NCBI RefSeq assembly: GCF_036588685.1
Contig: NC_086378.1
Location: 33,604,001 to 33,668,000, forward strand
Length of the DNA: 64,000 bases
From: Mytilus trossulus
Taxonomy: Eukaryota
Direction: 5' to 3'
Shown: one piece after another, positions 1 through 64,000 of the stretch
Layout: each line of letters starts with the position of its first letter
How positions within the stretch are numbered: position 1 is the stretch's first letter
Translations under genes and position numbers: made by a program
Notes under the pieces: generated by a model
Database searches by the model: none
Seen by the model: only the letters and a program-made list of their open reading frames with translations
Told to the model about the DNA's origin: nothing

Positions 1-390
1 TTTTGAAAATATTCTTGGTATGAACCCACCCGAGCTATCTGATGCAGTGTTAGATCTTTTGAATAACAATGATTGTTGATGGTGTAAATATAGACTCATT
101 AGATACAGACATTTTGGAAGACGAAATAATTAAAGCACTAAAGAGACTTAAATCTGGGAAAAGTGCAGGTGAGGACGAAATTGTAGGTGATATGTTTTCG
201 TCATGTCCTATATTTTTCGCACCTATTTTTAAAACTTTGTTCAACTCGATCTTTGCTATCGGAATATATCCAGAAAATTGGACTGAATGTTAGTTATTCC
301 TGTTCCTAAAAGTGGTGATCTCATCAATCCGATTAATTATAGACCTATAATATTAGTAAGCATCCTTTCGAAGTTGTACACTGACTGTCA
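1..390 (+). mobile_element. Degenerate non-LTR retrotransposon (LINE) ORF2 fragment, start of RT region
   Basis: ORF 69-293 reads ...EIIKALKRLKSGKSAGEDEI...LFNSIF..GIYPENW; after a frameshift it continues VIPVPKSGDLINPINYRPIIL. These are the K-S-A/P-G-x-D and P-x-N-Y-R-P-I motifs of LINE RT. Frameshifted and truncated. Confidence 0.9.
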
Positions 391-1975
391 AAATAAAATA
401 AGTAAAGGCAGTATCGTGATCCGAGATTTCTGCTTCCACTAGTTTATATATATATATATATATCTTTTTCGTTTTTAGCAAATATTTTGTAATGGTTCCA
501 GAATGATAAAGTGCTTGAAGTTTAAAAGATGAACGAGGAATTATTTCAACTTTAAAATCATCGCCAGTGCTTTCTGCCACGGATCAAACAATTATTACGT
601 TCATCTGATTCAAACTTGCGTAGTTTTCGATCTTTCTAAAATGTGTTGTTGCAACAAAATATAAAAGCCGCTATGCGCTCAAGATGAACGACTGCAATCC
701 AGAACTCATACAAACACCCAAAACTGATGGACAGCAGTCCGACAATTGTCTGTCATCCTTTAATTTCAGGTTAGAAGCTTCCTCACTCTTAAAGGGGGAC
801 CAATTCTGTTTACTTGAGTTATTTTGTAGCCTGAACGATGGTCAAATGCCGGCAGTTCTTCAAGTTCACAGCTATCGCATTTTACACCTTAATTAATGTT
901 TAACTAATCCAACCTTTTATTTATTGCAGATACAAAAGTCGACTTCCCTACACTGGTAAATTTACTCAAACTTTCAGTCAATGTTTGTTGGTCACATTTA
1001 ACGACTTTTGTCTTTTCTTTTGACTTGAGGGAGCAAGTTTCAACGGAAATGACGAATCGTATATGATGCGGCATATTTACTGAATCTATCCGTCAATTAT
1101 TTATATTTTTACAATAAGACTTTTCTAACAAAGTATATTTCATGTTTTATAACAAAAAAACATTTATTCTAAACACAAAGTATGTACCATATTTTATTGC
1201 ACATTATTTGAAAATATTTGTATAATATAGCGAAAAATGCAGTCATTTCATATCAGTTTGGAGCGAACCATTGACTGATACACAAAATGTGATAGAAGGG
1301 AAGTGATTAAGTTCCGTTTTGAAATTTCAATAGTTTACTCTATCCTACTTCAATTGATTTTGGGGGCTTTTTTCGAATTTAGGTTCAGAAATTTTGACAC
1401 GTAAATAGTTTTATAAAATACTATACACTTAAAATATCATGGGATAGTTTGTATTACTACTATGAAGAAGAAAATAAAGTTTGTGTCAGAATTTGCAATC
1501 AAAATTATCTCAATTTTAAAAGGTCAAAACTTAACAAAAACAAAGCAAATTTTAAAGATTAGAAGAAAATACTGCATAGAATATTTTGACATATGAAAAT
1601 AGCGTCAGAAAAAAAACCCATTACAATTAAATGTAAGCAAACATAGACAAATTTTCAATTCTAAAGGGGGGGTTAACACTCTCCAATACACTACTAGTCA
1701 TTGAAACGATTTTTTAGAAAAATGTGACGATACGAAATTCTGACGACATGGCAAAACATAAGACATTTGTTTTTTGTCTTTTAAGTTTAGACCATTTTCA
1801 GTCGTGTGTTATTAGGGGAGATTAAACTCGCAATCTAGACGACTTTTTACACTTCTGTCACCGCACTTAATACTAGTACATCATTAGTGCATTTCAGTTC
1901 AGTCATGAAATACAATCATGATGATACCAAAGAAGTTAATCTTAAACTATGCACAAACATAATGAACAATCTAAC

Positions 1976-2080
1976 CTTAGTTGTTTTAACCATTGGATCC
2001 ATCCCTTTTTGTTTTATCAACCAGTTTGTTAACTCAATGTTTCCACTGAAAGCTGCCAAGTGTAATGTTGTTTCTCCGTC
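1976..2080 (-). CDS. Ankyrin-repeat exon (internal, 105 nt, phase 0/0)
   Basis: Minus strand tag|GACGGAGAAACA...ACAACTAAG|gttag encodes DGETTLHLAAFSGNIELTNWLIKQKGMDPMVKTTK, matching the ankyrin consensus G-x-T-x-L-H-x-A-A-x-x-G. Confidence 0.9.
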
Positions 2081-3560
2081 CTATAATGATAAATTAATTG
2101 TTATGTTTTAGAGATTTAAAGTTAAATAACTAAGTGTGTGTCTGGGAAATGTGATAACTTCGTGTATTCTACTGTTGCCTTTATTTACGTCCTTTCCGTA
2201 GTTTTCATAACTTCTGAAAAAATACATATCATTATACAAACATTCTAGCCAACACTAAATGTAAATATCAAGGTAGTGCTGAAAGTGGTATTAAACACTA
2301 ACCAGGTTATTGAACTACTAAGAACTTCCATTAGAACAAAACGATGTGTGTTTATGTAAGTTAATCAGGTTTAAGGATCGTTTCGATTCCTAAAAATCCT
2401 TCAGGATACTTTGTTCTCCTATAGATAATGTTACACCTTTTATAGAATAAAACTAACATAAAAATTGTATGGGATGTTTTCCACAGCAGAACTTTCCATT
2501 ATAAAATTACTCCTGTAAGATTCAAATTTTTCATTTAAAAGAAATACCTAATCCCATCGGAAACATCCAAAAATTGGGAAAATAAATCCTTATGGATAAA
2601 AGTAAATCAACACTTCAGAAATAAAAGTGGCGAAAGAAAAAAATGGAGATCAGAACAAAATCAAAAGGTCTCTCCTCAGAACAGTGAGATGACCTTTATA
2701 TTGTCTGTCAAGTTCACCTGTCAAAAGATAGAACATATTTAAGAAATATTTTAATAGTGGCCTTTATATGAATTTACTTTTACAGTACTATTCTTTTAAT
2801 ATCGCCATATATTTGAAATTAAAAATTGTCACTCATAACGATACAAGGATAGCAATTGTTATAGAGATAAACATTTCTATGAGTATAAAGGCATAATATG
2901 TCAAAGACAGATAATATAAATCAGATATAGATTGAATGGGTTATCAACTTAAGTTAGCACCATTTATTTTAACTTTTATTAACTTAAAAAACAAACTCTT
3001 TTAAATACAAATTGCAACTTTTGCTTTTTATTTAAATGATTTCTTTAATTACAATTAGTTATAAGTATATACTAATCAATGGTTTATGCAAACATATTAG
3101 ACTTGTATTTTTCTTAATTGAATATGCATAAGGCTTCTAAAATGAGTTTTGTCGATGCATTATCTAAATCCTTGGTAAAGGTTTGTTATTGTACGTTCAT
3201 ATTATGTTAAAAGTAAAATCTCTGTAAACAACGGTGAAGGGAACGTCCTTTGCATCCTTTAATATTAAAAAGTATGTATGCATAAACTTCTAATGGGACA
3301 GCAAACTAAAAACAAAATAATAAAATCATATTTGGATAGTAACACCTTTTCTTTTTAGAAGATATCATGATATCTTTAAAATTAGACCATCGTATATGCA
3401 ATTTGTCAAACCGTTAATCTTCGAAAGTCTGTAAATACTGTGAACAAAAAAAAATGTGTGAAATTGTTCGCTGTGTTTCTGTAATGGTTGACGGTTAATT
3501 GTAGTGTGTCTTTGAATATTCTCTATTTAACATATTAAAGAATAAAACATTCAATATTAC

Positions 3561-3665
3561 CCGTAATGATGTATCCAAAGGATCCATCCCAGCTTCTTCA
3601 ATTAGCCATTTCACGACCTTGAAATGTCCGAAATTAGCAGCCAGGTGCAATGATGTGTATCCACC
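3561..3665 (-). CDS. Ankyrin-repeat exon (internal, 105 nt, phase 0/0)
   Basis: tag|GGTGGATACACA...TTACGG|gtaata encodes GGYTSLHLAANFGHFKVVKWLIEEAGMDPLDTSLR. Confidence 0.9.
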
Positions 3666-4149
3666 CTACATACAATAAAACAACACTCATGTAAGCCTTT
3701 GAATTATTTAAGTCAAAATCAGAATACAGGCAAGTTCTCTAATTTTGATTTTTTTTATAAATAATGTTTTCTCAAATTTACATCAAATCTTGTGTGATAA
3801 GCTGTTTTGGTTATAAATATATATTACATGAATCACTGGTTAAAACAGAATGAAGGAGTTTTTATATTTACATTGGTATTCTACATAACCAATAATATAA
3901 TCCGAACACTTGTTTGATGTCCATATAACCTTTCTAATTAGCAACATGATTTTGTGTAAATACGGTATAAAAGAACCTATGATCAGACTGAGGAGAAGAT
4001 ATAAAATTTTACAAAACTCCTAAAATATTAAAGTAAGATTCATTTAAAATGCAGTTCATTACCCTACACTTATAACATGTAGTTCTAATATTTAAACGTG
4101 CGTGTTGAGGAAGGAAAAATCTAATTTCATCAAAACCTAAACTGACCGT

Positions 4150-4320
4150 TAGACTATAATAACAAATAACGGTGAAGTTTGATGTTAATCAAGCAATGTT
4201 TCTCAATATACGGTATGACGTGTTTGCGACGGACAGACGGATGGACGGATGGGCAGTCATTTTTATACATGTACCATAATACGTTCCGTCGAAATTTGAT
4301 GGGCATAAAAAAACCGGTGT
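4150..4320 (+). mobile_element. End of a non-autonomous Helentron/HINE-like interspersed repeat (second copy ~11090-11250)
   Basis: GACG/GATG-type microsatellite (gacggacagacggatggacggatgg) followed by cataatacgttccgtc...gatgggcataaaaaaa short hairpin and A tail. Family assignment is from recalled bivalve repeat architecture. Confidence 0.5.
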
Positions 4321-4936
4321 AATAAGTTCAGTTCCAGAAAACTCACGCGTACGACCTTGTACAAAATTTAAGCTGTTAATGTGTGGCCTTTGTTTTAACT
4401 GTTGACCAAATGAATTTACCAAATCCAAAAGTTTACTTTTTTATTTGAGTCCTTGTGATATAAGATGTCAGTTTTTTAATGAATATTGTGTTTTTCCCTT
4501 TTGTACCAGATCATTCTGAGACTAATAATGTTAGGGACATAATAATTAAGAACCAACATCTTATTTCACACATTTCATAACAAAAACATCCAACATATTT
4601 GTTCACACATGTTTTTGTGTTTTGTTCATAAAAAATTATATTTGTATAGAAATAAATATTTTACAATCATGTATATATCAAAAATACACGTGGTCCAAAA
4701 ACGACGAGAAACCAATCGACAATCGACAATCTGTTTGGTTTTCGCGTCTGTGCGTCTCTGAGTAAGATCTAGTGGACTTATATCTGACGTCTGATAATTG
4801 GCTAGGAGTAAAATAGGGCGTAAACCTCTATCTCCGTTATCATTGATCTTTTTTATTAATGATATTTTTTATAATATAACTGTTCCAAATAATGAATATA
4901 TAGTGAACCTAAATGGACTTTTTATCTATTTGATAC

Positions 4937-5135
4937 TTTTTCAACATTTACTTGACAAACTATCAAAATAATGTAGAACATGGAACATAGAAGTAAACAC
5001 TAATAAAACTAAAGAAGTTGTGTTCAGAAATGGATGGCAACTTGTAAATATTTATTTCATACATATTTAAATAGAACTTTAAATCGTAAATACCTACGTT
5101 TACCTTGGAACGTTGCTACACTTTAACGAGGAATT
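4937..5135 (+). mobile_element. Degenerate LINE RT fragment, C-terminal RT motifs (second copy ~11857-12060)
   Basis: Translates FQHLLDKLSK*CRTWNIEVNTNKTKEVVFRNGWQ...YVYLG, matching the LINE pattern L-Q-x-L-L-D...W-x-L-x-V-N-x-x-K-T-K...Y-L-G. Confidence 0.8.
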
Positions 5136-5894
5136 AAACGTGTTGCTATTTGTTTTCGTTGGACGAGTTGGGTATACCTATACATGTATGTTTTGAGAGA
5201 AAAATTAGTCTTAGAGGTATTGGTTACGTATTGTTATATATAAACCAGCTTTTGTGATAATAATTCATAGTCCTTTATGTTCCATCTTGGGGGCACGAAC
5301 AGTGCAATAAGCCATAGTCCTTTATATTCTATCTTTGTGATACGAACAGTGCAATAACCCATACGAATACCAATAATAATACGAAAGTTTTATTTTGATT
5401 TGGTTCACATATAACAATACAAATATAAGATAACATAGATTATATTAAAACACAGAACATGCAGATAAGTTATATAAACATCAAATTATTTCAAATGCAT
5501 ACAAAACAGCGCAAGCATATTGAATAACATGCAAAGCATCACTAAATACACATCTTCACATGCAAAAACTGAAGCATAACTAAATATTTCAGTACACATT
5601 AAAAATTAAGCACAAATAAAGATATAACACACAAAAGTCATGTAAAATTTAAGGCAAAATACAAACATGCCCATAGTCCTTTATATTTCTATAAATAGAC
5701 TAATGTAAACTCTCGCTCGTGGATTACTCTGTTTTAAAGAGATTTAAACAAAACTAGAAAGGAAACAAACAAAATTTTACAACAACCAATTTATGTCGAA
5801 CCTGGAAGCTCGACATAGGGTTAGTAATCCTGCTTCATCGGCGGCGGCAGCGTTAACTAATATATATTTTATAAGATGGAAGACATGGACTTTT

Positions 5895-6412
5895 TTATAC
5901 TTTGTATATGGATGCCTCATGTTACGAAGTTTCCGTCAGTCACATGTCCAATGTCCTTGACCTCATTTTCATGGTTCAGTGACTACTTTAAAAAAAAGTT
6001 AAAATTTTTTGTAATGTTAAATGCTCTCTTATTATAAGAAATAGGATAACTGTGTTTTGGTATGTTCGTACCTTGCAAGGTCTTCATGCCCATCAGAAAG
6101 TCTTTACTTGACCTCAACTTAGTGCTCTGTGTTAAAATTTTGGGTTTTGGTCTGTTTTTCTTAAACTTTAAGCAACAGGTCAACTATATTTGTTGTATGG
6201 AAGAATTAGTAGCTGTACATACCTGCCTGGCATGGTTCATCTGACCTTGACCTCATTTTCATGGTTCATTGGTTAATTTTTTTTATTTTCTTGGTTAATG
6301 TTAAGATTATGTGACAGTTGTAATAAAGCTTTATATTTAAGACTACATTGTATCAACATTATATCAATGATTAGTAAAGAAGGCGAGACATTCCAGCGTG
6401 TGCACTCTTGTT
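5895..6412. mobile_element. Non-autonomous interspersed repeat with internal TGACCTTGACCTCATTTTCATGGTTCA units (second copy ~12800-13320)
   Basis: Motif ccttgacctcattttcatggttca occurs at ~5955 and ~6245; element ends ggcgagacattccagcgtgtgcactcttgtt. Resembles abundant mussel Helentron-associated/MITE-like repeats. Confidence 0.6.
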
Positions 6413-6474
6413 ATCATATATGTTTGTGAACTCGAAAGGTGATGATACATAAACATGTGCATAAATATACGAAA

Positions 6475-6722
6475 ATGAGATATGATAGCAGAACAGACAA
6501 CTTTCCATCAAAGTCACAATTTATAAATTAACCCATCATAGGTCAAATTAATGCCATCAACACGGAGCCATAGCTCACACCGAACAGCATACTATAAAGG
6601 GCCCAAAAATTACTTTGATAGAACAATTGAAAAGAGAAAACCAAATGGTATAATCTATATAAAAAAAAAAAACATTTATGAACCATACCAACAAACGACA
6701 ACTACTTAACATCAGATTCCAG
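6475..6722 (+). repeat. Diverged copy of the AAGATGTGGTATGATTGCCAATGAGACAAC interspersed repeat family (also ~13385-13640)
   Basis: Colinear similarity to 24858-25062 (acaact..cca....ataggtca....gcc.tcaaca..gagc....gc.ca.accg...a...agctataaa.ggccc). Confidence 0.6.
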
Positions 6723-7695
6723 GTACTTTTGTCTATCGTTTCAAGGTTGTAAGTATAGATCTTGTTTCCATTATTCGTTGTCGAAACATCACATACTACG
6801 TCTCGATATAAACAATGAGATAAACGAAAAATTTGTGGCTATCTAAAAAGTTACTTAAGAGCAATCGAAATTTTGAAGATTTATAAATGGCGATAGATTG
6901 ACGCATTGCTTATGTTTTCATTAGTAAAAACTGCGCTCCTTAGTTATGATAGGCATTTGTTTGACCTTCCATATACTTTCCTACTGTAACCTTAAGACAG
7001 ACAAAGGCCATAGATTTTAACAGTTGGTGTGTGGTTATTTTCTGACAAGAACACGATATATAGGATTCACACCGAATACTTGCTGGCTAAAATAACATGT
7101 ATAGATTGTCACTTGACGTTACATAAACAACAATTTGAACCATTAACTTTACAATAGTCCTTAATATGCATGTAATACTTGGTTAACATTATGCAGCCAT
7201 AAATTACAATTATCGCTCCTAAAAGTCTTAATATAACAGGAAAAACAGTAATAAAATCGTTATTTCGAAACTCTTATGAAACATGTCCTGTCTATTGAAC
7301 TGTGAAAAAAAAATACATTCCAAATGCAGAAAATAGAAATGTTGACTGAAAAATCGGCGATGTTGGAATCTTTGCATGTAGATGTCATGTATGTTTCTTG
7401 GTTATTTTTCAAATTCATTGGCTGAAATTGATAAGTTAAAGTTCTTTGCGTTGCAAGTGATTGAGAGATAAAACAATTGTAAGGGAACCTAGTGTCTAGT
7501 CTTGTTTTGCGGTTAGTCGGAGGCTCAACAAATTTAGGGTAACAATTATTTAAAATGTTCCTCTGGATGCTATCTTTTGATTGTAAGAAGCTTATATCCA
7601 AGTTTGGTAAAACTCAAGGATTGTTTTGAATCTTATACATGTTTTAAATACTTTACATGCAGATTGTATGATAAGTTAACGTGAATGAAAAAAGT

Positions 7696-7815
7696 CTCAG
7701 ATAAGGGATGATTAGTACAAGAAACAGTATTATTGAGAAATAAAGCACTTTAATCATCATTACAGGACGGGGAAACAGTATTACAATTGGCATCTCAGAA
7801 AGGATACTTTGAGTT
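7696..7815 (+). pseudogene. Inverted, truncated copy of the ankyrin exon acceptor region
   Basis: ctcagataagggatgattagtacaagaaacagtattattgagaaa...taatcatcattacag|GACGGGGAAACAGTATTACAATTGGCATCTCAG (DGETVLQLASQKGYFE) is the reverse complement, with mismatches, of ~8440-8563. Confidence 0.85.
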
Positions 7816-8388
7816 ATTTATCTATCAGCGGGTAATATAGAACCACACACACGACCAATCATACCTCGCTTCAGTTTTCTAATGATCGTGTTTAGTCTAT
7901 AAGAATCGAAATAACTCATAGAAACCATAGATGTGTTGTAAATGTCGATGAATTTTTTTTTAAGTATATTTTTAGCGTCCATTGGCAAAAGATAGAGATC
8001 AGATTATCTATGCCGAGAACATATCAATGTGATTTACATTTGAAATCGGAAGTACCGATGTTCTGTTTTGATTTAAACGGTATTGCTGTCAGAACGATTG
8101 TAGACTCATGTAAAATGCTTACAAAACGGCTCAATTTTAACATTTAAACTTTTAACATCGCTCCGTCATCGATATACACTGTATCTAATTGCACATGTTC
8201 TACACGTGCCTAACTGAATGTCCATTAGTTTATTGATTGGTTGTTTGATTCATATAATGAAGTAATTTAGTTTTCTTGTGTTCACCATTTTAAGTCCTTT
8301 TAGATTTGAATACATTAACGAAAAATGCTCCTAACCTTGAGAGTGCAGTAATCTAAAACTTAACACAAACATAATGCAAAAATGTTAC

Positions 8389-8493
8389 CTTTGCTGTTTT
8401 AACCATGGGATCCATTCCTTTTTCTTCTATCAGCCATTTTGTAAACTCAAAGTTTCCGCTCTGAGCTGCCAAATGTAATACTGTTTCCCCTTC
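8389..8493 (-). CDS. Ankyrin-repeat exon (internal, 105 nt, phase 0/0)
   Basis: cag|GAAGGGGAAACA...GCAAAG|gtaac encodes EGETVLHLAAQSGNFEFTKWLIEEKGMDPMVKTAK. Confidence 0.9.
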
Positions 8494-11400
8494 CTGTAAT
8501 GATGATTAAAGTTTTATATTTCTCAATAATACTGTTTCTTGTTCTAATCATCAATTATCTGAGTACAAGAGGATGTGTGTCTATGTTGGTTTAACTAGAT
8601 GTTTGCAACATTTTATGTCATTGAACAGCCAATATGACAAAACAGAATGTCCATATCAAATCCTTTACGAATCGAAAAAAATCCCAAAGGATATAATTAT
8701 TCCCGGAGTTTTATCTCTTTTATGATAAAAAAAAATAAACAGCAGCGCCACGATTCTATTTCAAATATAATTATATTATCAATCTGTACAAATGAAGAGA
8801 ACGACGTGCAATCATTGTAAATTCTTTTCGTAATCTCCGGAATTTTCAAAACACTGTTATTGTTTACCCAAACTGTACAACCTGAATATTTTAGAAATAA
8901 TGTTTTCTCAAATTTACATCAAATCTTGTGTGATAAGCTGTAACTGTTTTGGTTATAAATATATATCACATGAATCACTGATCAAAACAGAATGAAGGAG
9001 TTTTTACATTTACATTGGTATTCTACATAACCAATAATATAATCCGAACACTTGTTTGATGTCCATATAACCTTTCTAATTAGCAACATGATTTTGTGTA
9101 AATACGGTATAAAAGAACCTATAATCAGACTGAGGAGAAGATATATATTTTTACAAAGGTTATGGCTTCCCTGTCACATCAATTTGTTTTCTTTGTTTCT
9201 TTTATATGCATCAGACAATAATGGTATTAATCCATTTTGTAATATCACAATAAAACTTGTGTCACTAGGTTGACGCTTTCGTATAAACATTTTAAACAAA
9301 ATAGACATCAAACTATTCAGAGGTCAAAAGAGAACAAAATCTCGACTGTCATTCCGTATCCCTAGAAATAAAGATCGTGAAAGAACATGAAATGGTAGTC
9401 AAACAATGCAATCATATAGTGAACGATCTGGCTACGCTTCGTGGGTGTAAAAAATATAATTCAACTTCTAAACGTTTTATGAATCACTATTTTTCGGAAT
9501 TTGTCAAAGAACTTTGAAATAACGACAAAAAATTACTTGTATTTCGATTTCGATTTTAACGTATGAAAGCAAACTAAAGCAAAGTAAAGGTATTTCTATC
9601 ATACTGTTACACGATAGCCATGCATTAATTGTATTGTATCGAATGTAGGGTGATTGGTTACCAGCGCAAACTATTACATATCGATGATCACTTAGTTGAT
9701 CGAAGGGTTCAATGTAAAATATTAAAGTAAGATTCATTTAAAATACAGTTCATTACCCTACACTTATAACATGTAGCTCTAATATTTAAACGTTCGTGTT
9801 GAGTAAGGTAAAGACTAACCTTAATTTACATTGTTTTGTTCGGCTTAGCTGACAGGGTGAGCGTTTGTCGGCAATATGCTAAATTATGACTACCAGAAGA
9901 CATTGTTTCGAACAGGGGCCGATCTTAAATACATGTTTTACAATTTTACTCAAAAATAGTGTTTGATTGTAGGAAACATGTGAATGTCAGTGATATTATG
10001 ATGTGATGAAATACATGCGGCTGTTTTCTGAAACATGCTTTGATGTCGGGTTTAAGGAATGCTCTGCTTTTAATAATACAATCTTTCCTCTTGATTGCAT
10101 ATCATGTAATATTGTTCGTTGAAATATGATCATTATTTGTCTACGTAACTCTTTTTCGACACAAGAAAGATTTATTCATTTTTTTTGTTACTTTCATTAA
10201 ATAAAATGTCCTAATCGTATTCGTTAATTGTCTTTATGAAACTTTTGAGTTCATGTTTGCAAACAGTACGGATGTGAATAAAGGATAAAATACATTATGG
10301 AAACTAATTCCTCTGGGGTGTAGTATACACTGATATTTTATCCTAATGCTCTCTTTTGATAATTTACACTCGGAAAGAGCATTGTGCACTTCTTGTGCAA
10401 TTAAATATATACAGCTACTAAAGTATAGTAGGGGATATTAGGTTTGTATTTTATTTGGGGAAGGGGTTACTGTTCCCAGGCAATACTAATTAGAGTATTT
10501 GTAGTATAATTCATTTTACTGATTTATTACAACTGTCCTTTAGTTTTCTTACCCATCAAGTTTAATAAATATAATTCATCTGAAAAAGGTCCACAACTCT
10601 GGAAGGAAAAATCAAAATTTCCCCCCAAAATATACAGAGTATATGACAATCATTAAAAACAAAAGTGTAAAGTTTGAATTTATTTTCATAGTGATAAAAT
10701 CTTTAATTTTGGATTTGATATCCTCTCAATATAACATAAATCACCTTTTTCATACTATTCTGTTATATTACTATCTTACCACGATAAACACATATTCTTC
10801 AAAGATATCTTGATATAATTTCGAGCCATCTTTTCGTACTATTTATTCGCCTTACTATGCTATTTTGTCAGAATACTATATCATACTTATACTTCTTTGA
10901 ACGACGTATAGCTATAATAGTAATACTTAAAAAGAATATGAAAAGTTTATTTTTTTGTTTATGTAGAAGTTAATAAGTTCGAGGTGAATATATATAGAAT
11001 GTGAAAAATTGACTCTTCCTTCTTATTCGAAAATAGTCCACAACTCTGGTAGGAAAATTCTTAATTCATCAAAAGCTATACAGACCGTTAGACTATCATA
11101 ACAAATAACGATGAAGTTTGATGTTAATCAAGCAATGTTTTCTCAATATACGGTATGCCATGTTTACGACGGACAGACGGATGGACGAATGGACTGACAT
11201 TTTTATACCATAATACGTTCCGTCAAAATTTGATGGGCATAACATAAACCGGAGTAATAGGTTCAGTTCCAGTAAACTCACGCGTAAGACCTTGTACAAA
11301 TGTAAGCTGTTAATGTGTGGCTTTTGTTTTAACAGTTGACTAAATGAATTTACCAAATCCAAAAGTTTACCTTGTGATATAAGATGTCTGGTTTTTTTAA

Positions 11401-14400
11401 TAAATATTGTGTGTTTTCCCTTTGGTAGCAGATCATTCTGAGACTGTTAATGTTAGGGACATAAGAATTAAGAACCAACATTGTATTTCACACATTTCAT
11501 AACAAAAAAAACAACATATTTTTTCACATGTTTTTGTGTTTTGTTCATAAAAGTTATGTTTGTATACAAATATATATTTTACAATCATGTATCTATTGAA
11601 AATACACGTGGTCCAAAGACGAAGAGAAACCAATCGACAATCGACAATCTTTTTGGTTTTCGCGTCTGTGCGTCTCTGAGTAAGATCTAGTGGACTTCTA
11701 TCTGACGTCTGATAATTGGATAGGAGTAAAATAGGGTGAAAACCTCTATCTCCGTTATCATTCATCTTTTTTTATTAATGATATTTTTGATAATATAACT
11801 GTTCCAAATAATGAAGATATAGTGAACCTAAATGGACTTTTTAATCTATTTGATACTTTTTCAACATTTACTTGACAAACTATCAAAATAATGTAGAACA
11901 TGGAACTTAGAAGTTAACACTAATAAAACTCAAGAAGTTGTGTTCAGAAATGGATGGCAACTTGTAAATAATGGTTTCATATATATTTAAATAGAACTTT
12001 CTATCGCAAATTCCTACGTTTACATTAGAACGTTGCTTCACTTTAACGAGGAATTAAACGTCTGGCTATTAGTTTTCTTTGGACGAGTTGGGTCATATAC
12101 CTATACATGTATGCTTTGAGAGAACAATTAGTCTTAGAGGTATTGGTTACGTATTGTTATATATTAACCAGCGTTTGTGATAATAATTCATAGTCCTATT
12201 TATTCCATCTTGGGGGTACGAACAGTGCAATAAGCCATTGTCCTTTATATTCCATCTTTGTGATACGAACAGTGCAATAACCCATACGAATACCAATAAG
12301 AATACGAAAGTTTGACTTTGATTTGGTTCACATATAACAATACAAATATAAGATTACATAGATTATATTAAAACACAGAACATGCAGATAAGTTATATAA
12401 ACATCAAATTATTTCAAATGCATACAAAACAGCGCAAGCATATTGAATAACATGCAAACACTGAAGCATAACTAAATATTTCAGCACACATGAAAAATTA
12501 AGCACAAATAAAGATATAACACACAAAAGTCATGTAAAATTTAAGGCAAAATACAAACATGACATGCCCATTGTCCTTTATATTTCTATAATTAGACTAA
12601 TGTAAACTCTCGCTCGTGGATTACTCTGTTTTAAAGAGATTTGAACAAAACTAGAAAGGAAACAAACAAAATTTTACAACAACCAATTTATGTCGAACCT
12701 GGAAGCTCGACATAGGGTTAGTAATCCTGCTTCATCGACGGCGGCAGCGTTAACTAACTTCTTAAAAGTTTTATATTTTAGAAGATGGAAGACATGGACT
12801 TTTTTTTATACTTTGTATATGGATGCCTCATGTTACGACGTTTCCGTCAGTCACATGTCCAATGTCCTTGACCTCATTTTCATGGTTCAGTGACTACTTT
12901 AAAAAAAAAGTTAAGATTTTTTGTAATGTTAAATGCTCTCTTATTATAAGAAATAGGATAACTGTGTTTTGGTATGTTCGTACCTTGCAAAGTCTTCATG
13001 CCCGTAAAGTCTTCACTTGACCTCGACTTAGTGCTCTGTGTTAAAATGTTGGGTTTTGGTCTGTTTTTCTTAAACTTTAAGCAACAGGTCAACTATATTT
13101 GTTGTATGGAAGAATTAGTAGCTGTACATACCTGCCTGGCATGGTTCATCTGACCTTGACCTCATTTTCATGGTTCATTGGTTATTTTTTTTATTTTCTT
13201 GGTTAATGTTAAGATTATGTGACAGTTGTAATAAAGCTTTATATTTAAGACTACATTGTATCAACATTATATCAATGATTAGTAAAGAAGGCGAGACATT
13301 CCAGCGTGTGCACTCTTGTTATCATATATGTTTGTGAACTCGAAAGGTGATGATACATAAACATGTGCATAAATATACGAAAATGAGATATGATAGCAGA
13401 ACAGACAACTTTCCATCAAAGTCACAATTTATAAATTAACCCATCATAGGTCAAATTAATGCCATCAACACGGAGCCATAGCTCACACCGAACAGCATAC
13501 TATAAAGGGCCCAATAATTACTTTGATAGAACAATTCAAAGGAGAAAACCAAATGGTATAATCTATATAAAAAAAACAAGAAACGAGAAACACTTATGAA
13601 CCATACCAACAAACGACAACTACTTAACATCAGATTCCAGGTACTTTTATCTATCGTTTCAAGGTTGTAAGTATAGATCTTGTTTCCATTATTCGTTGTC
13701 GAAACATCACATACTACGTCTCGATATAAACAATGAGATAAACGAAAAATTTGTGGCTATCTAAAAAGTTACTTAAGAGCAATCGAAATTTTGAAGATTT
13801 ATAAATGGCGATAGATTGACGCATTGCTTATGTTTTCATTAGTAAAAACTGCGCTCCTTAGTTATGATAGGCATTTGTTTGACCTTCCATATACTTTCCT
13901 ACTGTAACCTTAAGACAGACAAAGGCCATAGATTTTAACAGTTGGTGTGTGGTTATTTTCTGACAAGAACACGATATATAGGATTCACACCGAATACTTG
14001 CTGGCTAAAATAACATGTATAGATTGTCACTTGACGTTACATAAACAACAATTTGAACCATTAACTTTACAATAGTCCTTAATATGCATGTAATACTTGG
14101 TTAACATTATGCAGCCATAAATTACAATTATCGCTCCTAAAAGTCTTAATATAACAGGAAAAACAGTAATAAAATCGTTATTTCGAAACTCTTATGAAAC
14201 ATGTCCTGTCTATTGAACTGTGAAAAAAAAATACATTCCAAATGCAGAAAATAGAAATGTTGACTGAAAAATCGGCGATGTTGGAATCTTTGCATGTAGA
14301 TGTCATGTATGTTTCTTGGTTATTTTTCAAATTCATTGGCTGAAATTGATAAGTTAAAGTTCTTTGCGTTGCAAGTGATTGAGAGATAAAACAATTGTAA

Positions 14401-14613
14401 GGGAACCTAGTGTCTAGTCTTGTTTTGCGGTTAGTCGGAGGCTCAACAAATTTAGGGTAACAATTATTTAAAATGTTCCTCTGGATGCTATCTTTTGATT
14501 GTAAGAAGCTTATATCCAAGTTTGGTAAAACTCAAGGATTGTTTTGAATCTTATACATGTTTTAAATACTTTACATGCAGATTGTATGATAAGTTAACGT
14601 GAATGAAAAAAGT

Positions 14614-14733
14614 CTCAGATAAGGGATGATTAGTACAAGAAACAGTATTATTGAGAAATAAAGCACTTTAATCATCATTACAGGACGGGGAAACAGTATT
14701 ACAATTGGCATCTCAGAAAGGATACTTTGAGTT
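14614..14733 (+). pseudogene. Inverted truncated ankyrin exon copy (second unit)
   Basis: Same as 7696-7815 at +6918. Confidence 0.85.
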
Positions 14734-15306
14734 ATTTATCTATCAGCGGGTAATATAGAACCACACACACGACCAATCATACCTCGCTTCAGTTTTCTAA
14801 TGATCGTGTTTAGTCTATAAGAATCGAAATAACTCATAGAAACCATAGATGTGTTGTAAATGTCGATGAATTTTTTTTTAAGTATATTTTTAGCGTCCAT
14901 TGGCAAAAGATAGAGATCAGATTATCTATGCCGAGAACATATCAATGTGATTTACATTTGAAATCGGAAGTACCGATCTTCTGTTTTGATTTAAACGGTA
15001 TTGCTGTCAGAACGATTGTAGACTCATGTAAAATGCTTACAAAACGGCTCAATTTTAACATTTAAACTTTTAACATCGCTCCGTCATCGATATACACTGT
15101 ATCTAATTGCACATGTTCTACACGTGCCTAACTGAATGTCCATTAGTTTATTGATTGGTTGTTTGATTCATATAATGAAGTAATTTAGTTTTCTTGTGTT
15201 CACCATTTTAAGTCCTTTTAGATTTGAATACATTAACGAAAAATGCTCCTAACCTTGAGAGTGCAGTAATCTAAAACTTAACACAAACATAATGCAAAAA
15301 TGTTAC

Positions 15307-15411
15307 CTTTGCTGTTTTAACCATGGGATCCATTCCTTTTTCTTCTATCAGCCATTTTGTAAACTCAAAGTTTCCGCTCTGAGCTGCCAAATGTAATACT
15401 GTTTCCCCTTC
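15307..15411 (-). CDS. Ankyrin-repeat exon, duplicate of 8389-8493
   Basis: Same sequence and splice sites as 8389-8493 at offset +6918. Confidence 0.88.
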
Positions 15412-17848
15412 CTGTAATGATGATTAAAGTTTTATATTTCTCAATAATACTGTTTCTTGTTCTAATCATCAATTATCTGAGTACAAGAGGATGTGTGTCT
15501 ATGTTGGTTTAACTAGATGTTTGCAACATTTTATGTCATTGAACAGCCAATATGACAAAACAGAATGTCCATATCAAATCCTTTACGAATCGAAAAAAAT
15601 CCCAAAGGATATAATTATTCCCGGAGTTTTATCTCTTTTATGATAAAAAAAAATAAACAGCAGCGCCACGATTCTATTTCAAATATAATTATATTATCAA
15701 TCTGTACAAATGAAGAGAACGACGTGCAATCATTGTAAATTCTTTTCGTAATCTCCGGAATTTTCAAAACACTGTTATTGTTTACCCAAACTGTACAACC
15801 TGAATATTTTAGAAATAATGTTTTCTCAAATTTACATCAAATCTTGTGTGATAAGCTGTAACTGTTTTGGTTATAAATATATATCACATGAATCACTGAT
15901 CAAAACAGAATGAAGGAGTTTTTACATTTACATTGGTATTCTACATAACCAATAATATAATCCGAACACTTGTTTGATGTCCATATAACCTTTCTAATTA
16001 GCAACATGATTTTGTGTAAATACGGTATAAAAGAACCTATAATCAGACTGAGGAGAAGATATATATTTTTACAAAGGTTATGGCTTCCCTGTCACATCAA
16101 TTTGTTTTCTTTGTTTCTTTTATATGCATCAGACAATAATGGTATTAATCCATTTTGTAATATCACAATAAAACTTGTGTCACTAGGTTGACGCTTTCGT
16201 ATAAACATTTTAAACAAAATAGACATCAAACTATTCAGAGGTCAAAAGAGAACAAAATCTCGACTGTCATTCCGTATCCCTAGAAATAAAGATCGTGAAA
16301 GAACATGAAATGGTAGTCAAACAATGCAATCATATAGTGAACGATCTGGCTACGCTTCGTGGGTGTAAAAAATATAATTCAACTTCTAAACGTTTTATGA
16401 ATCACTATTTTTCGGAATTTGTCAAAGAACTTTGAAATAACGACAAAAAATTACTTGTATTTCGATTTCGATTTTAACGTATGAAAGCAAACTAAAGCAA
16501 AGTAAAGGTATTTCTATCATACTGTTACACGATAGCCATGCATTAATTGTATTGTATCGAATGTAGGGTGATTGGTTACCAGCGCAAACTATTACATATC
16601 GATGATCACTTAGTTGATCGAAGGGTTCAATGTAAAATATTAAAGTAAGATTCATTTAAAATACAGTTCATTACCCTACACTTATAACATGTAGCTCTAA
16701 TATTTAAACGTTCGTGTTGAGTAAGGTAAAGACTAACCTTAATTTACATTGTTTTGTTCGGCTTAGCTGACAGGGTGAGCGTTTGTCGGCAATATGCTAA
16801 ATTATGACTACCAGAAGACATTGTTTCGAACAGGGGCCGATCTTAAATACATGTTTTACAATTTTACTCAAAAATAGTGTTTGATTGTAGGAAACATGTG
16901 AATGTCATTGATATTATGATGTGATGAAATACATGCGGCTGTTTTCTGAAACATGCTTTGATGTCGGGTTTAAGGAATGCTCTGCTTTTAATAATACAAT
17001 CTTTCCTCTTGATTGCATATCATGTAATATTGTTCGTTGAAATATGATCATTATTTGTCTACGTAACTCTTTTTCGACACAAGAAAGATTTATTCATTTT
17101 TTTTGTTACTTTCATTAAATAAAATGTCCTAATCGTATTCGTTAATTGTCTTTATGAAACTTTTGAGTTCATGTTTGCAAACAGTACGGATGTGAATAAA
17201 GGATAAAATACATTATGGAAACTAATTCCTCTGGGGTGTAGTATACACTGATATTTTATCCTAATGCTCTCTTTTGATAATTTACACTCGGAAAGAGCAT
17301 TGTGCACTTCTTGTGCAATTAAATATATACAGCTACTAAAGTATAGTAGGGGATATTAGGTTTGTATTTTATTTGGGGAAGGGGTTACTGTTCCCAGGCA
17401 ATGCTAATTAGAGTATTTGTAGTATAATTCATTTTACTGATTTATTACAACTGTCCTTTAGTTTTCTTACCCATCAAGTTTAATAAATATAATTCATCTG
17501 AAAAAGGTCCACAACTCTGGAAGGAAAAATCAAAATTTCCCCCCAAAATATACAGAGTATATGACAATCATTAAAAACAAAAGTGTAAAGTTTGAATTTA
17601 TTTTCATAGTGATAAAATCTTTAATTTTGGATTTGATATCCTCTCAATATAACATAAATCACCTTTTTCATACTATTCTGTTATATTACTATCTTACCAC
17701 GATAAACACATATTCTTCAAAGATATCTTGATATAATTTCGAGCCATCTTTTCGTACTATTTATTCGCCTTACTATGCTATTTTGTCAGAATACTATATC
17801 ATACTAATACTTCTTTGAACGACGTATAGCTATAATAGTAATACTTAA

Positions 17849-17948
17849 NNNNNNNNNNNNNNNNNNNNNNNNNNNNNNNNNNNNNNNNNNNNNNNNNNNN
17901 NNNNNNNNNNNNNNNNNNNNNNNNNNNNNNNNNNNNNNNNNNNNNNNN
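17849..17948. other. Assembly gap (100 N)
   Basis: Run of 100 N. Confidence 1.
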
Positions 17949-19304
17949 ATATACTTTTTCAATTCGTTCATGTCCGTTAGAAGTCCATTTATTTCCGTTT
18001 CATGTCCGTTCATCGTCTGTCATATCAGTCGACACCCGTTCTGTCCGGTGGAAAATCTTGAGCCTGTTTAAAACTTTGAACGGGCGTTCAGCAGATGAAC
18101 TGTCCGTTGAACATCCGGTAGTCGTCGGTTTTTTTTTACCGTACTCGCCCGTTCCGTTTATATTTCATATTCGTTACTAAATTGTCCGTTATTCATGCGT
18201 TAGAGGTCCGCTATACTAATTCAACAACAGACTCCTACCGTACGCATAACGGATGAAACAGATGATCATGGTGAACGGATGTGAAACGGCATTTTGAAGA
18301 ATAAACCAAAACCAGTTACACAGAAACTGCTGGAATATTTTTGCATTTTACATGTCATTTTATTGTGGTCTTTTTTTTTCGCATACTAGCATCTTGGTTA
18401 TCCGTTTTATCAGCTACACTTCCGTTAGATTTTCGCTTTATGAGGAACTCTTCCGTTGGATGTACGATCGAAATCTGTTCTTTCCGGTATGTTTCCGTTT
18501 CTCGTACATTGCATATGTGTGTCTGTTATGCATTTGTTAAGCGTCCGTTTTATTTGGTTATTACACCAACGGATTCCTTACGGATAACAATTTTGTCAAC
18601 GGAAAACTTTAATGGTTGCTATCCTTTAAGGGTTGACCACAGCTTTATTTACGCGTCCTGATTTCATAACAATAGTCTTTTTTCATATTACCGACTTTTG
18701 ACCCAGGATCATATAACTTGTCGACAGGTTACCTTCTATTTGGCAGACCGTTCTGGTACTCGGTCAGGCAAGAGCCACTAAAAGAACTAAAATCCAAAAT
18801 AAAACCGATGCAATTTTTTTTTATTTATTTTAATTTTTGATGGGGGGTTTGTCGCTATTTTCTTATGATTTCGTCATGTATAGGTAACATTTATCGGTTA
18901 ATTTCCCTCCAGATTGTACCTTTATTAAGTTTATTCTATTTCTATATGTTGTTTTTACTTGACCAGGCAGGTACCAGGATTTCCGACCACAGATCAGGTA
19001 CTGATTAAACACGCTATGAATAAAACTACAATATAACTTGTAAAATGCAAAGATGCAATAAGTCCGCCTAGACCAAAATATCAAAAAAATGTTTGACTGA
19101 TCTCCTTAAACTTTGAATAAAAAGAAAAAAAGGAAAAGAATAGCTTTGTACCTTCATCTATGTGAGGATCTATATGCTTTGCTTTGTACAATACAATACT
19201 GAATAAATAGAAGAAAAATGACCCAAAACTAAAGAATTGAAAATAATGGGTTGCAAAAGTATTAAACTAAAAAAAAGTAACACAGAGCCGGTTACAGAAA
19301 GCCT

Positions 19305-19565
19305 GTAATTCTGTGGTTGTCGTTTGTTTATGTGTTACATACTTGTTTTCGTTCTTTTGGTTTTTTTTCATATAAATAAGCCCGTTAGTTTTCTCGTTGG
19401 AATTGTTTTACATTGTCATTTTGGGTCCTTATGTAGCTGACTATGGGGTATTGCTTTGTTCATTGCTGAAGGCCATACAGCTACCTATAATGGGGGGGGC
19501 TGTGACATGTTGGTCTCTTGTGGAGAGTTAACTCATCGGCAATCATACCATGTCTTCATTTTTAT
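19305..19565 (-). repeat. Interspersed repeat, AAGATGTGGTATGATTGCC family, reverse orientation (repeated in each 8.6-kb unit)
   Basis: Ends ...tcatcggcaatcataccatgtcttcattttt, the reverse complement of the 24858 element head. Confidence 0.65.
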
Positions 19566-20059
19566 ATAACAGCTTTTAAGGTTCACGTATTGAATTTCTT
19601 TTACAAAAAATCATTAATTGACTTAATTTCTACACATTTGCATTTGAACTTTAGCCTAAAACTATCTCTTATCTACACAAAAAAAACAGCACCTTAGATT
19701 GGAACTTCCAGTTGGTGACTAAGCATGTTGTCTTTCGGGAGAAATGAGAAGAACATTCCTTAAACAACAACATTTCACCCCACATTGAACAGTACTTTCA
19801 GTACTTTCATTAAGTAAACAATCAATGTCAGTTTCTAATTCTTATAGAACAAAACCAATATAAAACAATGCATCTTAATTAAACAATTATCTAATAATTA
19901 CTGCCAAACAAGCACTTGGGTTTATGATTGCATTTTTTTTCAAAAGCAACTTGTATGCCGTCTTAGAGACAACAAATCAAAACAAATTAATAATCGAGCA
20001 GTGTCATCACCATGTATGACAGGTTGGTTAAAGACGCATTTAATGAATAATAATTTAAT

Positions 20060-20365
20060 TGTTGATGTAACTCGAAACGATCTTCTGATTGGCTGACGTT
20101 ATTTTGTTACATGAGCCTATGGACATAATTTAGTCATGTGACCGTGACGTCATCAACGTTTTTTCATGCTTTTCTACGGTTTAAAATGGAACTTAGAATT
20201 AAATTATAAGAAATGACTGTAATATTTTTTCTGTCTATTCGAAATAACATTAAAAAAATGTGGTGCACACTGTTGAATAACACGCAACCCACGTTATTCA
20301 ATGTGCACCAATTTTTTTATGTTATTTCTTCATAGACAGAAAAATATAACAGTCATTCCTTTATT
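20060..20365. mobile_element. Non-autonomous element with a long sub-terminal palindrome (Crypton-like architecture)
   Basis: aatgactgtaatattttttctgtctat..gaaataacat.aaaaaa.tggtgcacact.ttgaataac / gttattcaatgtgcaccaattttttatgttatttc..atagacagaaaaatata.acagtcatt forms a ~75-bp imperfect stem at 20205-20362. Confidence 0.6.
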
Positions 20366-20368
20366 AAT

Positions 20369-20599
20369 TTGTATCAAGGAGAAACATCCAACAGTAGAAG
20401 ATGCGGTTGTGCAATTACTTTAAGAATGGTAGGAGTCGATAATCAAGTGATCAATCAACACGTGGGTTGGAGTTCCAAGGGAATGATAGACCATTATGCA
20501 CATGTTGTAAAATTAATGAGCACCGAAGGTCCAGCTAGCATTTGGGATAAGAGTCGTCTTTCTTCGATAAAGTTTCACAAAACTTTGTCAGTAATTTGA
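20369..20599 (+). pseudogene. C-terminal fragment of a tyrosine recombinase (DIRS/Ngaro/Crypton-type)
   Basis: GETSNSRRCGCAITL...INQHVGWSSKGMIDHYA matches the YR H-S-x-R-x-G-x-A ... G-W-x-S ... Y motifs, with H changed to N. 5' truncated. Confidence 0.75.
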
Positions 20600-23500
20600 A
20601 AGTTTAAATTTTGAATTTGTTTTATTAAATTTTGAAAACGTGATAATTATTTACACGCACTTTTTTCAGACGTTATGAATAACTGTATTTCAAGAAAGGA
20701 GAAAACTTAAACATTTAATTAAGGTAAATTTGATTTGTTCATAACTATTTTATGTATACTTTATATTATAAGTATTGGATAGTGAAAACTGTATTAAATG
20801 AGTTTAGTTTGTTTCGGTATGTTTATTATTTTACACACAGTTGCACGGTTTTTGGTTTGTTGTCCTTCGTATCTAACATATGAGAGGTACCGGGGTGAAC
20901 TTGTAAAATTCCGCTATTACAAGTTCATCCTTGGGTGCCTCGAATAAATAGATAACGCGGTCATCTTGTGTTCTGGTTTGTTGATTGTAACCCGAATAAT
21001 TCAGTCGTTATATTCCGCTGCTCTACGAAGGCTTCGTGTGGGAGAACATCGGACACGGAAAAGGCTTGAATTATTCGAGTTATGTTGATTGGAGTTTGCA
21101 GTGAAGGTCATAAGCAATATGGAATATGACAATGACATGCCCTGTGTGTTAATTTTCATCAAGTGGGTAAAGATTGTTAGGAAACGTATGGTATAATCAG
21201 CATTATATCATGTAACTATTTCCCTTTCATAACGGTATAACGGTATACTATTAGGTATAAATGGTTGTCTATTCAAGCGGCCCGTAGCTACAGCTAATCC
21301 TTCTCGAGACAATGAATGGCTGGTTAGGTGATATTTTCTCCAAAAACAATTCTGGGATTGCTAGCGCCCTCTATTCATTAACTATGCCCCCCCCCCCCTT
21401 TATCTGATATGTTTCGTCTACGTATGTTCGACAAACGGTCTTCTTTCGTATAAATGGTCTAGATGACGCTTTCTGAAAGGGACATCAAATAAACCAATTT
21501 GCAAATAAAATTACTATTTTAACGGATCTACGAAAACATGCCACTTGCTCTAAATGTATTTGCATTTTTGGATAATTTTTATGAATTACAAATTTACGTA
21601 TTTATGACAAATATGAAATTGATTTAATTCGGAATTGAGAGAATCAGTGACAACAAGTCGATCCATGGGAATCGTGTGTATGTACAATTATACCAAACGC
21701 GTCCGTTATCATGTGTCAGTCACTCGGAATGAAACGCTACATGATAATTGTTTTAAATGATACATTAAGACATTAATTAAAACATATTGTATTTCCAATT
21801 CTGAGCCCTTGTGTGATATACATTCTTGTTATCTTATTTCAACCAACTGCCAAAACGTTTAGCTTTTCTTCAATCACTTGAATAGTATACCATTATTATA
21901 TATATATAACATCTAAACGTTTACTTCTGCATATGCTGAATTAATCAAACTGTTTGGTTTTGATTCCCATAGATGTAACAAGTGATACAAATTAGAGTTG
22001 TATCCCTTTGTCCAGTGAAACGTGTATCGAAATTGTTCTCCCTTATGTTTACTGTCAAACAGATCACACGATAAACAATCTAGAACGGACAGCTTATGCT
22101 TATTTGATACCCAGTAGATCCTGGACTTCATGTTTCGGATATTTCGAATACGCAAAAGCCGAAATCATATTCTCTCGTTTTTCTAATCAACTAAGAAGAG
22201 CTGTCAATCTTTGTAAAATTATATGTTTTTTCAAAATATTTATTAAATAATATCAACGAAATTTAAGGCAAAATGTAACTACAAAAATAAATAGACTAGT
22301 GTCTTCATAATGGTGTTCTGAAGTCCATGTGAAGTAGTCTTTACAATAACAAATAAAGGATAAGATAAAATAATACCTGTGTAATAGTATACGAAATAAA
22401 ACGATACAGAGAAATTTTGCATGAAAATAACATAGCAAAAAATACATATAGGGCTGTATGTTCGGTATTATTATAGAAATGCGACCAGAAAATATTTATT
22501 CAGTTTGTAATGTATGAGTATTGGCATGTTGTAAGAAATTATTATAAAACGCATTTTTCCTTCAATAATTCGCACACGTATTGTGTCCCGATGTATCTTG
22601 TAAAGTTTAACAAAAAAATGACATTATTAAAAATTAAATTTTGATAGATAGAGGCTCGTAATGGAACTTGAAGTCAACCAGAGAAACTCATTCAGAGAGT
22701 TTAATTTTGGATACAATTATTGACCAATAAATTATACATGTATTTGACAAACAACCCGTCTAACTTAGCTATAAGTCTTAGTGTAACGTCCAACAGCCGT
22801 GCAGACTTGGTATACGTATTTATAGCGCGAACGTCGAAGAGAGCACCTGGATTGAACTTTTTTTTCTGAATTGACCAATTACGCGTTAGTTCTCTTCTAA
22901 TGTTTCTAGCAAAATGATTTTTTAGGCGGAATTTTATTTCGTCTGCTAGAAGTTCTCAAAGGATTTAGACAAATTACCCGCAAATCTCATTCCTGAAATA
23001 GAAACTTAGCATAACGGACTTTACATAACAATTGTAAGTTTATTATTCTTATAAAATTTAAATATTTGAGTGGTAATACAGGATGCAATAGTAATTTATC
23101 AAGAAGCACAGGGACGCAGACCATATTTTATTTATTTTGATGATGCAGCATTGTATTTATAATAGCTTGGTAGTTATATAAGAGGCAAACTCCAAAAACC
23201 CGGATTCTACTCTCAGTGAAAATAAATGATAGTAGATTTCAGTGCACTAGTTATTTTACGTTATCAATGTTTGTTCTTTGATTTCAAAATGTTGTTTTGA
23301 ATTGTTAGAGTTGTTTATAACTTTATGACGATAGAAATCAACTGTTGACGTTATCATATTAGTGAGAGCTGCTAAGAGTTCAGTCACAAATAGTACATGC
23401 ACATTAATATACCTGTTATCAATTATGCCCTGCTTATTCTCTCAACGCAGCTAGAAAATCCTTAACCCAGAAAACGCGTTAAAAGAACACCCAATTCTGA

Positions 23501-23937
23501 TGCTAGAATAGGTAAAAGAAGAAACTGTAAGCAAAATGACGATGATCATCATAAACACTAAAAGGGCAATTAGCAGTTAGTTATATGTATTTGCCTTCGC
23601 GATTATATACATGATTTCATGCAGCCGGTCGTAACATTTTTTTGTTCGTGATTAATTGCATTGATAAATCGAATAATATGTGGTTTGCAGAAAGAAACTG
23701 ACTTTTAACCAACAACCTACATCGTTCACCTCCAAAAGCTGACGCGAGACAAACAAGACTCTCATAAGATGAATACCAGTTGTTTGTGTAATACTCTAAT
23801 TTTATTAAAGTTACGCAACTCCATTTGATATTTCTTAACTTTTATTCCATACAGTATAAAATTCGCAAAATAAGTTCAAAATCAAATACCTTTTTTGAGA
23901 TTTTAGACATAATCGGAAATAATATTTTAACAGTTAT

Positions 23938-24321
23938 ATGGAGACGTTTTGGAGAAAACTTGAGGCAAGAATTTCAGAACAAACAACACAAGATCCATAT
24001 TCTGAGTGTTTAATTTGGAAGGGAAGCTTGGACAAACAGAAGATATATGGCACTGTTCATTATCGCGATCCCGTCGATTATAAATGGAAACATAGAAAGG
24101 CTCATAGAGTTGTTTTAATGCTGAGAGACAAGACTCTGCAGATTCCCCGCGATAAAGACGCTAGTCATCTCTGTCATAATTCATTATGTGTCAATGTTGA
24201 CCATGTAAACCTTGAACCTAGGGGTGTCAATAATCAAAGAAAAAGTTGTGACGTTGAGGGCATATGTTTCGGCCACGGTTCATACCCAAAATGCAAGCTG
24301 AACATTTATAATTTGAATTAA
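23938..24321 (+). CDS. His-Me finger / His-Cys box endonuclease, I-PpoI-like (zinc-binding loop homing endonuclease family), 127 aa
   Basis: Intact ATG-to-TAA ORF with ECLIW..G..YG..AHR..ASHLCHNSLCVNVDHVNLEPRGVNNQRKSC-x5-C-x2-H-x5-C, colinear with the I-PpoI SHLCHN..C.N..H...E....N..R..C......C.H...C core. Confidence 0.92.
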   Translation: METFWRKLEARISEQTTQDPYSECLIWKGSLDKQKIYGTVHYRDPVDYKWKHRKAHRVVLMLRDKTLQIPRDKDASHLCHNSLCVNVDHVNLEPRGVNNQRKSCDVEGICFGHGSYPKCKLNIYNLN

Positions 24322-24399
24322 CTACTATATCATAGTATGTAATTGTTTTGTACATCAAAACACTTTTGTATCGTTTTATATATTTGTTTTATTGCATGG

Positions 24400-24621
24400 T
24401 TGTCAACTGGTTTAAGTATTTCAACTGCATCACTGACCTGCCAACACAGAGGTTGTAATTCCGAACCCATCACGTGGTAGATGCGGTCGACTCCATTCTA
24501 AATTGACCGAAGGTTAGGTTCTCTCCAGACACTCCTGTCTCCTCAACCAAATAACAAATAACCGTGACGAATAGCCAATAGTGCTGAAAATGAAGGTTAA
24601 ACACAAAACAATCAATCAAAC
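24400..24621 (+). mobile_element. Degenerate tRNA-derived SINE with V-domain-like core (copy at ~33012-33233)
   Basis: B-box-like ggttgtaattccgaaccc, core ggttctctccagacactcctgtctcctc (cf. V-SINE GGTTTTCTCCGGGTACTCCGGTTTCCTCC), tail gttaaacacaaaacaatcaatcaa. Confidence 0.65.
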
Positions 24622-24857
24622 TACCTCTTAAGTGTTTATTGTACAGTCTGATACTACCTCTATGAACAAAAATACAATTATAGAATTAAGCAAAATGTAA
24701 TAAAAAAAAGTGGCTACATCGATAAATTTCTTTCGATTAAATATTTTTTTATTTTTCTATATTCAATTTTTATTATTTATGTACGTTGATTTTGTTGAAA
24801 AAGGAATACTGCTTTCTCAAAATTTGAGTAGACAGGCATATGAACCATTCAAATTAA

Positions 24858-25062
24858 TATAAAAAAGAAGATGTGGTATGATTGCCAATGAGACAACTAT
24901 CCACAAAAGACCAAAATGACACAAACATTAACAATTATAGTTCACCGTATGGCCTTCAACATTGAGCAAAGCCCATACCGCATATAGTCAGCTATAAAAG
25001 GCCCCGATAAGACAATGTAAAACAATTCAAGCGTGACTGACGACCTTATTTATGTAAAAAAA
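24858..25062 (+). repeat. Abundant mussel-type interspersed repeat (AAAAAAGAAGATGTGGTATGATTGCCAATGAGACAAC...), copy at ~33470-33674
   Basis: Same family occurs at 6475, 13385 and 19305(-), and as a 5' stub in the histone spacer (~42137-42166). Confidence 0.7.
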
Positions 25063-25069
25063 TGAAGGT

Positions 25070-25295
25070 CATCACTCAAGAAATTTTACGGTCGCCATCT
25101 TGAGCTGATTGGCCATTCTGACAAAAGTTTGTCAGAAATCCTATCTGATCTTCTTCCTCCTTCATAATAACCTTTTGTCATTACCGAACTGAACAAAGAA
25201 ATAACACAACGGGTGATGTATTCGGTGCAGGAAATGCTACCCTTCCGGAGCACCTGATTTCACTCCCGGTTTTTAGTGGAGTTGGTGTTGATTCT
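25070..25295 (+). mobile_element. 3' end of an RT retroelement (Penelope-like) with structured tail (copy at ~33682-33907)
   Basis: Translates SLKKFYGRHLELIGHSDKSLSEILSDLLPPS*, followed by acacaacgggtg...cccttccggagcacctgatttcactcc...gtggagttggtgttg. Resembles recalled bivalve PLE C-termini (S-L-x-K-F-Y-G-R-H). Confidence 0.55.
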
Positions 25296-25707
25296 TATTT
25301 ATTATTCATAACTGCTTATGTCAGTGTCTTTTGGTTTAGTGAGTCTTTTTTTACTCCTTTGTTTTGATTGTTATTGTCGTATAGAAACAAATAGTTGGTG
25401 TTTTTTTATTTAGATTTTATAAAGGCGTCAAAATGCAGCTTGAGAAAGTTTTTCGAAATTCACAACATAATAAATGAAATGTAAATGAAAAATGACGTTC
25501 CTCCTGAAAACGTCGCGGTCAAAGTACTTATAGTATTGTTTTATTTGTTCGTTTTATTATCTCTTGTATTCTTCCAACTACCAAAACAAGATCACATTTG
25601 ATACAATGTATAAGTGGCTCCTTTGTCATCAATTTTTTTCTCAAAATAAGGAGGATTGAAAATGTATGTATCTTGCAACTGCTCGTTTAAGCTCCGGTCA
25701 CACTTTA

Positions 25708-27260
25708 AAGCCCAGGTCACACCTTAACGGATAGCGCGGACTTTTTAAACTGTTCATTTGCTTTAGATGTCCGTTCTTATTCGTAAGACTTTCGTTTATT
25801 TCCGTTCATGTCTGTTCAGGATCCGTTTTATCCGTCGACGTCCGTTCTGTCCGTTGAAAAATTTTGAGCATGTTCAAAACTTTGATCGGACGCCCAAAGG
25901 ATGAAGTATCCGTTTCTACCGGCAGTCGTCTGTTTCGTTTCCGTTTTGTATCCATTATTAGTCCGTAATTCATCCGTTAAAGGTCCGGTAGACAATTCAA
26001 CAACGGACTTCTACCGGACGTATTTACATAACGGATAAAACGGATGTGAAACAGATAAATGCCAATAGAAAATTTTTGGTTGGAAACAAATCATTGGTTG
26101 TCAGATTTCGTGCGTATCATGAACGCTTTTATTATTCATGATTGATCTTAGAGTAAGAGCGACGCCTTCCCAATCAATCAGCTCTTATTCAGGCCAGACC
26201 CTACCATTTGGTGGCATTTTGAAGAATATTTAAACCCAAAACCAGTTTCACGGAAACTTTCCCGAATATCTTTATTTATGCATCTGTTTTAGCCGGTACG
26301 TATTACGTAATGCAATACTCGTCCGTTGGATGTTCGTTCTACATCCAATCTGTCCGGTACGTTACCGTGTCTCGTATGTTACATATCCTGCTAGTGTGTG
26401 TCCGTTATGCATTCGTTACGCGTCCGTTTTATTTGGTCAGCACACCAACGGAATCCAAAGCGATAACAATTCTGTCAACGGAAAAAATTGTTTTCAACTG
26501 TTCGGCGTCCGTTCGGGGCTATCCGGTAAGGGATATCACAACTTAACGGATAGCGCAAACGGATATACTTTTTCAATTCGTTCATGTCCGTTAGAAGTCC
26601 ATTTATTTCCGTTTCATGTCCGTTCATCGTCTGTCATATCAGTCGACACCCGTTCTGTCCGGTGGAAAATCTTGAGCCTGTTTAAAACTTTGAACGGGCG
26701 TTCAGCAGATGAACTGTCCGTTGAACATCCGGTAGTCGTCGGTTTTTTTTTACCGTACTCGCCCGTTCCGTTTATATTTCATATTCGTTACTAAATTGTC
26801 CGTTATTCATGCGTTAGAGGTCCGCTATACTAATTCAACAACAGACTCCTACCGTACGCATAACGGATGAAACAGATGATCATGGTGAACGGATGTGAAA
26901 CGGCATTTTGAAGAATAAACCAAAACCAGTTACACAGAAACTGCTGGAATATTTTTGCATTTTACATGTCATTTTATTGTGGTCTTTTTTTTTCGCATAC
27001 TAGCATCTTGGTTATCCGTTTTATCAGCTACACTTCCGTTAGATTTTCGCTTTATGAGGAACTCTTCCGTTGGATGTACGATCGAAATCTGTTCTTTCCG
27101 GTATGTTTCCGTTTCTCGTACATTGCATATGTGTGTCTGTTATGCATTTGTTAAGCGTCCGTTTTATTTGGTTATTACACCAACGGATTCCTTACGGATA
27201 ACAATTTTGTCAACGGAAAACTTTAATGGTTGCTATCCTTTAAGGGTTGACCACAGCTTT
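25708..27260. mobile_element. Head-to-tail dimer of a CCGTT/AACGG-rich MITE-like element
   Basis: Left end aagcccaggtcacaccttaacggatagc and right end gctatcctttaagggttgaccacagctt form an imperfect TIR. Internal junction gctatccggtaagg..cacaacttaacggatagc at ~26518-26555 separates two diverged monomers (~820 and ~720 bp). Confidence 0.7.
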
Positions 27261-28982
27261 ATTTACGCGTCCTGATTTCATAACAATAGTCTTTTTTCAT
27301 ATTACCGACTTTTGACCCAGGATCATATAACTTGTCGACAGGTTACCTTCTATTTGGCAGACCGTTCTGGTACTCGGTCAGGCAAGAGCCACTAAAAGAA
27401 CTAAAATCCAAAATAAAACCGATGCAATTTTTTTTTATTTATTTTAATTTTTGATGGGGGGTTTGTCGCTATTTTCTTATGATTTCGTCATGTATAGGTA
27501 ACATTTATCGGTTAATTTCCCTCCAGATTGTACCTTTATTAAGTTTATTCTATTTCTATATGTTGTTTTTACTTGACCAGGCAGGTACCAGGATTTCCGA
27601 CCACAGATCAGGTACTGATTAAACACGCTATGAATAAAACTACAATATAACTTGTAAAATGCAAAGATGCAATAAGTCCGCCTAGACCAAAATATCAAAA
27701 AAATGTTTGACTGATCTCCTTAAACTTTGAATAAAAAGAAAAAAAGGAAAAGAATAGCTTTGTACCTTCATCTATGTGAGGATCTATATGCTTTGCTTTG
27801 TACAATACAATACTGAATAAATAGAAGAAAAATGACCCAAAACTAAAGAATTGAAAATAATGGGTTGCAAAAGTATTAAACTAAAAAAAAGTAACACAGA
27901 GCCGGTTACAGAAAGCCTGTAATTCTGTGGTTGTCGTTTGTTTATGTGTTACATACTTGTTTTCGTTCTTTTGGTTTTTTTTCATATAAATAAGCCCGTT
28001 AGTTTTCTCGTTGGAATTGTTTTACATTGTCATTTTGGGTCCTTATGTAGCTGACTATGGGGTATTGCTTTGTTCATTGCTGAAGGCCATACAGCTACCT
28101 ATAATGGGGGGGGCTGTGACATGTTGGTCTCTTGTGGAGAGTTAACTCATCGGCAATCATACCATGTCTTCATTTTTATATAACAGCTTTTAAGGTTCAC
28201 GTATTGAATTTCTTTTACAAAAAATCATTAATTGACTTAATTTCTACACATTTGCATTTGAACTTTAGCCTAAAACTATCTCTTATCTACACAAAAAAAA
28301 CAGCACCTTAGATTGGAACTTCCAGTTGGTGACTAAGCATGTTGTCTTTCGGGAGAAATGAGAAGAACATTCCTTAAACAACAACATTTCACCCCACATT
28401 GAACAGTACTTTCAGTACTTTCATTAAGTAAACAATCAATGTCAGTTTCTAATTCTTATAGAACAAAACCAATATAAAACAATGCATCTTAATTAAACAA
28501 TTATCTAATAATTACTGCCAAACAAGCACTTGGGTTTATGATTGCATTTTTTTTCAAAAGCAACTTGTATGCCGTCTTAGAGACAACAAATCAAAACAAA
28601 TTAATAATCGAGCAGTGTCATCACCATGTATGACAGGTTGGTTAAAGACGCATTTAATGAATAATAATTTAATTGTTGATGTAACTCGAAACGATCTTCT
28701 GATTGGCTGACGTTATTTTGTTACATGAGCCTATGGACATAATTTAGTCATGTGACCGTGACGTCATCAACGTTTTTTCATGCTTTTCTACGGTTTAAAA
28801 TGGAACTTAGAATTAAATTATAAGAAATGACTGTAATATTTTTTCTGTCTATTCGAAATAACATTAAAAAAATGTGGTGCACACTGTTGAATAACACGCA
28901 ACCCACGTTATTCAATGTGCACCAATTTTTTTATGTTATTTCTTCATAGACAGAAAAATATAACAGTCATTCCTTTATTAAT

Positions 28983-29213
28983 TTGTATCAAGGAGAAACA
29001 TCCAACAGTAGAAGATGCGGTTGTGCAATTACTTTAAGAATGGTAGGAGTCGATAATCAAGTGATCAATCAACACGTGGGTTGGAGTTCCAAGGGAATGA
29101 TAGACCATTATGCACATGTTGTAAAATTAATGAGCACCGAAGGTCCAGCTAGCATTTGGGATAAGAGTCGTCTTTCTTCGATAAAGTTTCACAAAACTTT
29201 GTCAGTAATTTGA
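28983..29213 (+). pseudogene. Tyrosine recombinase C-terminal fragment, copy 2
   Basis: Identical translation to 20369-20599. Confidence 0.75.
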
Positions 29214-32200
29214 AAGTTTAAATTTTGAATTTGTTTTATTAAATTTTGAAAACGTGATAATTATTTACACGCACTTTTTTCAGACGTTATGAATAACTGT
29301 ATTTCAAGAAAGGAGAAAACTTAAACATTTAATTAAGGTAAATTTGATTTGTTCATAACTATTTTATGTATACTTTATATTATAAGTATTGGATAGTGAA
29401 AACTGTATTAAATGAGTTTAGTTTGTTTCGGTATGTTTATTATTTTACACACAGTTGCACGGTTTTTGGTTTGTTGTCCTTCGTATCTAACATATGAGAG
29501 GTACCGGGGTGAACTTGTAAAATTCCGCTATTACAAGTTCATCCTTGGGTGCCTCGAATAAATAGATAACGCGGTCATCTTGTGTTCTGGTTTGTTGATT
29601 GTAACCCGAATAATTCAGTCGTTATATTCCGCTGCTCTACGAAGGCTTCGTGTGGGAGAACATCGGACACGGAAAAGGCTTGAATTATTCGAGTTATGTT
29701 GATTGGAGTTTGCAGTGAAGGTCATAAGCAATATGGAATATGACAATGACATGCCCTGTGTGTTAATTTTCATCAAGTGGGTAAAGATTGTTAGGAAACG
29801 TATGGTATAATCAGCATTATATCATGTAACTATTTCCCTTTCATAACGGTATAACGGTATACTATTAGGTATAAATGGTTGTCTATTCAAGCGGCCCGTA
29901 GCTACAGCTAATCCTTCTCGAGACAATGAATGGCTGGTTAGGTGATATTTTCTCCAAAAACAATTCTGGGATTGCTAGCGCCCTCTATTCATTAACTATG
30001 CCCCCCCCCCTTTATCTGATATGTTTCGTCTACGTATGTTCGACAAACGGTCTTCTTTCGTATAAATGGTCTAGATGACGCTTTCTGAAAGGGACATCAA
30101 ATAAACCAATTTGCAAATAAAATTACTATTTTAACGGATCTACGAAAACATGCCACTTGCTCTAAATGTATTTGCATTTTTGGATAATTTTTATGAATTA
30201 CAAATTTACGTATTTATGACAAATATGAAATTGATTTAATTCGGAATTGAGAGAATCAGTGACAACAAGTCGATCCATGGGAATCGTGTGTATGTACAAT
30301 TATACCAAACGCGTCCGTTATCATGTGTCAGTCACTCGGAATGAAACGCTACATGATAATTGTTTTAAATGATACATTAAGACATTAATTAAAACATATT
30401 GTATTTCCAATTCTGAGCCCTTGTGTGATATACATTCTTGTTATCTTATTTCAACCAACTGCCAAAACGTTTAGCTTTTCTTCAATCACTTGAATAGTAT
30501 ACCATTATTATATATATATAACATCTAAACGTTTACTTCTGCATATGCTGAATTAATCAAACTGTTTGGTTTTGATTCCCATAGATGTAACAAGTGATAC
30601 AAATTAGAGTTGTATCCCTTTGTCCAGTGAAACGTGTATCGAAATTGTTCTCCCTTATGTTTACTGTCAAACAGATCACACGATAAACAATCTAGAACGG
30701 ACAGCTTATGCTTATTTGATACCCAGTAGATCCTGGACTTCATGTTTCGGATATTTCGAATACGCAAAAGCCGAAATCATATTCTCTCGTTTTTCTAATC
30801 AACTAAGAAGAGCTGTCAATCTTTGTAAAATTATATGTTTTTTCAAAATATTTATTAAATAATATCAACGAAATTTAAGGCAAAATGTAACTACAAAAAT
30901 AAATAGACTAGTGTCTTCATAATGGTGTTCTGAAGTCCATGTGAAGTAGTCTTTACAATAACAAATAAAGGATAAGATAAAATAATACCTGTGTAATAGT
31001 ATACGAAATAAAACGATACAGAGAAATTTTGCATGAAAATAACATAGCAAAAAATACATATAGGGCTGTATGTTCGGTATTATTATAGAAATGCGACCAG
31101 AAAATATTTATTCAGTTTGTAATGTATGAGTATTGGCATGTTGTAAGAAATTATTATAAAACGCATTTTTCCTTCAATAATTCGCACACGTATTGTGTCC
31201 CGATGTATCTTGTAAAGTTTAACAAAAAAATGACATTATTAAAAATTAAATTTTGATAGATAGAGGCTCGTAATGGAACTTGAAGTCAACCAGAGAAACT
31301 CATTCAGAGAGTTTAATTTTGGATACAATTATTGACCAATAAATTATACATGTATTTGACAAACAACCCGTCTAACTTAGCTATAAGTCTTAGTGTAACG
31401 TCCAACAGCCGTGCAGACTTGGTATACGTATTTATAGCGCGAACGTCGAAGAGAGCACCTGGATTGAACTTTTTTTTCTGAATTGACCAATTACGCGTTA
31501 GTTCTCTTCTAATGTTTCTAGCAAAATGATTTTTTAGGCGGAATTTTATTTCGTCTGCTAGAAGTTCTCAAAGGATTTAGACAAATTACCCGCAAATCTC
31601 ATTCCTGAAATAGAAACTTAGCATAACGGACTTTACATAACAATTGTAAGTTTATTATTCTTATAAAATTTAAATATTTGAGTGGTAATACAGGATGCAA
31701 TAGTAATTTATCAAGAAGCACAGGGACGCAGACCATATTTTATTTATTTTGATGATGCAGCATTGTATTTATAATAGCTTGGTAGTTATATAAGAGGCAA
31801 ACTCCAAAAACCCGGATTCTACTCTCAGTGAAAATAAATGATAGTAGATTTCAGTGCACTAGTTATTTTACGTTATCAATGTTTGTTCTTTGATTTCAAA
31901 ATGTTGTTTTGAATTGTTAGAGTTGTTTATAACTTTATGACGATAGAAATCAACTGTTGACGTTATCATATTAGTGAGAGCTGCTAAGAGTTCAGTCACA
32001 AATAGTACATGCACATTAATATACCTGTTATCAATTATGCCCTGCTTATTCTCTCAACGCAGCTAGAAAATCCTTAACCCAGAAAACGCGTTAAAAGAAC
32101 ACCCAATTCTGATGCTAGAATAGGTAAAAGAAGAAACTGTAAGCAAAATGACGATGATCATCATAAACACTAAAAGGGCAATTAGCAGTTAGTTATATGT

Positions 32201-32549
32201 ATTTGCCTTCGCGATTATATACATGATTTCATGCAGCCGGTCGTAACATTTTTTTGTTCGTGATTAATTGCATTGATAAATCGAATAATATGTGGTTTGC
32301 AGAAAGAAACTGACTTTTAACCAACAACCTACATCGTTCACCTCCAAAAGCTGACGCGAGACAAACAAGACTCTCATAAGATGAATACCAGTTGTTTGTG
32401 TAATACTCTAATTTTATTAAAGTTACGCAACTCCATTTGATATTTCTTAACTTTTATTCCATACAGTATAAAATTCGCAAAATAAGTTCAAAATCAAATA
32501 CCTTTTTTGAGATTTTAGACATAATCGGAAATAATATTTTAACAGTTAT

Positions 32550-32933
32550 ATGGAGACGTTTTGGAGAAAACTTGAGGCAAGAATTTCAGAACAAACAACA
32601 CAAGATCCATATTCTGAGTGTTTAATTTGGAAGGGAAGCTTGGACAAACAGAAGATATATGGCACTGTTCATTATCGCGATCCCGTCGATTATAAATGGA
32701 AACATAGAAAGGCTCATAGAGTTGTTTTAATGCTGAGAGACAAGACTCTGCAGATTCCCCGCGATAAAGACGCTAGTCATCTCTGTCATAATTCATTATG
32801 TGTCAATGTTGACCATGTAAACCTTGAACCTAGGGGTGTCAATAATCAAAGAAAAAGTTGTGACGTTGAGGGCATATGTTTCGGCCACGGTTCATACCCA
32901 AAATGCAAGCTGAACATTTATAATTTGAATTAA
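32550..32933 (+). CDS. His-Me finger endonuclease, copy 2
   Basis: Identical protein to 23938-24321. Confidence 0.92.
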   Translation: METFWRKLEARISEQTTQDPYSECLIWKGSLDKQKIYGTVHYRDPVDYKWKHRKAHRVVLMLRDKTLQIPRDKDASHLCHNSLCVNVDHVNLEPRGVNNQRKSCDVEGICFGHGSYPKCKLNIYNLN

Positions 32934-34319
32934 CTACTATATCATAGTATGTAATTGTTTTGTACATCAAAACACTTTTGTATCGTTTTATATATTTGTT
33001 TTATTGCATGGTTGTCAACTGGTTTAAGTATTTCAACTGCATCACTGACCTGCCAACACAGAGGTTGTAATTCCGAACCCATCACGTGGTAGATGCGGTC
33101 GACTCCATTCTAAATTGACCGAAGGTTAGGTTCTCTCCAGACACTCCTGTCTCCTCAACCAAATAACAAATAACCGTGACGAATAGCCAATAGTGCTGAA
33201 AATGAAGGTTAAACACAAAACAATCAATCAAACTACCTCTTAAGTGTTTATTGTACAGTCTGATACTACCTCTATGAACAAAAATACAATTATAGAATTA
33301 AGCAAAATGTAATAAAAAAAAGTGGCTACATCGATAAATTTCTTTCGATTAAATATTTTTTTATTTTTCTATATTCAATTTTTATTATTTATGTACGTTG
33401 ATTTTGTTGAAAAAGGAATACTGCTTTCTCAAAATTTGAGTAGACAGGCATATGAACCATTCAAATTAATATAAAAAAGAAGATGTGGTATGATTGCCAA
33501 TGAGACAACTATCCACAAAAGACCAAAATGACACAAACATTAACAATTATAGTTCACCGTATGGCCTTCAACATTGAGCAAAGCCCATACCGCATATAGT
33601 CAGCTATAAAAGGCCCCGATAAGACAATGTAAAACAATTCAAGCGTGACTGACGACCTTATTTATGTAAAAAAATGAAGGTCATCACTCAAGAAATTTTA
33701 CGGTCGCCATCTTGAGCTGATTGGCCATTCTGACAAAAGTTTGTCAGAAATCCTATCTGATCTTCTTCCTCCTTCATAATAACCTTTTGTCATTACCGAA
33801 CTGAACAAAGAAATAACACAACGGGTGATGTATTCGGTGCAGGAAATGCTACCCTTCCGGAGCACCTGATTTCACTCCCGGTTTTTAGTGGAGTTGGTGT
33901 TGATTCTTATTTATTATTCATAACTGCTTATGTCAGTGTCTTTTGGTTTAGTGAGTCTTTTTTTACTCCTTTGTTTTGATTGTTATTGTCGTATAGAAAC
34001 AAATAGTTGGTGTTTTTTTATTTAGATTTTATAAAGGCGTCAAAATGCAGCTTGAGAAAGTTTTTCGAAATTCACAACATAATAAATGAAATGTAAATGA
34101 AAAATGACGTTCCTCCTGAAAACGTCGCGGTCAAAGTACTTATAGTATTGTTTTATTTGTTCGTTTTATTATCTCTTGTATTCTTCCAACTACCAAAACA
34201 AGATCACATTTGATACAATGTATAAGTGGCTCCTTTGTCATCAATTTTTTTCTCAAAATAAGGAGGATTGAAAATGTATGTATCTTGCAACTGCTCGTTT
34301 AAGCTCCGGTCACACTTTA

Positions 34320-35872
34320 AAGCCCAGGTCACACCTTAACGGATAGCGCGGACTTTTTAAACTGTTCATTTGCTTTAGATGTCCGTTCTTATTCGTAAGA
34401 CTTTCGTTTATTTCCGTTCATGTCTGTTCAGGATCCGTTTTATCCGTCGACGTCCGTTCTGTCCGTTGAAAAATTTTGAGCATGTTCAAAACTTTGATCG
34501 GACGCCCAAAGGATGAAGTATCCGTTTCTACCGGCAGTCGTCTGTTTCGTTTCCGTTTTGTATCCATTATTAGTCCGTAATTCATCCGTTAAAGGTCCGG
34601 TAGACAATTCAACAACGGACTTCTACCGGACGTATTTACATAACGGATAAAACGGATGTGAAACAGATAAATGCCAATAGAAAATTTTTGGTTGGAAACA
34701 AATCATTGGTTGTCAGATTTCGTGCGTATCATGAACGCTTTTATTATTCATGATTGATCTTAGAGTAAGAGCGACGCCTTCCCAATCAATCAGCTCTTAT
34801 TCAGGCCAGACCCTACCATTTGGTGGCATTTTGAAGAATATTTAAACCCAAAACCAGTTTCACGGAAACTTTCCCGAATATCTTTATTTATGCATCTGTT
34901 TTAGCCGGTACGTATTACGTAATGCAATACTCGTCCGTTGGATGTTCGTTCTACATCCAATCTGTCCGGTACGTTACCGTGTCTCGTATGTTACATATCC
35001 TGCTAGTGTGTGTCCGTTATGCATTCGTTACGCGTCCGTTTTATTTGGTCAGCACACCAACGGAATCCAAAGCGATAACAATTCTGTCAACGGAAAAAAT
35101 TGTTTTCAACTGTTCGGCGTCCGTTCGGGGCTATCCGGTAAGGGATATCACAACTTAACGGATAGCGCAAACGGATATACTTTTTCAATTCGTTCATGTC
35201 CGTTAGAAGTCCATTTATTTCCGTTTCATGTCCGTTCATCGTCTGTCATATCAGTCGACACCCGTTCTGTCCGGTGGAAAATCTTGAGCCTGTTTAAAAC
35301 TTTGAACGGGCGTTCAGCAGATGAACTGTCCGTTGAACATCCGGTAGTCGTCGGTTTTTTTTTACCGTACTCGCCCGTTCCGTTTATATTTCATATTCGT
35401 TACTAAATTGTCCGTTATTCATGCGTTAGAGGTCCGCTATACTAATTCAACAACAGACTCCTACCGTACGCATAACGGATGAAACAGATGATCATGGTGA
35501 ACGGATGTGAAACGGCATTTTGAAGAATAAACCAAAACCAGTTACACAGAAACTGCTGGAATATTTTTGCATTTTACATGTCATTTTATTGTGGTCTTTT
35601 TTTTTCGCATACTAGCATCTTGGTTATCCGTTTTATCAGCTACACTTCCGTTAGATTTTCGCTTTATGAGGAACTCTTCCGTTGGATGTACGATCGAAAT
35701 CTGTTCTTTCCGGTATGTTTCCGTTTCTCGTACATTGCATATGTGTGTCTGTTATGCATTTGTTAAGCGTCCGTTTTATTTGGTTATTACACCAACGGAT
35801 TCCTTACGGATAACAATTTTGTCAACGGAAAACTTTAATGGTTGCTATCCTTTAAGGGTTGACCACAGCTTT
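34320..35872. mobile_element. MITE-like dimer, next unit (partial copy also at 17949-18646)
   Basis: Same as 25708-27260 at +8612. Confidence 0.7.
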
Positions 35873-37594
35873 ATTTACGCGTCCTGATTTCATAACAATA
35901 GTCTTTTTTCATATTACCGACTTTTGACCCAGGATCATATAACTTGTCGACAGGTTACCTTCTATTTGGCAGACCGTTCTGGTACTCGGTCAGGCAAGAG
36001 CCACTAAAAGAACTAAAATCCAAAATAAAACCGATGCAATTTTTTTTTATTTATTTTAATTTTTGATGGGGGGTTTGTCGCTATTTTCTTATGATTTCGT
36101 CATGTATAGGTAACATTTATCGGTTAATTTCCCTCCAGATTGTACCTTTATTAAGTTTATTCTATTTCTATATGTTGTTTTTACTTGACCAGGCAGGTAC
36201 CAGGATTTCCGACCACAGATCAGGTACTGATTAAACACGCTATGAATAAAACTACAATATAACTTGTAAAATGCAAAGATGCAATAAGTCCGCCTAGACC
36301 AAAATATCAAAAAAATGTTTGACTGATCTCCTTAAACTTTGAATAAAAAGAAAAAAAGGAAAAGAATAGCTTTGTACCTTCATCTATGTGAGGATCTATA
36401 TGCTTTGCTTTGTACAATACAATACTGAATAAATAGAAGAAAAATGACCCAAAACTAAAGAATTGAAAATAATGGGTTGCAAAAGTATTAAACTAAAAAA
36501 AAGTAACACAGAGCCGGTTACAGAAAGCCTGTAATTCTGTGGTTGTCGTTTGTTTATGTGTTACATACTTGTTTTCGTTCTTTTGGTTTTTTTTCATATA
36601 AATAAGCCCGTTAGTTTTCTCGTTGGAATTGTTTTACATTGTCATTTTGGGTCCTTATGTAGCTGACTATGGGGTATTGCTTTGTTCATTGCTGAAGGCC
36701 ATACAGCTACCTATAATGGGGGGGGCTGTGACATGTTGGTCTCTTGTGGAGAGTTAACTCATCGGCAATCATACCATGTCTTCATTTTTATATAACAGCT
36801 TTTAAGGTTCACGTATTGAATTTCTTTTACAAAAAATCATTAATTGACTTAATTTCTACACATTTGCATTTGAACTTTAGCCTAAAACTATCTCTTATCT
36901 ACACAAAAAAAACAGCACCTTAGATTGGAACTTCCAGTTGGTGACTAAGCATGTTGTCTTTCGGGAGAAATGAGAAGAACATTCCTTAAACAACAACATT
37001 TCACCCCACATTGAACAGTACTTTCAGTACTTTCATTAAGTAAACAATCAATGTCAGTTTCTAATTCTTATAGAACAAAACCAATATAAAACAATGCATC
37101 TTAATTAAACAATTATCTAATAATTACTGCCAAACAAGCACTTGGGTTTATGATTGCATTTTTTTTCAAAAGCAACTTGTATGCCGTCTTAGAGACAACA
37201 AATCAAAACAAATTAATAATCGAGCAGTGTCATCACCATGTATGACAGGTTGGTTAAAGACGCATTTAATGAATAATAATTTAATTGTTGATGTAACTCG
37301 AAACGATCTTCTGATTGGCTGACGTTATTTTGTTACATGAGCCTATGGACATAATTTAGTCATGTGACCGTGACGTCATCAACGTTTTTTCATGCTTTTC
37401 TACGGTTTAAAATGGAACTTAGAATTAAATTATAAGAAATGACTGTAATATTTTTTCTGTCTATTCGAAATAACATTAAAAAAATGTGGTGCACACTGTT
37501 GAATAACACGCAACCCACGTTATTCAATGTGCACCAATTTTTTTATGTTATTTCTTCATAGACAGAAAAATATAACAGTCATTCCTTTATTAAT

Positions 37595-37825
37595 TTGTAT
37601 CAAGGAGAAACATCCAACAGTAGAAGATGCGGTTGTGCAATTACTTTAAGAATGGTAGGAGTCGATAATCAAGTGATCAATCAACACGTGGGTTGGAGTT
37701 CCAAGGGAATGATAGACCATTATGCACATGTTGTAAAATTAATGAGCACCGAAGGTCCAGCTAGCATTTGGGATAAGAGTCGTCTTTCTTCGATAAAGTT
37801 TCACAAAACTTTGTCAGTAATTTGA
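37595..37825 (+). pseudogene. Tyrosine recombinase C-terminal fragment, copy 3
   Basis: Identical translation to 20369-20599. Confidence 0.75.
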
Positions 37826-40171
37826 AAGTTTAAATTTTGAATTTGTTTTATTAAATTTTGAAAACGTGATAATTATTTACACGCACTTTTTTCAGACGTT
37901 ATGAATAACTGTATTTCAAGAAAGGAGAAAACTTAAACATTTAATTAAGGTAAATTTGATTTGTTCATAACTATTTTATGTATACTTTATATTATAAGTA
38001 TTGGATAGTGAAAACTGTATTAAATGAGTTTAGTTTGTTTCGGTATGTTTATTATTTTACACACAGTTGCACGGTTTTTGGTTTGTTGTCCTTCGTATCT
38101 AACATATGAGAGGTACCGGGGTGAACTTGTAAAATTCCGCTATTACAAGTTCATCCTTGGGTGCCTCGAATAAATAGATAACGCGGTCATCTTGTGTTCT
38201 GGTTTGTTGATTGTAACCCGAATAATTCAGTCGTTATATTCCGCTGCTCTACGAAGGCTTCGTGTGGGAGAACATCGGACACGGAAAAGGCTTGAATTAT
38301 TCGAGTTATGTTGATTGGAGTTTGCAGTGAAGGTCATAAGCAATATGGAATATGACAATGACATGCCCTGTGTGTTAATTTTCATCAAGTGGGTAAAGAT
38401 TGTTAGGAAACGTATGGTATAATCAGCATTATATCATGTAACTATTTCCCTTTCATAACGGTATAACGGTATACTATTAGGTATAAATGGTTGTCTATTC
38501 AAGCGGCCCGTAGCTACAGCTAATCCTTCTCGAGACAATGAATGGCTGGTTAGGTGATATTTTCTCCAAAAACAATTCTGGGATTGCTAGCGCCCTCTAT
38601 TCATTAACTATGCCCCCCCCCCTTTATCTGATATGTTTCGTCTACGTATGTTCGACAAACGGTCTTCTTTCGTATAAATGGTCTAGATGACGCTTTCTGA
38701 AAGGGACATCAAATAAACCAATTTGCAAATAAAATTACTATTTTAACGGATCTACGAAAACATGCCACTTGCTCTAAATGTATTTGCATTTTTGGATAAT
38801 TTTTATGAATTACAAATTTACGTATTTATGACAAATATGAAATTGATTTAATTCGGAATTGAGAGAATCAGTGACAACAAGTCGATCCATGGGAATCGTG
38901 TGTATGTACAATTATACCAAACGCGTCCGTTATCATGTGTCAGTCACTCGGAATGAAACGCTACATGATAATTGTTTTAAATGATACATTAAGACATTAA
39001 TTAAAACATATTGTATTTCCAATTCTGAGCCCTTGTGTGATATACATTCTTGTTATCTTATTTCAACCAACTGCCAAAACGTTTAGCTTTTCTTCAATCA
39101 CTTGAATAGTATACCATTATTATATATATATAACATCTAAACGTTTACTTCTGCATATGCTGAATTAATCAAACTGTTTGGTTTTGATTCCCATAGATGT
39201 AACAAGTGATACAAATTAGAGTTGTATCCCTTTGTCCAGTGAAACGTGTATCGAAATTGTTCTCCCTTATGTTTACTGTCAAACAGATCACACGATAAAC
39301 AATCTAGAACGGACAGCTTATGCTTATTTGATACCCAGTAGATCCTGGACTTCATGTTTCGGATATTTCGAATACGCAAAAGCCGAAATCATATTCTCTC
39401 GTTTTTCTAATCAACTAAGAAGAGCTGTCAATCTTTGTAAAATTATATGTTTTTTCAAAATATTTATTAAATAATATCAACGAAATTTAAGGCAAAATGT
39501 AACTACAAAAATAAATAGACTAGTGTCTTCATAATGGTGTTCTGAAGTCCATGTGAAGTAGTCTTTACAATAACAAATAAAGGATAAGATAAAATAATAC
39601 CTGTGTAATAGTATACGAAATAAAACGATACAGAGAAATTTTGCATGAAAATAACATAGCAAAAAATACATATAGGGCTGTATGTTCGGTATTATTATAG
39701 AAATGCGACCAGAAAATATTTATTCAGTTTGTAATGTATGAGTATTGGCATGTTGTAAGAAATTATTATAAAACGCATTTTTCCTTCAATAATTCGCACA
39801 CGTATTGTGTCCCGATGTATCTTGTAAAGTTTAACAAAAAAATGACATTATTAAAAATTAAATTTTGATAGATAGAGGCTCGTAATGGAACTTGAAGTCA
39901 ACCAGAGAAACTCATTCAGAGAGTTTAATTTTGGATACAATTATTGACCAATAAATTATACATGTATTTGACAAACAACCCGTCTAACTTAGCTATAAGT
40001 CTTAGTGTAACGTCCAACAGCCGTGCAGACTTGGTATACGTATTTATAGCGCGAACGTCGAAGAGAGCACCTGGATTGAACTTTTTTTTCTGAATTGACC
40101 AATTACGCGTTAGTTCTCTTCTAATGTTTCTAGCAAAATGATTTTTTAGGCGGAATTTTATTTCGTCTGCT

Positions 40172-40271
40172 NNNNNNNNNNNNNNNNNNNNNNNNNNNNN
40201 NNNNNNNNNNNNNNNNNNNNNNNNNNNNNNNNNNNNNNNNNNNNNNNNNNNNNNNNNNNNNNNNNNNNNNN
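40172..40271. other. Assembly gap (100 N)
   Basis: Run of 100 N. Confidence 1.
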
Positions 40272-41080
40272 GTATGACGATGACAATTTCATCAGCCAAT
40301 CCAATAAAAATGTTAATGCGCACACATGTACTTACTATTCTGAAGACTTCTTTTAGCCAGAAAAGTTTATAATAAGTCTGAAAACCACTTTTTATCATAT
40401 AAAAAGCTTATAAGTGCAAGATATATGCTTACATGGACTTCCTACATTGAAATTTTGTGGGGACTACTTGGACCCGTACCGAAATTATATTAATTTAAAT
40501 AGAAATTTCATGATTTTGTTAACTAGCAGCAAGACAAGACTCTAAAGTGGACAAATATATTACTACATACATGATAAAAAAATTCTTTACAATTCTGACT
40601 GAAAAAGAGCCTCTAAATTTTTGATAAAAGTACCCTGTAATATCAGCTTTTCTAAAAGAAATATTCAAATTAATGAATTATACAAGATATTTAAACTCTA
40701 ACTTAAAAAAAAGGTTATATTTTGGCCAGTTGGTGGTTCTCTTTCTTTGGTCTAGACTACTGGTGTAAATAATACATCAAAAGAAGACAAGACAAAACAA
40801 GCGAAGAAAGAAAAGAACAGAAGTACAGATAGAAACATTTATATGTTGATCTTTTTTTATATAATGTACTATTTAATATTCTACACACAAGGACATACAT
40901 GTACCATGATAAACAAACACCCCCCCTTTTTTTTGTGATGAGACTTGTGTGTATATATATATCATAAAATTTATTTTTTGTCTATGTATTGCTTTGCATA
41001 TAGATGGATTCAACAAGAAGAAATAAAAGAGAGAGAGAGAGATGGGGAAAAGAGGGGTTCGGCTATGTTTCTAATTTTCA

Positions 41081-41677
<597 letters not shown>

Positions 41678-42856
41678 TCACCACTTACATAAAGCTGGCG
41701 TTGATTGGTCCGCATATCTTAAATCTGATTGGACTGATTTGTAAGGGACTTTGACAGTTTTCAATCCATTTTTTACTGAAAAACTGCTCAACCCAAGCTG
41801 ACAGTAAAAATGCCCCCTTTTTTCATTCATAATTACAGTTTCTGATCATCCCTCATAGCTCAACAATAGTAAATTAGTGTCACGGTTTCAATATGATAAA
41901 TCTGAAGAAGAAAAATAATAATAATGAAAAAAGGTCAAAATACATGCAGAAACATTAAGGAAAGGAACGAAAAATAAAAACAGGAAAAAATAAAAATAAA
42001 ATGCAGTTATAACACAAACAAAGCGAAATAAAAATAAAAAAACAGAAAACAAATGGAATTACACATTCCCGACATGACATTGTGCGGATCGGCTGAGTTT
42101 CTTTATTGTTGTATTATGTCATATTTATGTATATTTAATATAAAAAAAGAAGATGTGGTATGATTTTCATTTGGGCTGGGCACATTGTCACATTGTCTGA
42201 TTGTCGGTGTGCTTACATCAATTCCACATCTTTAATACACAAACAATAACTAAATAAAGACAGAAAGACAGAGAGAGAGATGCTGAAAAAAATGGAAAAA
42301 GGAAAAGAATGGAAAGTACATATCATATATAAAAGTGTTGACGAAAGAGATAATGTTAACAAAAACTATAAATAATTATAATAATAAAAAAAAACCACAC
42401 ACCTTCTCAGATGAATCTAAGCATGCTCGCATCAATAACCAAGAGAGAGAAAGAAGAGAGCAGACTAGTATTAAATATAAATACTATCAGTGGTTTTTTT
42501 TCCCCCCGACAAACATTATATGATTTAACTGAGCTACTTGTGGGTTCAAAGAGTCAGAAAGTACGACAATAAATGTTCTGATGAAGAAGACTGAAAAAGT
42601 TACTAGACTTAGTGTTATGCTATAAGAACTGTACTTAAATGGGATGCGTTAGAGAGAGAAGAAAAGAAGAATCACGGAAGAAGGACATTTATATTTTAGA
42701 CATTTTTTATTTGTTATGTAGTAGAATATATTTTTTCAATTATGTATGGGGAATAAAGTATTACTAAGATGTACAACAATTTTAGACTCTTTTTGAAAAA
42801 TATTGGTGGCCCTGAAAAGGGCCGTTGTTAAGTGAGTAATCCGATATATCCACTTT

Positions 42857-43235
<379 letters not shown>

Positions 43236-43504
43236 CTATTTGGTTGATCGACACTGAGTAAAGTGATACAATTTTCTTCAAAATTTAGCTTATATACCCA
43301 CTAAACGGATTGAACGATGTTTTTATTATACACCAATCAGAACGAAGCTCTCTGCGAGCAGTTAGGCTACCGAACATTCAACATGTTATGGGTGCTCTCT
43401 CCGAGGTTCGCGTTTAATAAAATCTTTCAATCCGTTTTGCCCAGTATATAAACAAATTGAAAATAATTTTTCACCATTACTTATTTGATTATCAAACCAG
43501 TAAC

Positions 43505-43879
43505 ATGCCACCCAAAGTAGGAACTAAAGGAGCCAAGAAGGCCGTCACCAAGGCAAAGACTGCCAGACCCGGCGGTGATAAGAAAAGGAGGAGGAAGAGA
43601 CGTGAATCCTATGCTATCTACATCTACAAAGTCTTGAGACAAGTTCACCCCGACACCGGAGTGTCCTCAAAGGCAATGTCCATCATGAACAGCTTCGTCA
43701 ACGATATCTTCGAGAGAATCGCAGCAGAGGCTTCCCGATTGGCACACTACAACAAAAGATCTACCATCACATCCCGGGAGATCCAGACCGCTGTCCGTCT
43801 TCTCTTACCCGGAGAATTGGCCAAGCACGCTGTCAGTGAAGGTACCAAAGCCGTCACTAAATACACCAGCAGCAAGTAA
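43505..43879 (+). CDS. H2B: Histone H2B, 124 aa (true ATG at MPPKVGTK)
   Basis: [15 protein letters not shown]...[10 protein letters not shown]; TATA upstream, stem-loop downstream. Confidence 0.99.
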
Positions 43880-43907
43880 ACAGTCTGAAGTTTATAACTT
43901 CACAAAC

Positions 43908-43923
43908 GGCCCTTTTCAGGGCC
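43908..43923 (+). promoter_or_regulatory. Histone 3' stem-loop after H2B (present in every unit)
   Basis: GGCCCT-TTTC-AGGGCC followed by ACCAA and purine-rich AAAAAGAA. Confidence 0.97.
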
Positions 43924-44689
43924 ACCAACATTTTTCAAAAAGAATTTACATTTGTTGTACATCAATGTCAAACTTCTAAACAAAGCTATAAATCCCAACC
44001 CCAGCTATAACCACTTTCAAACTATTTCAATAGTATATGGTTACTTTTCTCTTCTTTCTATCTGTATAACAAATATACGTGTATTTCACTCATTCTGTAG
44101 CATTTAATTTGTCTGTCAAAACTACAAAGCGTAAATACATAAATCATGAAGAACAAAACAGTGCTTTCATTCCAATTAATAGAGTTGATAAATTTACGAT
44201 TTCTTTTGCTTTTCGAGAGAAAAAAAATATTGCGAGAATTATTTTACACGGAAACAAGAACATTACCTAATCTTAAACCACGCAAAAAAAACCTCTATAA
44301 TTGAATATAACAGAATCTACAGATTTTGTGTGTAAAAGTCCGTGCATTTTGTTTTGAAATTTTCTCTCTTCATGTAGGCAAATGCACGGACTTGATCTTT
44401 GAACGTATTCATAAACCTTCAGAAATATAAATTCTCAAATAAATACAAGAGTAAGAGTAAGGAAGTTAATTAAAAAGAAAGCCAGATATTTAAAAAAAAA
44501 AAGGGGGGGGGGGGGGGTATAACGAGAGAGAGAAAATAGTTGCGGATCAGGATCAGGGAAAACAAGAAAAACGGTTGAAAAATTCATGAACATTAGAGAA
44601 AAGAATAGAAGTGGGAGCAAGCTTTGATTTCAAGATTTTGTTTAAAACGATGTACAACAAATCTAAGATTCTTTTTGAAAAATGTTGGT

Positions 44690-44705
44690 GGCCCTGAAAA
44701 GGGCC
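44690..44705 (-). promoter_or_regulatory. Histone 3' stem-loop after H4 (every unit)
   Basis: Reverse complement ggccctgaaaagggcc. Confidence 0.97.
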
Positions 44706-44731
44706 GTTGTTGATATTAGCTGGGTGGCTGT

Positions 44732-45049
<318 letters not shown>

Positions 45050-46721
45050 CTATTTGTGGTGATTAGTTAAATAATACTTTCCGTCTAACAGCGACTCTTT
45101 ATATATCACCAACGCGGCCGTAAAAGAAGTATCACACATTTTCAGTTAACTGTTGTCTGATTGGCTTACGTTGTTTTATTCCGGGAGGTAACTCTGTACT
45201 GCCTTAAACTGTGTACACTTTCAATCCACTTTTTCATTCTAGGTCTGAAAAATATAATAATTCATATCAGACAGTAAATTTTTAAGAAAAAACTATTATT
45301 TCAATCGGAATAAAAATGACTGAAGGAGACAAAAAAAGTTCCAAAATGTTGAAAAGTTTTCATTTTAAGATAGAATAGTATGATAAATAAATGATAAATG
45401 AAAATCACTTTAGACAGTCAAAATTATAAAGATAATTATTTGCTTTCTCTGAACAGACATTTTCATTCAATGACAATACACATTTCAACTTAATGGAATG
45501 GAATTTAGTTGGGGAAAAAATAAACCTCACAGACATATCTAGGAATACTGGTTATCTATTTGTCTATTTGATGTATCCAGAAATTGGATACATCACAGGA
45601 TTTTACATGCTTGCAGTTTTCTACCTGTCTTTCATAACTCAACATCATCTGTCAAAGCTGTGCTTGCCATCCATCAACGATCTGCTGCAGGTACTTCAGA
45701 TCATAAATGGGAGAATGTATGAATAAAACTGTTACTGTTATTACTATTAAAGATTTTTTTTTCTAGGTATTACAGTGAAGAAAAGAGATGCCCCTGACTG
45801 CGGGTAAAACTTCTTATGTGTGCATCTTCCTTTCAATTTTATTTTTAAACGCCATTCTATATTTATCCACAGTATGACGATGACAATTTCATCAGCCAAT
45901 CCAATAAAAATGTTAATGCGCACACATGTACTTACTATTCTGAAGACTTCTTTTAGCCAGAAAAGTTTATAATAAGTCTGAAAACCACTTTTTATCATAT
46001 AAAAAAGCTTATAAGTGCAAGATATATGCTTACATGGACTTCCTACATTGAAATTTTGTGGGGACTACTTGGACCCGTACCGAAATTATATTAATTTAAA
46101 TAGAAATTTCATGATTTTGTTAACTAGCAGCAAGACAAGACTCTAAAGTGGACAAAATATATTACTACATACATGATAAAAAAATTCTTTACAATTCTGA
46201 CTGAAAAAGAGCTCTAAATTTTTGATAAAAGTACCCTGTAATATCAGCTTTTCTAAAAGAAATATTCAAATTAATGAATTATACAAGATATTTAAACTCT
46301 AACTTAAAAAAAAAGGTTATATTTTGGCCAGTTGGTGGTTCTCTTTCTTTGGTCTAGACTACTGGTGTAAATAATACATCAAAAGAAGACAAGACAAAAC
46401 AAGCGAAGAAAAGAAAAGAACAGAAGTACAGATAGAAACATTTATATGTTGATCTTTTTTTATATAATGTACTATTTAATATTCTACACACAAGGACATA
46501 CATGTACCATGATAAACAAACACCCCCCTTTTTTTTGTGATGAGACTTGTGTGTATATATATATCATAAAATTTATTTTTTGTCTATGTATTGCTTTGCA
46601 TATAGATGGATTCAACAAGAAGAAATAAAAGAGAGAGAGAGAGATGGGGAAAAGAGGGGTTCGGCTATGTTTCTAATTTTCATGTACAACAATTTATAGA
46701 TTCTTTTTGAAAAATATTGGT

Positions 46722-46737
46722 GGCCCTGAAAAGGGCC
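46722..46737 (-). promoter_or_regulatory. Histone 3' stem-loop after H3 (every unit)
   Basis: Reverse complement ggccctgaaaagggcc. Confidence 0.97.
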
Positions 46738-46766
46738 GTTATGTTTTGGTGAAAAAATCACACTTC

Positions 46767-47375
<609 letters not shown>

Positions 47376-48414
47376 TTTTACTGAAAAACTGCTCAACCCA
47401 AGCTGACAGTAAAAATGCCCCCTTTTTTCATTCATAATTACAGTTTCTGATCATCCCTCATAGCTCAACAATAGTAAATTAGTGTCACGGTTTCAATATG
47501 ATAAATCTGAAGAAGAAAAATAATAATAATGAAAAAAGGTCAAAATACATGCAGAAACATTAAGGAAAGGAACGAAAAATAAAAACAGGAAAAAATAAAA
47601 ATAAAATGCAGTTATAACACAAACAAAGCGAAATAAAAATAAAAAAACAGAAACAAATGGAATTACACATTCCCGACATGACATTGTGCGGATCGGCTGA
47701 GTTTCTTTATTGTTGTATTATGTCATATTTATGTATATTTAATATAAAAAAAGAAGATGTGGTATGATTTTCATTTGGGCTGGGCACATTTGTCACATTG
47801 TCTGATTGTCGGTGTGCTTACATCAATTCCACATCTTTAATACACAAACAATAACTAAATAAAGACAGAAAGACAGAGAGAGAGATGCTGAAAAAAATGG
47901 AAAAAGGAAAAGAATGGAAAGTACATATCATATATAAAAGTGTTGACGAAAGAGATAATGTTAACAAAAACTATAAATAATTATAATAATAAAAAAAAAC
48001 CACACACCTTCTCAGATGAATCTAAGCATGCTCGCATCAATAACCAAGAGAGAGAAAGAAGAGAGCAGACTAGTATTAAATATAAATACTATCAGTGGTT
48101 TTTTTTCCCCCCGACAAACATTATATGATTTAACTGAGCTACTTGTGGGTTCAAAGAGTCAGAAAGTACGACAATAAATGTTCTGATGAAGAAGACTGAA
48201 AAAGTTACTAGACTTAGTGTTATGCTATAAGAACTGTACTTAAATGGGATGCGTTAGAGAGAGAAGAAAAGAAGAATCACGGAAGAAGGGACATTTATAT
48301 TTTAGACATTTTTTATTTGTTATGTAGTAGAATATATTTTTTTCAATTATGTATGGGGAATAAAGTATTACTAAGATGTACAACAATTTTAGACTCTTTT
48401 TGAAAAATATTGGT

Positions 48415-48430
48415 GGCCCTGAAAAGGGCC
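48415..48430 (-). promoter_or_regulatory. Histone 3' stem-loop after H2A (every unit)
   Basis: Reverse complement ggccctgaaaagggcc. Confidence 0.97.
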
Positions 48431-48463
48431 GTTGTTAAGTGAGTAATCCGATATATCCACTTT

Positions 48464-49117
<654 letters not shown>

Positions 49118-49492
49118 ATGCCACCCAAAGTAGGAACTAAAGGAGCCAAGAAGGCCGTCACCAAGGCAAAGACTGCCAGACCCGGCGGTGATAAGAAAAG
49201 GAGGAGGAAGAGACGTGAATCCTATGCTATCTACATCTACAAAGTCTTGAGACAAGTTCACCCCGACACCGGAGTGTCCTCAAAGGCAATGTCCATCATG
49301 AACAGCTTCGTCAACGATATCTTCGAGAGAATCGCAGCAGAGGCTTCCCGATTGGCACACTACAACAAAAGATCTACCATCACATCCCGGGAGATCCAGA
49401 CCGCTGTCCGTCTTCTCTTACCCGGAGAATTGGCCAAGCACGCTGTCAGTGAAGGTACCAAAGCCGTCACTAAATACACCAGCAGCAAGTAA
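49118..49492 (+). CDS. H2B: Histone H2B
   Basis: Identical to 43505-43879. Confidence 0.99.
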
Positions 49493-50344
49493 ACAGTCTG
49501 AAGTTTATAACTTCACAAACGGCCCTTTTCAGGGCCACCAACATTTTTCAAAAAGAATTTACATTTGTTGTACATCAATGTCAAACTTCTAAACAAAGCT
49601 ATAAATCCCAACCCCAGCTATAACCACTTTCAAACTATTTCAATAGTATATGGTTACTTTTCTCTTCTTTCTATCTGTATAACAAATATACGTGTATTTC
49701 ACTCATTCTGTAGCATTTAATTTGTCTGTCAAAACTACAAAGCGTAAATACATAAATCATGAAGAACAAAACAGTGCTTTCATTCCAATTAATAGAGTTG
49801 ATAAATTTACGATTTCTTTTGCTTTTCGAGAGAAAAAAAATATTGCGAGAATTATTTTACACGGAAACAAGAACATTACCTAATCTTAAACCACGCAAAA
49901 AAAACCTCTATAATTGAATATAACAGAATCTACAGATTTTGTGTGTAAAAGTCCGTGCATTTTGTTTTGAAATTTTCTCTCTTCATGTAGGCAAATGCAC
50001 GGACTTGATCTTTGAACGTATTCATAAACCTTCAGAAATATAAATTCTCAAATAAATACAAGAGTAAGAGTAAGGAAGTTAATTAAAAAGAAAGCCAGAT
50101 ATTTAAAAAAAAAAAGGGGGGGGGGGGGGGTATAACGAGAGAGAGAAAATAGTTGCGGATCAGGATCAGGGAAAACAAGAAAAACGGTTGAAAAATTCAT
50201 GAACATTAGAGAAAAGAATAGAAGTGGGAGCAAGCTTTGATTTCAAGATTTTGTTTAAAACGATGTACAACAAATCTAAGATTCTTTTTGAAAAATGTTG
50301 GTGGCCCTGAAAAGGGCCGTTGTTGATATTAGCTGGGTGGCTGT

Positions 50345-50662
<318 letters not shown>

Positions 50663-52379
50663 CTATTTGTGGTGATTAGTTAAATAATACTTTCCGTCTA
50701 ACAGCGACTCTTTATATATCACCAACGCGGCCGTAAAAGAAGTATCACACATTTTCAGTTAACTGTTGTCTGATTGGCTTACGTTGTTTTATTCCGGGAG
50801 GTAACTCTGTACTGCCTTAAACTGTGTACACTTTCAATCCACTTTTTCATTCTAGGTCTGAAAAATATAATAATTCATATCAGACAGTAAATTTTTAAGA
50901 AAAAACTATTATTTCAATCGGAATAAAAATGACTGAAGGAGACAAAAAAAGTTCCAAAATGTTGAAAAGTTTTCATTTTAAGATAGAATAGTATGATAAA
51001 TAAATGATAAATGAAAATCACTTTAGACAGTCAAAATTATAAAGATAATTATTTGCTTTCTCTGAACAGACATTTTCATTCAATGACAATACACATTTCA
51101 ACTTAATGGAATGGAATTTAGTTGGGGAAAAAATAAACCTCACAGACATATCTAGGAATACTGGTTATCTATTTGTCTATTTGATGTATCCAGAAATTGG
51201 ATACATCACAGGATTTTACATGCTTGCAGTTTTCTACCTGTCTTTCATAACTCAACATCATCTGTCAAAGCTGTGCTTGCCATCCATCAACGATCTGCTG
51301 CAGGTACTTCAGATCATAAATGGGAGAATGTATGAATAAAACTGTTACTGTTATTACTATTAAAGATTTTTTTTTCTAGGTATTACAGTGAAGAAAAGAG
51401 ATGCCCCTGACTGCGGGTAAAACTTCTTATGTGTGCATCTTCCTTTCAATTTTATTTTTAAACGCCATTCTATATTTATCCACAGTATGACGATGACAAT
51501 TTCATCAGCCAATCCAATAAAAATGTTAATGCGCACACATGTACTTACTATTCTGAAGACTTCTTTTAGCCAGAAAAGTTTATAATAAGTCTGAAAACCA
51601 CTTTTTATCATATAAAAAAGCTTATAAGTGCAAGATATATGCTTACATGGACTTCCTACATTGAAATTTTGTGGGGACTACTTGGACCCGTACCGAAATT
51701 ATATTAATTTAAATAGAAATTTCATGATTTTGTTAACTAGCAGCAAGACAAGACTCTAAAGTGGACAAAATATATTACTACATACATGATAAAAAAATTC
51801 TTTACAATTCTGACTGAAAAAGAGCTCTAAATTTTTGATAAAAGTACCCTGTAATATCAGCTTTTCTAAAAGAAATATTCAAATTAATGAATTATACAAG
51901 ATATTTAAACTCTAACTTAAAAAAAAAGGTTATATTTTGGCCAGTTGGTGGTTCTCTTTCTTTGGTCTAGACTACTGGTGTAAATAATACATCAAAAGAA
52001 GACAAGACAAAACAAGCGAAGAAAAGAAAAGAACAGAAGTACAGATAGAAACATTTATATGTTGATCTTTTTTTATATAATGTACTATTTAATATTCTAC
52101 ACACAAGGACATACATGTACCATGATAAACAAACACCCCCCTTTTTTTTGTGATGAGACTTGTGTGTATATATATATCATAAAATTTATTTTTTGTCTAT
52201 GTATTGCTTTGCATATAGATGGATTCAACAAGAAGAAATAAAAGAGAGAGAGAGAGATGGGGAAAAGAGGGGTTCGGCTATGTTTCTAATTTTCATGTAC
52301 AACAATTTATAGATTCTTTTTGAAAAATATTGGTGGCCCTGAAAAGGGCCGTTATGTTTTGGTGAAAAAATCACACTTC

Positions 52380-52895
<516 letters not shown>

Positions 52896-54074
52896 TCACC
52901 ACTTACATAAAGCTGGCGTTGATTGGTCCGCATATCTTAAATCTGATTGGACTGATTTGTAAGGGACTTTGACAGTTTTCAATCCATTTTTTACTGAAAA
53001 ACTGCTCAACCCAAGCTGACAGTAAAAATGCCCCCTTTTTTCATTCATAATTACAGTTTCTGATCATCCCTCATAGCTCAACAATAGTAAATTAGTGTCA
53101 CGGTTTCAATATGATAAATCTGAAGAAAAAATAATAATAATGAAAAAAGGTCAAAATACATGCAGAAACATTAAGGAAAGGAACGAAAAATAAAAACAGG
53201 AAAAAATAAAAATAAAATGCAGTTATAACACAAACAAAGCGAAATAAAAATAAAAAAACAGAAACAAATGGAATTACACATTCCCGACATGACATTGTGC
53301 GGATCGGCTGAGTTTCTTTATTGTTGTATTATGTCATATTTATGTATATTTAATATAAAAAAAGAAGATGTGGTATGATTTTCATTTGGGCTGGGCACAT
53401 TTGTCACATTGTCTGATTGTCGGTGTGCTTACATCAATTCCACATCTTTAATACACAAACAATAACTAAATAAAGACAGAAAGACAGAGAGAGAGATGCT
53501 GAAAAAAATGGAAAAAGGAAAAGAATGGAAAGTACATATCATATATAAAAGTGTTGACGAAAGAGATAATGTTAACAAAAACTATAAATAATTATAATAA
53601 TAAAAAAAAACCACACACCTTCTCAGATGAATCTAAGCATGCTCGCATCAATAACCAAGAGAGAGAAAGAAGAGAGCAGACTAGTATTAAATATAAATAC
53701 TATCAGTGGTTTTTTTTCCCCCCGACAAACATTATATGATTTAACTGAGCTACTTGTGGGTTCAAAGAGTCAGAAAGTACGACAATAAATGTTCTGATGA
53801 AGAAGACTGAAAAAGTTACTAGACTTAGTGTTATGCTATAAGAACTGTACTTAAATGGGATGCGTTAGAGAGAGAAGAAAAGAAGAATCACGGAAGAAGG
53901 GACATTTATATTTTAGACATTTTTTATTTGTTATGTAGTAGAATATATTTTTTTCAATTATGTATGGGGAATAAAGTATTACTAAGATGTACAACAATTT
54001 TAGACTCTTTTTGAAAAATATTGGTGGCCCTGAAAAGGGCCGTTGTTAAGTGAGTAATCCGATATATCCACTTT

Positions 54075-54458
<384 letters not shown>

Positions 54459-54728
54459 CTATTTGGTTGATCGACACTGAGTAAAGTGATACAATTTTTC
54501 TTCAAAATTTAGCTTATATACCCACTAAACGGATTGAACGATGTTTTTATTATACACCAATCAGAACGAAGCTCTCTGCGAGCAGTTAGGCTACCGAACA
54601 TTCAACATGTTATGGGTGCTCTCTCCGAGGTTCGCGTTTAATAAAATCTTTCAATCCGTTTTGCCCAGTATATAAACAAATTGAAAATAATTTTTCACCA
54701 TTACTTATTTGATTATCAAACCAGTAAC

Positions 54729-55103
54729 ATGCCACCCAAAGTAGGAACTAAAGGAGCCAAGAAGGCCGTCACCAAGGCAAAGACTGCCAGACCCGGCGGT
54801 GATAAGAAAAGGAGGAGGAAGAGACGTGAATCCTATGCTATCTACATCTACAAAGTCTTGAGACAAGTTCACCCCGACACCGGAGTGTCCTCAAAGGCAA
54901 TGTCCATCATGAACAGCTTCGTCAACGATATCTTCGAGAGAATCGCAGCAGAGGCTTCCCGATTGGCACACTACAACAAAAGATCTACCATCACATCCCG
55001 GGAGATCCAGACCGCTGTCCGTCTTCTCTTACCCGGAGAATTGGCCAAGCACGCTGTCAGTGAAGGTACCAAAGCCGTCACTAAATACACCAGCAGCAAG
55101 TAA
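54729..55103 (+). CDS. H2B: Histone H2B
   Basis: Canonical ORF. Confidence 0.99.
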
Positions 55104-55956
55104 ACAGTCTGAAGTTTATAACTTCACAAACGGCCCTTTTCAGGGCCACCAACATTTTTCAAAAAGAATTTACATTTGTTGTACATCAATGTCAAACTTC
55201 TAAACAAAGCTATAAATCCCAACCCCAGCTATAACCACTTTCAAACTATTTCAATAGTATATGGTTACTTTTCTCTTCTTTCTATCTGTATAACAAATAT
55301 ACGTGTATTTCACTCATTCTGTAGCATTTAATTTGTCTGTCAAAACTACAAAGCGTAAATACATAAATCATGAAGAACAAAACAGTGCTTTCATTCCAAT
55401 TAATAGAGTTGATAAATTTACGATTTCTTTTGCTTTTCGAGAGAAAAAAAATATTGCGAGAATTATTTTACACGGAAACAAGAACATTACCTAATCTTAA
55501 ACCACGCAAAAAAAACCTCTATAATTGAATATAACAGAATCTACAGATTTTGTGTGTAAAAGTCCGTGCATTTTGTTTTGAAATTTTCTCTCTTCATGTA
55601 GGCAAATGCACGGACTTGATCTTTGAACGTATTCATAAACCTTCAGAAATATAAATTCTCAAATAAATACAAGAGTAAGAGTAAGGAAGTTAATTAAAAA
55701 GAAAGCCAGATATTTAAAAAAAAAAAGGGGGGGGGGGGGGGGTATAACGAGAGAGAGAAAATAGTTGCGGATCAGGATCAGGGAAAACAAGAAAAACGGT
55801 TGAAAAATTCATGAACATTAGAGAAAAGAATAGAAGTGGGAGCAAGCTTTGATTTCAAGATTTTGTTTAAAACGATGTACAACAAATCTAAGATTCTTTT
55901 TGAAAAATGTTGGTGGCCCTGAAAAGGGCCGTTGTTGATATTAGCTGGGTGGCTGT

Positions 55957-56274
<318 letters not shown>

Positions 56275-57991
56275 CTATTTGTGGTGATTAGTTAAATAAT
56301 ACTTTCCGTCTAACAGCGACTCTTTATATATCACCAACGCGGCCGTAAAAGAAGTATCACACATTTTCAGTTAACTGTTGTCTGATTGGCTTACGTTGTT
56401 TTATTCCGGGAGGTAACTCTGTACTGCCTTAAACTGTGTACACTTTCAATCCACTTTTTCATTCTAGGTCTGAAAAATATAATAATTCATATCAGACAGT
56501 AAATTTTTAAGAAAAAACTATTATTTCAATCGGAATAAAAATGACTGAAGGAGACAAAAAAAGTTCCAAAATGTTGAAAAGTTTTCATTTTAAGATAGAA
56601 TAGTATGATAAATAAATGATAAATGAAAATCACTTTAGACAGTCAAAATTATAAAGATAATTATTTGCTTTCTCTGAACAGACATTTTCATTCAATGACA
56701 ATACACATTTCAACTTAATGGAATGGAATTTAGTTGGGGAAAAAATAAACCTCACAGACATATCTAGGAATACTGGTTATCTATTTGTCTATTTGATGTA
56801 TCCAGAAATTGGATACATCACAGGATTTTACATGCTTGCAGTTTTCTACCTGTCTTTCATAACTCAACATCATCTGTCAAAGCTGTGCTTGCCATCCATC
56901 AACGATCTGCTGCAGGTACTTCAGATCATAAATGGGAGAATGTATGAATAAAACTGTTACTGTTATTACTATTAAAGATTTTTTTTTCTAGGTATTACAG
57001 TGAAGAAAAGAGATGCCCCTGACTGCGGGTAAAACTTCTTATGTGTGCATCTTCCTTTCAATTTTATTTTTAAACGCCATTCTATATTTATCCACAGTAT
57101 GACGATGACAATTTCATCAGCCAATCCAATAAAAATGTTAATGCGCACACATGTACTTACTATTCTGAAGACTTCTTTTAGCCAGAAAAGTTTATAATAA
57201 GTCTGAAAACCACTTTTTATCATATAAAAAAGCTTATAAGTGCAAGATATATGCTTACATGGACTTCCTACATTGAAATTTTGTGGGGACTACTTGGACC
57301 CGTACCGAAATTATATTAATTTAAATAGAAATTTCATGATTTTGTTAACTAGCAGCAAGACAAGACTCTAAAGTGGACAAAATATATTACTACATACATG
57401 ATAAAAAAATTCTTTACAATTCTGACTGAAAAAGAGCTCTAAATTTTTGATAAAAGTACCCTGTAATATCAGCTTTTCTAAAAGAAATATTCAAATTAAT
57501 GAATTATACAAGATATTTAAACTCTAACTTAAAAAAAAAGGTTATATTTTGGCCAGTTGGTGGTTCTCTTTCTTTGGTCTAGACTACTGGTGTAAATAAT
57601 ACATCAAAAGAAGACAAGACAAAACAAGCGAAGAAAAGAAAAGAACAGAAGTACAGATAGAAACATTTATATGTTGATCTTTTTTTATATAATGTACTAT
57701 TTAATATTCTACACACAAGGACATACATGTACCATGATAAACAAACACCCCCCTTTTTTTTGTGATGAGACTTGTGTGTATATATATATCATAAAATTTA
57801 TTTTTTGTCTATGTATTGCTTTGCATATAGATGGATTCAACAAGAAGAAATAAAAGAGAGAGAGAGAGATGGGGAAAAGAGGGGTTCGGCTATGTTTCTA
57901 ATTTTCATGTACAACAATTTATAGATTCTTTTTGAAAAATATTGGTGGCCCTGAAAAGGGCCGTTATGTTTTGGTGAAAAAATCACACTTC

Positions 57992-58507
<516 letters not shown>

Positions 58508-59688
58508 TCACCACTTACATAAAGCTGGCGTTGATTGGTCCGCATATCTTAAATCTGATTGGACTGATTTGTAAGGGACTTTGACAGTTTTCAATCCATT
58601 TTTTACTGAAAAACTGCTCAACCCAAGCTGACAGTAAAAATGCCCCCTTTTTTCATTCATAATTACAGTTTCTGATCATCCCTCATAGCTCAACAATAGT
58701 AAATTAGTGTCACGGTTTCAATATGATAAATCTGAAGAAGAAAAATAATAATAATGAAAAAAGGTCAAAATACATGCAGAAACATTAAGGAAAGGAACGA
58801 AAAATAAAAACAGGAAAAAATAAAAATAAAATGCAGTTATAACACAAACAAAGCGAAATAAAAATAAAAAAACAGAAACAAATGGAATTACACATTCCCG
58901 ACATGACATTGTGCGGATCGGCTGAGTTTCTTTATTGTTGTATTATGTCATATTTATGTATATTTAATATAAAAAAAGAAGATGTGGTATGATTTTCATT
59001 TGGGCTGGGCACATTTGTCACATTGTCTGATTGTCGGTGTGCTTACATCAATTCCACATCTTTAATACACAAACAATAACTAAATAAAGACAGAAAGACA
59101 GAGAGAGAGATGCTGAAAAAAATGGAAAAAGGAAAAGAATGGAAAGTACATATCATATATAAAAGTGTTGACGAAAGAGATAATGTTAACAAAAACTATA
59201 AATAATTATAATAATAAAAAAAAACCACACACCTTCTCAGATGAATCTAAGCATGCTCGCATCAATAACCAAGAGAGAGAAAGAAGAGAGCAGACTAGTA
59301 TTAAATATAAATACTATCAGTGGTTTTTTTTCCCCCCGACAAACATTATATGATTTAACTGAGCTACTTGTGGGTTCAAAGAGTCAGAAAGTACGACAAT
59401 AAATGTTCTGATGAAGAAGACTGAAAAAGTTACTAGACTTAGTGTTATGCTATAAGAACTGTACTTAAATGGGATGCGTTAGAGAGAGAAGAAAAGAAGA
59501 ATCACGGAAGAAGGGACATTTATATTTTAGACATTTTTTATTTGTTATGTAGTAGAATATATTTTTTTCAATTATGTATGGGGAATAAAGTATTACTAAG
59601 ATGTACAACAATTTTAGACTCTTTTTGAAAAATATTGGTGGCCCTGAAAAGGGCCGTTGTTAAGTGAGTAATCCGATATATCCACTTT

Positions 59689-60072
<384 letters not shown>

Positions 60073-60342
60073 CTATTTGGTTGATCGACACTGAGTAAAG
60101 TGATACAATTTTTCTTCAAAATTTAGCTTATATACCCACTAAACGGATTGAACGATGTTTTTATTATACACCAATCAGAACGAAGCTCTCTGCGAGCAGT
60201 TAGGCTACCGAACATTCAACATGTTATGGGTGCTCTCTCCGAGGTTCGCGTTTAATAAAATCTTTCAATCCGTTTTGCCCAGTATATAAACAAATTGAAA
60301 ATAATTTTTCACCATTACTTATTTGATTATCAAACCAGTAAC

Positions 60343-60717
60343 ATGCCACCCAAAGTAGGAACTAAAGGAGCCAAGAAGGCCGTCACCAAGGCAAAGACTG
60401 CCAGACCCGGCGGTGATAAGAAAAGGAGGAGGAAGAGACGTGAATCCTATGCTATCTACATCTACAAAGTCTTGAGACAAGTTCACCCCGACACCGGAGT
60501 GTCCTCAAAGGCAATGTCCATCATGAACAGCTTCGTCAACGATATCTTCGAGAGAATCGCAGCAGAGGCTTCCCGATTGGCACACTACAACAAAAGATCT
60601 ACCATCACATCCCGGGAGATCCAGACCGCTGTCCGTCTTCTCTTACCCGGAGAATTGGCCAAGCACGCTGTCAGTGAAGGTACCAAAGCCGTCACTAAAT
60701 ACACCAGCAGCAAGTAA
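60343..60717 (+). CDS. H2B: Histone H2B
   Basis: Canonical ORF. Confidence 0.99.
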
Positions 60718-61571
60718 ACAGTCTGAAGTTTATAACTTCACAAACGGCCCTTTTCAGGGCCACCAACATTTTTCAAAAAGAATTTACATTTGTTGTACAT
60801 CAATGTCAAACTTCTAAACAAAGCTATAAATCCCAACCCCAGCTATAACCACTTTCAAACTATTTCAATAGTATATGGTTACTTTTCTCTTCTTTCTATC
60901 TGTATAACAAATATACGTGTATTTCACTCATTCTGTAGCATTTAATTTGTCTGTCAAAACTACAAAGCGTAAATACATAAATCATGAAGAACAAAACAGT
61001 GCTTTCATTCCAATTAATAGAGTTGATAAATTTACGATTTCTTTTGCTTTTCGAGAGAAAAAAAATATTGCGAGAATTATTTTACACGGAAACAAGAACA
61101 TTACCTAATCTTAAACCACGCAAAAAAAACCTCTATAATTGAATATAACAGAATCTACAGATTTTGTGTGTAAAAGTCCGTGCATTTTGTTTTGAAATTT
61201 TCTCTCTTCATGTAGGCAAATGCACGGACTTGATCTTTGAACGTATTCATAAACCTTCAGAAATATAAATTCTCAAATAAATACAAGAGTAAGAGTAAGG
61301 AAGTTAATTAAAAAGAAAGCCAGATATTTAAAAAAAAAAAGGGGGGGGGGGGGGGGGTATAACGAGAGAGAGAAAATAGTTGCGGATCAGGATCAGGGAA
61401 AACAAGAAAAACGGTTGAAAAATTCATGAACATTAGAGAAAAGAATAGAAGTGGGAGCAAGCTTTGATTTCAAGATTTTGTTTAAAACGATGTACAACAA
61501 ATCTAAGATTCTTTTTGAAAAATGTTGGTGGCCCTGAAAAGGGCCGTTGTTGATATTAGCTGGGTGGCTGT

Positions 61572-61889
<318 letters not shown>

Positions 61890-63606
61890 CTATTTGTGGT
61901 GATTAGTTAAATAATACTTTCCGTCTAACAGCGACTCTTTATATATCACCAACGCGGCCGTAAAAGAAGTATCACACATTTTCAGTTAACTGTTGTCTGA
62001 TTGGCTTACGTTGTTTTATTCCGGGAGGTAACTCTGTACTGCCTTAAACTGTGTACACTTTCAATCCACTTTTTCATTCTAGGTCTGAAAAATATAATAA
62101 TTCATATCAGACAGTAAATTTTTAAGAAAAAACTATTATTTCAATCGGAATAAAAATGACTGAAGGAGACAAAAAAAGTTCCAAAATGTTGAAAAGTTTT
62201 CATTTTAAGATAGAATAGTATGATAAATAAATGATAAATGAAAATCACTTTAGACAGTCAAAATTATAAAGATAATTATTTGCTTTCTCTGAACAGACAT
62301 TTTCATTCAATGACAATACACATTTCAACTTAATGGAATGGAATTTAGTTGGGGAAAAAATAAACCTCACAGACATATCTAGGAATACTGGTTATCTATT
62401 TGTCTATTTGATGTATCCAGAAATTGGATACATCACAGGATTTTACATGCTTGCAGTTTTCTACCTGTCTTTCATAACTCAACATCATCTGTCAAAGCTG
62501 TGCTTGCCATCCATCAACGATCTGCTGCAGGTACTTCAGATCATAAATGGGAGAATGTATGAATAAAACTGTTACTGTTATTACTATTAAAGATTTTTTT
62601 TTCTAGGTATTACAGTGAAGAAAAGAGATGCCCCTGACTGCGGGTAAAACTTCTTATGTGTGCATCTTCCTTTCAATTTTATTTTTAAACGCCATTCTAT
62701 ATTTATCCACAGTATGACGATGACAATTTCATCAGCCAATCCAATAAAAATGTTAATGCGCACACATGTACTTACTATTCTGAAGACTTCTTTTAGCCAG
62801 AAAAGTTTATAATAAGTCTGAAAACCACTTTTTATCATATAAAAAAGCTTATAAGTGCAAGATATATGCTTACATGGACTTCCTACATTGAAATTTTGTG
62901 GGGACTACTTGGACCCGTACCGAAATTATATTAATTTAAATAGAAATTTCATGATTTTGTTAACTAGCAGCAAGACAAGACTCTAAAGTGGACAAAATAT
63001 ATTACTACATACATGATAAAAAAATTCTTTACAATTCTGACTGAAAAAGAGCTCTAAATTTTTGATAAAAGTACCCTGTAATATCAGCTTTTCTAAAAGA
63101 AATATTCAAATTAATGAATTATACAAGATATTTAAACTCTAACTTAAAAAAAAAGGTTATATTTTGGCCAGTTGGTGGTTCTCTTTCTTTGGTCTAGACT
63201 ACTGGTGTAAATAATACATCAAAAGAAGACAAGACAAAACAAGCGAAGAAAAGAAAAGAACAGAAGTACAGATAGAAACATTTATATGTTGATCTTTTTT
63301 TATATAATGTACTATTTAATATTCTACACACAAGGACATACATGTACCATGATAAACAAACACCCCCCTTTTTTTTGTGATGAGACTTGTGTGTATATAT
63401 ATATCATAAAATTTATTTTTTGTCTATGTATTGCTTTGCATATAGATGGATTCAACAAGAAGAAATAAAAGAGAGAGAGAGAGATGGGGAAAAGAGGGGT
63501 TCGGCTATGTTTCTAATTTTCATGTACAACAATTTATAGATTCTTTTTGAAAAATATTGGTGGCCCTGAAAAGGGCCGTTATGTTTTGGTGAAAAAATCA
63601 CACTTC

Positions 63607-64000
<394 letters not shown>

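Follow-up and report, generated by a model that had tools for sequence, protein, structure and literature searches.

A predicted His-Cys box nuclease gene related to those of KolobokP elements, located outside any recognised element in a young tandem duplication of the Mytilus trossulus genome

The window analysed here is a stretch of 64,000 nucleotides on contig C6 of the 1.3 Gb genome that was searched. The open reading frame (ORF) at 23938-24321 of the forward strand was free of stops on translation and encodes a protein of 127 amino acids. The copy at 32550-32933 proved to be DNA-identical to the first one, in agreement with the uninterrupted frame which the initial annotation had noticed in both complete units. 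The features of the window are the following, with the basis of each assignment in brackets.

4109-17848, no strand assigned: separate 6.9-kb tandem duplication, 96.9% identical, without nuclease gene (self-comparison, profile search)
17949-40171, no strand assigned: head-to-tail array, 2.6 units of 8.6 kb, 99.98% identical (self-comparison; gap-bounded)
20336-21183, forward strand: degenerate remnant of a tyrosine-recombinase element (Pfam hit below the cut-off to Phage_integrase, E 0.0024)
23479-23588, forward strand: decayed dispersed repeat fragment, 74-79% identical over longer matches to family members (genome DNA search)
23590-23937, forward strand: unique upstream spacer, found in the two array copies only, without an LTDR end where one is expected
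23938-24321, forward strand: nuclease ORF copy 1, KolobokP-type, predicted His-Me finger of His-Cys box type, intact 127 amino acids (translation, profile, fold, residues)
24400-24623, forward strand: decayed dispersed repeat, 68-70% identical over long matches, beginning about 80 bp past the stop codon (genome DNA search)
24780-25066, no strand assigned: pieces of high-copy dispersed repeats, 86-89% and 71-81% identical to other copies (genome DNA search)
32550-32933, forward strand: nuclease ORF copy 2, identical (DNA comparison)
40272-64000, no strand assigned: histone gene array with H3, H2A, H2B and H4, 5.6-kb unit (ORFs, self-comparison, Rfam)

The period of the nuclease-bearing array is 8,614/8,612 bases, and its 2.6 units span a 22.2-kb stretch. 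Over the 13,611 bases of the two overlapping unit comparisons the copies were the same except for 2 bases at 21387-21388, within a stretch of C; the array is very recent. Since gaps of 100 N flank it on both sides (17849-17948 and 40172-40271), the array ends and its true size are absent from the assembly. The histone array is connected to the nuclease array across an assembly gap only; it extends past the window (locus L063), and no H1 was present among the listed ORFs. In the first unit the ORF list lacks the H2A frame, and the first histone H3 (41078-41572) carries a frameshift; both defects are perhaps sequence errors close to the gap. The duplication at 4109-17848 also ends at a gap and may represent two haplotypes or an older duplication. 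At 25717-27220 a TCCGTT-rich repeat stands in two adjoining copies that have diverged (69-79%), and a 154-aa ORF inside this repeat (26330-26794) had no Pfam match. The tyrosine-recombinase remnant, a passenger in the unit, is 80% identical to two genomic copies (on C5 and C9) and contains a 95-bp insertion. The nuclease was rejected as a part of this element: the two genomic copies stop matching 2.7 kb short of the ORF, and the nuclease matches include neither the C5 nor the C9 place. Weak Pfam hits under the cut-off (KDM6_GATAL with E 7e-4, DUF6169, Terminase_4 and DUF2576) were taken as chance.

The protein matched the Pfam family zf-His_Me_endon (PF05551) with 46.1 bits against a cut-off of 27 (E 7.3e-12), thus the I-PpoI-like character proposed in the initial annotation was upheld by the profile. 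The only sequence matches in the PDB were three I-PpoI entries, and these were weak (E 0.12-0.16). The AlphaFold model of the 127-aa protein had a pLDDT of 92 and I-PpoI was its best structural match (Z 9.3, rmsd 3.6, 112 aligned residues), so the predicted structure pointed in the same direction. The next structural family was I-HmuI (Z 6.1), followed by the Smad MH1 and NFI domains (Z 4.2-5.5); Foldseek alone gave a weak match to I-PpoI (E 0.011).

In the alignment with I-PpoI the residues H56, H77, C79, C84, H89, E93, N98 and C104 correspond to H78, H98, C100, C105, H110, E114, N119 and C125, respectively. C24, C110, H113 and C119 lie beyond this alignment and were placed via the family alignment, in which they are present in 98-99% of 264 relatives. 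The catalytic set of I-PpoI (H98, H110 and N119, plus S97 and E114) is matched by H77, H89, N98, S76 and E93, and all eight Cys/His of the two zinc sites (C24/C79/C84/H89 and C104/C110/H113/C119) are present, with 98-100% conservation among the 264 relatives. The assignment of catalytic residues and zinc ligands made at first reading therefore holds in both alignments. All 21 strongly conserved positions (those shared by at least 87% of the 264 relatives) are kept in the ORF. The likeness to I-PpoI and the His-Cys box homing endonucleases thus extends to the fold, the equivalents of H98, H78 and N119 and both zinc sites, while the sequence identity is 20%. The C-terminal arm of I-PpoI is its dimerisation arm; since the alignment stops at I-PpoI residue 141, an arm of this type is missing here. 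In I-PpoI, according to a published study (PMC11325842), H98 is the main general base and H78 is held in reserve. Judged from the sequence and the structural model, the gene encodes an intact His-Me finger nuclease of the His-Cys box (I-PpoI) type. The product would be a zinc-stabilised one-metal nuclease with H77 as general base and N98 holding Mg, and it would read DNA by a three-stranded beta sheet in the manner of I-PpoI. The 15-base I-PpoI site was absent from the forward strand of the window, a result that is uninformative.

Alternatively, a longer host gene could have captured the nuclease domain, with the ORF as its final exon, since a pyrimidine-rich acceptor-like AG ends five bases upstream of the ATG and no stop interrupts the frame there. 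However, the ATG aligns with the start methionine of the family, no other coding exon was recognised in the unit, and longer fused forms were found in none of 13 candidates, although this is a weak test. Such an arrangement appears extremely improbable. The upstream spacer has a TATAAA at 23855, a word that chance alone would give about 1.3 times per kb, and the occurrence of a TATA box and a polyA signal was no more than expected by chance.

At the Rfam gathering thresholds neither an rRNA nor a group I intron family was detected in the 64-kb window, all 17 hits being histone stem-loops. A KolobokP transposase profile made from 14 transposase ORFs gave nothing above 5 bits in the window, and 39 of the 56 control loci scored above 60. 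By tblastn the best transposase match in the window had an E of 0.07 and was located in the histone array. When Pfam was run on all 88 stop-to-stop frames of at least 40 amino acids in the unit, the nuclease alone was above the cut-off. The Rfam, tblastn, profile and Pfam searches therefore bore out the first impression that rDNA, group I intron and transposase ORF are missing. I-PpoI sits in an rDNA group I intron, whereas the present nuclease has neither intron nor rDNA around it.

In KolobokP elements the nuclease gene lies tail-to-tail with a DDD/E transposase gene between long terminal direct repeats (LTDRs; PMC9587614), which have short terminal inverted repeats (TIRs, RR..YY). No LTDR-like direct repeat pair of about 450 or 660 bp was found at the nuclease ORF, and the matches of the locus to 13 KolobokP LTDRs were none better than E 0.002 and at most 42 bp long. 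In the 13 control elements the LTDR is placed upstream at a distance of 84-397 bp from the nuclease; a lone LTDR from a decayed family that went unsampled may conceivably still stand beside the ORF. The TIR scan gave two chance pairs, neither of them upstream of the ORF, and no element ends were recognised at which a target site duplication would be expected. In the KolobokP multimers, (LTDR-INT)n-LTDR, each unit is an LTDR joined to an internal region (INT), about 2-4.7 kb in all, whereas the array unit here does not have this make-up and consists of 8.6 kb of mixed decayed repeats. DNA relatives of the ORF elsewhere in the assembly were not found, only the array copies (40 scored of 103 candidates), and the same was the case for the upstream flanks (2 of 2 and 3 of 3 candidates). 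In these searches with ORF, flank and LTDR DNA, an alignment of the flanks to a known KolobokP, the outcome which the initial annotation had set against its own proposal, was not obtained. For the Mytilus KolobokP families, Table S1 of PMC9587614 gives LTDR numbers of 17-303 copies. The nuclease gene occupies about 800 bases between two decayed repeats of about 70-80% identity to their relatives. The downstream one (24400-24623), which we take to be SINE-like, occupies the place where a KolobokP transposase gene would end. The locus is neither a KolobokP element nor an intron homing gene. Two marks of domestication, a single locus and the loss of the mobility signals, were both observed.

The protein search of the same genome gave a very different picture, since all 150 scored candidates (of 283) matched the nuclease. 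From the 150 plus 136 listed matches 57 loci were picked by hand, in a non-random manner that covered families and singletons, and L064 was left out as an edge-cut record of the same copy as L054. The 56 remaining paralogous loci comprised 39 with transposase (L114 and L118 with weak transposase scores, 38 and 60 bits), 13 with an LTDR or direct repeat and no transposase (in L070 and L078 the repeats were unmatched to a known LTDR) and four bare ones; the window itself, flagged solely by its own 8.6-kb repeat, was reclassified in this count. Thus 52 of the 56 adjoin a KolobokP transposase or terminal repeat. The nuclease was intact in five of the 13 transposase-less loci and in one of the four bare loci. 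The closest genomic paralogues (41%) are complete KolobokP elements with convergent DDD/E transposase and 460-bp LTDRs. The rarity implied in the initial annotation for a free-standing nuclease stood only in part: well over 100 relatives are present in the genome, nearly all in a KolobokP setting, and intact copies without transposase exist. The present locus is also free of KolobokP LTDRs.

In the tree (53 of about 290 rows) the protein nested among the KolobokP-type nucleases, that is, inside the group with which the initial annotation had suggested comparison, without a supported sister. Together with P0002, a 96% identical twin from another sample, it forms a long branch (1.07 changes per column to the fork). 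Outside the genome the best full-length relatives were 43-48% identical (1,584 representatives, E 0.001), and none was found between 52% and 96% identity. Since no orthologue of intermediate identity (50-90%) was met, the gene looks confined to close relatives. The JGI metagenome scan gave 51 pattern matches and no relatives. Five short peptide motifs, the family-wide one included, were unmatched in supplement 3 of PMC9587614, which is uninformative; the consensus sequences there may include a family closer to the gene than those compared here.

The nuclease therefore shares with the published KolobokP nuclease (PMC9587614) the length of about 125 amino acids, the common motif set and the host group. 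It is 33-41% identical to the closest KolobokP-encoded copies in the genome and differs from them in having no convergent DDD/E transposase, 450/660-bp LTDRs or TIRs and in standing outside any multicopy family, on its long branch. The nuclease-only KolobokP copies L054, L055 and L065-L067 resemble the locus in their intact nuclease and absent transposase; however, they have kept their LTDRs, are dispersed in many copies, and their nuclease is only 28-29% identical to the present one. They belong to a non-autonomous family of about 2.6 kb with a nuclease and no transposase between the LTDRs (L054, L055, L057, L065-L067, L113 and L127), of which L066 is a tandem dimer; in this family one could ask, in a natural setting, whether the nuclease suffices to promote multimers.

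A second nuclease gene without element was observed at about 480 kb from the window. L056:4447-4860 (forward strand; G000:C6:34107446-34107859) is an intact 138-aa His-Me nuclease gene without transposase or LTDR, with an old repeat 135 bp upstream. No other DNA copy of it was found (40 scored of 576 candidates). It belongs to another lineage, 40-44% identical to the closest KolobokP copies.

Part of 23800-24420 was contained in 20 of the 22 listed public DNA runs (11 studies), one of which may be the source of the stretch; these runs have six organism labels, plus metagenomes. No RNA run appeared among them, which bears on expression in neither direction. The gene apparently occurs once per haplotype in them. 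Four runs, X1, X2, X6 and X8, which had been chosen for words shared with the stretch, were compared in detail. In X1 the unit was a single invariant path with a depth of 88-99 and a diverged class was seen at 20-24, a ratio of about 4:1 (at the ORF about 95 against 22); contig depth is a rough guide and the single-copy depth of X1 is uncalibrated, so the resulting number of about four copies is approximate. The pattern may also reflect a homozygous two-copy state plus a separate paralogue. In X2, X6 and X8 the depth of the ORF was like that of the flanks, and amplification was thus visible in one of the four runs. The description of the gene as amplified in tandem thus refers to the two assembled copies and to the approximately four copies estimated from depth in the single run X1.

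The initial annotation had raised the possibility of a selfish driver, a nuclease that enlarges its array through break-induced recombination; in this model the enzyme would cut within the 8.6-kb unit and unequal crossover would follow. The extreme youth of the array and its single path in X1 would suit such a process, and nuclease-induced unequal crossover has been put forward as a hypothetical model for the KolobokP multimers (PMC9587614). Tandem arrays are common in the KolobokP family, and the copies in this genome often form them. Near-identical long multimer arrays were observed at C1:22.30-22.38 Mb, C48, C303, C319, C504, C4:92.1 Mb and C8:72.9 Mb, with up to about 18 units and with inversions on C1; several of them fill whole unplaced contigs. 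However, the present array has no LTDR or other long direct repeat as seed, unrelated DNA makes up 96% of the unit, three of the four runs show no amplification, and two neighbours, the adjoining 6.9-kb duplication and the histone array, are also in tandem and have no nuclease gene. Self-expansion is therefore very improbable, and that claim fails. Since the amplification is very recent, is visible in one of four runs, has no LTDR and is adjoined by a nuclease-free duplication, the ORF was likely carried along as a passenger when the 8.6-kb unit was recently duplicated in tandem.

The same runs bear on the idea of a free-standing homing gene, the nuclease of which cuts the empty allele so that repair copies the gene across, with no host benefit. 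The active site is intact and the locus is common to many samples; moreover, X1 has an allele of minor depth in the flanks without a separate contig at 24096/24207, which could be an empty allele. However, this pattern fits equally well the merging of alleles in a conserved ORF. In X8 the depth of 16.3 corresponds to two alleles, thus both haplotypes seem to bear the gene, and no empty site was seen in the runs compared. The flanks are polymorphic non-coding DNA, which would be a poor homing target. We consider homing of this kind quite unlikely, and the same slight likelihood applies to the broader claim of an active animal nuclear homing gene of the His-Cys box type that stands without intron or transposon, with the second orphan as an independent case.

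The age of the gene at this site was estimated from the divergence among the runs. One contig of X8 spans the upstream repeat into the start of the ORF with 33 differences in 443 bases (7.4%), therefore the presence of the gene here predates that divergence. In X8 the flank alleles, at 5-13% divergence, form separate contigs, whereas a single contig with the depth of both covers the ORF. The ORF pieces of X2 and X6 had 9 differences in 771 bases and no gap letters, compared to 102 in 2875 and 37 gap letters in the flanks, two repeat-derived X6 pieces being left out of the comparison. The Fisher p of 0.0003 for these values is overstated, given the linkage of the sites and the choice of the runs by means of this stretch; for the latter reason the low divergence of the ORF is partly a matter of choice. 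Among the 40 best-supported of 685 differences two were in the ORF, both synonymous. In a neutral simulation requiring an open frame and 13 key residues, and assuming an indel rate of one eighth, survival was 18% at 2% change, 8% at 3%, 1.3% at 5% and 0.2% at 8%. P0002, an allele or orthologue, has an intact frame of 127 amino acids. These results point to an old orphan, and purifying selection has, more probably than not, kept the ORF open.

The neutral alternative is that the gene is left over from KolobokP. As the solo internal fragment of a non-autonomous family, either extinct or not sampled, it would have been duplicated passively and simply not yet disabled by mutation. Intact nuclease-only KolobokP copies (L054, L055, L065-L067) are present in the genome, and solo internal regions after LTDR excision are, besides solo LTDRs and multimers, a published form of KolobokP (PMC9587614). 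Five residues differ between the protein and P0002, among them L83S at a position of 70% conservation, and in P0001 V90 stands where 85% of the relatives have L. Intact nuclease ORFs persist in elements with LTDRs 94-96% identical (L068 and L065), therefore a drift of a few percent is survivable, and the neutral survival at 2% change in the simulation is in line with this. The confinement of the orthologues to close relatives would also fit a leftover. On the other hand, the assembly has no other copy of the flanks and no matching LTDR, the upstream spacer of X8 is 7% diverged while the ORF alleles are merged, every one of the 21 strongly conserved positions is kept, and three of the four other bare loci are broken. 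The neutral leftover is a realistic explanation, yet on balance we think it rather doubtful.

Our preferred explanation, in which we have slightly more belief than disbelief, is that a KolobokP nuclease gene survived the loss of its element, that selection has maintained it, as a zinc-dependent small nuclease or as a DNA binder, and that its later copying was passive. Three points speak against this explanation: the 800-bp piece could have arrived by insertion, the repeats on either side being older; the second bare orphan (L056, one of the four other bare loci) may mean that leftovers are not rare; and confinement to close relatives is unlike a long-established host gene. The gene would derive from the internal region of a KolobokP element after the loss of the transposase and the LTDRs. 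Two routes would lead to this state, namely a solo-INT after LTDR excision, as published (PMC9587614), or the nuclease-only non-autonomous elements that are present in this genome. The element would have decayed long ago and left the nuclease gene behind; as a stand-alone gene the ORF was likely held open since then by purifying selection, and the 8.6-kb duplication would be passive, by unequal exchange. Our best guess for the function is a DNA-cutting or DNA-binding role retained by the host in the germ line, for example against the terminal repeats of related elements.

According to PMC9587614 and PMC13565253 no function of the KolobokP nucleases has been tested, and no report of a domesticated one was met in the literature search, including the accessible parts of PMC12750733 and PMC13565253. 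The nuclease family itself is abundant and already known in this host. If the gene is neutral, it is of little interest, one more KolobokP leftover in a copy-number variant of the mussel. The Smad MH1 and NFI domains, the next structural neighbours after the nucleases, are host DNA-binding domains derived from the His-Me fold and provide a precedent for domestication; they have no nuclease active site, unlike the present protein, which keeps it. Domestication of the nuclease is thus plausible. If the gene was kept intact after the loss of its element, it would stand as a candidate for the domestication of a His-Cys box nuclease by an animal, a parallel to the way in which the MH1/NFI-type DNA-binding domains may have arisen from the His-Me fold, and the orphan, with its clean and small protein, lends itself to the question of what the KolobokP nucleases cut.
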